Shown here piece after piece: positions 1 to 64,000 of a DNA stretch of 64,000 bases (its first letter is position 1; every line of letters starts with the position of its first letter). Made by a program: the position numbers and the translations under genes. The stretch lies in the NCBI GenBank assembly GCA_039802605.1, contig JBDRWW010000006.1:32001-96000 (forward strand). Reading direction: 5' to 3'. The stretch is from a candidate division WOR-3 bacterium. Its GTDB lineage: Bacteria > Hydrothermota > Hydrothermia > LBFQ01. Under the pieces are notes generated by a model. The model did not search any database, had not been told where the DNA came from, and worked only from the letters and a program-made list of their open reading frames with translations.

Positions 1-1
1 A

Positions 2-859
2 TTTAAAGAGGTTTCAAAGGTTTATGCCCAAGGCGGTTTTTTATTTCTTGGTACCCCGGAGGGTTTAAAAACATTAAACATAATTACATTAAAGGATTCC
101 GTAAAGGGCATACAACTTCCGGAATATAAAGCCGGTGCAAGGCCGGTAGGTATAGCATATTATAAAGGGGTGGTTTATGTGGGGGTTAATAAACTAACCG
201 CTCCCGAAATTAGTGTTGTAAGCTTTACGGATGGAAAACTCATAACCTCAATACCCACTTCGGGAAACATAATTTCCCTTTCCGTATCTTCAAACTACCT
301 TTTTGTCCTAACTTCATTGGGTTTGGAGGTTTATAATATTTCGGATCCAACTAACCCACAAAACGAGGCAAACTTGGTTTTTTCCTCGGGAGCGGCGCTT
401 TCCATGTATGCATCCTATCCTTATATTATGATAGCATTGGGGCAGGATGGGCTTATGATACTTAAAATGGAAGGCAAATCCCTAAGTAAAGTTTATGAAT
501 ACAAGCTTCCCGATGGAAACCCCGTTTTGGATGTTTCACCTTATGGTTCTTATGTTTATTTGGCTGCGGGTAAAGGCGGAATAAAGGTTTTAAACACAAC
601 ATCACCAAACCCCCTCATTGGTGAAATAAAAACGGATAAACCGGTTTCTCGGGTATTGGTGTATGGAAAATACCTTTTAGCATCGTTGGGAGAAGGTGGT
701 CTTGTTATGTATTCTTTGAGTAATCCGGCAAATCCCACACCCGTGGCATATTATTCAAGGGGAATGTTTCTGTACGATATTGCCGTTTATTCCGATGTGG
801 TTGCTTTGGCCTTTGGAACAGGAGGTGTTATAACCCTTAAATCAAGACTCTTGAAGTGA
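2..859 (+). CDS. LVIVD-repeat beta-propeller protein (5' partial)
   Basis: Frame is open from base 2 (FKEVSKVYAQGG...). Repeats such as YLFVLTSLGLEVYNISDPTNP, YVYLAAGKGGIKVLN and YLLASLGEGGLVMYSLSNPANP. Confidence 0.75.
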   Translation, partial: FKEVSKVYAQGGFLFLGTPEGLKTLNIITLKDSVKGIQLPEYKAGARPVGIAYYKGVVYVGVNKLTAPEISVVSFTDGKLITSIPTSGNIISLSVSSNYLFVLTSLGLEVYNISDPTNPQNEANLVFSSGAALSMYASYPYIMIALGQDGLMILKMEGKSLSKVYEYKLPDGNPVLDVSPYGSYVYLAAGKGGIKVLNTTSPNPLIGEIKTDKPVSRVLVYGKYLLASLGEGGLVMYSLSNPANPTPVAYYSRGMFLYDIAVYSDVVALAFGTGGVITLKSRLLK

Positions 860-1593
860 AGCATAGTCAAGTATTCCTAAAAGATGAAAGTTTTATAAAA
901 AGGGTTGTGGATTCCCTTGATGTAAAACCCGGCGATTTTTTCGTTGAAGTTGGGCCTGGAATGGGAAACATCACTTTTGAATTGTTAAAACGGGGTGCAA
1001 AGGTTTTGACGGTAGAGATTGACGAGTTTTTATGTGGCCTTTTGAGGATGAAAGGTGTTGATGTTATATGTGCGGATTATTTAAAGGTTGATATTTCAAA
1101 AGAATTGGAAGAAAGGGGGATTTCCCCACCAATAAGGTTTTTTTCCAGTATCCCATATCACATAACCCACAGCATTTTGTTAAAAATTTGTTCTGAAAGG
1201 AAACTTTATAAGGATGTAAATCTTATTTTGCAATACGAGGTTGGTAAAAAATTAACGGCCGAGCACAACACAAAAGCCTACGGCGCCTTTACGGTTCTGA
1301 TGAGGAGCGTGTTTGATATATCCTTGGTATTTAACATCCCAAACAGGGCTTTTTCTCCCGTTCCAAAGGTGCATTCTTCACTTTTGAGGCTTATACCCAA
1401 ACCGGAAAATTCGGATATAAATTGCGAAAGGTTTTTAAAATTCCTCAACGGGTTTTTCAAAAACAGGAGAAAAAAAATGAAAAACATTTATCCAAGTGTC
1501 CCCAAAGAAATGGAGGATTTAAGACCGGAAAACATACCTCCCGAAACTTGGTTAAAATTCTTCCTTGTTGAAAACAAAACAAGACAACTTTAA
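856..1593 (+). CDS. rsmA: 16S rRNA adenine dimethyltransferase RsmA/KsgA
   Basis: SQVFL start, VEVGPGMG SAM motif, SIPYHIT, FSPVPKVHS, RRKKM. Confidence 0.92.
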   Translation: MKHSQVFLKDESFIKRVVDSLDVKPGDFFVEVGPGMGNITFELLKRGAKVLTVEIDEFLCGLLRMKGVDVICADYLKVDISKELEERGISPPIRFFSSIPYHITHSILLKICSERKLYKDVNLILQYEVGKKLTAEHNTKAYGAFTVLMRSVFDISLVFNIPNRAFSPVPKVHSSLLRLIPKPENSDINCERFLKFLNGFFKNRRKKMKNIYPSVPKEMEDLRPENIPPETWLKFFLVENKTRQL

Positions 1594-1605
1594 AATATTT
1601 GGTGG

Positions 1606-2409
1606 GTGTATAAGGTACAGGTTTCATACGATCTCCTTGAGGCTATAAAAAAGGCTTTGGAAAGTGAAAATTTGTATAAAGATTTGTTAAAAGGGGAAGT
1701 TCGCAAAAAGATAACACCAAACATATTCGAGGAGGCTTACAAGTATCACATATACAAAAATCCCATACATGCCCTTAGGCTTTTCCGCAGGTCAATAAAC
1801 GAAATATTAAAATACGCGGATGGAAAAACTCTAATTGACGAAACGGTTGGAAACTTAAAAAACATAGCAAAGGTGGGGGATCAATATTTAAAACTATTTC
1901 TGGTAAAATTGGATTTAAGCGACATTGAGGATTTTGACAAGGTTTTGGATATAGAGCCGGCCTTGATATTAAAGGAGGTGGATTATAAAGATATTGATAA
2001 TTTGTTTATGGCCGCCGGGCATTTCTTGGAAGCGGCCGAGACATCCTTACTTTTAAGGTTGTACGCTTATTTTCACCTGTTTTACTACAAGTTCTTGGTA
2101 TGCTTCAGCTTAATAAAGAGGATAATTGATATAAAGCGGGTTAAAGGCGCAGACGACCTGATAAAGGTTCATTTGGAAGGGATGGAGGTTATAGAATCAC
2201 TTTTGGTAGAGCATTACAGGTTAAAGGATATGGGCGAACTCAATCTCTCCGTTGAAGAGATGTTTTACACCTTGGAAAATCTAAAAGCCATTTTGATTTC
2301 AAAGTATGAGGATGGGGATTATGTTGGCGTGATAAAGGAATACTTTAAGTTGATGGGTGTTATCGATGCCTTTGAGAAAAGTTTCCTAAACGGTGAAATT
2401 CAACCTTAA
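1606..2409 (+). CDS. hypothetical helical protein
   Basis: 267-aa ORF with TAAAAT 9 nt upstream of the GTG. No recognisable motif. Confidence 0.7.
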   Translation: MYKVQVSYDLLEAIKKALESENLYKDLLKGEVRKKITPNIFEEAYKYHIYKNPIHALRLFRRSINEILKYADGKTLIDETVGNLKNIAKVGDQYLKLFLVKLDLSDIEDFDKVLDIEPALILKEVDYKDIDNLFMAAGHFLEAAETSLLLRLYAYFHLFYYKFLVCFSLIKRIIDIKRVKGADDLIKVHLEGMEVIESLLVEHYRLKDMGELNLSVEEMFYTLENLKAILISKYEDGDYVGVIKEYFKLMGVIDAFEKSFLNGEIQP

Positions 2410-2433
2410 AATACCCGCCAAAGGAGGTTGATT

Positions 2434-2679
2434 ATGGACAGGGCACAAATATTGGAAAAAATTCGTGAGATAGTGGTAGAAGAACTTGGCGTTAGTGCCG
2501 ATAAGGTTACGGAACAGGCAAGGTTCATAGAGGACCTCGGTGCGGATTCCATAGGCGTAATGGAACTCGTGATGAAAATGGAGGATGCCTTTGACATTCA
2601 GATACCCGATCAGGATATAGAAAAGATCCGTACCGTAGGGGATGCCATAAATTATATACTTTCAAAGAAAGGGCAGTGA
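2434..2679 (+). CDS. acpP: acyl carrier protein
   Basis: DLGADSIG phosphopantetheine site. AGGAGG SD precedes ATG 2434. Confidence 0.95.
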
Positions 2680-3926
2680 GAAGGGTTGTTATAACCGGCC
2701 TTGGGGCTTTAACGCCCCTCGGCCACGATGTTAAAGAAACTTGGGAAAATCTGGTTGCGGGTAAAAGTGGGGTTGGTCTGATTGATAGGTTTGATACTTC
2801 AAGCTTTAAGGTTAAGATTGCCGCTCAGATAAAGAATTTTGACCCTACCAAGAGGTTATCGCAAAAAGAGGCCGGTGTTCCGTTAAGAAAACTCGATCCC
2901 TTTGCAATATACACATTATGGGCGGTCGAGGAAGCCATCGAAGACAGTAACTTACTGAAATCGAAATTTGACCCAGATAAGGTGGGGGTTATAATAGCAT
3001 CTGGGATAGGGGGTGTTGAAACCCTTGAAAGGGAAATAATTGAAGGTTATACACGGGGATACGACAAGATAACCCCTTACCTCATCCCAATGATGATACC
3101 GGACATGGCTTCGGGTTTGGTGGCCATAAAGTACGGTTTTAAGGGACCAAACTATTGCACCGTTTCCGCCTGCGCATCCTCCGCTCACGCAATAGGTGAT
3201 GCTATGAGGTTAATACAGTATGGGGATGCGGATGTTATGGTAGTTGGGGGTTCGGAGGCCCCAATAATACCCACGGCCGTCGCCGGATTTTCCGCCATGA
3301 GGGCTTTATCCATGAGGAATGACGAACCGGAAAAGGCTTCAAGACCATTTGATAGGGATAGGGATGGTTTTGTTATGGGTGAGGGGGCGGCGGTTTTGAT
3401 TTTGGAGGAGTACGAACACGCTTTAAGGAGGGGGGCAAAAATATACGCCGAACTCATAGGATATGGCGCCACGGCGGATGCATATCACATAACGGCCCCT
3501 TGCGCCGACGGCGAGGGCGCGGTTAAATGTATGCTTAGGGCTATTAAAGATGCCAAAATAACCCCAGATGATGTTGATTACATAAATGCCCATGGGACAT
3601 CCACAAAACTCAACGATGCGGCCGAAACCCTTGCAATAAAAAGGGTTTTTGGTGAAAGGGCGTATAAAATTCCTATAAGTTCAACAAAGTCAATGATAGG
3701 GCATCTTTTAGGCGCTGCGGGGGCAATAGAAGCCTTGGTAACAGTAATGACGGTTTATACCGATACAATACACCCCACCATAAATTACGAAAACCCTGAC
3801 CCCGAATGCGATTTGGATTATGTTCCCAATGTTGCCCGTAAGCAAAGGGTTAATATAGCATTAACCAACTCATTCGGTTTTGGCGGGCACAATGTTAGCC
3901 TAATATTTAAGAAATTTGAGGGATGA
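2676..3926 (+). CDS. fabF: 3-oxoacyl-ACP synthase II
   Basis: [38 protein letters not shown]. Confidence 0.96.
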
Positions 3927-3973
3927 AAAACTTACCCCAATACACACCTTTCACCCTTATAATATTCACCTCT

Positions 3974-4264
3974 ATGAAAAGGTATATTTTATCAATCGCA
4001 TTGGCCGCGGTGGGTGTTATGCTCATAGGCGCCAATGGGTGCGCCGATCAGGAGGCCCGCAACAAGATAGCGGAGTTGGAGTCCAAGGTAGCGGCGGTTG
4101 GCGACCTCCAAAGCAGGATAGAATCCTTGGAAAACAGGCTTTCCGAGTTGGAGGCAAAGATAAGCGAAATGGAAGCCAAGAAAGAAGAGAAGAAAACCGG
4201 CGCGGCAGCTACAAAGGGTACAACGCAACCCAAGACCGGGCCTTTACCCGGTAAGGTTAAGTGA
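3974..4264 (+). CDS. small coiled-coil lipoprotein
   Basis: MKRYILSIALAAVGVMLIGANG-C lipobox, heptad coiled coil, TATAAT 10 nt upstream of ATG 3974. Confidence 0.75.
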   Translation: MKRYILSIALAAVGVMLIGANGCADQEARNKIAELESKVAAVGDLQSRIESLENRLSELEAKISEMEAKKEEKKTGAAATKGTTQPKTGPLPGKVK

Positions 4265-4284
4265 GAAAAAAAGGAGGTATGAGC

Positions 4285-5064
4285 ATGCGTAAGTTTTATG
4301 TTTTAGCGCTTTTAGGCATAGGGGCCTTGGCCCTTGCGGGGTGCGATGGGGGCACCCTTGGAGGGAATCCCGAGATAGTTAGTAAGACGGCTACCAATAG
4401 CGGGGCCGATCTCCAAATAGTATGGAAGAGCGTTGAGAACGCGGAAGAATATAGGGTATACTGCGACGGCAACAAGATATGGAGCGGTAAGGATACCACA
4501 TATACCATAGCGGGTGCCAGCAATGTATGTAAAACCGTAGAGGTTTCGGCTGTCAAGGGAGGTGATGAAAGCAAAACGCCAATAGACCTAACCCCCAAAT
4601 CCGGAAGTATTAGCGGTTTGATTTCTCATGACGGCACGGGTAATTCTTGGGTAAAGATAGACTTTTCAACGGGTGATATAAGTTCAACCCAGCAGAGTAG
4701 CGTAAATCCCAACGCTCCAAATACCGGTTGGTTTGTATTCTTCAACAACTCCGGTAATCCGGAATTTAGGGATGCTTCTGCCACTTCTGTTGGTTCCGCA
4801 AAAATGGAAATGGCTTTCACGGCTTCAAGCAGCGGAAACCTCGCTCCGGGGACGGGGAATTACAATACGGTTAGAGGTACTGGCAATAATGCCTATCACT
4901 TCTTCTGGGCGGATAACACGGCCACAGGATATGGTAGTATGGATAACAACGATTACTTCGGTGTTATAAAGGTAACAAGCCTTACGGGTGCCGGTCCATA
5001 CACGGCAAACCTGGAAATATATGTGCAAAACAAGGTTGCCGGCCTAAGGTGGGTTAAGTTCTAA
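4285..5064 (+). CDS. lipoprotein of unknown function (FN3-like N-terminal segment)
   Basis: SD AGGAGG at 4272, LALAG-C lipobox, IVWKSVENAEEYRVY FN3-like strand. Confidence 0.75.
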   Translation: MRKFYVLALLGIGALALAGCDGGTLGGNPEIVSKTATNSGADLQIVWKSVENAEEYRVYCDGNKIWSGKDTTYTIAGASNVCKTVEVSAVKGGDESKTPIDLTPKSGSISGLISHDGTGNSWVKIDFSTGDISSTQQSSVNPNAPNTGWFVFFNNSGNPEFRDASATSVGSAKMEMAFTASSSGNLAPGTGNYNTVRGTGNNAYHFFWADNTATGYGSMDNNDYFGVIKVTSLTGAGPYTANLEIYVQNKVAGLRWVKF

Positions 5065-5438
5065 CGCGTAAGGTAGGAACAAACAATGGGGGGGCCGAAA
5101 GGCCCCCTTTTTTATTTCAGCATTTGGTTTATATGCCCTTCCATAAGCCTTTTCGTTTTCCCCCTTTATTTCATATAAAAATCGCAAGGTGTAGGGGTCA
5201 TCTTTGGCATACTTTAAAGCCTTTTCAAAGTTTAACCTTATGGAATAGTACACGCTTAAAGCGAAATCCGATATTGGCGTTTCTATACCTTCCCTTTTCA
5301 CCTTCACCGCAAACTCCCCCCCAAATGATACCATCCCCTTAAAATCGCCGTTATCATGGCATCTTCTAAAATACCTTTATCCCCATTCCGTAAGGCATAT
5401 TCAAACTCCGACTTTAACTTCTTTTTATCCATTTCCAT
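5044..5438 (-). pseudogene. frameshifted, truncated paralog of the adjacent 5425..6357 gene
   Basis: MEMDKKKLKSEFEYALRNGDKGILEDAMITAILRGWYHLG joins EFAVKVKREG...ISDFALSVYYSIRLNFEKALKY if one G is removed from a G7 run (5316-5322). The joined product resembles the N-terminus of 5425..6357. Confidence 0.6.
5088..5113 (+). terminator. intrinsic terminator
   Basis: GGGGGCC-GAAA-GGCCCCC stem-loop followed by a T tract. Confidence 0.85.
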
Positions 5439-6357
5439 AAAGTACCTCCACAAATTTAAGCGTATGTTTATGCCAATGCTTGTTTTTTATAATTTCAACC
5501 CTTTCACCGTATTCTTTATACCCCATAAGCAATAATGCCCCTTTACACATGACCTCGTGATAGAGGAACCTCCTATTATAAAACTTATCAGCCCAGAATT
5601 TCAGGTAGTTTTCATCACGGCTCAGGATGGCCTTATATATTTCAAACCATTTAAACATATACAAACTCCTTTCGGTTTTTGCCGTATCAATGGCGCTTTT
5701 GATAAGCCTTTTTGCAATTTGCCCTTTACCCATAAAAACCGTATATGGTATCAAAACCTGCATTATTCTTAAAGAATCGTGGTCATAATTTTCCGAAAGC
5801 GTTAAATTCAAAACCCTCAAAGCCTTCTTCAAATAGCTTTCATCACCCCTTCCCAGTAAAAGGTTGTATATTCCCTCGGCATAAGTTTTTATCGCCAATT
5901 GGCTTATATATTCTATATCATCCTCCGAAGGTTCTAAACCGACAAACTTATCAAAATCCCCCTTGTAAAGGATGAAATACTTTTCCCTTACATCCCTCCA
6001 AAATGTGGATTGTTGGGGATACTGTTTCCTCGCCAATCTATCGTATTTTAAAGCCAAGGGGTTATAGCCGAGATATTCGTAAAAAATCCTTTTACACCTG
6101 TAATAAAACTCACCTTTTCCGTTTGTGTGTTTATAAGCCCTTTTGGAATCCATTTTGGATATGGTATAATATACAACCGACATTAGATCGCTAAGCTCAT
6201 CCCCGCCAAACCTCTTTTCATAAACATTTATGACCATTTTTAACCTTTTAAACCATCCAAAATGGGCTATTTTTAAACCCAACTCTGCCAAATCATCCTT
6301 AGTACCCGTTTCCAATGTGCGCATAAACCCCTTTAAAAAATCGTCCGATATTGGCAT
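5425..6357 (-). CDS. hypothetical helical-repeat protein
   Basis: 310-aa ORF abutting the asnS stop. Amphipathic helices, no family recognised. Confidence 0.7.
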   Translation of the reverse strand: MPISDDFLKGFMRTLETGTKDDLAELGLKIAHFGWFKRLKMVINVYEKRFGGDELSDLMSVVYYTISKMDSKRAYKHTNGKGEFYYRCKRIFYEYLGYNPLALKYDRLARKQYPQQSTFWRDVREKYFILYKGDFDKFVGLEPSEDDIEYISQLAIKTYAEGIYNLLLGRGDESYLKKALRVLNLTLSENYDHDSLRIMQVLIPYTVFMGKGQIAKRLIKSAIDTAKTERSLYMFKWFEIYKAILSRDENYLKFWADKFYNRRFLYHEVMCKGALLLMGYKEYGERVEIIKNKHWHKHTLKFVEVLYGNG

Positions 6358-7680
6358 CTACGGGCTAAATCTTTCTATTGTCCTCGCAAATGGTATGGCT
6401 TCCCTAACATGCTTTATTCCGCATATCCACGCCACCGTCCTTTCAAGTCCCAATCCAAAACCGGAATGGGGAACGGAACCGAATTTCCTCAAATCCAAAT
6501 ACCAATCATAAACTTCCAAGGGCAAACCCGCTTCCTTTATCCTCTCAACCAATGTGTTATAATCGTCTTCCCTTTGACTTCCACCTATTATTTCCCCATA
6601 ACCTTCCGGAGCCAAAACATCAACGCATAAAACCTTGTTGGGATCCTCCGGGTCCAATTTCATATAGAAGGGTTTTATGGACTTGGGATAACGGGTTATC
6701 ATAACCGGTTTATCAAATCTTTCGGATATTATAGTCTCCTCATCCCCTCCAAAATCATCACCGTATCTAAAATCTATTTCCCTACCCTTTGCCCTCTCCT
6801 CTTGCAAAATTTTTGCCGCATCGTCATAAGTTATCCTTGGAAATGGCTTTTTTATCCTTTCAAGTTTCGTTATATCCCTTTCCAAAGTCTCCAATTCAAA
6901 CCTCTTATTCTCCAAAACCCTTTCAACTATATAAACCACCAAATCTTCGGCCAAATCCATTATATCTTCAAGGGTTGCCCATGCCACCTCGGGTTCTATC
7001 ATCCAGAATTCGGTTAAATGCCTCCTGGTTTTTGACTTCTCCGCCCTAAAAGTAGGGCCAAAGGAATAAACCTTACCCAAGGCCATTGCCCCAGCCTCCA
7101 TATACAGCTGCCCGGATTGCGTTAAATAAACCTTGTTTTCGTCAAAATATGGAACCTCAAAAAGTGTTGTGGTACCCTCAACGGATGCCGGGGTAAATAT
7201 TGGCGGGTCAAACCTTACAAATCCCCTATTCTCAAAGAAATCCACAATGGCCCTTTCAACCTCGTCCCTTATCCTTAAAATCGCCCACTGTTTTCTTGAC
7301 CTTATCCACAAATGCCTAAAATGAAATAATTTCCCAACATCGGGTATGTTTTCGGGCCTTACCTTTGGAATGGGATATGTTTCAAGGGATTTTGAGTGTA
7401 TCTTTAAGTCTTTAACATGTATTTCGTATCCGCCTATTGCCCTTTTATCTTCCTTTGCTATTCCCCTTACTATAACCGCATCTTCGTAATCCAACTCATC
7501 GTAAAGGTTAAACACATCTTCCGGGACATCGCTTTTTGCAACAACGCATTGAACAAAGCCCGTGCCGTCCCTAATTATCAAGAAGTGTATTTTACCCGAT
7601 GACCTTTTGTTAAAAAGCCAACCCCTTATCTCAACCTCTTCATCTTTATGTTTTTTTAAATCCTCAATCCAGACATGCAT
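6358..7680 (-). CDS. asnS: asparagine--tRNA ligase
   Basis: OB-fold N-terminus, [48 protein letters not shown]. Start taken at MHVWIE, 9 nt after TATAAT. Confidence 0.95.
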
Positions 7681-7703
7681 AGGTTGGGAATTATAAAGAG
7701 GCA

Positions 7704-8099
7704 TCACTTGCCGATGATTTCTATATAAACCTTTCTACTCCTTGGGCCATCAAATTCGCAAAAGAATACCCCTTGCCATGTCCCGAGAACTATATCGCCG
7801 TTGTTTATTATCAATGTTAAACTCTGACCGACTAAAACGCTTTTTATGTGTGAATCCGCGTTCCCTTCAAGGTGTTTATAAACCTTGTTTTCCGGAACCA
7901 ATTCGGATAGATGTTGGGATATATCAACCCCAACGGAGGGGTCCGCGTTCTCGTTTATTGTTAAGGCGGCCGTTGTATGCGGACAGTATAACACGCATAT
8001 ACCCTCCTTAACCCCACTTTCTTTAACAACCCTCCTAACCTCATATGTTATATCAACCAGTTCGTTCCGCTTATTCGTCCTTATGTTTAAGGTTTTCAT
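7704..8099 (-). CDS. yjbQ: YjbQ/UPF0047 family protein
   Basis: [39 protein letters not shown]. Confidence 0.92.
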
Positions 8100-8977
8100 C
8101 CTATCTTCTCGTTTAAAACATAACCCTCATCGGCGTTTATTATGAAGTTATCTATAAGCCTTGCTTCTGGAAACCTAACGGCTATTGCGAGCAATACCTC
8201 ATCCGAAACTATATTTACGGGTTCAAGGGTTTTGGTGCTCGCTATTTCAACATAATCTATTTTGGCACTCGGTGCGTTTTCGTTTAAAAACTTTTTCATC
8301 TCCCCTTTTATTTTTTCAGATATCCTCTCACCCGAGAAAATCATTTCCTTGCCGAGTTTTAAAGCCTTGTATATTGCGGTTGCCTGTTTACGGCTCTCTT
8401 CGGATAGGTATTCGTTCCTTGAAGACATGGCCAAACCATCCGGTTCCCTAACGGTCTCATGCGGTAAAATCTCAATATCCAAATTCAAATCCCTAACCAT
8501 CCTCTTGATTATGTAATACTGCTGGGCATCCTTTAAACCGAAAACCGCAAAGTGGGGTTTGACTATGTTAAAGAGCTTCAAAACTACCGTTGCAACCCCC
8601 CTAAAATGCCCCGGCCTAAACTCCCCCTCCATATACCTGTCGAGGTTCTTAACCTCAACATATGTAGAAAAATCTTCGGGATACATATCCTCAACCGTAG
8701 GATAGAATACGGCTTGAACCCCTTCCATCTCACACTTATACCTATCCTCTTCAAACCTCCTCGGATACCTGATATAATCCGAGCCGGGTTCAAACTGTAA
8801 AGGGTTTACAAATATGCTAACAACGAGAAAATCGCTTTCCTTCCTCGCCTTTCTTATAAGCCTTAAATGGCCTTCGTGCAAGGCCCCCATAGTGGGCACA
8901 AAACCTATAACCTTTCCCTCTTTACGCAAGTTATTTACCAACAACTGCATCTCTTTTGGATTGCTTATAACGAGCAT
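8096..8977 (-). CDS. panC: pantoate--beta-alanine ligase
   Basis: [41 protein letters not shown]. Confidence 0.96.
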
Positions 8978-9014
8978 GATAAAGAATTCTAAGGGTGGGT
9001 GGGATTTTAAAACT

Positions 9015-9857
9015 TTAAAAGCCGTTTATCCAACTCCCCTCTTCTTCAACACCCAAATACTTGTTTAAAGCCTCTACGGTTTTCTTCATAACCTCTAACC
9101 TATCTATTTTCCTTTCAAACTTTACATTGGTCGCAGAAACGGGAACCCAAGATGTCGTATCGTATTTCATAGATAAACCATAATATTGCCCCTTTATACC
9201 TTTTATGTTATCCTTTCCACCTTTCCAAGGACCCGATATATTACCCGCACCCGCAAAGAATTCGGCATATACAATGGTGGATATACCTCTGCAAAGGCTT
9301 GTGAGCGTTTTGCTTACACTCGTCTTGTTTGCGACATCCGTTATTACGGTATCCCAAGAAAAGTTTACATAAACCGAACCATCGGTGCAATATCCATAAG
9401 CCTCCACCAAAATAGCCGATACCTGTTTTTCATCGGGTTTTCCCCAAGATATATTCAGCTCCCCGCCGGTTATTTTTACCGCCAATCCGCTTAGTTCGTT
9501 TGGGAGTTTTATCTTTGAACTTATCTTCTTTTCACCCTCGTTTAGATCTTTGTAGGTTCCACTCATTTCAACCTCCGCATTGGGTGAAACTTTGGGCAGT
9601 GTATCAAAACCCGAATACTCCCCAAAGAAATATGAAGTGTTTTCATCAGGAATATTCCTACCGTTAAAGGATATTTGTGGTTTGTAGTTTGGACTAACGG
9701 CGTTGATTTGGAAATCATGATAACTATAATCACCATAATATGGATCGTTCACATAGGCGCTGAGAGCCCTCATATATGCCGTAGGCACGGACTTCCTACA
9801 AGATAGGATGACACCCATCAAAATGCCTGCAAAAAGCAAGACCCTGAAAAATCTCAT
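9015..9857 (-). CDS. lipoprotein of unknown function
   Basis: SD AGGAGG then MRFFRVLLFAGILMGVILS-C lipobox. Confidence 0.75.
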   Translation of the reverse strand: MRFFRVLLFAGILMGVILSCRKSVPTAYMRALSAYVNDPYYGDYSYHDFQINAVSPNYKPQISFNGRNIPDENTSYFFGEYSGFDTLPKVSPNAEVEMSGTYKDLNEGEKKISSKIKLPNELSGLAVKITGGELNISWGKPDEKQVSAILVEAYGYCTDGSVYVNFSWDTVITDVANKTSVSKTLTSLCRGISTIVYAEFFAGAGNISGPWKGGKDNIKGIKGQYYGLSMKYDTTSWVPVSATNVKFERKIDRLEVMKKTVEALNKYLGVEEEGSWINGF

Positions 9858-9939
9858 ATTTATACCTCCTTTTTTATATATCCCACCCACCCGGATTGGT
9901 ATTATAAAGCTGTTCCTTTTCAAGTCTGGCGATTTACAC

Positions 9940-12231
9940 TCATTTCACCACCACAAACTTGCCCGTAGCTATTCCCCTTTCGGTCATCAATACTACAACA
10001 TACACACCCTCTTCCAAATCGCCAACATTCAAGGAATATTCCCATAAACCGGCGTTTTTTGTTCCCTTTACTGGTATTTCCCTTACAAGCGTACCAAAGG
10101 ATGTATATATCCTTAAAACCGGTTCGGTGGGGAACATAGCCTTTACCCTTAAAACCACCTTTCTATTTTTGGATTTTGAAACCGGATTTGGATATATCCT
10201 CTCAAAAAAGAGTTCCCTTTTATCCGTTTTAACCTCCAAGGGTTCGGAAAAGACCAAAGCGGCGGCATCCACAAGGCCATAACCGGTACAATAGTTGGGT
10301 TTAAAAGGGATATCCTCTAAGGGTTTTGCGGTTTCAAGGAGTTTGTTCCTGAGTTTTTCAAGTGTCCATGAGGGATGGGCTTCAAGGGCTAAGGCCAAAA
10401 CCCCGGCTGTTATGGGTGCCGCATAGGATGTTCCGGATGCGATTACGGTTCTATTAGAATCGTCCGCCGCCACGGCCTCAAAGGGTGCAACCACTTCGGG
10501 TTTAACCCTCCCATCCGAAGACGGACCACAGGCCGAATTGCTTGAAAGTACAACCTTCCCAGATGTGCTATCGTATATAACCCCTCCAACGGAAATTATG
10601 TCAAAAGCATCCGCGGGGGCGGTTAGCGTTGTATCCCCGACATTTGGGTCTACGCTTCTTGAAGAAACATTACCTATGGATATTACCGGCAATATGCCCC
10701 TTTTTAAGGCCTCAGATGTAGCCCTTGAAGATATTGCACTTTTCCCATCCATCATATCCTTTGTATATCCCAAATCAGAACCGTATCCCAAACTTGCGTT
10801 GATTATTTTAACCCCCTTTCTTGCCGCCCATTCCAAAGCGGCAACATAAAAATCTTCCTCCAACCTGTTCTCCCAATTTGTGGTGGTATCACTCCTGCTA
10901 ACCTTTTCGGTTTTCGCAAGGTAATATGTTGCACCCGGAGATATACCTATTAATGTCCCCTCAATATACCCCGCCATTACGGATAAAACCCTCGTGCCGT
11001 GATACCTACCGGTTCCGTACTTTGGAACCTCTGCCATTGTATCTCCCCTTTCCCTGAAAACGAGTTTGCCGTTTATAAACTTTGGTTTATCGCAAAATGT
11101 CCAACCCGTTCTCCGGATTTCCGAGCGGCTACTAACGGACATTATTGATATGTAATCCTCCCTTGGAACCGCAATGCTATCCCCGGATAAAGCGAAGTTT
11201 TCTAAAAACTTTACGGATGTTATGAAATTCCCATTAACGAATAAAGAATCGTTCCTTATGTATGCAAGCCTCCCGTTATCAATAACCGGATAAAATCCGA
11301 GGTTTTCAAACCTGAAAGATGAACCCTTAAAAACAAAGATGCTATCCCCATCGGAAAAGGCCAAACTGTCCCCATTCAAATACATTCCGCCAAATCCCCG
11401 GGAATATTTTGAGGCCGCGCAGTTTAAGGATGTTGAGAATTCGCAAAGTTTAACGCTATCGCCCGTATAAATGCCCAGTACAAAGTTTCCCGCAAATGTA
11501 TCGATGACCGCCGTATAACCCGGTGTAAGGTTTATAACCCTTTCAAATGTGTCCGTATATATCGCCCCGAGTTTTAAAAAGCCATAAGACGACCAAACCA
11601 AATAAACCGTATCGTTCCTCAAAGTTAAATCCGGATTTATCTCAAATCCCAAGGACAACCTCTTCAAACTCCAAGAGGTATTATACTTGGCCAGATATAG
11701 GTCCCACCTGTTTATGTTTGTCCCCGCAATGTCCCCCTCATCTATTCCCGAAAATACACAGTATACTTCCGCACCCCTATATATACAATCGTATGAGTGG
11801 ATGTAAAAGGCGTTATCGGTTGGTGTTGGCAAAGAACTCCCGTCAAAGTTTAACCTATCCCCACTGTTAAAGTCCATCTGGCCGCCAACTATTACCCCCC
11901 TAAGGGAATTGTGGTTCAGATCAAAACCCGTATCAAATATTCCAACCTTTACGCCGTTTCCTGTTAATCCCAATTTGTGGAGCGTATCCGCCCTTACGGT
12001 TTTCACCTGAAATTCCGATTCCCCATATTTATATTCCCTCACCCTTTCTTCCTTGTGGAGTTTAAACATTAAAACCTTACCCTTTGGAAAGCCTTTTAGT
12101 TTGGCATTATCGGGAATGAAAAAGGATCTATATCCCGTCCAGTAGGATTTTACCCTTTGGTATCCCCCGAAAACCTCCACATAATTAACGGAATTTGCAT
12201 TTACACTGAGCCAATATATGGGAAAACTCAT
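9940..12231 (-). CDS. S8 subtilisin-family serine peptidase with large internal insert and T9SS-type C-terminal domain
   Basis: GIFDTG (Asp), YHGT (His), GTSYAAP (Ser). C-terminal IYPNP...GVYVVVL...KFVVVK. Confidence 0.88.
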   Translation of the reverse strand: MSFPIYWLSVNANSVNYVEVFGGYQRVKSYWTGYRSFFIPDNAKLKGFPKGKVLMFKLHKEERVREYKYGESEFQVKTVRADTLHKLGLTGNGVKVGIFDTGFDLNHNSLRGVIVGGQMDFNSGDRLNFDGSSLPTPTDNAFYIHSYDCIYRGAEVYCVFSGIDEGDIAGTNINRWDLYLAKYNTSWSLKRLSLGFEINPDLTLRNDTVYLVWSSYGFLKLGAIYTDTFERVINLTPGYTAVIDTFAGNFVLGIYTGDSVKLCEFSTSLNCAASKYSRGFGGMYLNGDSLAFSDGDSIFVFKGSSFRFENLGFYPVIDNGRLAYIRNDSLFVNGNFITSVKFLENFALSGDSIAVPREDYISIMSVSSRSEIRRTGWTFCDKPKFINGKLVFRERGDTMAEVPKYGTGRYHGTRVLSVMAGYIEGTLIGISPGATYYLAKTEKVSRSDTTTNWENRLEEDFYVAALEWAARKGVKIINASLGYGSDLGYTKDMMDGKSAISSRATSEALKRGILPVISIGNVSSRSVDPNVGDTTLTAPADAFDIISVGGVIYDSTSGKVVLSSNSACGPSSDGRVKPEVVAPFEAVAADDSNRTVIASGTSYAAPITAGVLALALEAHPSWTLEKLRNKLLETAKPLEDIPFKPNYCTGYGLVDAAALVFSEPLEVKTDKRELFFERIYPNPVSKSKNRKVVLRVKAMFPTEPVLRIYTSFGTLVREIPVKGTKNAGLWEYSLNVGDLEEGVYVVVLMTERGIATGKFVVVK

Positions 12232-13187
12232 AAAACCTCCCCCAATATAAATGCCCCTTTAAACCTGTGTAAGATTTCATCAACCCGTTTTCTCGGAACT
12301 ATGAAGGCAAAACCCACACCCATATTGAAAACCCTCTTTGCTTCATCTTCCGGAATATTACCCATCCTTATAAAGGCCTTCATGTACTCCGGTGTAGGAA
12401 TGTTTTCCCAGTATATTTTTGCCTTGTTCCCTTCAAGTGCCCTGGGAAGGTTTTCGGGTATCCCGCCGCCGGTTATATGCGCCCCCCTTTTAGCCCCAAA
12501 CTTTAAAAACATTTCCTTACCCTCTTTGTGGTATAACCTCGTAGGCGTTAAGAGTATATCAATAAGGGGTTTTTGGGGATGGATTTCCGGATAAACCTTA
12601 AAAGGGTCCAACCCCTTTTCCTCTAAAACCTTCCTTATAAGGGAATAACCGTTTGAATGGAAACCGGATGATGGGAAACCTATTATTGCATCACCACTCT
12701 TTACCCTTTGGAACCTCTTTTTTAAGGGAACCCCTACGCCAAATCCGGCAATGTCAAATGTATCCTTTACTATTATACCGGGAAGCTCCGCGGTTTCACC
12801 CCCAACCAGTTTTGCCCCAATTTTCTTGCAAGATTCAATAACATCCGATAAAACCTCTTTTGCAACTTCTCCCTTTAAGGGAAAGGTGGCGTAGTAGTCC
12901 AAGAAATAAACCATTCTTCCACCATCGGCCAAAATATCGTTTGAAACCATAGCCACCAGATCCTGCCCCAAACCCTTAAACCTCCCAGCCTTTAAATAGA
13001 GCAAGATTTTCGTACCAACACCATCCGCTGAAAGCAAAACCGTACTATTACCCACTTTAACCTTTACGGAAAAGGAGCCTATTTGTTTATTCTTTCCTTT
13101 TAACCACCCTACTAACCTTTCCGCCTCTTTAATTGAAACCCCTGCATCCTCGTATGTTATACATCTATTATCACCGATGCCCTCCAT
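12228..13187 (-). CDS. purM: phosphoribosylformylglycinamidine cyclo-ligase
   Basis: TYEDAGV, DGVGTK, GGETAELPG, SSGFHSNGYSL, HITGGG, FNMGVG. Confidence 0.95.
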   Translation of the reverse strand: MEGIGDNRCITYEDAGVSIKEAERLVGWLKGKNKQIGSFSVKVKVGNSTVLLSADGVGTKILLYLKAGRFKGLGQDLVAMVSNDILADGGRMVYFLDYYATFPLKGEVAKEVLSDVIESCKKIGAKLVGGETAELPGIIVKDTFDIAGFGVGVPLKKRFQRVKSGDAIIGFPSSGFHSNGYSLIRKVLEEKGLDPFKVYPEIHPQKPLIDILLTPTRLYHKEGKEMFLKFGAKRGAHITGGGIPENLPRALEGNKAKIYWENIPTPEYMKAFIRMGNIPEDEAKRVFNMGVGFAFIVPRKRVDEILHRFKGAFILGEVL

Positions 13188-13582
13188 ATGCCCCTTTCCC
13201 TCTCAACATGGAGTTTGTGCCGGGTTACCCCTTTAAGTGCCTTCTTTATGGTATGTTTGTTTGGATCAAAGGGCTCTCCCCCGATTGTGGCGTCAAGCTT
13301 AAACTTGTCATCCTCAAAGTTTATATTAACCTTGAACTGCCTGTATATCATCTTTGAGGTCTCAAACTCGTAAAGTAAATGCGAGAGCCATTTGTGTAAT
13401 AAATCTTCAAGGTCTTCCCCTTCAAGATGCACCTTTTTCTCCTCCAAAATCTTTATACCGTATAGACTTCCAAGCATTTCCCTAAACATAGCCCTCGCGC
13501 ACTCAATAAAAAGTTTTGCCAAATCCATTGAACTAACCTCAAAACCTATTTCCGATGTATGTGAAATCGGTTTATATGCCAT
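13157..13582 (-). CDS. archease (SHS2 domain)
   Basis: YKPISHTSEIG, LLHKWLSHLLY, LKGVTRHKL, C-terminal IIDV. SD AGGAGG before ATG 13582. Confidence 0.85.
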   Translation of the reverse strand: MAYKPISHTSEIGFEVSSMDLAKLFIECARAMFREMLGSLYGIKILEEKKVHLEGEDLEDLLHKWLSHLLYEFETSKMIYRQFKVNINFEDDKFKLDATIGGEPFDPNKHTIKKALKGVTRHKLHVERERGIWRASVIIDV

Positions 13583-13598
13583 AATGCACCTCCTTTTT

Positions 13599-15233
13599 TT
13601 ATTTATTTTCTTCCGCAAACTTATGCGCAACGCAATCGCACTCTATTATAGGCTTAAATGTGCTTTGAACGGTTATAGTTAGGTTTTCACTACCACAACC
13701 CGAGTTCGTAAATGTTGTCGTAACCGTCATGGTGGCGGAGAATGGTTTAAAAGACAAAATCGTTTCATTTCCACCCCTGAAAACAAGCGGATCGTTTATA
13801 TACACCGGTACATCCGAAAACCTAACCCTATCTCCTCCGACAACCCTCATACCCAATAGGTCAAATATTGTATTCTCACTGCCCACGCTACTTACCATTA
13901 CACCTCCGTTTATGTAATATCTGAGCGTTACATCCTGGGTTTTACCCACGGAGTATGCGGCCATAAATACGGTATCAATTGAAGGGTCCTTTAGGTTCCA
14001 CGGATCCAAAACCCCGCAGTCGCTATATTTTGCTGATACAACCTTACCCTTATCCGTTTGCCCAATTTTCTTGTTTTTTAGAAAGTTATCCGAAACGAAC
14101 AAAACATCCTCTCCTGATAATCCGAATGTTTGGGCAAATTTGGAATTAAAGTCTATGAAATTCCTACAAGCAAACTTTGAATGCAAGATGTAATTCAATT
14201 CGTACTTAACATTGCTGTGCTCCGATGATACGCTTACCGTTGAGGAAACGTTCCAAGCATAAGGTGCCTTAACCTTAAAGGCCGTTTTGCCCGATGACAA
14301 TGTGGGTTTTACACCCGGTAAAATCTTGTTATCCCTTGGACATACCGCCGCAACCTCAAAGGATACATCTATCGGGTTTTGCTGGTTGAAAACATTGCAA
14401 TCCGGGGGTTGGTATAGAACAACGGGGTTTTCTCCCCTTATAATGTACCAACCATCGCCAATATTTTCGCCACTCGTTATCCTCCCCTTTGAGTTTCCGC
14501 TTAAACGAACGGCCACCCCGGCCTTTTTATCGAGTATATCAAACAAACTTTTTCCCTCGGAGTTATTCATTGATGAAAACCTTATGGCCACAAACCTATC
14601 TTGAGAAATGTCGGCCTCATCAACCACTTGAACCGAATACATTATCATGGTTTCCTTTGTGGCTATCCTCGTAAGGATTGATCCCATTTTTTCCGCTAAT
14701 TTGTTCGTTATCAAAACTATTGATTGCAACACATCCTTTACGGCCGTTGATGGTATCCTGTAAGAAAATGTCTCATACACGGTTTCGCTTTCAAGGTTTA
14801 TAAGCCAAATCTTACCCACCAAGCCATATGAATCTTCACCTATAAGTATATCAACCAGATAGGGAACGCTCCCATATGCCGTATCGTCTTTGTGTAAGGC
14901 CGCGGTTAGCGAATCGTTTATGAGTTTTGAAAATGTTCCAAAAGGGGTTTCCGTCCAACCCGAACCCACTATTTTTATAGAATTACCATCAACACCCGTG
15001 AAATACTCTTGCGCCTTTTTTATTATCACGGGTAAGTATGTGGTTAAATTTCCGCGAAAGTTTTGGCTATACTTACCTGCGGGGTTTACCGCTATTCTCG
15101 CCTTTAAATACACTTCCGGAGGAGAGCATACCGAGTAAGGTAGTTTTTTGGTTGTGGTGCTCTCCTTACTTTTTTGGGCGTATGTGGGGGATACGAGAAA
15201 AGGCAATAAAATAAAAGGAAAAACCCGTTTCAT
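13599..15233 (-). CDS. secreted hypothetical protein
   Basis: Signal peptide MKRVFPFILLPFLVSPTYA. 544 aa, beta-rich, several Cys. Confidence 0.75.
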   Translation of the reverse strand: MKRVFPFILLPFLVSPTYAQKSKESTTTKKLPYSVCSPPEVYLKARIAVNPAGKYSQNFRGNLTTYLPVIIKKAQEYFTGVDGNSIKIVGSGWTETPFGTFSKLINDSLTAALHKDDTAYGSVPYLVDILIGEDSYGLVGKIWLINLESETVYETFSYRIPSTAVKDVLQSIVLITNKLAEKMGSILTRIATKETMIMYSVQVVDEADISQDRFVAIRFSSMNNSEGKSLFDILDKKAGVAVRLSGNSKGRITSGENIGDGWYIIRGENPVVLYQPPDCNVFNQQNPIDVSFEVAAVCPRDNKILPGVKPTLSSGKTAFKVKAPYAWNVSSTVSVSSEHSNVKYELNYILHSKFACRNFIDFNSKFAQTFGLSGEDVLFVSDNFLKNKKIGQTDKGKVVSAKYSDCGVLDPWNLKDPSIDTVFMAAYSVGKTQDVTLRYYINGGVMVSSVGSENTIFDLLGMRVVGGDRVRFSDVPVYINDPLVFRGGNETILSFKPFSATMTVTTTFTNSGCGSENLTITVQSTFKPIIECDCVAHKFAEENK

Positions 15234-15299
15234 TGCGGGAATTATAAGGCTGAAAGATTTTATAAAATTTAAAACAAAACGGGCATATAATCCCCGCTT

Positions 15300-17381
15300 A
15301 TGAAAAGGCTCCTTGTAAGTTTAGGCGTTTTAGGTATTATTTCCTGCGCTGGAAAATTCGTAGAGGAAGGGTATTTGCAAAATGAAAGTTTGGTGAAGGG
15401 ACTGTTTCAGGAACTCAAAGGGGATTATAGCGGTTCAATAAACACCTTCCGGTCCTCGGGTGACAAATATTGGGGAAACCTATTAACGGCGGATGTTTAT
15501 CTTTACAGGTTTAGGGATTACGCAAAGGCGAAGGAATTTGTGGATAAAGTTAAAGTTAAGGAAAAGTCCCCAGCAGCACAGGAAGTATTGTACAGAAAGG
15601 CTTTGCTTCTTGAACTTTTGGGTAATTACGCCGAGGCGGGGAAGTTATACGAATTTTTGGCGGTTAATTTTCCAAACGGAAAGTATTTTGAAGACGCCTC
15701 ACAGGCGGTTGAGGAGATGTTTAGGAGGAATTTTCCGGATACAGTTGCGGTATTTGACGGGGGATATATAACTTCCATGATGGTGGATTACGCAATAGAA
15801 CAGATACCACCTTTTAACAGAAACCAATTTGATACACCCGAAGGTAGGAAGCAGATAGCGGAAAGGCTTGCGATAGAGGTTGTAGCCCTCAAAGAGGCGG
15901 AAAAGTTGAAGCTTGATACCGCACAAAAGGTTAAGGAAAAAATTGAAATTGATAGGATAAACGCTTTAAGACAGGCCTATTACCAGTACGCCATAAAGGC
16001 TAAGGCAACCGCTACGGAGAAAGAACTTTTGGCTTATTATAACGAACACAAATCGGAATACAGGGTTCCGGCAAGGGTTGAGTTGAGTAGGGTTATACTA
16101 AAAGATAGTGCAAAGGCCTATGAGGTTTATAACTTGGTAAAATCCGGCCAAAAAATAGACTCTTTGGCCAAGGAATTGTCAGTTGATAAATATGAGGGTC
16201 AAAGGGGAGGGAAAATAACTATTTATGACACATACGAGGCTTACAAGGATCTGTTTAACGAGGCCTACCAAAAGGACACGGGAAGCGTTTTTGTGTATAA
16301 GAAGGATACGCTTTGGATGGTTATAAGGGTTGATGAAAAGGAAGCGGATAGGATAAGGTCCTTTGACGAGGTTAAAACCATAGTTAAAGGTGCCGTTGAA
16401 GGGCAGAAGGAAAAGGATTTATTTGAAAAGGAAAAGCAGAGGTTAAGGGAATTTTACGGGGTAAATATTTTTATTAAACCCGATACCGCGGAAAAGTCTA
16501 AGTTTGAAGAGGAAAGGGGATATGAAGAAGAGGCGGGGGTTTTAACAGAGGAGGAGAAAAATGCCCTTGAAAAACTTCCCGATACCATGGCCATAATAAC
16601 AAAACTCAACAGGGTAATAACAAAGGAAGATTTTATCGATAGGCTCAACAAAATGCCCCGTAGGTATAGGTCTTATTATCTAACAAATAAAGGGGCATAC
16701 CAACTCTTAAACGATGTCATGATCCAAGAAATACTTGAAACATCCGAGGCTGAGTTTAGAAGGTATTACCTGCACTACCCGATATTCAAGAGGTTGTGGG
16801 AATCTTATAGGGATGCCATGTTGTTGCAGCTATACGATGTTTTGGTTAAAAACAATGTATCCGTTTCCGATGAAGAGGTTAAGGAGTATTATGAGAAGAA
16901 CAGGGATAAGGAGTTTAAAGACCCGGCGAGGATAAGGGTTCAAAGGATAGTGGTTCCGACGAAAGATTCGGCTTTAAAGGTTTTAAGAAGGGTAAGAGGT
17001 ATTAAAAATGATAAACAACTTAGGGAATTCGTTCAAAAGGTATCTATTTACACCGGTGAGGCCTCGGCGGGTGGTTTTGCTTTTATAACCGAAGATAGGG
17101 AACCCGATTTCTTCAAGGAGGCTTGGAAAAAACCCCTAAAAATGTGGTATATAGGAAAGCTTAACGACGGGAATTGGGCGGTATATAGGGTTTTTGAGAA
17201 AACAAAGGAAAGCGTTAAGCCTTTTGAAGATGTTGAGGCTTATATAAAAGACAGGTTGAGGTACGAGAAGGAAAAGAAGTTATACGAAAGCGTTTTGGAA
17301 GATTTGAAGAAGAAGTATAACATTTTGGTGTTTGAGGAAAAGTTTAAGAAAGCGGAAGGGGAAGAAAAAGGCGAAAAATGA
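15300..17381 (+). CDS. TPR + PrsA/SurA-like parvulin foldase lipoprotein
   Basis: IIS-C lipobox, TPR-like segment, two modules of the type E(L/V)xxYYxx(H/N)xxE(Y/F)xxPAR...(R/K)xF(D/E)(E/D)V. Confidence 0.82.
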   Translation: MKRLLVSLGVLGIISCAGKFVEEGYLQNESLVKGLFQELKGDYSGSINTFRSSGDKYWGNLLTADVYLYRFRDYAKAKEFVDKVKVKEKSPAAQEVLYRKALLLELLGNYAEAGKLYEFLAVNFPNGKYFEDASQAVEEMFRRNFPDTVAVFDGGYITSMMVDYAIEQIPPFNRNQFDTPEGRKQIAERLAIEVVALKEAEKLKLDTAQKVKEKIEIDRINALRQAYYQYAIKAKATATEKELLAYYNEHKSEYRVPARVELSRVILKDSAKAYEVYNLVKSGQKIDSLAKELSVDKYEGQRGGKITIYDTYEAYKDLFNEAYQKDTGSVFVYKKDTLWMVIRVDEKEADRIRSFDEVKTIVKGAVEGQKEKDLFEKEKQRLREFYGVNIFIKPDTAEKSKFEEERGYEEEAGVLTEEEKNALEKLPDTMAIITKLNRVITKEDFIDRLNKMPRRYRSYYLTNKGAYQLLNDVMIQEILETSEAEFRRYYLHYPIFKRLWESYRDAMLLQLYDVLVKNNVSVSDEEVKEYYEKNRDKEFKDPARIRVQRIVVPTKDSALKVLRRVRGIKNDKQLREFVQKVSIYTGEASAGGFAFITEDREPDFFKEAWKKPLKMWYIGKLNDGNWAVYRVFEKTKESVKPFEDVEAYIKDRLRYEKEKKLYESVLEDLKKKYNILVFEEKFKKAEGEEKGEK

Positions 17382-18334
17382 CGGAGGATCGGATAATAGA
17401 GGAACTCGTATCACCTTATAGGGAATATGGTCCAAGGGTTGTAGTGGGTGTTGGGGATGATTGTGCCGTAATAAGGGAGAATGTGGCAAAAGAACTTTTA
17501 ATAACCGTTGATAGTGTGGTTGAAGGTGTTCATTTCACATTCTCCCTTTTGAGGCCGAAAGAAATAGGGCATAGGGGTTTAACGGCGGCTTTGTCCGATA
17601 TAGCCGCTATGGGTGGGGAACCTTTGGGTGTTCTGATAAACGCCCAGGTTCCGCAAGACGGTGTTGAGAAGCTCAAAGAGATTTATAGGGGGTTTAACCA
17701 CCTTTTGAAGGAGTATTGCGTAGATCTCCTAGGGGGTAATATTACCAAAGGGGAAAATTTTGCCTTGACATTTACGGTTTTGGGTGAGGTTAGTAGGGGA
17801 AAGGCTTGGAGGAGGGACGGGGCTCGGGATGGGGATTTGGTTTTTATAACGGGTGATGTGGGTAGGGTTAAATCCTTTCTAATGCTTGAAAAGTTGAACG
17901 CAAAGGGTTATGAGTGGTGGTTTAGGGAAACCAGGTTAAAATTTGCCAACCCGGAACCCAAGTTGAAGGAGGTTATGAGAATAAAATCCGAAGGGATAGA
18001 GGTTCATTCCGCAATTGATATATCCGACGGTTTGGCCATTGACCTTTGGAGGTTGGCTAGATCCTCAGAAGTTAGTATATTTATTGATTTGAACGCAATT
18101 CCCATTAAGGATTCCGTTAGGTATGTTGCGGAAAATCTGAAAAAAGACCCCTATGAGGTGGCGCTTTCAAGCGGGGAGGAATACGAACTCGTTCTAACCG
18201 TTCCAAAGGAATACGGCAAAATTATGGAAGACTTGAAGTTTATACAGATAGGTGAGGTGAAACTCGGTGAGGTTGGTGTTTTTGATACATCCGGAAACAG
18301 GATTCAGCCCTTGGGTTGGCAACACTTTAAGTGA
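17378..18334 (+). CDS. thiL: thiamine-monophosphate kinase
   Basis: GVGDDCAV, EGVHF, LSDIAAMGG, IDISDGL, SGEEYEL, GWQHF. Confidence 0.94.
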   Translation: MTEDRIIEELVSPYREYGPRVVVGVGDDCAVIRENVAKELLITVDSVVEGVHFTFSLLRPKEIGHRGLTAALSDIAAMGGEPLGVLINAQVPQDGVEKLKEIYRGFNHLLKEYCVDLLGGNITKGENFALTFTVLGEVSRGKAWRRDGARDGDLVFITGDVGRVKSFLMLEKLNAKGYEWWFRETRLKFANPEPKLKEVMRIKSEGIEVHSAIDISDGLAIDLWRLARSSEVSIFIDLNAIPIKDSVRYVAENLKKDPYEVALSSGEEYELVLTVPKEYGKIMEDLKFIQIGEVKLGEVGVFDTSGNRIQPLGWQHFK

Positions 18335-19461
18335 TGGATAAAATACCCATTTTTGAACTAAACTGGGATGGGGATGAGGAAAGGGAGGTTTTAGAGGTAT
18401 TAAAGAGTAAGTGGGTTTCAATGGGTCCTAAAACCGAGGAATATGAGCGGGATTTGTCAAGGTTTTACGGTGTTAAATATGCCCTCGCTTTTAACAACGG
18501 AACATCTGCCCTTTTATCCGCATATTACTCCTTGGGTTTAAAGGGAGAGGTCGTTTTACCCTCCTTAACATTCGTCGCTACGGCAAACGCCTTAAGGTTC
18601 CTCGGAATAAAGCCCATTTTTGCGGATATACATTCCTTGGAAATCCCTTTAATCTCTGCGGAAACGGTTGAGAGGGTTTTAAATCCAAATGTTTGCGCCG
18701 TCGTATATGTTAATTATGCCGGTTATTCGCTTTTTATCGATGAGATTAAAGATTTATGCGATAGAAAGGGGTTAATACTCGTAGAGGACGCCTCGCATGC
18801 CCATGGGGCGGTTTATAAAGATAGATTTGCGGGGACATGGGGAAATGTGGGCGTTTTTAGTACCTTTGCAAATAAGAACCTATCAACGGGTGAAGGTGGG
18901 TACCTTTTAACGGACGACGGGGAACTATACAGAAGGGCAAAACTTTTTAGATCTCATGGATTAACATCATCCTCTTGGGAGAGGTTTAAAGAGGGTAAAA
19001 ACAGGATTTACGATGTCGTTGATATTGGATTAAATTTAAGACCTTCCGAAATACAATCCGCAATAGGTTTGGCAAATTTGAGGAAACTCAAAAGAGAAAA
19101 CGAAAAGAGGCGGAATCTCGTCTCCCTTTATAGGAAGCTTATAAGGGAGGAAATACCCGATATAACCATACCCTTTGAAAACATACCCGTTGAAGGATCT
19201 TCCCATTACATATTCCCGATACTTTTACCCAAGGGCGTCAATAGGGATAAAATTGCGGAGAAATTGGCGGATATAGGTATAGGGACGAGTGTGCATTATC
19301 CCCCCGTACATAGGTTTTCCTTTTATTATGAGGGTCAAAAACTTGAAAAAACGGAAGAGTATTCGGAAAGGACATTAACATTGCCCCTATGGGGGGATAT
19401 GGGTGAGGAGAGGGTTTATAGGGTAGTTGAGGGTTTAAAGAAATGCCTATATTCGCAATAG
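18334..19461 (+). CDS. DegT/DnrJ/EryC1/StrS PLP aminotransferase
   Basis: NGTSAL, PSLTFVATANA, EDASHAHG, STFANKNLSTGEGG. Confidence 0.92.
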   Translation: MDKIPIFELNWDGDEEREVLEVLKSKWVSMGPKTEEYERDLSRFYGVKYALAFNNGTSALLSAYYSLGLKGEVVLPSLTFVATANALRFLGIKPIFADIHSLEIPLISAETVERVLNPNVCAVVYVNYAGYSLFIDEIKDLCDRKGLILVEDASHAHGAVYKDRFAGTWGNVGVFSTFANKNLSTGEGGYLLTDDGELYRRAKLFRSHGLTSSSWERFKEGKNRIYDVVDIGLNLRPSEIQSAIGLANLRKLKRENEKRRNLVSLYRKLIREEIPDITIPFENIPVEGSSHYIFPILLPKGVNRDKIAEKLADIGIGTSVHYPPVHRFSFYYEGQKLEKTEEYSERTLTLPLWGDMGEERVYRVVEGLKKCLYSQ

Positions 19462-21017
19462 TACCACCTTCCCAAGCCTTGCATATACGATGTTATCATA
19501 GGCCTTACACCTAAAAGGTTCCTTATACCGCAGTTAAACTGGCTAGTATAATCCCCCTTAAAGCCCACCATGTTAAGGTTTAAATCCAAGAATACACCCA
19601 CATTGGCTTTATAACCGAAGTAATCGTATTGGGTTGTATCGTTCTCAACCCTAAGGCCGAGGATGTTTGTTAAGAATGAAAACCTATACCTCGGGAAGGA
19701 TGGGGTGTATCTTCCCGCGCCTTTTACATCCGGATAAAGGGCCGAGAATGAAAGGTTTAGGGTTATAGGTCCTAAGTAATAAACCGGTGAGAAGGCCTCA
19801 AAGCCGTATATATTGTGTGTTTGTATGTTTTCCGCGAAGTATTTATCATCCCTTTTAACCCAATCAATCCTATCGTAAAACCTTATGGCATAAACCTTAA
19901 AGATCCCAAAATCCGCATCAACTCCAAAGTCAAAACCCAAAACCCTTTCGGGCTTTAAGTTCTTATTCCCATAGTTTTTTGGGTCGGAATAAAACAATTC
20001 CGTGAAATCCGGCAACCTGCGGGAATAATAAGCGTTCAATGAAAACCACCCATAAACCCCAAATATATAGGGTTCATATCCCAATTTTCCGGAAAAGTTA
20101 TCGTACGAAACCTTTAAACCACCCTTAACAACCCAGTTGTATCCGTTTGATATAAGGGAAGGTAATATAAAGGCGTAATACCTCATTGTATCCCTAATAC
20201 CCGTAGCCCTTTCAACTATTGAACTTTTTATATACTCCGCATTCCCGCCGGTTTTTATTTCAAGAAACCCAATCTTATGGGAAAACTCCCCACCGGAATT
20301 TAAAGTATTGTGTAAGTTTCTACCGGTTCCCCAATTAAACTGGTCTTGGTGCCATCTGGCAAACAACTTTAACCCTTTAAAACTCCCACCCAAAAGGGCT
20401 ACCTGTGTGGTTTCATTTGATTCAAAGGTTGGAGGCAGATAAAACCCCTTTGCCGAGAAGGAGTTATACCTATAACCCGCAAACACATCAAAATCCGTTT
20501 CTTTTCTTGAAAGGAACAATGCTATGGAATTTGCCGGATTAAAGTATTTTCCGTTATCATACTCAAAAACATAACCATCCCACCTAAAACCCTCAAAGGA
20601 AAGCGTATTGTTTTGATGGTAAAACTTACCAATGCCCTTTACATACCCCCTTCCCCCAATCCTCAAAATCCCACCCGAGATATTTGAAGGCGTTATATTT
20701 ATCCCCGGAAGGTTTGCAAATCCGGAATAAAAGGATGAAACCAATCCAAAACCCGATATATCCATTTCGGTGAAAGGTAGGTTTGAGTTGTGATGGCCCG
20801 TTTGTGGATCGTAAAGGGGTATTCCATTATATAAAATCCTCGTTTGGTTAAAACTCAAACCCCTAAGGGATATATCCGCCTGAATTCCAAAAGGTCCCCT
20901 TTCTATAAGATAAACCGAAGGTAGTGAATTTAGGGAGTATATAGGGTCGGCACTTGATACGGAAACGGCATACATATGAAAAGGGCTTATTGCCATTACC
21001 GTGTCTATCCAAAACAT
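19416..21017 (-). CDS. TonB-dependent receptor
   Basis: Plug motif ADISLRGLSFNQTRILYNGIPLYDPQTGHHN, RLPDFTELFY, GNKNLKPE. Confidence 0.85.
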   Translation of the reverse strand: MFWIDTVMAISPFHMYAVSVSSADPIYSLNSLPSVYLIERGPFGIQADISLRGLSFNQTRILYNGIPLYDPQTGHHNSNLPFTEMDISGFGLVSSFYSGFANLPGINITPSNISGGILRIGGRGYVKGIGKFYHQNNTLSFEGFRWDGYVFEYDNGKYFNPANSIALFLSRKETDFDVFAGYRYNSFSAKGFYLPPTFESNETTQVALLGGSFKGLKLFARWHQDQFNWGTGRNLHNTLNSGGEFSHKIGFLEIKTGGNAEYIKSSIVERATGIRDTMRYYAFILPSLISNGYNWVVKGGLKVSYDNFSGKLGYEPYIFGVYGWFSLNAYYSRRLPDFTELFYSDPKNYGNKNLKPERVLGFDFGVDADFGIFKVYAIRFYDRIDWVKRDDKYFAENIQTHNIYGFEAFSPVYYLGPITLNLSFSALYPDVKGAGRYTPSFPRYRFSFLTNILGLRVENDTTQYDYFGYKANVGVFLDLNLNMVGFKGDYTSQFNCGIRNLLGVRPMITSYMQGLGRWYYCEYRHFFKPSTTL

Positions 21018-21051
21018 AAGAGGGTATTATAAAAAGGTTTGTTTCACAAAA

Positions 21052-21861
21052 TTACTTTGTTAAAGCAACGCTTACGGCTACCAAGAATAAACCAAAGGAT
21101 TCCGTTGCACTTAGGGATTCGCCGAGGATAAAAATTGAAAAAACGGTTCCAAAAATTATTGTTGAAAGTATTATTACGGAAGACGAAACGGCACCTTTAA
21201 ACTTTAATCCGTAAAAGTAGAGGATATAACCCAAACTTGAAGGGAAAACGGCAAGCCATATTACCGATAGCGATGGAACAATATCCGGTTGGAATTTAAA
21301 GAACATAGGTAAGAATGCCAAGGCTATAAAGGTTGAAACGAAGTTTGTGGAAAATGTATAATAAATCGGTTCTATTTGTAGGGAAAACTTTTTTGCAACC
21401 ACTACATAGAATGCGTAAATTATTGATGCCAGGAAGGATAAAAAGTCCCCCAAATTTATACCCCTAAATTCAAAAACATTCCCTATTAATAAAACCCCAA
21501 GGGTTCCCAAAACTATGGAAATTATGCTCCTGTTAATAAGCCTTTCCTTTAAAACCAGCGGCGCCAAGATACCCACATAAATCGGAAAAGTGTTTGATAT
21601 TATTGCAACCTTTGAGGCTGTTGTAAAAACCTGCCCCGTAAATTGGAGCTCGTGGGCCAATGCGTTTAAAGTTCCCAATATTATCGTAGGCTTTGAGATT
21701 AAAGGGGTTTTTCTGAGTATTAAAAACAAAAGAATGCTACTCAGAAGGAACCTGAAAAATATTATAACCTGCGGTGAAAAAGATGCTAAGGCGAATTCGG
21801 TGGCCGGTGGCGATGTTCCCCAAATTATTGAGGCTATTATTAAGGCAATGAAGCCCCTCAA
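21052..21861 (-). CDS. DMT/EamA family transporter
   Basis: IIWGTS, FRFLLSS, LKERL, about 10 TM helices in two repeats. Confidence 0.88.
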   Translation of the reverse strand: MRGFIALIIASIIWGTSPPATEFALASFSPQVIIFFRFLLSSILLFLILRKTPLISKPTIILGTLNALAHELQFTGQVFTTASKVAIISNTFPIYVGILAPLVLKERLINRSIISIVLGTLGVLLIGNVFEFRGINLGDFLSFLASIIYAFYVVVAKKFSLQIEPIYYTFSTNFVSTFIALAFLPMFFKFQPDIVPSLSVIWLAVFPSSLGYILYFYGLKFKGAVSSSVIILSTIIFGTVFSIFILGESLSATESFGLFLVAVSVALTK

Positions 21862-21945
21862 AGCGGGGAATTCTAAGGGTGTGGTTTGTTTTGCCGGAAA
21901 TGGTTAGATTTAAGACTTGAAGGCAACCGTAAAATAACCGGTTAA

Positions 21946-22806
21946 ATGGACTTAAAAGAGATCCTCAAAGAAATTGAGAACCTTGAAACCGAAAAAAAGG
22001 GGTTTCAACTGGACGATTTGGATTATGGAGAAATCGTAAGCCTTTCAATAAACGACAACATTTATGGCCTTTTAAAGGTAAGGGAACATATAGGGGAGGT
22101 TGTGAAAGTTGCGAATATGTGGGCTAAGGCTTTGGGGGGAGGGGGAAGGGTTGTTATGGTTGGTGCTGGGACATCGGGAAGACTTGCAATAATGGAAGCG
22201 GCGGAAATGTTCCCAACATTCGGTATAGGCAGGGATAGGGTTTTGGGTTTCATAGCGGGGGGTAAAAACTCCGTATTCGCATCAAAAGAGGGTGCGGAGG
22301 ATAATATTACCGCCGGTAAAAGGCTTGTAAAAAGGCTTAAACTATCAAAAAAAGACCTCCTAATAGGTTTATCCGCATCCGGGAGAACCCCATATGTAAA
22401 GGGTGCTATTGATATGGCGAAGGTTTTAAACTGTCCCACCGCTTTAATATCAACAAATCCAAAGGAAAGGGTTTTAATAAAGGCGGATGTAAATATTTGT
22501 GTAAATGTTGGGAGCGAGATTCTACCGGGTTCAACGAGGATGAAATCCGCAACGGTACAAAAGGTGATATTGAACACGATTTCGCTTTTGGGTGCGGTAA
22601 TTTTGGGAAGGGTTAAGAGGGGTAGGATGGTTGATTTGGTTCCAACATCCGGGAAGTTGAGGGCAAGGGCTATAAAAACATTGGTTGAGGAATTTTCATT
22701 GGAATACGATGAGGCTGTAAAACTCCTTGAAAAAACGGGTTGGAATTTGAGGTTAGCCTTTGAAATTATGGAGGGTAAAGATGCAGATAACGGGCGGAAA
22801 GTTTAA
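21946..22806 (+). CDS. murQ: N-acetylmuramic acid 6-phosphate etherase
   Basis: GAGTSGRL, EGAEDN, SASGRTPYV, GSTRMKSATVQK. Confidence 0.93.
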   Translation: MDLKEILKEIENLETEKKGFQLDDLDYGEIVSLSINDNIYGLLKVREHIGEVVKVANMWAKALGGGGRVVMVGAGTSGRLAIMEAAEMFPTFGIGRDRVLGFIAGGKNSVFASKEGAEDNITAGKRLVKRLKLSKKDLLIGLSASGRTPYVKGAIDMAKVLNCPTALISTNPKERVLIKADVNICVNVGSEILPGSTRMKSATVQKVILNTISLLGAVILGRVKRGRMVDLVPTSGKLRARAIKTLVEEFSLEYDEAVKLLEKTGWNLRLAFEIMEGKDADNGRKV

Positions 22807-23308
22807 AGGTTTTAAGGTGAAGGTTTCAAAGGACATAAGGCCCACGAGTGCATTTAATAGGAAAAGGATTTTTGACATTTTGAGGGATGTTAAAGGTTTT
22901 AAGGTGTTAGACCTATTTTGCGGAAGTGGGGCCTTGGGTTTGGAGGCCCTTTCAAGGGGGGCATCGTTTTGCGTTTTCGTTGATATTTCCAATGAAAGCG
23001 TTAAGGTGGTTAAAGAGAACCTAAAAAAATTGGGTATAACCGACATGGGTTTGGTATTAAGGGAGGACGCATTAAAGTTTTGCAGGAATTGGAAAAATGG
23101 CGAATTTGACCTTATATTCGCCGACCCCCCGTACAGTTGGGATAGGTATGACGAATTGGTTTCCGGTGTATCAAACCTCCTTAAAGACGGTGGGATCTTT
23201 GTTTTAGAGCTTTCAAGCAGGGTTAAACCGCCAGAAAACGAAACCCTTAAAATGTTTAAATTCATTAAAGGTGGTGATAGTGCCTTTGCTTTTTATAGCA
23301 AAGCCTAA
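22781..23308 (+). CDS. rsmD: 16S rRNA m2G966 methyltransferase
   Basis: MQITGGKFKG, IRPT, LDLFCGSGALGLEALSRG, ADPPY. Confidence 0.92.
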   Translation: MQITGGKFKGFKVKVSKDIRPTSAFNRKRIFDILRDVKGFKVLDLFCGSGALGLEALSRGASFCVFVDISNESVKVVKENLKKLGITDMGLVLREDALKFCRNWKNGEFDLIFADPPYSWDRYDELVSGVSNLLKDGGIFVLELSSRVKPPENETLKMFKFIKGGDSAFAFYSKA

Positions 23309-23526
23309 ACCCTTACCTCCACGACTTTATTCCGGGATTTTTCCCCCCTCAAAATTTTTATATTATCCTTTGGAATACCAAAGAAATCCGATAAAAGTTC
23401 TATTAACCTCTTGTTTGCCCTCCCATCAATAGGTGGGGAATTTATACCAACTTCAAACCTGTTTTCATCTAACCTTTTAACATATTCCCTCTTTGAATTG
23501 GGTTTAACTTTTACCTCAATTATCAA
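23305..23526 (-). CDS. DUF167/YggU family protein
   Basis: VKVKPNS, PPIDGRAN, GEKSRNK. Confidence 0.9.
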   Translation of the reverse strand: MIIEVKVKPNSKREYVKRLDENRFEVGINSPPIDGRANKRLIELLSDFFGIPKDNIKILRGEKSRNKVVEVRV

Positions 23527-24800
23527 ACCACAACATCAACCAGGGGTTTTGCTTTTAAGGTTAAACCGCTAACATCGGTGATCTTAACCTTTACGAATTC
23601 ACCGGGTTTAAACAACCCTTCAACAACTACCGTTAAACCGTTTTTTATCTTTCCGGAAGACTCTTTAACGCTTTTCCTACTTATCCCATCAATTAATACC
23701 TCTTCTTCCCTTCCCAGGAAAACCTTTCTCCTTTCAAGGGCATTTTTATTAACCTCGTCTATAAGCCTTCTTTGTCTCAAAATCTTTGTATCCTCATCCA
23801 CCTGATCCTTGTAGAAGGCCGCCGGTGTGTTTGGCCTTGGTGAATAAACGAACATAAAAGCCCCGTCAAACTTAACCTTCCTAACGACATCCAAGGTTTC
23901 CTCAAAGTCTTCCTCGCTTTCACCCGGGAATCCCACAATTATATCCGTTGTTATCGTCCCATAAGGCATCAATTCCCTTATCATATACGCCTGTTCAAGG
24001 TATTCCGCTTTGTTATAACCCCTATTCATCTTCCTCAAAATCCTATCCGAGCCCGCCTGTAAAGGCAAGTGTATCCAATCCGTTATAATCTCGCTTTCCG
24101 CAATGGTCTTTAAAACCTTATAAGAAAAGTCCCTCGGGTTTGGGCTCGTAAATCTAACCCTCCTTATATTCTTTACATTATCCTCTATAATCCTTAAAAG
24201 GTCGGCAAAATCGTATTTCCCATCAAAATAACTGTTAACATTCTGCCCAAGTAGGGTTATCTCAACAACCCCTTGCCCGTCCAAGGTTTTAACCTCTTCA
24301 ACTATTTCCTCCGCAGGCCTTGATATTTCCCTACCCCTCGTATAAGGCACAACGCAAAATGTGCAAAAGTTATCACATCCGTATTGTATGCTAACATACT
24401 CGGAATAACTTAAAGCCTTCCTTTTTGTCCTGTAATGCAAACCCAAATCATAACAAACGACCTTTTTCTCTTCCAATGAACCTAAAAGTTTTGGGAGTTC
24501 GTTGTATCCCCTCGTTCCAACCACAATATCCGCCCCAAATTCCAAGAGTTTATCGCCTTCCTGTTGAGCCAAACAACCCAGAACGCCTACAAACTTTCCC
24601 CTATTTTTATAATGTCTCAAAAGGTGTTTTGCCTTTCTGGCCGCCTTTTCCCTAACCGTACATGTGTTTATTAAAACGATATCCGCATTTTGTGGATTTT
24701 CTGTATATACAAAACCGCTTTCCTCCAAAATATCCCTGATTATCTCGCTATCCAACTCGTTCATCTGACAACCAAAAGTTTTAATATAAAACCTCCTCAT
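23523..24800 (-). CDS. miaB: tRNA methylthiotransferase MiaB
   Basis: TFGCQMN, NTCTVRE, GCDNFCTFCVVPYTRG, TRAM domain. Confidence 0.94.
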   Translation of the reverse strand: MRRFYIKTFGCQMNELDSEIIRDILEESGFVYTENPQNADIVLINTCTVREKAARKAKHLLRHYKNRGKFVGVLGCLAQQEGDKLLEFGADIVVGTRGYNELPKLLGSLEEKKVVCYDLGLHYRTKRKALSYSEYVSIQYGCDNFCTFCVVPYTRGREISRPAEEIVEEVKTLDGQGVVEITLLGQNVNSYFDGKYDFADLLRIIEDNVKNIRRVRFTSPNPRDFSYKVLKTIAESEIITDWIHLPLQAGSDRILRKMNRGYNKAEYLEQAYMIRELMPYGTITTDIIVGFPGESEEDFEETLDVVRKVKFDGAFMFVYSPRPNTPAAFYKDQVDEDTKILRQRRLIDEVNKNALERRKVFLGREEEVLIDGISRKSVKESSGKIKNGLTVVVEGLFKPGEFVKVKITDVSGLTLKAKPLVDVVV

Positions 24801-24815
24801 AATTTCAACTGCTTA

Positions 24816-26009
24816 TTATAAGGCTGAAATAAACTCTTCGCCCGTTTCCATATCCTTTACCTTGAATTTCCCGGTTTTTACTTCTTCCTCACCCACAAAC
24901 ACCACCCACTTAGCACCTACTCTATTAGCCCTCCTCATCTGAGATTTTAAGCTCTTACCCCTTTCAAAAACCATATCCGCCTTTTTACCCATTTCCCTTA
25001 ATCTCATCAGCGCGTTAAAGGCCACATCCGTATATTCGTCCGATGTCCTAACTACAAAGTAAATTTCTTCCCTTTCCCCTTGCGGGTTGTATATAAGGCT
25101 AATCCTATCAATTCCCGCCGCCCATCCGAATGCCGGTGTATCTTTACCCCCAAGCCAAGATACGAGTTTATCGTATCTCCCACCGGCCAAAATGGTGTTC
25201 TGTGCGGCATCCAAACCCTCGGCCTTAACTTCAAAAACCAATCCCGTATAGTAATCCAATCCCCTTACGAGCTTAGGATCCCTCTCAACCGGAACCCCGA
25301 AATCTTTTAATATTTGAAAGGTCTTTTCAAAATTATCCCTCTCTTCATCCGGTGTAAAATCCGCAATATCCGGCGGATTGAGTTTTGGGGAGCAGGTTTT
25401 ACAATCAAGAACCCTTAAAGGGTTTCTTTCCCTCCTAAATTTACAATCATCGCACAGGAAATCCAAATCTTTAAGGTATTTTTTTAACTCCTCCGAATAC
25501 CTCAATTTTGTATCCTCGCCTCCAAGCGTATTAACATAAATTTTAACATCCAAATTTAATTCCCTTAACGGTAGATACGCCGCAAGTATTCCCTCGGCAT
25601 CCGAATAAGGACCCGAATAACCCAAGAACTCCACCCCCAATTGGTAGAATTGCCTATACCTTCCCTTTTGAGGCCTTTCACCCCTAAACATAGGGCCGAA
25701 ATAAGCGAGTTTAATGGGGGGGGAGAGGCCGTTTTCCAAAAATGCCCTCACAACTCCGGCAGTTCCCTCAGGCCTCAAAGCCACATCCCTCCCCCCCCTA
25801 TCCTTAAAGACAAACATCTGCTTTTGCACTATGTCCGTAAATTCCCCCACGGATCTTACGAACAGTTCCAGAGGCTCAACTATCGGCGTTTCTATCCATA
25901 TAACATTGAACCTTCCCAACCAAACCTTAAAGGTGTTAACAATCCTCTCAAACTTGTAGAGCTCAAAACCCACCAAATCCCTAAAACCCCTAAGGGCTTT
26001 TATCTGCAT
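24816..26009 (-). CDS. hisS: histidine--tRNA ligase
   Basis: LRPEGTAGV, FRGERPQKGRYRQF, LVRGLDYY, GGRYD. Confidence 0.96.
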   Translation of the reverse strand: MQIKALRGFRDLVGFELYKFERIVNTFKVWLGRFNVIWIETPIVEPLELFVRSVGEFTDIVQKQMFVFKDRGGRDVALRPEGTAGVVRAFLENGLSPPIKLAYFGPMFRGERPQKGRYRQFYQLGVEFLGYSGPYSDAEGILAAYLPLRELNLDVKIYVNTLGGEDTKLRYSEELKKYLKDLDFLCDDCKFRRERNPLRVLDCKTCSPKLNPPDIADFTPDEERDNFEKTFQILKDFGVPVERDPKLVRGLDYYTGLVFEVKAEGLDAAQNTILAGGRYDKLVSWLGGKDTPAFGWAAGIDRISLIYNPQGEREEIYFVVRTSDEYTDVAFNALMRLREMGKKADMVFERGKSLKSQMRRANRVGAKWVVFVGEEEVKTGKFKVKDMETGEEFISAL

Positions 26010-26022
26010 TTGGGATATTACC

Positions 26023-26862
26023 CTATCTCCTACCCGTTAGAGCCCTATACCTACGGGTTATTTCTATTTGGCTTCCCATAGATGAGTTGAACACAACGCT
26101 ATCCTTCGCTTGTGTTAAAACAACACCATAATAAGGTTTTATGTAGGTTGTATCGTATGTGTCAAGTGTTGCAAATGTATCGCCCGAAATCGGAAGGCAT
26201 CCCGTTGGAATGGTGAATAATCCATAAAACAATCTTGCATGCATTTTACTCCTAATCCTATAAGCGCTAAAAATTCCGGCGGGTACGGAAACTGACAAGG
26301 AATCCATAACATAAGCATGAGAGGAATCAACCCTGAAACTGTCCAATCTGACTCCCAAAGTGCAGGTTGCCGTAAGAGGATTTTTTATCGTATCTCTTAA
26401 CCTTTGGGTTTGCGGTAATAACGGCATCCAAGATTTACCTATATTTAAAGGCCTTATACCAAAATTATACCTAAGCCTTACAGTATCCGATTCAATAGCG
26501 AAACTCGTGTATAGATAGACCGTGTCCCCCTTTATATGAAAGGTATCCTTTAAGGTTCTACCGGATATGAAGAAAGTATCAACATGTGGTACCAAGAGTT
26601 CCCCTCCGGAAGGTATATAGTTGTAGAAAATAGTTTGAACGGTATCCAGCGCGGTTCCGCTACTTGAAGATGTGGTACTGTCCCAATATACGAAGGAACT
26701 GTCCGGTGTGATACCGAAATACACAGCCGTGCTTTCCGGACTTGGTGTGGGGCCACCTCCCCCGCCTCCTCCGCCACCCCCACCGCCTTCTTCGGGAGCC
26801 GTGCTCCTTTTACACCCAAAAGCCACCGCTAAGGCTAAAAGAATTAAAGAAACGCGTTTCAT
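26023..26862 (-). CDS. lipoprotein with Gly12 linker
   Basis: AVAFG-C lipobox, 12 consecutive Gly, and a VSVPAGIFSAYRI motif typical of extended beta-sheet surface proteins. Confidence 0.78.
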   Translation of the reverse strand: MKRVSLILLALAVAFGCKRSTAPEEGGGGGGGGGGGGPTPSPESTAVYFGITPDSSFVYWDSTTSSSSGTALDTVQTIFYNYIPSGGELLVPHVDTFFISGRTLKDTFHIKGDTVYLYTSFAIESDTVRLRYNFGIRPLNIGKSWMPLLPQTQRLRDTIKNPLTATCTLGVRLDSFRVDSSHAYVMDSLSVSVPAGIFSAYRIRSKMHARLFYGLFTIPTGCLPISGDTFATLDTYDTTYIKPYYGVVLTQAKDSVVFNSSMGSQIEITRRYRALTGRR

Positions 26863-26909
26863 GGTTGAGGGTATTATAAGGGTGAAATTTAACTACCGTA
26901 GAATTTTCT

Positions 26910-27509
26910 ATGTGGGTGAATGAAAGTTGGGGGTTTTTATTTAAAGGCGAGAATTTTTTGATAAAGGTTAGCGTTGAACCCGTTAAGATGGATATAAATT
27001 TGCACCAAATACACGGGGCCAAGGTTGTGGTTTATAGGGGTCGGGATGGGTATGTGGGAGATGGGATAATAACGGATAAAAAAGGGGTAGTTATAGGCGT
27101 TAAAACGGCCGATTGTTATCCGATTTTTTTGGTTTCACAAAATGTTGTAGGGGTTCTCCATGCGGGTTGGAGGGGTAGTATAAAGGGTATAGTTCTTGAA
27201 GGCTTAAAGGAGATTTATGAAAATTTTGGGGTAAAACCAAAAGATGTAAAGGCCATATTTGGACCCGGCATATGTGGTAAATGTTATGAGGTTGGCTACG
27301 ATGTTGCCAGTCTTTTCAACGGCTTCGTGATTTTTAAAGATAATGGAAAATACCTTTTAGATCTTTACCTTTACAATAAGCACATATTGGAAAACCTCGG
27401 CGTTAAGGTTATAATACCCCCACCTTCATGCACATACGAAAACAAAAGCCTCTTTTCACATCGCAGGGGGGATAGGGGAAGATTGTACAATACGGTTGTT
27501 ATGGTATGA
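26910..27509 (+). CDS. pgeF: YfiH/PgeF family protein
   Basis: LHQIHG, TADCYPI, HAGWRG, GPGICGKCYEVG, FSHRR. Confidence 0.88.
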   Translation: MWVNESWGFLFKGENFLIKVSVEPVKMDINLHQIHGAKVVVYRGRDGYVGDGIITDKKGVVIGVKTADCYPIFLVSQNVVGVLHAGWRGSIKGIVLEGLKEIYENFGVKPKDVKAIFGPGICGKCYEVGYDVASLFNGFVIFKDNGKYLLDLYLYNKHILENLGVKVIIPPPSCTYENKSLFSHRRGDRGRLYNTVVMV

Positions 27510-28468
27510 AACCGAAATTCAGAATATTAATGTCCTTGGCCTTGATATTATTTGTAATATTAACGGGGAGTTTGGGATATATGTGGTTGGAAAATATGAG
27601 GTTTTTAGATGCTTTATATATGACGGTTATTACCGTTTCCACCGTGGGTTTTAGGGAAGTTAAAGATTTATCCGATATTGGAAAGTTATGGACGATAATA
27701 CTAATAATTTTCGGTTGGGGAACGGTGAGCATTTTAATAACAAATGTTGCGGCATATTTTTTAAGCCTTGAAGTTTTTAAAAGGAGGTATGGAATGCCCA
27801 AGGGGATTTCGGATCATTACATAATTTGCGGCTTTGGTAGGATGGGTAGGATAGTGGCGGAATTCCTGAAAAGCTCCCATTCCCCTTTTATCATCGTGGA
27901 AAACGACCCCGAAAGGGTTGAGCAGGCCATATCCATGGGTTATAAGGTAATTGAGGGGGATGCAACCGAGGAAAGCACGCTGATTAAGGCGTGTATTCAT
28001 AGGGCAAGGGGGTTGGCATCCCTTTTACGGGACGATCCGGATAACCTGTATGTCATCATAAACGCCAAAAACCTAAACCCTAAGATTTATACCGTTGCGA
28101 AGGCCACAACCGAAAAAGGAGCCAAGCTGATGAGAAATGTGGGGACTGATAGGGTAATACTACCCTATGATTGGGCTGGGATAAGAATAGCAAGAGCCCT
28201 TATACACCCGGCGGTTTCGGAGTTCCTTGACCTTTATCATATGCGGGTTGAGGAAATTACCCTTGATGAGGGATCACCATTCGTGGGTAAGAGCTTGAGG
28301 GAATTAAACTTAACGAAGTACGGTGCATATGTCCTTGCAGTTTTTAGAAATGGAAAACCCATTATACCACCAAACCCACACGAACCTTTAAACAGGGGAG
28401 ATGTTTTAATAATTCTCGGTGAGATTGAAAAACTGAAAGATGTTGAAGTTTTAGTACATGGGAAATAA
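27506..28468 (+). CDS. potassium channel with RCK/TrkA domains (MthK-like)
   Basis: TVSTVGF selectivity filter, CGFGRMG Rossmann motif, TrkA_C. Confidence 0.92.
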   Translation: MKPKFRILMSLALILFVILTGSLGYMWLENMRFLDALYMTVITVSTVGFREVKDLSDIGKLWTIILIIFGWGTVSILITNVAAYFLSLEVFKRRYGMPKGISDHYIICGFGRMGRIVAEFLKSSHSPFIIVENDPERVEQAISMGYKVIEGDATEESTLIKACIHRARGLASLLRDDPDNLYVIINAKNLNPKIYTVAKATTEKGAKLMRNVGTDRVILPYDWAGIRIARALIHPAVSEFLDLYHMRVEEITLDEGSPFVGKSLRELNLTKYGAYVLAVFRNGKPIIPPNPHEPLNRGDVLIILGEIEKLKDVEVLVHGK

Positions 28469-28476
28469 TTCTAATT

Positions 28477-28579
28477 TCCTCCGGGCCTTCCCTCTTTTGT
28501 TAGCCCCACTCAGTTTAACCTCATAGGGTAGAGTTGATGAGTAAAGTTCCGCGGAGGCCGAAGTTTATGACCCGAAGGA
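28477..28579 (-). ncRNA. candidate structured non-coding RNA (rod with central internal loop, 6S-like)
   Basis: On the minus strand UCCUUCGGGUC pairs with GGCCCGGAGGA, CUUC/CCUC pairs with GAGGGAAG, and CUUUACUCA pairs with UGAGUGGGG. G-U pairs favour this strand. Confidence 0.45.
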
Positions 28580-28627
28580 TGGACATATTCAATACTTCTT
28601 TTTTTCGCCCTTATAATATACGGTAGC

Positions 28628-29125
28628 ATGTTTTGGTTAATTGCGTTTGGCAAAGGCGCCGCTATAACCGTTCCGGTTACCCCGGCTCCGGATAAAAAGC
28701 CGGGTGAGTGGAGGACATATAACTCTACAATAAGTCCCGCAAGTGAATCGCCGAAAATAGAAGGTATAAGGTGGGGTAGTCCTGTGATAATAAACCTTTC
28801 TGGGAAAGGGGAAGATCCAGCATCCGCGACTTTAACCGGAAGGGGTGAAGACCTCAAAGGTTTTTCAAACATAACCGTATATATCAAGGGCAATGGTAAT
28901 GTAAAGTTTAACCTGTATTACACATACGACGGTAAATATATGATGTTATCAAGGGATATAACCGCCAGTGAAAGTTGGCAGGAGATAGTGTTTAACCTTT
29001 CGGAAGGCTTAGAGTTTGGACTCGGTATGCCCAACCGTCCCGATGTTATAATGCCTTATAAACTCGTAATTTCTTCCGAGGGCAACGCCGTTATCAACTT
29101 TGGTGGTGCATACATAAGGAGGTAA
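28628..29125 (+). CDS. hypothetical protein, possible galactose-binding/CIA30-like fold
   Basis: DLKGFSNITVYIKGNG and WQEIVFNLSE resemble CBM11/CIA30 motifs. Confidence 0.55.
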   Translation: MFWLIAFGKGAAITVPVTPAPDKKPGEWRTYNSTISPASESPKIEGIRWGSPVIINLSGKGEDPASATLTGRGEDLKGFSNITVYIKGNGNVKFNLYYTYDGKYMMLSRDITASESWQEIVFNLSEGLEFGLGMPNRPDVIMPYKLVISSEGNAVINFGGAYIRR

Positions 29126-29128
29126 GAA

Positions 29129-30505
29129 ATGTTAATACTTCTATTAACCGATGCGCCATTTGGCCCAAATGTTAAGGTTTCAAACTGGGATATTAGCACG
29201 GGATTGGATCAGCTTGAAGTATCCCTTGCCAAGAGCTCTTCTTGGATAGCGGCTCATTGGATAGATACGGATTGGTCCGGATGGTTTTCCGCCAACGATT
29301 TTGCTATAAGTTCCGATGGTGGCTCTACATGGAAGTTCGTATGGTATATCAGACCCCCTGACACCGTAAACTGTTGGATAGGGGATCCATCCGTCGCTTC
29401 CGATCCCACAAATCCGGACAAGTTCTACGCAGTGGGTATGATATATTGCAACCCTTCAGATCCCAAAGGTGAGGTTTATTTCTGTAAAAACACCGGAAGG
29501 CCTGATACGATTACCAGTTGGAGTTGTTCCATACTCCCCCCTAACGACGGCTGGGCATACTTTAAGGATAAACCTTGGATAATATCACTGGGTGGGGGTG
29601 TTCTCCTTGTAAATTACACTACCGACAAGTACGGAAGTTATGAAATAGATATAGCCCGGAGTACGAATGACGGTTCAACTTGGAATACAATAAGGCTATC
29701 TGGGGTACAATCAACGGTTGCATACTTTTACAGGGATGGTTCAACTGTTTATCTATCCCAAAACAACTTTAACTCTTGGCCTAATATAGCCATAAGGGTT
29801 AGGAAATCAACGGATAACGGAGCTACTTGGACATCCTTAGGGGATGCGGTCAGTTTTAGTCCGGGCTCTTCAACATATTGTCCAAACTTTAACAGACCAG
29901 CAAAGATACACAACCATATAACCGCCCAAGGCAACAATATAGCCGTTGCCTTTATAAAACCCAACGGTTCTTATTGTAATGTAGGTGTGGCATATTCAAC
30001 GAATGGGGGTTCTACTTGGAACAACAAATATGTGGCACAGGCATCAATCGATCAGGTTCTCCCAATGATTGCGAGTTCTTCCCCTTCAAATCTATATGTT
30101 ATGTGGCAGGAAAAGGTTGGGAGTCAATGGGCCACAAAGTGGGCGTCTTCAAGCAACTGGGCAACAACCTTCTCCTCGCCGGGTAGGGTATCCGATCATA
30201 ACTATACATTTAACCAAAATCCGGCCGGCCATGACTACAACGGTTTCCTATACGATGCGGGCAATCTCTTTGCCATATGGGCAAACGACTATTACGGAGA
30301 TGATGCGGGAGCTGTTTATTTTACTAGAACCGCATATACATCCTTAGAAGAGGCTTTGGATAATGGGATTGCCGGGGAATTTGATATATATACCGTTGAT
30401 GGAAGGGTTGTTGCAAGAAATGTCAAAAACTTAAAAGAAATGCACCTGCCAAATGGTGTATATTTCTTAAAGACGGGAACGCGGGTTATAAAGGTTGTAA
30501 GATAA
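29129..30505 (+). CDS. BNR/Asp-box beta-propeller (sialidase-like) protein with T9SS-type C-terminus
   Basis: Asp boxes SSDGGSTW, STNDGSTW, STDNGATW, STNGGSTW; GDPSV; DKPWI; C-terminal IYTVDGR...LPNGVYFL. Confidence 0.82.
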   Translation: MLILLLTDAPFGPNVKVSNWDISTGLDQLEVSLAKSSSWIAAHWIDTDWSGWFSANDFAISSDGGSTWKFVWYIRPPDTVNCWIGDPSVASDPTNPDKFYAVGMIYCNPSDPKGEVYFCKNTGRPDTITSWSCSILPPNDGWAYFKDKPWIISLGGGVLLVNYTTDKYGSYEIDIARSTNDGSTWNTIRLSGVQSTVAYFYRDGSTVYLSQNNFNSWPNIAIRVRKSTDNGATWTSLGDAVSFSPGSSTYCPNFNRPAKIHNHITAQGNNIAVAFIKPNGSYCNVGVAYSTNGGSTWNNKYVAQASIDQVLPMIASSSPSNLYVMWQEKVGSQWATKWASSSNWATTFSSPGRVSDHNYTFNQNPAGHDYNGFLYDAGNLFAIWANDYYGDDAGAVYFTRTAYTSLEEALDNGIAGEFDIYTVDGRVVARNVKNLKEMHLPNGVYFLKTGTRVIKVVR

Positions 30506-30510
30506 CCATA

Positions 30511-30531
30511 AGGGGGGTATCCCCCCTTTTT
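30511..30531 (+). terminator. intrinsic terminator
   Basis: AGGGGGG-TAT-CCCCCCT followed by a T tract. Confidence 0.8.
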
Positions 30532-30571
30532 CCACAAACATAAAAATCAACTATATAATACCCAGTCGTAT

Positions 30572-30645
<74 letters not shown>

Positions 30646-30648
30646 TTT

Positions 30649-30816
30649 ATGGCTAAAAAGGCACAGGGTAGGCATACGGTAGGTTTGAAGTGTGGTGAAT
30701 GCGGGCGTTTTAATTACGCTATAAGCAAAAACAGGGCGAACAGGAAAAAATTGGAGTTGCGCAAGTACTGCAAGTGGTGCAAAAAACATACAATCCATAC
30801 GGAGGGTAAGATATGA
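30649..30816 (+). CDS. rpmG: 50S ribosomal protein L33 (Zn-binding type)
   Basis: LKCGEC...NY...LELRKYCKWCKKHTIHTE. Confidence 0.94.
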   Translation: MAKKAQGRHTVGLKCGECGRFNYAISKNRANRKKLELRKYCKWCKKHTIHTEGKI

Positions 30817-31049
30817 ATATTGTAAAGCAAATAAAAGAAACCTTTGCAAAGTTTTTCAACATAATAATCAATTTGCCCGATTTTCTTGAAGGGATGAAAG
30901 ATGAGATAAACCGTTTAACATGGCCTGATTGGAACAGCATAGTCGTCGGGACGGTAGGGGTAATAGCCATTTCGCTATTTACCACCGTTTTCGTGTGGAT
31001 TTCGGACTTCATAATTTCCCGTATATTGATGATGATAATAGGGGGTTAG
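30813..31049 (+). CDS. secE: preprotein translocase SecE
   Basis: FLEGMKDEINRLTWP plus a single TM; lies between rpmG and nusG. Confidence 0.88.
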   Translation: MNIVKQIKETFAKFFNIIINLPDFLEGMKDEINRLTWPDWNSIVVGTVGVIAISLFTTVFVWISDFIISRILMMIIGG

Positions 31050-31051
31050 TC

Positions 31052-31963
31052 GTGACTGGGCAAAAAACCTGGCTTATATTTTGGACTAGGGGTGGAGAGG
31101 AATTAAAAACCAAGGAAAAAATAGAAAAACTTGTAAGAGATTTAAAATTGCAGGATAAAGTTGAAAAGGTGTTCGTACCCACCACTAGAACCACAAAATA
31201 CAATAAAAAGAGGGTAAAACCCAAACTTTACGATATAGTGATAAACAATTTCCCAAAAGATTTACCCTTAGAATTTCCTAAACTAATATCGGCGTATCCC
31301 TTAGGGTTTAAGGGTAAGTTGGCTGGGGGCATTGGGTACGACTACGAAGAAATTTCGAAGAACACTTATAGACTTAAGAAGTTGGACAGGAGTAGGTTAT
31401 CGGATATATTTAAAAACCTGTCCGAAAGGGGATTAAAACCCGCTATATTGGGTGTTAAGGAAAAGGAAAGTGAAGAATTGATGAATAAACTATCATCTAT
31501 GGGTTTCTCGGTTGAAAGGGTAAAAAGCGCGTTAAAACCCCAAGCTCATGAGATAGAAACACAGCCGATGGTGGTTGAAAAGCCCATGTACAAAGGTTAT
31601 ATTTTCATCTTTATGGAAGAGGATCAAGCCGTTATAGACAAAATAACCCAAATCATATCAAACACGAGGCCGATTAGGGCAACAGATCCTGCCACGGGTT
31701 TGCCCGTATATATACACGCCAGTGAGGAAGATATAAAGAAGATAGAGGAGCTGATGGCCAGGCAGGAGAGGGAAAAGAGTAGAGAGGCACCGTTTGTGAA
31801 AGGTGATAAGGTGAAAATTACCGAAGGCACTTTGAAGGGTAGAGAGGGTGAAGTGGTTGATGTGGATCTGGATAAGGGGGTTTTGACGGTTAGGGTAAGC
31901 CTTTTTGGAAGGCCACAAGAGGTTCCGGTAAAATTTACGCAGGTTGAAAGATTAGAAGTATAA
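31052..31963 (+). CDS. nusG: transcription factor NusG with large inserted domain
   Basis: TW...[20 protein letters not shown] domain GDKVKITEG...VSLFGR. Start inferred at GTG 31052. Confidence 0.9.
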
Positions 31964-31977
31964 AAAAGGGGGAAAAT

Positions 31978-32418
31978 ATGGCCAAAAAACCTAAGAAGGA
32001 AGTGGTTGCAAGGGTAAAACTGCAACTACCCGCGGGGCAGGCAACTCCTGCGCCACCCGTGGGTCCCACCTTGAGTCCATACGGGATAAATTTGATGCAG
32101 TTTGTTAAGGCATTTAACGACGCCACAAGGGATAGAATGGGTTTAATCATACCCGTTGTCATAACCATTTACAAAGACAAGACATTTGATCTTGAATTTA
32201 AAACTCCCCCCGCATCGGTACTCCTTAAAAAAGCCGCCGGTATAGAAACAGCCGCCCACAATCCCGGTAAGGAAGTGGTGGCAAAAGTTCCAAGGTCAAA
32301 GGTTATAGAAATAGCCAAAATGAAAATGCCCGATCTGAATACTACCGACCTTGAAGCCGCGATTAGGATGATAGAGGGTACGGCCAGAAGCTGTGGAATA
32401 CAAATAGTGGAGGGTTAA
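31978..32418 (+). CDS. rplK: 50S ribosomal protein L11
   Basis: [25 protein letters not shown]. Confidence 0.97.
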
Positions 32419-32419
32419 A

Positions 32420-33145
32420 ATGGCAAAAATTGGGAAAAGGTACAGGAAGCTGCTGGAACTATACGATTTGACAAAGGAATACACTTTAAGGGAGGCGTGC
32501 GAGATGGTCAGGAATTTTCAAAGCGCAAAATTTATAGAAACCGTAGAACTCCACATGAAATTAAACATAGATGTCACAAAACCCGAGCAAAACATAAGGA
32601 TTCCAATAGTTTTGCCGCATGGGACCGGGAAAACCGTTAGGGTTTTGGTTTTAACAAGCGATCCCGATAAAGAAAAAGAGGCAAAGGAAGCCGGTGCAGA
32701 TTATGTAGGTTTCAAGGAGTATATAGAAAAGATTCAGAGCGGTTGGTTGGAGTTTGATGCCGTCGTTGCAACGCCCGAAGCCATGCGTGAGGTCGGGAAA
32801 CTCGGAAGAATATTAGGACCCAGGGGCCTAATGCCCAATCCCAAAACCGGAACCGTAACCACGGATATCGCACAAGTGGTTTCCGAACTCAAGAGGGGAA
32901 GGATTGAGGTCAGAAACGACAAATCCGGTAATGTTCATGTACCCATCGGCAAGACCGATTTTACACCGGAGCAACTTTACGAAAACGCTTTAACGGTATT
33001 TGAGGAAATCGTTAAACATCGTCCCAAAGGTGTTAAAGGGCAATTCATAAAAACCTCATATCTAACCACTACAATGGGGCCTTCTATAAAGTTGAATCTC
33101 GCGGATATTATGGATACACTTAGAAAGAGGGGGGTAATGGCATGA
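32420..33145 (+). CDS. rplA: 50S ribosomal protein L1
   Basis: LPHGTGK, LGPRGLMPNPKTGTV, TTMGP. Confidence 0.97.
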   Translation: MAKIGKRYRKLLELYDLTKEYTLREACEMVRNFQSAKFIETVELHMKLNIDVTKPEQNIRIPIVLPHGTGKTVRVLVLTSDPDKEKEAKEAGADYVGFKEYIEKIQSGWLEFDAVVATPEAMREVGKLGRILGPRGLMPNPKTGTVTTDIAQVVSELKRGRIEVRNDKSGNVHVPIGKTDFTPEQLYENALTVFEEIVKHRPKGVKGQFIKTSYLTTTMGPSIKLNLADIMDTLRKRGVMA

Positions 33146-33666
33146 AAACGAGGAAAGAAAAGGAAAAAATGCTAAAAGAATTAAAAGAAATAGCAGAAAA
33201 GGCAAAGGTTATAACCCTTTTTGACTTCAAGGGTTTAACCGTTCCCGAGATGAATGACCTAAGAAAGCGGATGAAGGAAAAGGGTTATGGTGTTAAGGTT
33301 ATAAAAAACAATCTTTTAAGGATAGCCCTTGAAAACAGGGTACCTGAGATAAAGGATGTACTCGTTGGGAATACGGCAATAATATTTTCCTTCGGTGATG
33401 AGGTTGAACCCATAAAAATATTTGCGGAATTTTCCGAGGAAGTTGGCAAGGGTGAGGTTAAAGGAGGGGTACTTTACGGAAGGTTTATAAGTAAGGATGA
33501 GGTTATAAGGTTATCAAAATTGCCCTCAACATCGGAGTTAAGGGCTAAGGTGGTGGGTGGATTGATGGCCCCAATTTATGGCTTGGTTTGGGGCCTTAAC
33601 GGTCTAATGGCAGGTTTGGTTTACGCTTTAAATGCAATTAAAGAAAAGAAAGAAAAGGAGGTATAA
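33142..33666 (+). CDS. rplJ: 50S ribosomal protein L10
   Basis: GLTV...LR, VIKNNL, LSKLPS; conserved position. Confidence 0.95.
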
Positions 33667-33668
33667 AT

Positions 33669-34055
33669 ATGACGGAGAAGAGGCTTTCCGTTGAAGAGAT
33701 AGTTTCTGCAATAGAAAATTTGACGGTTTTGGAGTTGGCCCAGTTGGTAAAGGCCTTGGAGGAAAAGTTTGGCGTTAGCGCCGCTGCACCGGTTGTTGCC
33801 GCACCGGTTGCAGGGGCTGCCCCCGCGGTCGAACAGGCCGAGGAAAAAACTTCCTTTGATGTGGTGTTGGTTGAAGCCTCCAATAAAATACAAGCCTTAA
33901 AGGTCGTTCGTGAAATAACAGGCTTGGGGCTTAAAGAGGCAAAGGATATAATTGAATCCCTTCCTAAGACCATAAAAGAGGGGGTTTCTAAGGAGGAGGC
34001 GGAAGAAATTAAAAAGAAACTTGAAGCCGCGGGTGCTAAGGTTGAGATTAAATAA
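33669..34055 (+). CDS. rplL: 50S ribosomal protein L7/L12
   Basis: [10 protein letters not shown] hinge, [21 protein letters not shown]. Confidence 0.97.
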
Positions 34056-34073
34056 TTCCGTCGCGGAAAGTGT

Positions 34074-34101
34074 AGGGGAGGGGGATTCCCCCTTCCTTTT
34101 T
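34074..34101 (+). terminator. terminator/attenuator between rplL and rpoB
   Basis: GGGAGGGGG-ATT-CCCCCTTCC followed by a T tract. Confidence 0.7.
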
Positions 34102-34126
34102 AACATTAAATAGGAGGTGTTTTGTT

Positions 34127-37100
34127 ATGAAAGTGGTTAGAGTGGGAAAAGTTGAAGAAAAGTTTTTGCCAAACCTTTTGGAATTGCAAATAGCCTCATA
34201 CGATGATTTTTTGGGTAAAAGGTTTAACATTTTCTGGTCGTATGTGGGTAGGGTTGATCTCTTAGAGGGCTTTTTGCGTTCCCTTTCCGAGAATTATACA
34301 CTCGGTATAAAAGTTTTTAGGGGAACGGTTCAGGAAAGGGCTAAAAATGCCGAAGAGATTTTAAGTTTATTAAGGAAGGAGGTTAATCCAAACGCGAATA
34401 AGGAAGAAATCCCCAGACCAAATTCCTATTACATCATAATTCCGAAGGGGAAGTATTCGCAGGCGGTAATTAAAAGGTTGTTTGAAATTGCAAACGATTA
34501 TAACGCATCTTTGGGAATTATAGGTGTATCCACAAAAACAAGGGATGAAATGCTCGGTTTATCCAACGAAAGGGGATTTGTTGTAAATGTTGAGAATTCT
34601 TTCTTTGACCATTCCGAACCACGATCCACTATGAGTTTGAATCAAATATTTAAGGAAATGTTCCCCCTTCAAAGTACGGATGGAAGGGTTGAGATAGAAT
34701 ATTTGGATTATAGGGTGGGGGATCCCACATCAACACCCGAGGACGCCAAGAAAAGGGACTTAACATATTCCGTGCCGGTTCATATAAGGGTGTTTGAAAG
34801 GTTGTTTGATGAGGAGGGTAGGTTAGAAGAGGAAAGGTTGGATGTTGTGTATTTCACCGATATGCCCTATATGACCCCCAGGGGAACATTTGTAATCAAG
34901 GGGGTTGAGAGGGTTGTAATAAACCAAATACATAGGGCTCCTGGTGTGTATTTTGTTATTGAGGAGGAGGGGTTAAACAAAATCTTTAAAGCTATGATAA
35001 TCCCTTACAGGGGTCCTTGGATGGAGTTAAGGATAGAGGGGGAGAAAGGTATTTACTTTTTCCTAAGGAAGAGAAAGTTCTATCTTACGAGGTTTTTACG
35101 GTTCTTGGGGTTTGAAGGTTTTAGGGATATTGTAAATGTTGCCCTGGGACACCTTATACAGGAAAAATCGCTAAGTGAGGCCGAAGGGTATTACTTAGCG
35201 GAAGATATAATGGATGAAGATGGGGAAGTTATCATACCTATGATAAACGACAGGGGAGAACCCAAGGAAATAGACGAAAAGATCATTAAAAAATTGAAGA
35301 AATCAAAGAGAACAAAGGTTAAGGTTTTGGATCCTAGGGACCCGGCCGTTAACATAATCTTAAAAACCCTGAAGGATGATAAGATGAGGAGTAGGGATGA
35401 AGCCATAAGGTTCATATATAGGGCTATAAGGTTTGCTTCCGCAACAATTGAAAACGCCGAAGAGTTCCTGAGGCTTTACTTCTTCTCACCCGACCGCACA
35501 TACTTGGGTAAAGTTGGAAGGTATAAGATAAATACGAGATTGTATGAGAATGTAGTAAAGTATTTGAAGGATTTGGAAGGGTTTTCGGTTCCAAAACCGG
35601 ATGTTGAAAGTTTAACCGAGTTGGATTTCATAGTCGCCCTTAGGATACTCTTGGATCTATATAGGGGTGAGGGTGAAGAGGACGACATAGATGACCTCTC
35701 ACACCGTAGGATAAAGAGGGTTGGTGAACAGTTGTTTGAGTGGTGTAGAAACGAATTTATAAGAACCGCCAAGGGGATCAGGGAAAAACTAATAACCGAA
35801 AAGGAGCCTTTGAGAAATATTGTACACCCGAAAATAGTTTCCCGTTCGGTTATAAATTTCTTTACACAAAACAGCCTTTCCCAGTTGCTTGACCAGACGA
35901 ATCCTTTATCCGAATTAACCAATAAGAGAAGGATTTCCGCGATGGGTAAAGGTGGATTGACGAAGGAGACGGCAACTTTGGAGGTTAGGGATGTTCATCC
36001 ATCCCATTATGGTAGGATATGTCCTATTGAAACACCCGAAGGACAAAACATAGGTTTGATATTATCCCCAACGGTATACGCACGGGTAAACGAACTGGGT
36101 TTTATAGAAACCCCACTTGTAAAGGTTGAAAAGGGTAAAATCACGGATAAAGTTAGATACTTTGCCCCGCATGAGGATTACAACTTAAAAATTGCACCCG
36201 CCGATATAGAAATAGATCCAAAAACCAAGAGTATAAAAAAGGCAACAAATATAATTGTTAGGCACAAGAGGAGCTATATGTTTGCCAATAGGGAAGAAAT
36301 TGACTACATAGATTTATCGCCGAGACAGATAATATCACCTTCAACATCTCTAATACCCTTCTTGGAATACGACGATGCCAACAGGGCGCTAATGGGTTCA
36401 AACATGCAAAGGCAGGCGGTACCCCTCTTGGATCCCGAATCCCCCAATGTGGGAACTGGTATGGAGGAAAAGATAGCAGCGGATACCGGTTCTGTTATAT
36501 TCGCCGAGGAGGACGGCGAAGTTGTATATGTGGATTATTCAAAGATAATAATCCGTCCCGAAGGGAGTATATTTAACCTTAAAACTTATAACTTGCGTGT
36601 GTTTGAGAGATCTGGGCAGAATACCATAATACACTATGTGCCTAAGGTTAAGAAAGGTCAAAAGGTTAAGAAAGGTGATATATTGGCGGAAAACTTGGCA
36701 TCCGTAGGGGGAGAAATTTCCCTAGGGAGAAATTTAACGGTTGCTTTTGTTCCTTGGTACGGTTATAACTTTGAGGATGCCATTGTTATTTCCGACAGGC
36801 TTGTTAAAGAGGATAAGCTTACATCGTTGCATATATTGGAATTCACCTGCGAGGTTATGGATACGAAGTTGGGTCCAGAAGTCGTTACAAGGGAACCGTA
36901 CAAAGAGCATGAGGGAAACCTCCGCCATTTGGATCAATACGGAATAGCCAGAATAGGTGTTAAGGTGGGTCCAGGTGATATATTGGTTGGTAAGAATACT
37001 CCCCGTGAGGATAGAAAGTTCAGCGAGTTGTCTCCCGAGGAAAAGCTGTTAATATCTATATTCGGTGAGAAATCCAAGCCCTGGAAGAATACATCTTTAA

Positions 37101-38548
37101 GGGTACCTCCGGCGGTACACGGGATAGTGATAGGTGTTGAAGTGTTAACCAGGTATATTTCCGATGATCCCTTAGCTTACGGTATGCCCGGCCCTGGAAA
37201 CGAATTTATCCCAGGAGAACTGTATGTGGATCCCGAAGTCAGACCCGATTCGCCGCCGGATCCTTCAAGACCCATAGGTAGAAGGCAGAAAAAACTCTTA
37301 AACGAGATAAACCTAAAAATACAAAACCTCCGCGATACTTTAAGGGAAACATTGCAAAACATGTTAGCCGGAAAGACGGTTAAAAAACCCCTGTATGTTA
37401 GAAAGGGCGATAAACGACAAAAAGTCCTTGAAAAGGGTGAGGTTATAACCACGGAAACGATTAAAGAGATAGACCCATTGAAGCTCGTAATAGAGGATGG
37501 AACATTTGGTGATAAAAACTTGGAAAACGAGGTTGAGAGGATCCTAAGGGATGGAATGGAAAGTTATGAAAGCCTTATTCAGGAGTACGAAGAGGGTTTG
37601 GAGGCCATAAGGAGGGGGGATGAGCTCCCGGCGGGTATCAGACAGGTTATAAAGGTTTATGTGGCGCAAAAGAGGAAAATTAGGGTTGGGGATAAACTTG
37701 CAGGTAGGCATGGTAATAAGGGTGTGGTTTCCATAATAGCACCCGAAGCCGATATGCCCTTTATGGAAGACGGTACTCCTGTGGATGTCGTGCTAAACCC
37801 CTTAGGCGTACCTTCCCGTATGAACATAGGTCAGATATTGGAAACACTTTTGGGGTATGCCGCCGTTAAAAATACCGAAAAACTAAGGGATATGCTGAAA
37901 AGGAAAGAATCACCCGCAAAAATAAGGGAATTCCTGTTAGAACTTTATAAACCCCACAAAGATGAGAGCCTTAAGGAATGGTTAAAGGATGCCTCTTATG
38001 ACGATATACTTTACTTCGCCCAAGAACTCGCCGAGAAGGGCATAAAGTATGCTTGTCCCGCTTTCCAAAGCTTAAAGGTTGAAGAGGTTAAGGAACAATT
38101 GAAGCTCGCAGGGTTGCCGGAAGACGGTAAAATGAGGCTTAGGGATGGTAGGACGGGTGAATACTTTGATTATCCCGTAACGGTTGGAAATATGTATATT
38201 ATGAAGTTAATCCATATGGTTGAGGACAAGATACACGCCCGTTCCGTTGGTCCTTATTCATTGATCACCCAGCAACCCGTAGGTGGTAGGTCTCATATGG
38301 GAGGTCAGAGGTTTGGGGAAATGGAGGTATGGGCCTTAGAGGCGCATGGGGCGGCATACTCCCTGTGGGAGATGCTAACCATAAAATCCGACGATGTTAG
38401 GGGAAGGATAAAGACATACAAAGCCTTACGAGAGGGAACCGAGCCACCCTTACCATCAACACCCGCTACTTTTCAGGTTTTAACCAAGTTTTTAAGGGCT
38501 TTGGGTATTAACTTAGAAATTAAAAGGGGAGACGGAAAAAGGGGGTAA
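34127..38548 (+). CDS. rpoB: RNA polymerase beta subunit
   Basis: GTFVIKGVERV, RDVHPSHYGRICPIETPEG, GDKLAGRHGNKG, GQRFGEMEVWALE. Confidence 0.98.
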   Translation: MKVVRVGKVEEKFLPNLLELQIASYDDFLGKRFNIFWSYVGRVDLLEGFLRSLSENYTLGIKVFRGTVQERAKNAEEILSLLRKEVNPNANKEEIPRPNSYYIIIPKGKYSQAVIKRLFEIANDYNASLGIIGVSTKTRDEMLGLSNERGFVVNVENSFFDHSEPRSTMSLNQIFKEMFPLQSTDGRVEIEYLDYRVGDPTSTPEDAKKRDLTYSVPVHIRVFERLFDEEGRLEEERLDVVYFTDMPYMTPRGTFVIKGVERVVINQIHRAPGVYFVIEEEGLNKIFKAMIIPYRGPWMELRIEGEKGIYFFLRKRKFYLTRFLRFLGFEGFRDIVNVALGHLIQEKSLSEAEGYYLAEDIMDEDGEVIIPMINDRGEPKEIDEKIIKKLKKSKRTKVKVLDPRDPAVNIILKTLKDDKMRSRDEAIRFIYRAIRFASATIENAEEFLRLYFFSPDRTYLGKVGRYKINTRLYENVVKYLKDLEGFSVPKPDVESLTELDFIVALRILLDLYRGEGEEDDIDDLSHRRIKRVGEQLFEWCRNEFIRTAKGIREKLITEKEPLRNIVHPKIVSRSVINFFTQNSLSQLLDQTNPLSELTNKRRISAMGKGGLTKETATLEVRDVHPSHYGRICPIETPEGQNIGLILSPTVYARVNELGFIETPLVKVEKGKITDKVRYFAPHEDYNLKIAPADIEIDPKTKSIKKATNIIVRHKRSYMFANREEIDYIDLSPRQIISPSTSLIPFLEYDDANRALMGSNMQRQAVPLLDPESPNVGTGMEEKIAADTGSVIFAEEDGEVVYVDYSKIIIRPEGSIFNLKTYNLRVFERSGQNTIIHYVPKVKKGQKVKKGDILAENLASVGGEISLGRNLTVAFVPWYGYNFEDAIVISDRLVKEDKLTSLHILEFTCEVMDTKLGPEVVTREPYKEHEGNLRHLDQYGIARIGVKVGPGDILVGKNTPREDRKFSELSPEEKLLISIFGEKSKPWKNTSLRVPPAVHGIVIGVEVLTRYISDDPLAYGMPGPGNEFIPGELYVDPEVRPDSPPDPSRPIGRRQKKLLNEINLKIQNLRDTLRETLQNMLAGKTVKKPLYVRKGDKRQKVLEKGEVITTETIKEIDPLKLVIEDGTFGDKNLENEVERILRDGMESYESLIQEYEEGLEAIRRGDELPAGIRQVIKVYVAQKRKIRVGDKLAGRHGNKGVVSIIAPEADMPFMEDGTPVDVVLNPLGVPSRMNIGQILETLLGYAAVKNTEKLRDMLKRKESPAKIREFLLELYKPHKDESLKEWLKDASYDDILYFAQELAEKGIKYACPAFQSLKVEEVKEQLKLAGLPEDGKMRLRDGRTGEYFDYPVTVGNMYIMKLIHMVEDKIHARSVGPYSLITQQPVGGRSHMGGQRFGEMEVWALEAHGAAYSLWEMLTIKSDDVRGRIKTYKALREGTEPPLPSTPATFQVLTKFLRALGINLEIKRGDGKRG

Positions 38549-38551
38549 AAA

Positions 38552-41500
38552 ATGAATTGGAGGACGATTAAAAGGGTTATAGCATCTTTGGCCTCGCCGG
38601 AGGAGATGAAACTCTGGTCTGAGGCCGAAAGGAGGGGTAGGGAGAGGGGAGAACACGGTTTGGGTGAGGTTAAAAGCCCCGAAACCATTAACTACAAAAC
38701 CTTAAAACCCGAACCTGGTGGTCTATATTGTCAAAGGATTTTCGGGCCTGTTAAGGATTACACCTGTGCTTGTGGGAAGTTTTCGGATAAGAGGTATGAG
38801 GGTATAATTTGCGATGTTTGTGGTGTTGAGGTTACGAGATCCGATGTTAGAAGGGAAAGGATGGGATATATATCCCTCAACACACCGGTTGTACACCCCT
38901 GGTTTTACAAGATGCCCCCTTATATCATTCCCACACTCTTAGGGATACCAAAAACGAAGTTTGAGCCCGTAATCAACTATGAGGCTTATGTTATCCTTGA
39001 TGTGAAAACCGACCTGGAATTTGTTGAGATAGATTCCCGAGACGGAAAGAAAAAGATATACCTCCGCAAGGGTGAAGTTGTATCCATAGAGGAGAGGAAA
39101 AAGATAATTGCCGCTTTGGGCCCTGAGGAGGTTGAATTCGAATGGGGTGCTGAGGCCATGGCGGTTAAATTCGGATGGGGTGCTGAGGCCATAAAGAAGC
39201 TACTGGAAGATTTAAACGAGGAGGTAGAGGATCCACAAACGAGGGAGAGGATTACGAGATTGGAAGCCTTATATAAAGAGACCAAGTTAAAACTTCAAAC
39301 CACTACAAATCCGTCGGAAAGGACAAAGCTCTTAAATAGATTGAAGATTATAGAGGCCTTTATCCTATCCGGACAAAACCCCGCTTGGATGGTGTTGGAG
39401 GTTATACCCGTCTTACCCCCTGATCTAAGGCCGATTTTGACCTTAGGTGGTGGTAAGTTTGCAAACACGGATTTAACGGATCTTTATAGGGATGTAATAA
39501 GGAGGAATAACAGGTTAAAGCAGATATACGAAAAGGGTGCGTTTGAACTGATGGTTATAAACGAAAAGAGGCAGATAAAGCATGCCGTTGAAGCCCTGAT
39601 AGACAACTCCCGTTTGAGAAGGCCTTCTATGAACAGGAGCGGTCAGAGGAGGAAATCTCTTACGGATTATTTGAGGGGTAAGAAGGGGTTGTTGAGGAGG
39701 AATCTACTCGGCAAGAGGGTTGATTATTCCGGTAGGTCGGTAATAGTTGTAGGTCCCCATTTAAAACTCCACCAGGTTGGAATACCGAAGGATATGGCCC
39801 TTGAACTGTTTAGACCCATGATTGAGAAGAAACTTGAAGAATCCGGCATTGCATATACCACATCCGAAAAGCGGTTGTTCATAAAACGGCAAAAACACGA
39901 GACCATAGAAATACTCCTTGATATTACAAGGCGCCATCCTGTTTTGTTAAACAGGGCTCCCACATTGCACAGGGTTTCAATTCAGGCCTTTGAACCCGTT
40001 ATAAACGAAACATACGCCATTCAAATACACCCTTTGGTTTGTGCAGCATACAATGCCGACTTTGATGGGGATCAGATGGGCGTTTTTGTACCCATAAGTC
40101 CCGAGGCCATAGCAGAAGCATACGCTTTAATGTTGGCCCCCCACAATATTCTATCGCCGGCGCATGGGAATCCCTTGGCTACGGCCTCTCAGGATATGGT
40201 GATAGGTATAAACTATATAACAAAGATGAGGTCTGGGGAGGTTAAGGGATCATATTCTGGGTACTATGAAGCCATACATGCCTTTGAGAATGGGCTTGTA
40301 AAGATAAACGATCCTGTGGAGGTATTGTTGCCCGTTGAAGGAAACCCCTTTGATCCAAATAACTCCAAGGTAAAGCCCGTACAAACGACGGTTGGTAGGA
40401 TAATCTTTGCATCAATAATACCCTCTGAGATGTGGGGGGATGGATTTACATTTCTTTCGGTGAATAAGGAATTTAAGAAGAAGGATATATCAAATCTTGT
40501 AAAGGAGATCCACAGGAAGCTTGGGACATGGAAGACGGCGGAATTTCTTGACAATATGAAGGAACTCGGTTTCAAGTGGGCTACATGGTCGGGCTTAACC
40601 TTCGGCATAGATGACATAATAATCCCCAAAGAAAAGCAAAAGATAATAGAAGATGCCTTTAAAGAGATAGACAAAGTTGAAAGGCAGTTTACGCATGGTA
40701 GGATAACGGGTGCCGAAAGGAGGCAGAGGATATTTGATATATGGACTAAGGTGACGGAAGAGGTGACAAAAAAGATGATAGAGGCGATGGAAAAGGATAA
40801 AGACGGTTTTAACCCGATATACCTTATGGTCTTCTCCGGGGCTAGGGGTAATATAGATCAGACGAGGCAGTTGGGGGCGATGAGGGGGCTTATGACGAAA
40901 CCCTCAAAGAAGGGTCAAGCCGGGGAAATAGTTGATACGCCGGTTCTTTCGGCTTTGAAGGAGGGGCTTTCATCCATAGAGTTCTTCATATCTTCCCACG
41001 GGGCGAGGAAGGGGTTGTCGGATGTGGCCATGAAAACCGCCGATGCCGGTTATCTAACCAGGAGGCTTGTGGATGCCGCCCAAGAGGTTGTTGTTACTAT
41101 GGATGATTGTGGGGCTATAAAGGGTAGGGCTGTTAGGGCGTTAAAGGAGGGGGAGACGGTCATAAGGAGGTTGAGCGAAAGGATAGTTGGGAGGTATGCC
41201 CTTGACGATATATACGATCCGGAAAGTGGGGATGTTATAGTTGAGGCTGGGGAAGAGATAACGGAAGAGAAGGCCAAGATAATAGAGGAGAAGGGGATAG
41301 AAGAGGTTGAGATTAGGTCTGTGCTGTATTGTGAGGCGCCTTATGGTGTATGCCGGAAGTGTTATGGGAGGAATTTGGCTACGGGCAAACCCGTTGATAT
41401 AGGTGAGGCCGTTGGGATAATAGCGGCGCAATCCATTGGAGAGCCCGGAACACAATTAACCCTTAGGACCAAACATACCGGGGGTGCTGCCGAAAGGATA

Positions 41501-42772
41501 GTAGAGGAACCGATACACAAAGCCGCCTTTGATGGTATAGTTGAATGGGAGGATGTAAATGCGGTTAAAAACTCGGAGGGTTATTGGACCGTTATATCTA
41601 GGAAGGGGGCTATAATTCTTCGTGGGAAGGATGGAAGGAGCAAGAGGTATAACCTTGAATACGGTTATATCATTTATGTTTCGGATGGGGATAAGGTTAA
41701 AAAGGACGACAAAATTGCGGAATGGGATGCCTACGATTTGCCAATATTGGCAACCAAAGAGGGCATTTTGGAGTTTGAAGACCTAGTTGAAGGGGTATCT
41801 TTAAAGGAGGATGTTCAGTGGAATGTTTTGGAGTATGTTGTTGAGGTTGTAAGGCACAGGAGGCTATATCCCAAGGCCTTTGTAAAGGATCCCAAAACGG
41901 GTAAAATTCTAGAAGTAATACCCCTTGCAAACGGTTCAAGGCTAACCAAGAGGGCTTACGAAATATTTAAAGGTGGTTCGGATGCCCTTGTAAAACCCGG
42001 GGAGATAATAGCAAAACTGCCTAGAACTATATATAAGACTAGGGATATAACGGGGGGATTGCCGAAGGTTGAGGAGCTTTTTGAGGCTAGGGTTCCAAAG
42101 GATGCGGCGGTTATAGTTGAGAAGAACGGGGTTGTTAAGGACATAAAGTTGGATAACAAGAGGGGGATGATAGTAATAACCGTAGAACACGACGACGGTA
42201 CGGTTAAAGACTACGACATAAAGTATGGGGAATATTTATTGGTTTCGAAGGGTGATAGGGTGCAGGCGATGGATAAACTTGTAGAAGGTGACATATCCCC
42301 CAGGGATATATTGAAGGTAAAGGGGCCTAATGTTGCGGCCGAATACCTGTTGGAGCAGATACAAAAGGTTTATAGCGTTTCTGGGGTAGTAATAGACGAC
42401 AAGCACATAGAAATAATCCTAAGGCAGATGCTGAGGAGGGTTAAGGTTGTAGATGGTGGCACCACTAGGTTTTTACCCGAGCAAATAGTTGATAGGGTAA
42501 AGTTGGAGAGGGAGAATGCGGAGGTTATAAGGAAGGGTGGTAAACCTGCGAGGTGGGAGCCGATACTCATAGGTATAAGTAAGGTTGCATCGACTACTGA
42601 CAGCTTTTTAGCCGCCGCCTCGTTTGAGGAAGCGCCTAGGATACTGGCCGAAGCGGCCGTTAGGAAACAGGAAGACGATTTAAGGGGATTAAAAGAAAGG
42701 GTGATAATTGGAGACCTGATACCCGCCGGTACGGGGTACTACTACGGGGTACTACGATTGGAGGATGGATAG
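38552..42772 (+). CDS. rpoC: RNA polymerase beta' subunit (C-terminal tail shifted by a 13-bp duplication)
   Basis: Zn finger, LLGKRVDYSGRSVI, NADFDGDQM, IGEPGTQLT, IPAGTG. Confidence 0.97.
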   Translation: MNWRTIKRVIASLASPEEMKLWSEAERRGRERGEHGLGEVKSPETINYKTLKPEPGGLYCQRIFGPVKDYTCACGKFSDKRYEGIICDVCGVEVTRSDVRRERMGYISLNTPVVHPWFYKMPPYIIPTLLGIPKTKFEPVINYEAYVILDVKTDLEFVEIDSRDGKKKIYLRKGEVVSIEERKKIIAALGPEEVEFEWGAEAMAVKFGWGAEAIKKLLEDLNEEVEDPQTRERITRLEALYKETKLKLQTTTNPSERTKLLNRLKIIEAFILSGQNPAWMVLEVIPVLPPDLRPILTLGGGKFANTDLTDLYRDVIRRNNRLKQIYEKGAFELMVINEKRQIKHAVEALIDNSRLRRPSMNRSGQRRKSLTDYLRGKKGLLRRNLLGKRVDYSGRSVIVVGPHLKLHQVGIPKDMALELFRPMIEKKLEESGIAYTTSEKRLFIKRQKHETIEILLDITRRHPVLLNRAPTLHRVSIQAFEPVINETYAIQIHPLVCAAYNADFDGDQMGVFVPISPEAIAEAYALMLAPHNILSPAHGNPLATASQDMVIGINYITKMRSGEVKGSYSGYYEAIHAFENGLVKINDPVEVLLPVEGNPFDPNNSKVKPVQTTVGRIIFASIIPSEMWGDGFTFLSVNKEFKKKDISNLVKEIHRKLGTWKTAEFLDNMKELGFKWATWSGLTFGIDDIIIPKEKQKIIEDAFKEIDKVERQFTHGRITGAERRQRIFDIWTKVTEEVTKKMIEAMEKDKDGFNPIYLMVFSGARGNIDQTRQLGAMRGLMTKPSKKGQAGEIVDTPVLSALKEGLSSIEFFISSHGARKGLSDVAMKTADAGYLTRRLVDAAQEVVVTMDDCGAIKGRAVRALKEGETVIRRLSERIVGRYALDDIYDPESGDVIVEAGEEITEEKAKIIEEKGIEEVEIRSVLYCEAPYGVCRKCYGRNLATGKPVDIGEAVGIIAAQSIGEPGTQLTLRTKHTGGAAERIVEEPIHKAAFDGIVEWEDVNAVKNSEGYWTVISRKGAIILRGKDGRSKRYNLEYGYIIYVSDGDKVKKDDKIAEWDAYDLPILATKEGILEFEDLVEGVSLKEDVQWNVLEYVVEVVRHRRLYPKAFVKDPKTGKILEVIPLANGSRLTKRAYEIFKGGSDALVKPGEIIAKLPRTIYKTRDITGGLPKVEELFEARVPKDAAVIVEKNGVVKDIKLDNKRGMIVITVEHDDGTVKDYDIKYGEYLLVSKGDRVQAMDKLVEGDISPRDILKVKGPNVAAEYLLEQIQKVYSVSGVVIDDKHIEIILRQMLRRVKVVDGGTTRFLPEQIVDRVKLERENAEVIRKGGKPARWEPILIGISKVASTTDSFLAAASFEEAPRILAEAAVRKQEDDLRGLKERVIIGDLIPAGTGYYYGVLRLEDG
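39130..39192 (+). repeat. 30-bp direct repeat (2 mismatches, 33-bp period) inside rpoC
   Basis: ggttgaattcgaatggggtgctgaggccat / ggttaaattcggatggggtgctgaggccat. Confidence 0.9.
42730..42755 (+). repeat. perfect 13-bp tandem duplication at the rpoC 3' end
   Basis: tacggggtactac repeated twice. Confidence 0.92.
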
Positions 42773-42860
42773 GATTGCGCTAAAAGTGGAGGAAGAGGAA
42801 GGGAAAAAGGAAGTTGCACAAGGATAAAAAACTTTCTTTTCGGCCTTAGAATACCTACCT

Positions 42861-43046
42861 ATGGCTACGAAGGCGCAATTGGAAAAGATGAAGAAAAAAC
42901 CAAAGTTTAAAACCCGGAAAAGGAACAGGTGTTTGATATGCGGTAGGGATCACGGATATTTCAGGCAGTTTGGGATATGCAGGATATGTTTCAGGGAGCT
43001 CGCGCTTGAAGGTAAATTACCCGGGGTTATAAAGGCATCCTGGTAG
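42861..43046 (+). CDS. rpsN: 30S ribosomal protein S14 type Z
   Basis: RCLICGR...CRICFRELA...GVIKASW. Confidence 0.96.
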
Positions 43047-43055
43047 GAGGTAAAT

Positions 43056-43451
43056 ATGCTAAGCGATCCCATTGGCGATATGCTAACCCGTATCAGAAAT
43101 GCCGTAATGGCCGGTAAAAAGGAAGTTATAATAGAACCCGCCTCAAAGTTTAAAATGGCAATCCTCGATGTATTAAAGAGAGAGGGGTACATAGACGGGT
43201 ATAGGGTTGAAGGCGAAGGTGTGAAGAAAAGAATACTGGTACAACTCAGGTATTACAAAGGAAAGCCCGTTATACAATACATAGAAAGGGTTTCCAAACC
43301 CGGCAGGAGGGTTTATGTTGGCGTTGATGAAATTCCTAAGGTTTTCAACGGACTCGGAATAGCGGTATTATCCACACCAAAGGGTGTTCTTTCCGATAGG
43401 GAGGCTAAGAAACTCCGAGTGGGTGGCGAATTGGTTTGTAAATTGTTCTAA
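43056..43451 (+). CDS. rpsH: 30S ribosomal protein S8
   Basis: DPIGDMLTRIRNA, SKPGRRVY, GLGIAVLSTPKG. Confidence 0.97.
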   Translation: MLSDPIGDMLTRIRNAVMAGKKEVIIEPASKFKMAILDVLKREGYIDGYRVEGEGVKKRILVQLRYYKGKPVIQYIERVSKPGRRVYVGVDEIPKVFNGLGIAVLSTPKGVLSDREAKKLRVGGELVCKLF

Positions 43452-43462
43452 GGGGGTGAATT

Positions 43463-44071
43463 ATGTCAAGGCTTATAAAGAAACCGTTGGAAATCCCGCC
43501 ATCCGTAAAGGTTGAAGTTAAAGAGGGCGAGGGCAAGTTTAAAGGCAGGATGGTTAAGGGCAAGGTTTTTCACTTTAAGGGTCCAAAGGGCGAAGTTGAG
43601 GTTTATGTTCCACCATTGGTAAATGCCGAATTGGAAAACGGTACAATAAAGGTTCATCCAATAGATGTTAAGAAATTACCCAAACCCGATAGAAAATTGG
43701 GTGAGGCTTTGCCCGGCACCATATACAGAATCCTCAAAAACGCAATAATAGGCGTTGTCGATGGGTACAGAAAAGAATTAAAGGTTGTCGGTACGGGTTA
43801 TAGGGTTAGAAAGGAAGGAGAAAAATTGATATTCACCGTTGGTTATTCCCATCCCGTGGAATACGAGATCCCGGAAGAGTATAGAAAGTATGTAAAAGTT
43901 GAAGTTCAAGGCCAAGATACCGTTATCGTTTCAGGAACAAGTAAAGAGCTCGTGGGACTCGTGGCCGCACAGATCAGATCCATTAGGGAACCGAATGTAT
44001 ATACCGGTAAGGGAATTAGGTACGCGGATGAAGTGGTAATTTTGAAACCTACCAAGAAGACAAAGGCGTGA
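43463..44071 (+). CDS. rplF: 50S ribosomal protein L6
   Basis: [22 protein letters not shown]. Confidence 0.96.
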
Positions 44072-44081
44072 GGATAAGAAT

Positions 44082-44477
44082 ATGAACTACGTATCCGAAA
44101 GGGATAAAACCGAATATAGGTTAAAGAGGAGAAAGAGGAGGCATTTGAGGGTTAGAAAGAAAGTGATGGGGACACCGGAAAGGCCGAGACTCGTGGTTTT
44201 TAAGTCCAACAAACACGTATACGCTCAACTGGTTATAGATTACCCCTTTGGCCCCTGTAAGATTTTAACGGGTGCATCCACGCTTTCCCCAGAAATAAGG
44301 GATAAAATTGCAAATTTAAAAGGTGTTGAAAGGGCGAGGGAGGTGGGGAAACTTATAGCGGAAAGGGCTAAAAAACTCGGGATAACCAAAGTCGTTTTCG
44401 ATAGAGCGGGTTATAAGTATCACGGTAAGGTAAAGGCCTTGGCGGAAGGGGCGCGCGAGGGTGGTCTTGAATTTTAA
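44082..44477 (+). CDS. rplR: 50S ribosomal protein L18
   Basis: [29 protein letters not shown]. Confidence 0.97.
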
Positions 44478-44488
44478 GGAGGGATATT

Positions 44489-45010
44489 ATGGAGGAACTA
44501 ATTGAACACACGGTGGTTATAAGAAGAACGGCCAAGATGACGGCCGGTGGCCGTAAATTCCACATCGATGCTTGGGTTGTAGTGGGAAACGGTAAGGGTA
44601 GGGTTGGGATAGGTCATGGAAAGGCCCAAGAAACACCCGACGCGGTACAAAAGGCCCTAAGAAGGGCCAAAAAGAATATGATAGATGTCGTTATAGTTAG
44701 GGATACCGTACCACACGATATAAAGGTTAAATTCAAGGCTACAAAGCTTATAATTAAGCCCGCATCTCCGGGTACGGGTATAATAGCCTCCCGTCCCGTA
44801 CGTGCTGTGCTTGAAGCGGCCGGATACCGCAATGTATTAACCAAAATAATAGGTTCAACCAACCCGATAAACGCCTTATACGCTACCATAAAGGCTTTAC
44901 AAATGATGAGATCTCCCGAAGAGATTTTAAGGGCAAGGGGTAAATGGAAGGAGGAGGTAAAGACAAATGAAAGTGTTGAAGATAACACTGAAAAGGAGCC
45001 TAATAGATAA
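44489..45010 (+). CDS. rpsE: 30S ribosomal protein S5
   Basis: GGRKF, VVVGNGKG, PASPGTGIIA, GSTNPIN. Confidence 0.96.
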   Translation: MEELIEHTVVIRRTAKMTAGGRKFHIDAWVVVGNGKGRVGIGHGKAQETPDAVQKALRRAKKNMIDVVIVRDTVPHDIKVKFKATKLIIKPASPGTGIIASRPVRAVLEAAGYRNVLTKIIGSTNPINALYATIKALQMMRSPEEILRARGKWKEEVKTNESVEDNTEKEPNR

Positions 45011-45152
45011 GAAGAAAAAAACGAAGAAGATTATCAGGTCTTTGGGTTTAAGGAAAAGGGGTCAAACGGTTATACATAAAGATACCCCTTCCATACGGGG
45101 GCAGATCAACAAAGTAAGGGGATTAGTGGAAGTGGAGGAAATGGATGCCTAA
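44967..45152 (+). CDS. rpmD: 50S ribosomal protein L30
   Basis: ITLKRSLI, SLGLRK, IRGQINKV. Confidence 0.93.
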   Translation: MKVLKITLKRSLIDKKKKTKKIIRSLGLRKRGQTVIHKDTPSIRGQINKVRGLVEVEEMDA

Positions 45153-46374
45153 GGAATTCTTAATGCCCGAAATTGCTGAAAGCGTGGTTGAAGGCGAAAT
45201 ATCAAAATGGCTGGTAAAAGAAGGGGATGAGGTAAAAAAGGAACAACCGCTGGTTGAGGTTATAACCGATAAGGTTACCGTTGAAATACCCTCCCCCTTT
45301 GAAGGGAAAATCGTTAAACTCTTGGCCAAAGAGGGGGATGTTGTAAAGGTCCATCAACCCATACTGATATATTCGGAAAGCGGTGAGAAAGATGTTGAAT
45401 TGGAAGAAGTATCGGTAGGGGTAAATGAAAAAGAAAGTGTCAAACCTGAAAAGGGGGTTGAAGGAAAACCTTTATCCCAAAGGCCCTTAGCCGCCCCTGC
45501 CGTTAGGAGGTTGGCAAAGGAACTCGGTATAGAACTTTCCCAAGTAAAAGGTACGGGTCCAAAAGGTAGGATTAGGAAAGTGGATGTTTTGAGGTTTGCG
45601 GAAGAGATAAAGGTTCAAAAACCCGTCGAAGAAAAGATAGTTGAAATCGTTCCAAAGCCAGAGAAACCGGAGTTTGGTATAAGGAGAATACCGTTTAGAG
45701 GGGTTAGGAGGACGATCGCCGAACATCTCAGAAAGTCTAAGGATAACGCCGTTCACGCTTTCCACGCCGAGGAGATGGATTTCACAGAAATGCTAAATCT
45801 TTTGGATAGGATTAAACCTTTGGCGGAAAAGGAGGGTTTAAAAGTCACGATCTTCCACTTGTTCTTAAAGGCCGTAATAGCCACCTTAAAGAAACACCCC
45901 GAGTTTAACGGTAGGGTTGATGATGAGAGGGGGGAAATTTTGCTTTACAATAGTATAAACCTTTCCATAGCCGTTGATACCCCCGATGGATTAAAGGTTC
46001 CCGTTATTAAAAATGCCGAGAGAAAATCTTTAATAGAAATCGCGAGGGAAGTTAAAGAATTGGCCGAAAAGGCGAGGAATAACAAACTAACCTTGGAAGA
46101 TGTTCAAGATGGTACATTCTCCGTTACGAATATAGGGGCAATAGGTGGGGTTTTTGCATATCCCGTTATCAATTATCCGGAAATAGCCATAGTGGCATTA
46201 CCCAAGCCGAGAAAGGTTCCGGTATTTGTCGGTGAAGAAATAAAACCGAGATATATGGCTACCATAGTTATAACCTTTGACCATAGGGCTGTTGATGGCG
46301 CCCATGCCGCAAGGTTCTTAAACGACTTGAAATCATTGGTGGAAAACCCCGAATTGCTCTTATTAAACTTATGA
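45145..46374 (+). CDS. 2-oxoacid dehydrogenase E2 dihydrolipoamide acyltransferase
   Basis: Lipoyl domain (VITDKV), E3-binding domain (PAVRRLAKE...GPKGRI), catalytic DHRAVDG. Confidence 0.93.
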   Translation: MPKEFLMPEIAESVVEGEISKWLVKEGDEVKKEQPLVEVITDKVTVEIPSPFEGKIVKLLAKEGDVVKVHQPILIYSESGEKDVELEEVSVGVNEKESVKPEKGVEGKPLSQRPLAAPAVRRLAKELGIELSQVKGTGPKGRIRKVDVLRFAEEIKVQKPVEEKIVEIVPKPEKPEFGIRRIPFRGVRRTIAEHLRKSKDNAVHAFHAEEMDFTEMLNLLDRIKPLAEKEGLKVTIFHLFLKAVIATLKKHPEFNGRVDDERGEILLYNSINLSIAVDTPDGLKVPVIKNAERKSLIEIAREVKELAEKARNNKLTLEDVQDGTFSVTNIGAIGGVFAYPVINYPEIAIVALPKPRKVPVFVGEEIKPRYMATIVITFDHRAVDGAHAARFLNDLKSLVENPELLLLNL

Positions 46375-47417
46375 ATTTTCTAAAATCCATTGTAAATTTT
46401 TTCAGGCCCGCAATGGCCATAGACTTGGGTACCTCAACAACTTTAATTTATGTAAGGGGCAAGGGTTTGGTTTTAAGGGAGCCTTCGGTTATAGCAATAG
46501 ATTCAAAAACCCAAAAAGTTTTGGCCGTTGGTTGGGAGGCAAAAAAAATGCTTGGGAAAACCCACGAGGGGATAATAGCCAAAAGACCTATAAGGGACGG
46601 CGTAATACACAATCTCGAATATGTTCAGTATATGTTATCGGAATTCAAAAAAAAGGCGATTAAAAACTTCGTTGCGAACCCCACAGTTCTTGTAGCCGTT
46701 CCCTCCGGGGCAAACGATGTTGAGAGGAAAGCGGCCATAGACGCGGCTAAGAGTATAGGCGCGGGTCAAGTATTTCTAATAGAGGAGCCCGTTGCTTCCG
46801 CCTTAGGTATAGGGTTGGATGTTTTTGATCCTAAGGGTCATCTAATAGTTGATATAGGGGGTGGAACATCCGAAATAGCATTGGTTTCCTTAGGTGGGGT
46901 TGTTTATAAGCACCCGATAAGAACGGCCGGTGACGAGATGGATGAGGCAATAGCAGACTATATTAGGAGAAATTTTAACATAGCAATAGACGAAACCGTT
47001 GCCGAAAGGATAAAGATAGAAATAGGCGATGTATATGGTGAAAACAAGATGGAAATGAAAATCGTGGGATGGGATATATACGCGAGAAAACCCGCGGAAA
47101 TAACTATAACCTCCGACCACATAAGGGAGGCTCTAAACGGTGTGGTTATGGAGTTGGTTAACGCCATAAAAAAGGTTTTGGATAACGCCCCCCCCGCTCT
47201 GGTTCAGGATGTTTTGGAAGAGGGAGTATATTTAACGGGTGGTGGTTCAACTATAAGGGGTCTGGATAAAAGGTTGGAGGAAGAAACGGGTATAAAAATG
47301 ATTAGGGCGAGCAATCCGTATGAAAGTGTTGTTATGGGGGCGGGTAAAGTCTTGGAAGAATTATACAATAAAAATACGCAATATCACAAACTTTTGTATT
47401 ACACGCGAAAGCCTTAA
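46371..47417 (+). CDS. mreB: rod shape-determining protein MreB
   Basis: IDLGT, EPSVIA, RPIRDGVI, VDIGGGTSE, LTGGG. Confidence 0.93.
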   Translation: MNFLKSIVNFFRPAMAIDLGTSTTLIYVRGKGLVLREPSVIAIDSKTQKVLAVGWEAKKMLGKTHEGIIAKRPIRDGVIHNLEYVQYMLSEFKKKAIKNFVANPTVLVAVPSGANDVERKAAIDAAKSIGAGQVFLIEEPVASALGIGLDVFDPKGHLIVDIGGGTSEIALVSLGGVVYKHPIRTAGDEMDEAIADYIRRNFNIAIDETVAERIKIEIGDVYGENKMEMKIVGWDIYARKPAEITITSDHIREALNGVVMELVNAIKKVLDNAPPALVQDVLEEGVYLTGGGSTIRGLDKRLEEETGIKMIRASNPYESVVMGAGKVLEELYNKNTQYHKLLYYTRKP

Positions 47418-48100
47418 TGAACATAAATTTATCCAATTCGGAAATTCTCGCTTTGGTATCTTCCCTTTTATTTTTGTTTCCCCTTAGCCGGGAATTTTTA
47501 AGCGAATTTCTGAGCATAGTGTTTTACCCGGCGTTCGCTTTGGAGGATAAAATGTCCGAAATTTTCTATTTGCGGATGCAAAGGGATGAACTCTTGGCCT
47601 TAAAATCAAAAGTGGAGATAAAATTCCTTACGGATACATTAAAGGTTTATCCGGTTAGGTTCAAAGGTTATTGCCAATTTATCGCTTGGAGTAATGGCCA
47701 TTATCCCCCCTTTATAAAGGTTAAATGTGAAGACAAACCGAAGGAAGGGGATATTATATGGGCATTGGGGCTTGTGGGTTTTGTTGTGAAAAACAATAAT
47801 AATTATGCAGAGGTTCAAACCATTTATTCCCAAGATTTCTATGCAAAAGTAGTCGTTAATAGGTCATCGGTTATGGGTATATTAAAAGGTGGTAATCCCC
47901 CAAAAATAGAATTCTTACCTTATGGTTCGGATATAAAGGTGGGTGATACCCTGTATCTGCAAGAGCATCCCGGTGTGTATGTGGGAACCGTGAAATATGT
48001 TTTTTCATCCCCCCCTTTTATCACGGTTGAGGTGGAACCCTTGTGGAGGTATGAGGTATGGACAAAGTTTTCACTTTTAGAACCTTTGTATATATTTTAG
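47417..48100 (+). CDS. mreC: rod shape-determining protein MreC (divergent, short)
   Basis: Follows mreB. N-terminal TM, GLVG, DIKVGD, PGVYVGTV. Confidence 0.72.
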   Translation: MNINLSNSEILALVSSLLFLFPLSREFLSEFLSIVFYPAFALEDKMSEIFYLRMQRDELLALKSKVEIKFLTDTLKVYPVRFKGYCQFIAWSNGHYPPFIKVKCEDKPKEGDIIWALGLVGFVVKNNNNYAEVQTIYSQDFYAKVVVNRSSVMGILKGGNPPKIEFLPYGSDIKVGDTLYLQEHPGVYVGTVKYVFSSPPFITVEVEPLWRYEVWTKFSLLEPLYIF

Positions 48101-49245
48101 CCTTCATAGTCATTTCTCTGGGTTTTTTCACGCTCGGTAGGGGAGTGGTTAATGTCCTCGATTTAACCCTTGTTATAATTTCCTTAATAACAATTGCGCG
48201 AAAGCCCCAGGTTGTAAGGGATATTCTGGGAAAAAATAGGGTATATTTTTTACTTTCGGGAGCGGTTATTTTATCCGTGATATTATCGGGGATTTATGCC
48301 TTAAATAAATGGGAGGTTTTTAAGAATTTTATACAATTTTCGGCTTACCTATTTTTGACACCTATTGCCTTAACTTCGGGGTTTGATCTCAAAAAACATT
48401 TGAGGATAACATTCTTAATCCTTTCCCCATTTGTGCTAATGTATTCCTTATTGTTCTTTTGCACACCAAAGCCCGTTAGACTAACACTCTCCGATATACA
48501 TCCCAACGCCTTGGGATATATTTTTGCCCTTTTATCGGTTTTGAATGTTGAAAACCCTTTACTCTATACAACCTTTGCCTTTCTAACCTCCCTAACATTC
48601 TCAAGGGCATCGATGTTGTCCCTGTTTTTGGCAACTTTAATATTTGCGGTTTTTAAAAGGGAAAAGAGATTTTTGATTTTTTCCGCTATTCCTCTGTTTT
48701 TTATGGTGATTATGTCCCAATTGATTTCCCTTTATAAGGAATCCCAATTATGCCGTCTTGTGCAAAGCACCATAATTTTACAAAAAATCGAAAGTTCAGT
48801 GCCCGTGGATATAAGGCTTGTTAGGATTTATGACTTTGATAGGATAAGGATATGGGAATCGGCCTTAAAAATGTTTTTAAAAAGTCCCATTTTCGGTGTG
48901 GGTTCTGGCAATTTCAACCTTTGGGCCAAAGATATGTGCGATAAGGGGGAATTAAATAAGGCTCAGTGTTATGCATCCTTACCCCAAAAGGATGCCCATA
49001 ATATGTTTATCGGGTTTTTGGCGGAAACGGGAATGCTTGGATTTTTATCAATATTATCGCTACTCGGTTTTATATTTGTAAAGTTGTTGAGTATTAAAGA
49101 TTCGGAAGGTTTGGTGGTTTTTATACTTTCCATTTTTATAAGTTTTCTACACCCACCGGTATTTTTTACGAGGTATATGGGGATTTTGGTGTGGTATATC
49201 CTGCTCGGTAAAGTTTTAAATTACACCGAAAGAATAATTCCATAA
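48058..49245 (+). CDS. O-antigen ligase (Wzy_C/WaaL) family membrane protein
   Basis: HPN, TFSRA, RIRIW...PIFGVGSGNF, AHNMF...AETG. Confidence 0.88.
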   Translation: MDKVFTFRTFVYILAFIVISLGFFTLGRGVVNVLDLTLVIISLITIARKPQVVRDILGKNRVYFLLSGAVILSVILSGIYALNKWEVFKNFIQFSAYLFLTPIALTSGFDLKKHLRITFLILSPFVLMYSLLFFCTPKPVRLTLSDIHPNALGYIFALLSVLNVENPLLYTTFAFLTSLTFSRASMLSLFLATLIFAVFKREKRFLIFSAIPLFFMVIMSQLISLYKESQLCRLVQSTIILQKIESSVPVDIRLVRIYDFDRIRIWESALKMFLKSPIFGVGSGNFNLWAKDMCDKGELNKAQCYASLPQKDAHNMFIGFLAETGMLGFLSILSLLGFIFVKLLSIKDSEGLVVFILSIFISFLHPPVFFTRYMGILVWYILLGKVLNYTERIIP

Positions 49246-50136
49246 TGCCGATAAATACAAAATCCTTTCATACGTATATCTCTTGAAACCCACTTCAACA
49301 TCCCTTAACGAAAACAGTATTCTCTTAAAGTTTTCCCAATCACCGAAATCATAATAGTATTCCTTGGCCTTTGCATAACCTATCCTCAAAAAATAACCCT
49401 TCCATTTTTCAAAGAGGTTAAGCCCCAGTTCAATGACGGAATTATCCTTAAAGTTTATTACCCTTTCCCAAACCTCAACGGCTTTATGAAAATCCTCCCC
49501 CATCCTCAAAAATCCCTTGGCTATCCCCGGACTACCCTCTGAAACTCTATAAAGGAATTCGCTTTCTTCCCCTACAACCTTTATAAAATCCCCATAACTT
49601 AGTGGTGAAAACCTTATATGCAATGCCCTTGATTTAACCGTTGGTAAAACATATGTTGGCTTTGAAGATATCAGGATGAAGATCGTGCTTTTGCTACCCT
49701 CTTCCAAAACCTTTAAAAGGGCGTTTTGGCTTTCCAAATTGGCATTTTCTATGTTCATGATTATTACAACCCTCTTTTCGAATTCAAAAGGGGGTTTTTG
49801 CAACTCGCTTTGTAAGCTTCTAACCTGTGAAATCTTTATTGTGCTCTCCGATTCGTAGAAGTCGTCGGGTCTGGGTTTAAAGGGTTCCCCTTCTTTACCC
49901 GAAAGGATAAACAGGTCAGGGGATCTTAATCCCCCAAACCTCTTACACCCATAACATTCACCACAGGGTTTTTCTTCACCTTTGCACACCAAAACCTGCG
50001 AAAACTCCAATGCCAATGTGGCTTTTCCCACCCCAGGAGGTCCAACAAACATAAGGGTGTGTATGTCGTGGTTTAATATCTTTTTAAGCATTTCCTTTGC
50101 AACAATTTGTCCTAAGGTTCTCCTAAAAACCACCAT
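49216..50136 (-). CDS. holB: DNA polymerase III subunit delta'
   Basis: GPPGVGK, C..PCGECYGC, NALLKVLEE, TVKSR. Confidence 0.88.
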   Translation of the reverse strand: MVVFRRTLGQIVAKEMLKKILNHDIHTLMFVGPPGVGKATLALEFSQVLVCKGEEKPCGECYGCKRFGGLRSPDLFILSGKEGEPFKPRPDDFYESESTIKISQVRSLQSELQKPPFEFEKRVVIIMNIENANLESQNALLKVLEEGSKSTIFILISSKPTYVLPTVKSRALHIRFSPLSYGDFIKVVGEESEFLYRVSEGSPGIAKGFLRMGEDFHKAVEVWERVINFKDNSVIELGLNLFEKWKGYFLRIGYAKAKEYYYDFGDWENFKRILFSLRDVEVGFKRYTYERILYLSALWNYSFGVI

Positions 50137-50137
50137 A

Positions 50138-52936
50138 TCAGAAGTCCCAACCAAATGATATGTTCAATACTGGGCTATAAATACCCTCGTTATTAAATGG
50201 AAATGCCCAATCAAGCCTTATCGGAATGTAAAACACGTTGAACCTAATTCCAAAACCCACATCCGCAAAAACATTATAATCCTTTCCAAAAAGATGTAAA
50301 ACCATAGGGTATAGTCTCTCGTAATTTTCCTTTAAAACCTCATCGTTACTGAACCAGGCATTCCCAACATCCAAAAAGGCTAAGGCTCTCAAATTCCGGA
50401 TTTCTAAGGGTAAAAATCCAAATTTAAGCCTATCTATAAACGGAAATCTTATCTCGGATGTATATTGCACATAATTATTACCTATCAATGCCCTTACCAG
50501 TTTATCCTTATCGTAAAAGAAGTAGTATAGGTCATATCCCCTCAAACCGTAAGGCCCTCCCGCCGTATATACATTCCCGTTCTTTCCAAAGCTTTTAGCC
50601 CCTATAAAGAGGTTTGCCCATGTGGTTCTTGTTCCTATACTTCTAAAAAACATTCCCACAAATTGTATCCACCTGTTTTCCACCTGTGATAAGGGTAGGG
50701 ATGAAGAGGCTGTAAATAGCCACCTTATACCATCCGTTGAACCGTATTGGCTTAAAAGTACATCGTCATACACAAAGGATAAAAATCCCTCATATCCTTT
50801 GGGATATTCAAACTTTGGATATATACAGAATAAACTCGTCGTTATCCCGCAATAATATTCAAAACTGTCTTGGTGGAACTTTATCCAAGTGTTGTAATAA
50901 GATGATATTCCGGATTCCAACCTGAAAAACCTATTGAAGGGATAAGCGCCAAAAACATCCAAACCAAACCTCTTTTCTATCACAAAATAAGGCTGGTAAT
51001 ACCTATAAAAGTACAACTGATAAAAGTTTAAACCCTTGTCAAGCCTCCCCTTAAAGTTGTAATAGTTTATCATAAACTCCGAGTTTTCAATGTATTGCGA
51101 CTGGCCGAGTAGCTGCAATATTATCCAGTTATCCCCAGGAATATCCGAAAACATCATAATAAGGGAACCCACGGTTCCATAAAAACTTGAATAGGAAAAC
51201 CCGCCATAAGCGAAATCCAACCCTAGGGTGAATCCCAAGGGTTCCTTCACCATTTGTACATCTTCGTCTTTCCTTACAATTATACCTTCTTCCCCTTTAA
51301 GTTCAACAACCAACTTTTCCTTCGGGAATTCCGTTGATAGGAATACATCCCAACCCCCCTCCCAAAGCATACTCATAACCCACCTTCCATTTTCGGCAAC
51401 ATCGTAATCCTGTATTTCCGAAAAGTAATTCGTTAAAATATAAGCGCTATCCCCTTTAAGTTTGAATAGATTCGCCGAACCCTTGTATTCGGATATAAAC
51501 ACTATGCCATCCCCTATCCTCTTGGGCTTTTTCAGAAACCTCATATATCCAAAAACCCTTTCCCTTTTACCCGTTAAGGTCATTTTGAATATGGCATAAC
51601 TTCCGATTTCACCCTTTTCGTTCCTATCGCTAACGAATACAATAGTGCTATCATCATACCAAGAGGGGTCGTTATCCGAGAATTCATCGTTTGTTAGGTT
51701 CCTTAGGGTTTTGTTTTCCAAATCTAACAAATAAATATCCGGTACCCCATCCTTATAACCCACAAAAACGAACCTCTTTCCATCCGGGGAAATCTCACCT
51801 CCATGCGCGCCATCCAGCCCCCTTAATTCGTATTTTGCTATTCTTTTAAACCTCTTTAAGTCGTAAATGCTCAAAATATCGCTAAAAGTCCCCTGCGATA
51901 TTACCGCCAACTTTTTATCGGAAGATATGCTTAAAGATGGTTTTAAAACATGAAGGTTTTCGAAATCGGGTGTCCTTTCGCCTTCTTGGAGTAATTTAAG
52001 CTCCCTAGTAGCCAAATTTAAAACCCATATCCCCATTCTACCCCTTCTATCCGATATGAAGGCCACCAATGAGCCATCCGGAGAAATTGAAGCCCCAACA
52101 TTCATATAAGAGTTGTCCTTTCTACGGCTTAACCTTTTTATATCACGGGGAAAGTCATACTCCCCCAAAACCCTCATAACCTTCGATTTTATATACATTG
52201 AGAACTCTTCGGATATTTCATCGGGGTCTTTACCCGTAATACTTTTCAAGGCCCTTTCTATATTTCCCGACATACCCATCCTTATGAAATCCCTAACAGC
52301 CCTCTCACCATATACATCCTCCAAGAACTTAAAAAAGGCCTGTCCGTATCTGTAAGATATATACCCATAATAATAGCCCATTTCCTCTAAGCTCGGAAGC
52401 CTCAGGTTTACAACCAGGTCCCTCATATAAACTTCCGTTCTTAAATCCCATTTCTGCGCTATGTATTCCGCCATACCTTCTATGAACCACTGAGGCGGTT
52501 GGGAATAGGGGATTAAACCGGTTAATCCCCTTGAATATCCAAATTGTAATGCATGTACCAACTCGTGCCTTAAAACATGTCTAAACTCGTAATAATCCCC
52601 TGCAAAGGGAACCACCACCCTCCTCTTAAATCCCTCTGTAAATCCCCCTACGCCTTCGGGAACTATATAAGGTGATACATTTGTCTGTTGAAAATCCTTG
52701 GGGGAAATATATATTATTACCGGGATCTTTTCCCCCTCTTTTAATGCCCCCGGAAGGTAATCCTTAAATTCTTTGTAGGCTTCCTCCAAAACATATACAG
52801 AAAATTCCGCAAGTTTTTCCCCACCCTGATAATGATAAACCTTAAAATGCTCGCTATCCAAAACCTTCCACTTTAAATCCTTATAATCCACCTTGTTTTG
52901 ACCAAAAGACCACTGCGAAAGTAAAAACAGTACCAC
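50138..52936 (-). CDS. Omp85/BamA-family barrel fused to gluzincin peptidase and PD40 propeller
   Basis: FGQNKV, HELVH...EGMAEY, SPDG repeats, LRGY, FLDVGNAW, GFGIRF, C-terminal SFGWDF. Confidence 0.85.
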   Translation of the reverse strand: MVLFLLSQWSFGQNKVDYKDLKWKVLDSEHFKVYHYQGGEKLAEFSVYVLEEAYKEFKDYLPGALKEGEKIPVIIYISPKDFQQTNVSPYIVPEGVGGFTEGFKRRVVVPFAGDYYEFRHVLRHELVHALQFGYSRGLTGLIPYSQPPQWFIEGMAEYIAQKWDLRTEVYMRDLVVNLRLPSLEEMGYYYGYISYRYGQAFFKFLEDVYGERAVRDFIRMGMSGNIERALKSITGKDPDEISEEFSMYIKSKVMRVLGEYDFPRDIKRLSRRKDNSYMNVGASISPDGSLVAFISDRRGRMGIWVLNLATRELKLLQEGERTPDFENLHVLKPSLSISSDKKLAVISQGTFSDILSIYDLKRFKRIAKYELRGLDGAHGGEISPDGKRFVFVGYKDGVPDIYLLDLENKTLRNLTNDEFSDNDPSWYDDSTIVFVSDRNEKGEIGSYAIFKMTLTGKRERVFGYMRFLKKPKRIGDGIVFISEYKGSANLFKLKGDSAYILTNYFSEIQDYDVAENGRWVMSMLWEGGWDVFLSTEFPKEKLVVELKGEEGIIVRKDEDVQMVKEPLGFTLGLDFAYGGFSYSSFYGTVGSLIMMFSDIPGDNWIILQLLGQSQYIENSEFMINYYNFKGRLDKGLNFYQLYFYRYYQPYFVIEKRFGLDVFGAYPFNRFFRLESGISSYYNTWIKFHQDSFEYYCGITTSLFCIYPKFEYPKGYEGFLSFVYDDVLLSQYGSTDGIRWLFTASSSLPLSQVENRWIQFVGMFFRSIGTRTTWANLFIGAKSFGKNGNVYTAGGPYGLRGYDLYYFFYDKDKLVRALIGNNYVQYTSEIRFPFIDRLKFGFLPLEIRNLRALAFLDVGNAWFSNDEVLKENYERLYPMVLHLFGKDYNVFADVGFGIRFNVFYIPIRLDWAFPFNNEGIYSPVLNISFGWDF

Positions 52937-52937
52937 T

Positions 52938-53561
52938 TTATCCCCTTTTCTTCGACTTTAACCTCTTTAAACGGAATTTATCCTCCCTCTCCCTATCTTC
53001 CAGAACCTGCCTTATAAACTTCATTTCTGCCTGCAATTGGGGTATAACCCTCTGTTCAAGCGTATTAACCCTACGGGAGGTTTTCCTGATCTCGTTTCCC
53101 AATTTTTTCAATTTTGCTTCCAAAGGTACGAGTTCAAAAATCTTTTCAATCAACCTTTCATAAACGGATGCGGTTAAATCTATCCTCGCGGTTATGCTTA
53201 TGGTTGAATATCCCCTCTCTTGTGGTTTTTTTATAAGGTTTTCGGGTTTTAAATCCGGTATTTTAACACCCCAAACCTTTATCTCGGATTTTTTTACCGT
53301 TAATTTCTTGCTTAGGGATAAAGACGCCGACCTAAGGGCTTCCGGTCCATCGTATCCCAAGGCTACGGATAAAATTGCTACCGCCTTTCTGGCCTGTTTA
53401 TCTATCTCCCTATGGGTTTCAACGATTGGAACAAGCAACTTTTGGAATTCCCTCATCAAGGCATCCCTTTTTTTCCTCAAAAGTTCCGCACCCTGTTTTG
53501 CTATAACCAACTGCCTTTTCCTCGCCAATAGGTTCATCCTCGTGGGACTAACCCTTTGCAT
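52938..53561 (-). CDS. ntpD: V/A-type ATP synthase subunit D
   Basis: PTRMNL, LLRKKRDAL, EIRKTSRRVNTLE, LEDRERE. Confidence 0.93.
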   Translation of the reverse strand: MQRVSPTRMNLLARKRQLVIAKQGAELLRKKRDALMREFQKLLVPIVETHREIDKQARKAVAILSVALGYDGPEALRSASLSLSKKLTVKKSEIKVWGVKIPDLKPENLIKKPQERGYSTISITARIDLTASVYERLIEKIFELVPLEAKLKKLGNEIRKTSRRVNTLEQRVIPQLQAEMKFIRQVLEDREREDKFRLKRLKSKKRG

Positions 53562-53564
53562 AAG

Positions 53565-54203
53565 TTAAGTATTATAAGGTTGTGATTGAATATACCCACA
53601 CTTGCCCCTCAAAGGACAAGCCTCACACAATGGCCTTTTCTTGCAATACCTTTTACCCAACTCATCCAGAAGGGCATGCATTTCCCTTAAGTAAAACAAA
53701 TCATCGGATATGTGCAGATGCCTTTTTAATGTTTTGTTATCAACCCTTAAACCGAAAAACCTCTCAAACCACCTTTTTGTGTATTCATCAACGATAAAAA
53801 CGGGCTCGTTATAAGCATAAAGCAATATAACATCCGCGGTTTCCTCGCCTATACCGTAAACATTTAGCAAATCTTCCCTTTTAGGTTTTTTGTTCTGTAC
53901 GACTTTATAAACTTCCCTAAGGGTCCTTATTTTTCTCTTAACAAACGCCGCAGGTTTTAAGACTCTGTAAGCCTCCTCGTCTTTAAGTTTAACCAATTTT
54001 TCAATTGATTTTATGCCCCTTCTCTCCAAGTTCATTAATGCCTTTTCAACATTTTTCCAGCTTACGTTTTGCGTTAATATAGCGCCTATTATTATTTCAT
54101 CCAAAAAGTCCCCATCTTTCCAGATCCTAGGCCACCACTTTTGCCTTCCGAATTTGCACAACAACTTTAAGAATACCCATTCAACCTTTTCCTCACTAAC
54201 CAT
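53565..54203 (-). CDS. endonuclease III-related HhH-GPD glycosylase
   Basis: GAILTQN, GIGEETADVILLY, VDEYTKR, C..PLCEACPL...C Fe-S motif. Confidence 0.9.
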   Translation of the reverse strand: MVSEEKVEWVFLKLLCKFGRQKWWPRIWKDGDFLDEIIIGAILTQNVSWKNVEKALMNLERRGIKSIEKLVKLKDEEAYRVLKPAAFVKRKIRTLREVYKVVQNKKPKREDLLNVYGIGEETADVILLYAYNEPVFIVDEYTKRWFERFFGLRVDNKTLKRHLHISDDLFYLREMHALLDELGKRYCKKRPLCEACPLRGKCGYIQSQPYNT

Positions 54204-55630
54204 AAAGCAACACTTATCAAAACCGACAAATAAGGAAAAATATAACCAAAGGATACGAACGGAGTGCGGTGGTTGTACAAACCAACATCCGCCACAATCC
54301 TCCCCCTTACATATAAGGGCAAAGAGTCCAGAACCTTACCCTCGGGTGTTATTATCGCCGATATGCCCGTTTTAGCCGCCCTTATTATATACCTTCCGGT
54401 TTCAACGGCCCTTGGAATACCCAAATGGAAGTGTTCAACGGGTCCAATACTTTTGCCAAACCACCCATCACTCGTTATAATAACCAAAACATTCGCACCG
54501 TTATCGGCCAATTTTTTACCTATACCGCTGAATATTGATTCGTAGCATATCATAACGCCGAGTTTATGCTCTTTAAATTGTATAGGATAAAATCCCCTTC
54601 CCCTTTGATAGTTTCCCTGCCCCAATTCAACATTCCTTATAAATTCCGGCAATATCTCGTAAAAGGGTAAGTTTTCCCCAAAAGGAACAAGCCTAACCTT
54701 ATCGTAAAATCCTATAATTTTATTATCGGTATCTACCAAAAGCGCCCTGTTAAAGAACGAATATTCCTTTTCCCCCTTTTCCACACCCGCGGTTCCAAAC
54801 AACAATGGGGAATTTGTTCTACTGACAATTTCATAAACTATTTTTTTGGAATTTTCGGAAAACTTATAAACACCGGGAAACGCGGATTCCGATGCGACCA
54901 AAAGGTCAATACCCTTTAAACCCTCCGTTATTTCTCTGTATGCCTTAAAGGTTTGTTCCCATTCTTTCGGGTCGTAATCCAACCTTGGTAAAATGTTAGG
55001 CTGTAAAATCGCCACTTTTATGGTATCGTAGGGTTTTGGAATCCTATAAGCGAAGTTCCATATCAAACCCAACAGTAAAATCAACGAGGCCAACCTCCAC
55101 CTCTTAATCCCTATAAATCCCCCCACCAAAACCCCATAAAAGGATAAGAAATAAACACCAAATATTGATGCCATCTTCAAAAACGGCGATTTAACGAAAC
55201 TTTCGCCGATTAAAGCCCAAGGATAGGATAAATCCCCTAGGTATTCCCCCCTTATAAACTCCAAAGATGAAAACGCAAAAGCCCCAAATATCACCGAATA
55301 TATCCCCTTAAACCTTGATGTCATCCAACCCCAAAAAGCCCAAATCAAACACAGTATTAAAGCCATAGAAACAACGCCGGCAAACAGCAAAGGCTTTAAA
55401 GCCCTTGGAACATCTAAATTGTAAATCCAAAAGGAGTGGTAAATCCAATACGGCAAACCGATGACAAAGGACATTAAAAAGGGCTTTTTTGTGCTTTTTA
55501 ACAGATAAAACCACAGGGAAAAACCGAGAAAGGGTAGAAGGGGTATAAAAAACGGTGAATTACCAAAGATTAATAATAACGAAACCCCTAACGCCCTTAA
55601 AATATCACTTTTCGGAGAGGATTTCTTCAA
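54167..55630 (-). CDS. lnt: apolipoprotein N-acyltransferase
   Basis: TM N-terminus, QPNI, SESA, YDKVRLVPFGE, ICYES, DGWFG, RAVE. Confidence 0.92.
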   Translation of the reverse strand: MKKSSPKSDILRALGVSLLLIFGNSPFFIPLLPFLGFSLWFYLLKSTKKPFLMSFVIGLPYWIYHSFWIYNLDVPRALKPLLFAGVVSMALILCLIWAFWGWMTSRFKGIYSVIFGAFAFSSLEFIRGEYLGDLSYPWALIGESFVKSPFLKMASIFGVYFLSFYGVLVGGFIGIKRWRLASLILLLGLIWNFAYRIPKPYDTIKVAILQPNILPRLDYDPKEWEQTFKAYREITEGLKGIDLLVASESAFPGVYKFSENSKKIVYEIVSRTNSPLLFGTAGVEKGEKEYSFFNRALLVDTDNKIIGFYDKVRLVPFGENLPFYEILPEFIRNVELGQGNYQRGRGFYPIQFKEHKLGVMICYESIFSGIGKKLADNGANVLVIITSDGWFGKSIGPVEHFHLGIPRAVETGRYIIRAAKTGISAIITPEGKVLDSLPLYVRGRIVADVGLYNHRTPFVSFGYIFPYLSVLISVALWLVRKRLNGYS

Positions 55631-56531
55631 TTTTGACCGTTGGATAAGGTATGAGTTTGTTTGAAATCAAATATTGGTTAAACTTTTGGAAATCCCCTAG
55701 ATCCTCAGGCACTACAAACTTTGGAAGTCTGTTTAACGATAAACCCAAGTGTTTATTGAGGATTTTTTTCGCCTCTTCCGGATTTGAGTTTATATATTCT
55801 ATCGCCTCCTTAATTGACCTCTTAATCCTGTTTATAGCCTCTTTCCTCAGGGATACATTAACCGCAGATGATATTCCCATACCTTGAATGACGGGTATAT
55901 CCGGCGAAAAGATCAAGTTCCTCCCTATAACCCTATACCCTTTCTTTTCCAAATAGGATAATATGGGTTCGTTGGCGTAGATCGCATCAACCCTTCCGTT
56001 ATCCAAAGCGCTTTCCATCTCGTCCAAGGTCAAACCTATAAAATCCACCGCAGTATCACCCAAACTTTTGAGCCTTTCCTCCAAGAGTACATTATACCTC
56101 GTGTTATCATAATATCCTATCCTCTTGCCGCTCAAATTTTTCAAATTTATACTTGTATCCTTAACAACCAAACCATCGCCGTTATCCTTGGAATAGTACA
56201 AAACCCTTAAAGTTTTTAAATCACCGGCATTCTTAAAAACCGAATATGTGTAATCTATTCCAAAGGATGCATACAGGGCACCTTTAAGGGTGTTTTCCAA
56301 TTCGTCTAAGGGCCTGCTAACCTCGTTGGGCTTAAACTTTACCCCGTTTCTTTCAAATATTCCCATATCATAAGCAACCCAATACGGAAGGCTTGAAATA
56401 TCTTCAATTGTTGCTATACTTACCTCTATTTCCTTTGGCTTTTGTCCAGGGCGCGCCAAGATTATTATAAGGATTATCGCAAGGATCACATTTATAACCG
56501 TAATAATTGCGTTTTGGAATCTGTTGGCCAT
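55605..56531 (-). CDS. ABC transporter substrate-binding protein (SsuA/NMT1-like)
   Basis: N-terminal TM, LPYWVA..GIF, L.GKRIG, GRVDA...EP. Confidence 0.8.
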   Translation of the reverse strand: MANRFQNAIITVINVILAIILIIILARPGQKPKEIEVSIATIEDISSLPYWVAYDMGIFERNGVKFKPNEVSRPLDELENTLKGALYASFGIDYTYSVFKNAGDLKTLRVLYYSKDNGDGLVVKDTSINLKNLSGKRIGYYDNTRYNVLLEERLKSLGDTAVDFIGLTLDEMESALDNGRVDAIYANEPILSYLEKKGYRVIGRNLIFSPDIPVIQGMGISSAVNVSLRKEAINRIKRSIKEAIEYINSNPEEAKKILNKHLGLSLNRLPKFVVPEDLGDFQKFNQYLISNKLIPYPTVKIEEILSEK

Positions 56532-56618
56532 AGGTGGGTATTGTAAGGTTGAAACAACGATAAAAAGTTGCAAACAATTTGTTCATTTTAACAATCAACC
56601 TCTATAAAATATCCGGTT

Positions 56619-57746
56619 ATGAACGAGGTAAAGTTTTCAAAAGGCTTAGAGGGTATTCCCGCTGCGGAAACGGTTTTAACATACATAGACGGGCAAGAGG
56701 GTAAGCTGTATTATCTTGGAATTCCCATTGAGGAATGGGCGGAAAAATCCACATATGAAGAAGTGGCATTATCCCTATTGCTGAGGAGGTTGCCAACAAA
56801 GGGTGAGTTAATGCTTTTTGATTCCGCCCTGAGGAATTCAAGGGACTTACCCGAAGAGGTAATAGATTTCATATACGATTTGCCCCCGGAAACGCATCCA
56901 ATGGCCGCCCTTAGAACGGTTGTATCTTTGCTGGAATCCTATGATGAGGATGCAAAGGGAGGCGACCTTGAATCGAAGTTTAGAATTTCAATAAAACTTA
57001 TAGCAAAGTTCCCCACAATTGTGGCGTATTTTGATAGGATTAGGAAGGGGCTTGAAATCGTGAGACCTAATCCCTCCTTAAACCATGCCGCAAACTTTTT
57101 ATACATGCTAAGAGGTGAAAAACCTTCCGAATACGAGACAAGGGTTATGGATATCGCCTTAATACTCCACGCGGATCATGAAATGAACGCATCAACGTTT
57201 ACATCCATGGTTATAGCATCAACCCTATCAGACATGTATTCGGCCATTACCGGTGGTGTAGGTGCCTTAAAGGGACCCCTACACGGTGGGGCAAACGAGG
57301 AGGTTTTAAAGATGTTTGAAGAGATAGGTTCGGAAGACAATGTTCAAAATTACATAGAAAACGCCTTATCCCAGAAGAAAAAGATAATGGGATTTGGGCA
57401 TAGGGTTTATAAGGCATACGATCCTAGGGCAAAAATCTTAAAGAGAATAGCCGAGAGCCTTTCAATGAACAGCAAATACTACAAGATAGCCGTTAAGGTT
57501 GAAGAATATATGATGCAAAAGGTTGCACAAAAGGGCATATTCCCGAATGTTGATTTCTATTCGGGTATCGTTTATAACGCCCTCGGTATAAGTTCCGATC
57601 TCTTTACACCCATATTTGCCATAAGTAGGGTTGCGGGTTGGTGTGCCCATATCCTTGAATACTTGGAGGATAACCGGATATTTAGGCCCTCCGTTGTATA
57701 TAAAGGTGAACTTGATAAGCCGTACATACCCATAGATCAGCGCTAA
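56619..57746 (+). CDS. gltA: citrate synthase
   Basis: HADHEMNAST, GPLHGGAN, GFGHRVY, PNVDFYSG. Confidence 0.93.
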   Translation: MNEVKFSKGLEGIPAAETVLTYIDGQEGKLYYLGIPIEEWAEKSTYEEVALSLLLRRLPTKGELMLFDSALRNSRDLPEEVIDFIYDLPPETHPMAALRTVVSLLESYDEDAKGGDLESKFRISIKLIAKFPTIVAYFDRIRKGLEIVRPNPSLNHAANFLYMLRGEKPSEYETRVMDIALILHADHEMNASTFTSMVIASTLSDMYSAITGGVGALKGPLHGGANEEVLKMFEEIGSEDNVQNYIENALSQKKKIMGFGHRVYKAYDPRAKILKRIAESLSMNSKYYKIAVKVEEYMMQKVAQKGIFPNVDFYSGIVYNALGISSDLFTPIFAISRVAGWCAHILEYLEDNRIFRPSVVYKGELDKPYIPIDQR

Positions 57747-58925
57747 TTGAGGGTTTTACACATAATTACCGCATGCCCCTATGATGATGAGGAAGGGGAT
57801 GTTTTAACCCCTTGGCTTTGGAGGGTTTTAGAGGAGTTAGGCAATAGGGGTGTAAAGGTAGATTTGCTTTGTCCAACTTATAAAGGGAAAAGGGGTGAAT
57901 ATTTTAGGGGTTTTTATGTCCATAGGTATCGTTATTGTATTTCCAAATGGGAGATTTTGGGTTATAAGACCGCCATTCCAGAAATTCTAAAAACCAACAA
58001 ATTGGCCTACGCTTTAATACCCTTCTATATCTTATCCGGCCTTTTGAAATCCTTTATACTTTCCGGTACGGAAAACTACGATGTTGTGCATGTGCATTGG
58101 CCTTTTCCCTTGGCCGTTCCATCTCTGCCCTTTAAAATGAGGGGAATACCCGTTGTTCATTCGTACTACACCGCTGAGATAAAGCTAATTGAAAACCTCG
58201 GTCCCTTAGGGAAGTTTCTCAGGTTGCTTTCAAATACCGCCGATGTAAAAACCGCAATTTCAACATATGTAAAGGATTTGCTCGGTTATGAAGATGTTAT
58301 AATTATACCCTATGCGGCAGCCTTAGATATTAGGGAATTCCATCCACCCAAGGAAAAACCGGAAAAACCCGTTATACTATTTGTCGGCAGACTTGTTGAA
58401 AGGAAGGGGGTTAGATACCTAATAGAAGCCACCAAAATTTTAAGGGGAAAGGGTGTTAATGCATCCCTTCATATAGTGGGGGATGGGCCTTTGAGAAAAG
58501 AACTTGAAGAATTGAGCAAAGGTTTGGGTTTGGAAGATGTGGTTTTATTTAAGGGGAAAATTGGGAGCCAGGAGTTGATAAATGAATACGAGAACTCAAA
58601 CATCTTCGTTTTGCCTTCCATAATTGATTCAAGGGGAGACACGGAGGGTTTGGGGGTTGTTTTGATAGAGGCTTTAACATTTGGATTACCCGTAATAGCC
58701 AGTAGGGTTGGGGGTATTCCGGATATAATAATTGACAAAGAAACCGGCCTTTTGGTGAATGAGAAGGACCCCGTAAGTTTGGCATCGGCCATAGAATACC
58801 TGCTTTTAAACTGGGAGGAGGCCAAGAAAATGGTTATTATGGGGCAAAGGAGGGTAAAGGATAAGTTTTCCCCCGAGATTATAGCGGATAAAATTCTGGA
58901 AATTTATAGGGGTTTAAAAAGTTGA
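57747..58925 (+). CDS. glycosyltransferase family 4
   Basis: FVGRLVERKG, EGLGVVLIEA, VGGIPD. Confidence 0.92.
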   Translation: MRVLHIITACPYDDEEGDVLTPWLWRVLEELGNRGVKVDLLCPTYKGKRGEYFRGFYVHRYRYCISKWEILGYKTAIPEILKTNKLAYALIPFYILSGLLKSFILSGTENYDVVHVHWPFPLAVPSLPFKMRGIPVVHSYYTAEIKLIENLGPLGKFLRLLSNTADVKTAISTYVKDLLGYEDVIIIPYAAALDIREFHPPKEKPEKPVILFVGRLVERKGVRYLIEATKILRGKGVNASLHIVGDGPLRKELEELSKGLGLEDVVLFKGKIGSQELINEYENSNIFVLPSIIDSRGDTEGLGVVLIEALTFGLPVIASRVGGIPDIIIDKETGLLVNEKDPVSLASAIEYLLLNWEEAKKMVIMGQRRVKDKFSPEIIADKILEIYRGLKS

Positions 58926-59794
58926 GGGTTTGCAAATTTAAAGGGATTATTTTCACCGTCATACCCCCACCCGTTGATTGGGAGGGGGAAAAGGTTAAGA
59001 GGAAAGCCTTTGAGATTGTCTCAATTTCCAATATGCTGAACATAAGAACCATAAACATACCTGAGGTCATAGAGGAAAAGGATGGAAAGGGTAGGGTGGT
59101 ACCCTATAAACCAAAGGTTGATAATGTGGAATTCGGGAAGATCCTAAAAGGTTTCGATGGGAATTTGGACATAATCATAGATAAGGTTGTTCCCCTAATT
59201 CCCAAGGATTTGTTGGAGGATACCCTGTTAAGCATATCCAAAGAATTCAAAGGCATAACCTTGGTGGGTGGGGAATCTTCAAAGAAGGTTTATCCGGGTT
59301 TTTCCCCTTTGGAAGCGGTGGGATTTGCAAGGGGTTTGTTCTCAAAGGTTTATGGGATAACGATATTCACCCGGAAAAACGAGGCCGAAAGGCTTTTGGC
59401 AAAAACCAAAGCGGGATTTAATGCCTTTATATCCCAAATAGTCTTCGAAACCGAAAATATGAGGAAAGTCTTAAAAGAATATTACAAACTTTGCAATTCC
59501 GAGGGCATAAAACCCGCAACGATATATATAAGTTTGGCACCGGCCTCTAAGAAAAAGGATATAGAATTTATGGAATGGCTTGGCGTTTACATCCCAGAGG
59601 ACATAAAAAGGTATTTGCTTGAAGACGAAGGGTTAATTGAAAAAAGGAGCATTGAAATCGTTGAAAGATTGGCCCTTGATGTTTCTACAACGGAGGGCGA
59701 ATTGGGTATAAATGTTGAACATGTTATGTATAACAACTTGCAGGTTGCCGGTTATACATTACACAGAATAAAGGAGGTATGCGGATGGAAATAA
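58922..59794 (+). CDS. methylenetetrahydrofolate reductase, mycobacterial (monomeric, flavin-free)-type
   Basis: VIPP, NIPEVIEE...GR.VPYKPKVD, ITLVG, ITIFTR..E..RL..K, SQ. This pattern matches Rv2172c-like MTHFRs as I recall them. Adjacent to MetE halves. Confidence 0.7.
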   Translation: MRVCKFKGIIFTVIPPPVDWEGEKVKRKAFEIVSISNMLNIRTINIPEVIEEKDGKGRVVPYKPKVDNVEFGKILKGFDGNLDIIIDKVVPLIPKDLLEDTLLSISKEFKGITLVGGESSKKVYPGFSPLEAVGFARGLFSKVYGITIFTRKNEAERLLAKTKAGFNAFISQIVFETENMRKVLKEYYKLCNSEGIKPATIYISLAPASKKKDIEFMEWLGVYIPEDIKRYLLEDEGLIEKRSIEIVERLALDVSTTEGELGINVEHVMYNNLQVAGYTLHRIKEVCGWK

Positions 59795-60693
59795 AGATAT
59801 CTTTAAACGGCAAATATCCCAGAAGCGAGGGTTTGGTTAAAATAACAAGGGATTACGATAGGGGAAGGGTGGATTACGACACCCTTATGGAGGGGTATAG
59901 AAGGGATTACGAGGATCTCTTAAAACTCCAAGAAGGTCTTGATATGGTATCAGATGGTTTGTTAATATGGGATGACATAATAAGACCCATTTCCCAATTC
60001 GTTGAGGGCGCGGAAGTTGGAGGCCTTATAAGGTATTTTGAAACCAACACCTTTGTAAGGAAGATAACATTCAAGGGCAAGGATTTCGTATTTGAACCCG
60101 ATAAGTTCTTACACTATTTCCGTTTTGGAAACTTGGCCATACTTCCCGGACCTTATACCCTTTGGGTTTTCTCGGAGGGGTTGGGAATAGAAGATTTGGG
60201 GGAAATCCTTGGGAAATTGGTTAGCAAACTCGTGAAAGCAAATTATGGGTATATTTACCTTCAAGAGCCTGCCTTACCCTTTTACGGTGATAGGGAACAC
60301 TTCAAGCCTTTTGAAAGGGCCATTAAAACCATAAGGGAGAACTCCTACGGGGCAAAAGTGATAGTTAATACATACTTTTCGCCTATAAATAAGGTTTTGG
60401 GTTTTCTGTTATCCTTAGATGTGGATGGAATAGGCTTAGACTTTACATTCAATGACATTGAGGATATAAAAAGGGTTTGGAAATTGGATAAGGGTATGGT
60501 TGCGGGTATAGTTGATACCACAAACTCTTTAATAGAAACCCCGGGGGATGTTAGGGAGGTTGTTGATGAGATCCTTTCTTTGGATTTACCCTTTGTTATA
60601 TTTACGGGTTCTTCGGATTTTGAATTCTTGCCAAGGGAAATTGCGGATAAAAAGTTTGATTTTTTGAAAAGGTTAAAGGAGGTGCTGAAATGA
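59785..60693 (+). CDS. split cobalamin-independent methionine synthase, N-terminal (folate-binding) half
   Basis: G.YPR, SDG..WDD, RYFETNTF, LPGPYT, QEP. Lacks the Zn ligands. Confidence 0.8.
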   Translation: MEIKISLNGKYPRSEGLVKITRDYDRGRVDYDTLMEGYRRDYEDLLKLQEGLDMVSDGLLIWDDIIRPISQFVEGAEVGGLIRYFETNTFVRKITFKGKDFVFEPDKFLHYFRFGNLAILPGPYTLWVFSEGLGIEDLGEILGKLVSKLVKANYGYIYLQEPALPFYGDREHFKPFERAIKTIRENSYGAKVIVNTYFSPINKVLGFLLSLDVDGIGLDFTFNDIEDIKRVWKLDKGMVAGIVDTTNSLIETPGDVREVVDEILSLDLPFVIFTGSSDFEFLPREIADKKFDFLKRLKEVLK

Positions 60694-61850
60694 TTAAGCC
60701 CCTTTTAACGCATGAAATAGGTTCCCTTGCAAAGCCAAATTGGAGGGTTAAGGCCATAAGGGGGATAAGGTTAAACGATGATGATATAGAGTATGCAAAG
60801 AAATGGGGGGATTTTTTAAAGGAGGATTACGGGGAGCTCCTGGATATTTTGAGAAGGAGGGGGGGTTTTACTCAGGAGGAAAAGGAGAAGATAATTTATT
60901 ATTCTTCCCTTTTTGCAACAAGGCTTTTGGAAAAGGCGGGTTTGGATGTGGTTTTTGACGGTGAGCAACACAGGGTTGAGATGTACGAACATCCCGTTAA
61001 AAACATAGAAGGGTTTAGGTTTTACGGCCATGTTAGGAGTTTTGATAACAAGTATTACAGAAAGGCGGCCATTACGGAGAAACCTAAACTCAAAAAGTTT
61101 TACCATTTAGATGAATACAAAACCATATCCTCCTTTGCCAAGAAAGATGTTAAAATTCCCTTAACGGGTGCATACACTTTGGTTGATTGGTCCTTTGACG
61201 AGTATTACCTTAAAGGGGTTGAAATAGGGGTTAAAGGTGTGGTTGAGAGGCGTAAGAGGGCGAGGTGGGAGTTTTTAAAGGATATTTCCGAGAATGTTAT
61301 AAAGCCTAACATAAAGGCTTTAATAGATGAGGGGGCGAAGTTTATACAGATAGACGAACCCGCGGCAACCACAAAGAGGAACGAGATAGATATATTCGTG
61401 GATTCCGTAATTGCATCCGTAGGAGAAAATAAGGGTAAAGCGTTTTTTGGTATGCATATATGCTTTTCCGACTATTCCCTATTGTTTCCGGAGATAAAGA
61501 GGTTAGAGGGTTATATTAACGAGTTGCATTTTGAGTATGCAAACAGGGATACAAAGGAGTTGGGGGTTTCCGAGGGTAAGAGGAGGGGTTATGAGATACT
61601 AAAAACATTAAAGGATTACAATTTTGTTGTTGGACTTGGTGTTTTGGATGTGCATACGGACTTTATAGAGCCTGCGGAATTGATAAGGGATAGGGTTCTT
61701 TTCGCATTGGAAATAATCCAAGACACTAATAGAATCTTTGTTGCCCCGGATTGCGGTTTGAGGACGAGGACATGGGAAGTGGCCTATGAGAAACTTTGTA
61801 GGATGGTTGAAGGGGTTGAAATGGTTAAGGGCAAGTTAAAGGTGGGATAA
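60690..61850 (+). CDS. methionine synthase catalytic (Zn) half, MetE C-terminal-like
   Basis: EIGSL, DGEQHRVEM, QIDEPA, HIC, E, PDCGLRT Zn ligands. Confidence 0.88.
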   Translation: MIKPLLTHEIGSLAKPNWRVKAIRGIRLNDDDIEYAKKWGDFLKEDYGELLDILRRRGGFTQEEKEKIIYYSSLFATRLLEKAGLDVVFDGEQHRVEMYEHPVKNIEGFRFYGHVRSFDNKYYRKAAITEKPKLKKFYHLDEYKTISSFAKKDVKIPLTGAYTLVDWSFDEYYLKGVEIGVKGVVERRKRARWEFLKDISENVIKPNIKALIDEGAKFIQIDEPAATTKRNEIDIFVDSVIASVGENKGKAFFGMHICFSDYSLLFPEIKRLEGYINELHFEYANRDTKELGVSEGKRRGYEILKTLKDYNFVVGLGVLDVHTDFIEPAELIRDRVLFALEIIQDTNRIFVAPDCGLRTRTWEVAYEKLCRMVEGVEMVKGKLKVG

Positions 61851-61877
61851 TCTTCCCCATTATAATATCCTCCTTCA

Positions 61878-62144
61878 ATGCTCCGTTTGATACTTACCCT
61901 ACTAATTCTTGTGGTCAACCTTTTCCTATCAAATTTTCATATACACAAAACGGTTTACGAACCCCAAAACTGCCCGGCCTATGTCTTAAATAACTACATA
62001 CCCCAAACATTTGAACCCCCACAACCCGTTTTTGAAAGCTTGGGGGAATTTTTTGAGGTAAAAAACTTTAAAGAAAATTACACATTTTGGCATTTAAATG
62101 TTCCGTCCGTATTAAATGTGCGCTCTCCACCCCATAAGGTTTAA
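61878..62144 (+). CDS. putative regulatory leader peptide (signal-like N-terminus, HxH/Cys, C-terminal RSPP)
   Basis: MLRLILTLLILVVNLFLSNF-HIH...C...VRSPPHKV, directly upstream of a TonB receptor. Confidence 0.72.
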   Translation: MLRLILTLLILVVNLFLSNFHIHKTVYEPQNCPAYVLNNYIPQTFEPPQPVFESLGEFFEVKNFKENYTFWHLNVPSVLNVRSPPHKV

Positions 62145-62203
62145 CCTCTTTCAATCTTTAAGAAAAATTTAAAAAACTTAAAGGTTTAAGGCAAAAAGGA
62201 GGT
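62144..62203 (+). promoter_or_regulatory. SD-sequestering hairpin
   Basis: ACCTCTTT (62144-62151) pairs with AAGGAGGT (62196-62203). AATCTTTAAG (62153-62162) pairs with CTTAAAGGTT (62177-62186). Confidence 0.7.
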
Positions 62204-62208
62204 GAAAA

Positions 62209-63996
62209 ATGATATGGATAATAATAAGCGATGCTTTTGCAAAGGTTTGCGTTAAGGATGAAAGCGGAAGGCCCGTTTATGGGGCTTATGTTAGGACAAA
62301 AAGGGATTGGGAATTGACCGGAGAGGATGGGTGTGTAAATATAAAAAGGGATGACAGCCTTTTTGTTAGTAGGGTGGGGTATAAGACATATAAGGGTGTT
62401 TTTAAGGAGGAAATACTTTTACAATCCTCCCCAATAATATTACATCCCGTTGAGGTTTCCGTTGAGGGGTTTTCCCAACTCTCAAAAATACCCTTTCACA
62501 TATCAACACCGGAGGATTACTTTAACATATACGAGGCGGGGGTTAGCGCATACGGGCCCCCATCTTTAACTAAGGTTAATATAAGGGGATTTGACAGGAA
62601 AAGGTATGAGGTTTTACTTGATGGTTTTGTCATATCGGATGAATCGTCATCGGAGGACCACCCTTTGGGTATTTTCCCCACCAACGAAGTATTGGGTGTA
62701 ATTAAGGGTTCTGCTGGGAGTATATTCGGAGGGAATTCCTTGGGTGGTGCGTTAATACTTGAAAATCAAAAACCCGACAATGGTTTAACCTTTAAACCAA
62801 AAATAAACATAAGCAATCTTGGATTTTCTTTATCCGGGGAACTCTCATACGGAGGGGAGAGATATGGGGCCCTCATTTCCGGTGCTTTTAGGGGATTGGG
62901 TGATTACATTGAAAACTCTTGGGATACTACTATAAACATTAAAGGTGGGCTTTATTACGGTGGATTTTCCGCATACGGGTATTATAAAGATCAGGTTTTC
63001 GGAATACCCCTTGAAGAATCTTACTCCCATAACAAATTCACAATGCTTTACGCAAAGTTTAAAGGTCTCGGATTTTCGTATCAGAACCTTGACCAAAGGG
63101 AATTTGAGGAAGAGGAAGAAACCGTTATCAAACAAGAAAACTTTCAGGGTATATATTCAACCGTATGGGACAGATTGGGCTTATATCTAAGGGGGTTTTA
63201 CGGCAGGTTTCATACGGGGGACAGCCTTAGGTATATTTTCTCCTCCCTTAGGTATGTTTTAATACAAAGGGAAATTTATGAAATTATTGGAGGCTTAAAC
63301 TTTCAGTTTGGGAACCACCCCTTTATATTCGGTTTCCTCATAGGCGGAAACTATGATATAAACAACCTATTCATTTCCGGAACGATAAGCAAATCCTCCC
63401 GTGTTCCAGACCTTTATGAAAGGTTTTTTGTGGGATACCATCACGCCCTAGGTAGGTATGATATAGGAAACCCCGATTTAAAGCCCGAAAACTCATACGA
63501 AGGACAAATTGGTATAACCATTAACATAAAAAACATAATCCTATCCACAAACGGATACTACAACAGGGTTTATGGGTATATCTATCCCAAGAATATCAAG
63601 GCGGATACATTTAAGTGGGAAAATGCGGAATATGTGGATTTTAGGGGTTTAGAGTTTGAATCAAAGGTTGTAATCGGAAGGGGCATTTTAACATCAAGCA
63701 TTACAATACCCAACAACCGGTTATACAACGGCGATAGTGTTCCGTACTCCCCAAGGCCCGAAATATCCTTAGGCGGTGAAATAAACCTTTTCGGATTAAC
63801 ATTTAAACCCTTTTACAGGTGGAACTATGCGGGTTTTAGCATAATAAACATATCCGTCTTAAAAAACCTTGGGAAATTCCAAATATCAACGGGTGTTAAT
63901 AACCTCTTAAACGAGAACTATATAGAACCCACATACCCAAGACGAATACCCCAACCCGGAAGGCTGTTTTTCCTCAACCTTTCCGCCTCAATCTGA
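62209..63996 (+). CDS. TonB-dependent receptor, likely transition-metal uptake
   Basis: N-terminal carboxypeptidase-regulatory-like domain, VNIRG plug with SEDH, VIKGS, RVPDLYE..GYHHALGRYDIGNPDLKPE, PGRLF C-terminus. Confidence 0.85.
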   Translation: MIWIIISDAFAKVCVKDESGRPVYGAYVRTKRDWELTGEDGCVNIKRDDSLFVSRVGYKTYKGVFKEEILLQSSPIILHPVEVSVEGFSQLSKIPFHISTPEDYFNIYEAGVSAYGPPSLTKVNIRGFDRKRYEVLLDGFVISDESSSEDHPLGIFPTNEVLGVIKGSAGSIFGGNSLGGALILENQKPDNGLTFKPKINISNLGFSLSGELSYGGERYGALISGAFRGLGDYIENSWDTTINIKGGLYYGGFSAYGYYKDQVFGIPLEESYSHNKFTMLYAKFKGLGFSYQNLDQREFEEEEETVIKQENFQGIYSTVWDRLGLYLRGFYGRFHTGDSLRYIFSSLRYVLIQREIYEIIGGLNFQFGNHPFIFGFLIGGNYDINNLFISGTISKSSRVPDLYERFFVGYHHALGRYDIGNPDLKPENSYEGQIGITINIKNIILSTNGYYNRVYGYIYPKNIKADTFKWENAEYVDFRGLEFESKVVIGRGILTSSITIPNNRLYNGDSVPYSPRPEISLGGEINLFGLTFKPFYRWNYAGFSIINISVLKNLGKFQISTGVNNLLNENYIEPTYPRRIPQPGRLFFLNLSASI

Positions 63997-64000
63997 AACC

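Follow-up and report, generated by a model that had tools for sequence, protein, structure and literature searches.

Domain II of Thermotoga NusG has been described as binding β, β′ and dsDNA, and its proposed role is a heat adaptation, the stabilisation of the complex in high-temperature hosts (PMC5224480); by the same account, the two known forms of domain II, those of Thermotoga and Aquifex, are unrelated to each other. More broadly, the BEAN/HABAS domains have been presented as polyphyletic insertional domains of RNA polymerase (RNAP) β/β′, NusG and archaeal uL10, with HABAS domains present as inserts in the two RNAP subunits and in the NusG of Thermotogae-group bacteria, and gene neighbourhood has been suggested to favour their acquisition (Alvarez-Carreno et al. 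2024, PMC11515920). In the text of that survey, five lineage-specific sites are listed in β, located in uD2, uD3, uD5 and uD4, and WOR-3 has 0 occurrences. The NGN domain of NusG is described as contacting the protrusion and/or the gate loop (bioRxiv 10.1101/2022.10.21.513233). Whether NusG acts pro- or anti-pausing is reported to depend on which of these two it touches.

A pair of inserted domains is encoded in a 64,000-nucleotide window from a candidate division WOR-3 bacterium (GenBank assembly GCA_039802605.1, contig JBDRWW010000006.1, positions 32,001 to 96,000 of the forward strand), whose lineage, Candidatus Caldipriscus, comes from ~80 °C streamer communities. The nusG gene (31052..31963, + strand) encodes 303 aa from a GTG start at 31052 that is preceded by AGGGGG, in a stop-to-stop frame opening further upstream, and its product matches the Pfam KOW (E 8.1e-08) and NusG NGN (E 1.4e-05) families, the latter in two stretches. 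The NusG insert (~residues 53-172, ~120 residues; 31208..31567, + strand) is situated at the tip of the NGN β-hairpin, the same site as domain II of Aquifex and Thermotoga, as judged from the flanks, which were the only parts aligned by phmmer (query 168-301 with 1m1g 122-248; query 177-300 with 2xhc 229-351). No phmmer alignment was obtained over the insert itself to either the Thermotoga (HABAS-type) or the Aquifex domain II.

The rpoB gene (34127..38548, + strand; 1473 aa) carries its insert after residue 29 (~residues 30-163, ~134 residues; 34214..34615, + strand), in the N-terminal universal domain β-uD1. Residues 160-257 align with E. coli β 38-138, and the insertion point corresponds to E. 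coli β 37/38, within β-uD1 (1-152) and outside the five sites listed in the 2024 survey. Between the two inserts lies rplL (33669-34055, + strand), whose product bL12 provides the comparison domain: its CTD (33849..34052, + strand) matches Pfam PF00542 at E 5e-28 (97.7 bits, residues 63-128), rplL is the sole PF00542 match in the genome, and 160 bp separate the CTD coding region from the rpoB insertion point downstream. An initial annotation of the window, which had compared NusG, RpoB and bL12 from the sequence alone, quoted six strings from these proteins, all of which were found in the translations where it had placed them; its range opens at NusG Y60 (31229), and the RpoB GFVV string ends at 34585.

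Comparison with kin shows each stretch to be a genuine insertion. In alignments of 41 related genomes, the NusG and RpoB inserts were both present in 12 and both absent in 29, with the insert-less relatives closing the NGN hairpin in ~8 residues and having a short QEDVPP-type loop at the RpoB position. Of the 272 genomes of the phylum scanned with profiles, 12 contained the NusG insert and 12 gave strong matches to the RpoB insert; in both cases these were the 12 genomes of a single family, made up of Candidatus Caldipriscus plus a sister genus. Neither insert turned up in the 260 others, barring nine marginal matches outside RpoB. The co-occurrence across related genomes that the initial annotation had put forward as a check is borne out, the inserts being confined to one clade and found together in 12/12 of its members. 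The nine marginal matches to the RpoB-insert HMM (E 0.0016-0.009; five from one genus) came from other families and were treated as chance; four of these ORFs, assessed by eye, read as unrelated proteins (a radical-SAM methyltransferase, a HAD hydrolase, a GMP synthase fragment and a glycosyltransferase). Both inserts are under purifying selection, with dN/dS over four pairs each of 0.06-0.26 for NusG and 0.05-0.14 for RpoB. A third matching insert in β′ was also considered and rejected, the first 450 residues of RpoC being colinear with RpoC of relatives without the inserts. The RpoC open frames span 1407-1436 aa, compared with 1387-1403 aa in the sister family.

AF2 models of the NusG insert (residues 55-170, 31214-31561; pLDDT 81.8, pTM 0.70) and the RpoB insert (residues 31-160, 34217-34606; pLDDT 94.6, pTM 0.88) both predict the ferredoxin-like α/β sandwich as fold class, with two β-α-β units, an antiparallel sheet, and helices behind. 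The element order common to both is strand-helix-strand-(helix)-strand-strand-helix-strand-helix-strand, the bracketed helix being one extra helix in the RpoB model. The predicted outer shell, which the first strand and helix form together with the last helix-strand-helix-strand, appears to superpose on the split β-α-β fold of the bL12 CTD and ClpS, and a three-strand segment is nested mid-domain: in both models the LGFK / LGIK motif after the first helix is a strand, which is followed by 40-60 nested residues. Part of the NusG insert also matches Pfam UBA_7 (E 0.0031; 17.8 bits, below the cut-off of 27), but a UBA-like reading was rejected because that stretch is a helix-strand of the sandwich in the AF2 model.

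In a structure search of 48,161 chains, 19 of the best 50 were common to the NusG and RpoB inserts (counted by eye), and these shared neighbours include all five ClpS representatives and the bL12 chain 8yeq_A. Thermotoga NusG, Aquifex NusG and RNAP β chains are not among the best 50 structural neighbours listed, an absence that does not exclude them, and an ESM Atlas look-alike search with both inserts gave no usable match. The fold scores of bL12 and ClpS tie with those of generic ferredoxin-like proteins, ferredoxin-like designs and carboxypeptidase prodomains, so every fold match is also compatible with a history, possible but doubtful, in which the two inserts were gained independently, converged on a very common ferredoxin-like sandwich, and were fixed in the same family by chance; the two would then act separately, the NusG insert as a nucleic-acid binder in the manner of other NusG domain IIs, and the RpoB insert as a brace or docking surface for some other partner. 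Such a history fits poorly with nine shared secondary-structure elements, all in the same order, with the 19 shared neighbours, and with genes 2.2 kb apart in one cluster. Judged by the element order, the shared neighbours and marginal profile scores, the inserts are probably paralogous.

At the level of primary structure, the links among the inserts and bL12 are marginal. BLASTP aligns the NusG and RpoB inserts over one 24-residue HSP at E 0.019, and the inserts with bL12 at E 1.1 and 2.8, while hhalign returns P 0.004 (probability 8%) for the two inserts, P 0.0015 for the NusG insert with the bL12 CTD, and P 0.0011-0.064 for the RpoB insert with the bL12 CTD, varying with the L12 alignment used. 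In a decoy test of 91 hhalign pairs from 14 profiles of equal depth, these three pairs rank 1-3 (scores of 22.2-23.2, against 21.2 and 19.8 for the next-best decoys). The NusG-RpoB pair ranks 2 of 91, with its match falling in structurally equivalent elements, which argues against convergence. The NusG-insert HMM retrieved no RpoB from 1.84 billion representatives, its five matches in all being one NusG and four others, of which the three inspected are repeat proteins. Searched against its own genome (7,662 six-frame ORFs), it did not find the RpoB insert, the only RpoB match lying elsewhere in that protein at domain-hit rank 4014 of 4139, and in the reverse search the RpoB-insert HMM placed the NusG insert at rank 252 of 3769. 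Word-based searches for relatives yielded 6 NusGs, 4 RpoBs and 1 truncated RpoB fragment.

The absence of a significant link between the inserts in these comparisons is consistent with separate origins, as are several of their properties. The NusG insert has invariant aromatic and basic residues, and its invariant positions differ from those of the RpoB insert; its net charge is +3 to +8 in 12/12 orthologues, compared with -2 to +4 for the RpoB insert, the remainder of NusG being likewise basic (net +5). Co-occurrence limited to a single clade also counts as one evolutionary event, and so is consistent with chance fixation. The pattern that the initial annotation had seen across NusG, RpoB and bL12 is thus weak as sequence by BLASTP, hhalign and Pfam; given the common fold and clade, it stands as a fold resemblance, visible in the models and their element order, and as a paired acquisition.

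The bL12 CTD binds translational GTPases through the conserved surface of its first two helices. The initial annotation had inferred a bL12/ClpS-fold module grafted onto NusG and RpoB, and in terms of fold this agrees with the bL12 CTD and ClpS being among the nearest solved structures, but not with membership of the PF00542 profile, which matched neither insert at E <= 1. Sequence searches of the PDB with both insert profiles likewise listed no L12 or ClpS at E <= 10. In the hhalign match of the RpoB insert to bL12, helices of bL12 fall on a strand, a register that differs from the one proposed by the initial annotation; in the latter register, no profile alignment covers the first-helix region. 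uL10 matches the same NusG-insert segment nearly as well as bL12 (21.2 against 22.2), and comparing the rplL CTD with the inserts at the DNA level revealed just 7-12-base chance words and no similarity. Together with the tied fold scores, these results speak against a specific bL12 graft, and descent of the inserts from bL12 is unproven.

It is consequently very improbable that both inserts arose from the neighbouring bL12 CTD with function kept, recruiting EF-G/EF-Tu/IF2 or the ribosome, or dimerising as bL12-like modules. The helix-helix junction that the initial annotation had aligned is in both models the LG.K strand and the nested segment, which interrupts the surface between first and second helix, so that the GTPase-binding surface is seen in neither insert; judged by the models, docking of translation factors is unsupported. 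Compared with the bL12 CTD (PF00542; 8YEQ, 1DD3) and ClpS (2W9R, 3O2O, 7D34), the inserts differ in having the fold split by 40-60 nested residues, with an extra strand where the second helix of bL12 begins, and they are without the dimerisation domain and hinge of bL12. A variant that we consider improbable is that a copy of the bL12 CTD was duplicated into nusG and rpoB and gained the nested β-meander, the copies now pairing across the cleft as a clasp that would make NusG a near-permanent RNAP subunit, or presenting a bL12-like surface that would couple the polymerase to the translation machinery.

The explanation we favour, to which we give about an even chance, is that the ancestor of one hyperthermophilic WOR-3/Caldipriscota family gained a compact α/β-sandwich in both NusG and β, the two being probable paralogues of common origin, as an adaptation to heat. 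The inserts would enlarge the interface between NusG and the polymerase and/or between NusG and upstream DNA, and so could prevent NusG from leaving the elongation complex at ~80 °C. From its composition, and by analogy with Thermotoga NusG domain II, the basic NusG insert may bind nucleic acid and/or RNAP, acting as a clamp of the kind proposed there. The N-terminal β domain that carries the RpoB insert we take to be the protrusion, which the NGN reaches across the cleft; we infer both the proximity of the inserts within the complex and their function. A complex prediction of the two inserts (12-row alignment each) scored 0.00 against a mark of 0.32, and counts neither way. As NusG contacts are reported to set pausing behaviour, an enlarged contact could also alter pausing in this lineage.

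Lineage-specific inserts in RNAP and NusG are already known; the present case is one of two look-alike domains within a single clade. A full-text literature search found no paper on a ferredoxin-like inserted domain in NusG with RNA polymerase in hyperthermophiles, and the Caldipriscus/WOR-3 papers searched mention neither NusG nor 'RNA polymerase'. The statement of the initial annotation that it knew of no description of such a paired insertion should be qualified, as HABAS domains in RNAP subunits and NusG are reported in the 2024 survey, though with a different fold and in different lineages. An insert in NusG, together with one on the β domain that the NGN reaches, makes it possible to test in nature whether such inserts evolve in pairs that interact.

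For the nested ferredoxin-like architecture, comparisons are provided by uS10-like ferredoxin folds and by 5CW9, a ferredoxin-in-ferredoxin protein that superposes loosely (rmsd 5.7 over 120 residues) and, being designed, implies no descent. The domain II of T. maritima NusG (2XHC, 2LQ8) and of A. aeolicus NusG (1M1G) resemble the present NusG insert in their NGN hairpin site, basic character and hyperthermophile host; they differ from it in giving no sequence alignment, and in the Caldipriscus family there is in addition a look-alike domain in RpoB. The present insert would be a third type of "domain II" seen in the NusG of a hyperthermophile. As described in the survey, the BEAN/HABAS domains are of a different fold from the α/β sandwich found here and belong to different lineages, and the RpoB insert would add a β site beyond the five listed there. 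What the two systems share is the insertion of one domain type into several products of the nusG-rpl-rpoBC gene neighbourhood, and the present locus would illustrate concretely the proposal that these neighbours exchange domains.

By comparison with related genomes, the extra stretches of NusG and of RNA polymerase β (RpoB) are genuine insertions. A full-length NusG match was found in only 12 of 41 related genomes, all from one family comprising Candidatus Caldipriscus and a sister genus; in the remaining 29 the match is limited to residues ~4–52 and ~173–301, a few codons apart. RpoB residues 1–258 are matched completely in 12 of the 41, and from ~163 onward in 29. Alignment against insert-less kin places the NusG insert (~53–172) at the tip of the NGN hairpin, and its flanks align to 1m1g (Aquifex) and 2xhc (Thermotoga) either side of the extra domains of those NusGs. 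The RpoB insert (~30–163) replaces a short loop of the QEDVPP type, and as RpoB 160–257 aligns to E. coli β 38–138, the insertion site corresponds to E. coli 37/38. Going by the Pfam description of PF04563, we take the β-uD1 region to be the protrusion. In PMC11515920 the β-uD1 domain spans E. coli β 1–152. Inside the RpoB insert, the motif E(E/D)IP(R/K)P (residues 93–98, window 34403–34420; I, P and P invariant) resembles the QEDVPP loop at the insertion point of insert-less relatives, and MAFFT aligns the two. This likeness may be chance, or the original loop could have been retained within the insert, which would then comprise two flanking insertions.

The surrounding cluster has the canonical order tRNA-Trp (30571–30646), rpmG, secE, nusG, rplK, rplA, rplJ, rplL (33669–34055), rpoB (34127–38548, 1473 aa) and rpoC. 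The likeliest nusG start is GTG at 31052, preceded by AGGGGG and giving 303 aa, and the frame is also open 5′ of it (30929–31052), overlapping the end of secE. NusG is 322 aa in its own database entry and in one close relative, versus 303 aa in other family members, so gene callers differ on this start; conservation sets in at about residue 5 of the 303-aa version. A long charged helical linker from NGN to KOW (NusG ~182–250, window 31595–31800) is common to the phylum's NusGs, with and without the insert. Directly 5′ of tRNA-Trp, 29129–30505 encodes a 458-aa BNR/Asp-box, sortilin-like β-propeller protein, whose Pfam matches all lie under their cut-offs and whose C-terminal stretch looks, by inspection, like a secretion-sorting domain.

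When 272 genomes from the phylum were scanned with profiles, the NusG insert turned up in 12, all from this family, and in none of the other 260; strong RpoB-insert matches fell in the same 12. Co-occurrence is perfect, yet confined to a single clade, and therefore counts as one event. Nine more RpoB-insert matches (E 0.0016–0.009) lay in non-RpoB frames, five within one genus, and the four ORFs inspected read, by eye, as unrelated enzymes. Both inserts are under selection, somewhat looser than on the host proteins: across four pairs, dN/dS was 0.06–0.26 for the NusG insert versus 0.04–0.09 for the remainder, and 0.05–0.14 for the RpoB insert versus about 0–0.03 for the remainder of RpoB 1–300. 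No comparable family-specific insert was found in the first 450 residues of RpoC. A separate feature of rpoC is an in-frame 33-bp tandem duplication (window 39134–39199, residues 195–216; exact core 18 bases), encoding EFEWGAEAMAV / KFGWGAEAIKK; the nearest relative, G002, covers the same 450 query residues with 33 fewer bases, so the duplication looks genome-specific.

The inserts were modelled with a pLDDT of 81.8 and pTM of 0.70 for NusG (E5–12, H20–24, E30–33, E43–48, E51–55, H59–71, E75–82, H83–95, E99–104), and 94.6 and 0.88 for RpoB (E3–7, H13–23, E29–33, H38–55, E61–65, E70–75, H82–94, E98–104, H106–119, E123–127). Element order is equal in both, bar helix 38–55, present in RpoB only. 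In each model an outer shell, formed by the first strand and helix plus a terminal helix-strand-helix-strand, superposes on the split β-α-β fold of ClpS and of the C-terminal domain (CTD; PF00542) of bL12, the rplL product. The initial annotation, which likened both inserts to the bL12 CTD from sequence alone, had described an extra segment after LG.K: that position does hold a nested segment of three strands, joined in RpoB by a helix, and LG.K is itself a strand in the models. With the NusG insert as query, Foldseek returned no match at E ≤ 0.001; with the RpoB insert it returned 5cw9, a designed ferredoxin-in-ferredoxin protein (E 3.3e-05, TM 0.48); a Foldseek-independent structure search covered 48,161 chains. 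The predicted fold class is the ferredoxin-like/split β-α-β sandwich, with bL12-CTD and ClpS as close examples, and is so named, rather than bL12 specifically, because RpoB residues 22–104 can also be read as a second ferredoxin-like unit.

Similarity among the inserts and bL12 is marginal at the sequence level. The six strings quoted in the initial annotation are all present, and its range begins exactly at NusG Y60. BLASTP gave a single 24-residue HSP between the inserts (E 0.019) and E values of 1.1 and 2.8 against bL12, and neither insert has an L12 or ClpS Pfam match at E ≤ 1. With 12-row profiles, hhalign scored NusG insert against RpoB insert at P 0.004 (probability 8%), NusG insert against bL12-CTD at P 0.0015 (17%), and RpoB insert against bL12-CTD at P 0.064 or 0.0011, varying with the L12 alignment used. 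In a decoy comparison of 14 profiles of equal depth, all built from these loci (91 pairs), the pairs among these three ranked 1–3 (23.2, 22.5, 22.2), followed by uL10 versus the NusG insert (21.2). The NusG–RpoB and NusG–bL12 matches fall in structurally equivalent helix-strand-helix-strand elements; the RpoB–bL12 match is off equivalence, pairing a strand with bL12 helices. In HMM searches of the genome translated in six frames (7,662 ORFs), ranked among each search's domain hits, the RpoB-insert HMM placed bL12 at 7 and the NusG insert at 252, the L12-CTD HMM placed the NusG insert at 7, and the NusG-insert HMM placed bL12 at 19 and did not retrieve the RpoB insert. Searched exhaustively against 1.84 billion representatives, the NusG-insert HMM matched one NusG and four others, three of which were inspected and proved to be repeat proteins. 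Descent of the inserts from bL12 is possible, given the neighbouring gene, the weak reciprocal HMM ranks and the finding of no ClpS in this 90%-complete genome.

As to function, domain II (DII), an extra domain inside the NGN of Thermotoga NusG, binds β, β′ and dsDNA (0.04 µM) and has been proposed to keep the NusG-elongation complex stable when temperatures are high; the same work notes that the Aquifex NusG insert is unrelated to it (PMC5224480). The NGN spans the cleft from the clamp to the β side (PMC5100998). It contacts the protrusion or the gate loop, or the two together, and this choice correlates with pro- or anti-pausing behaviour (bioRxiv 10.1101/2022.10.21.513233). The NusG insert is basic in 12/12 orthologues (net charge +3 to +8), and among its invariant residues are aromatic and basic ones that lie in the nested segment. 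The RpoB insert, in contrast to this basic charge, is close to neutral. Candidatus Caldipriscus derives from spring streamers at about 80 °C (PMC4791363). Taking the Thermotoga DII data, the NGN contacts and the basic NusG insert together, we favour, with moderate confidence, the reading that the inserts would enlarge NusG–β and/or NusG–DNA contact as a heat adaptation.

No published description of the NusG/RpoB insert pair was found, including in the Caldipriscus/WOR-3 literature checked by term, and existing catalogues might still contain a relevant entry. Lineage-specific inserts in NusG and RNAP, including one domain type in both, are known, and a gene-neighbourhood hypothesis for such shared inserts has been published (PMC11515920). 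Compared with the inserts in that paper, those described here differ in fold, the β insertion site lies outside its five sites, and both arose within one family-level clade, on two touching proteins.
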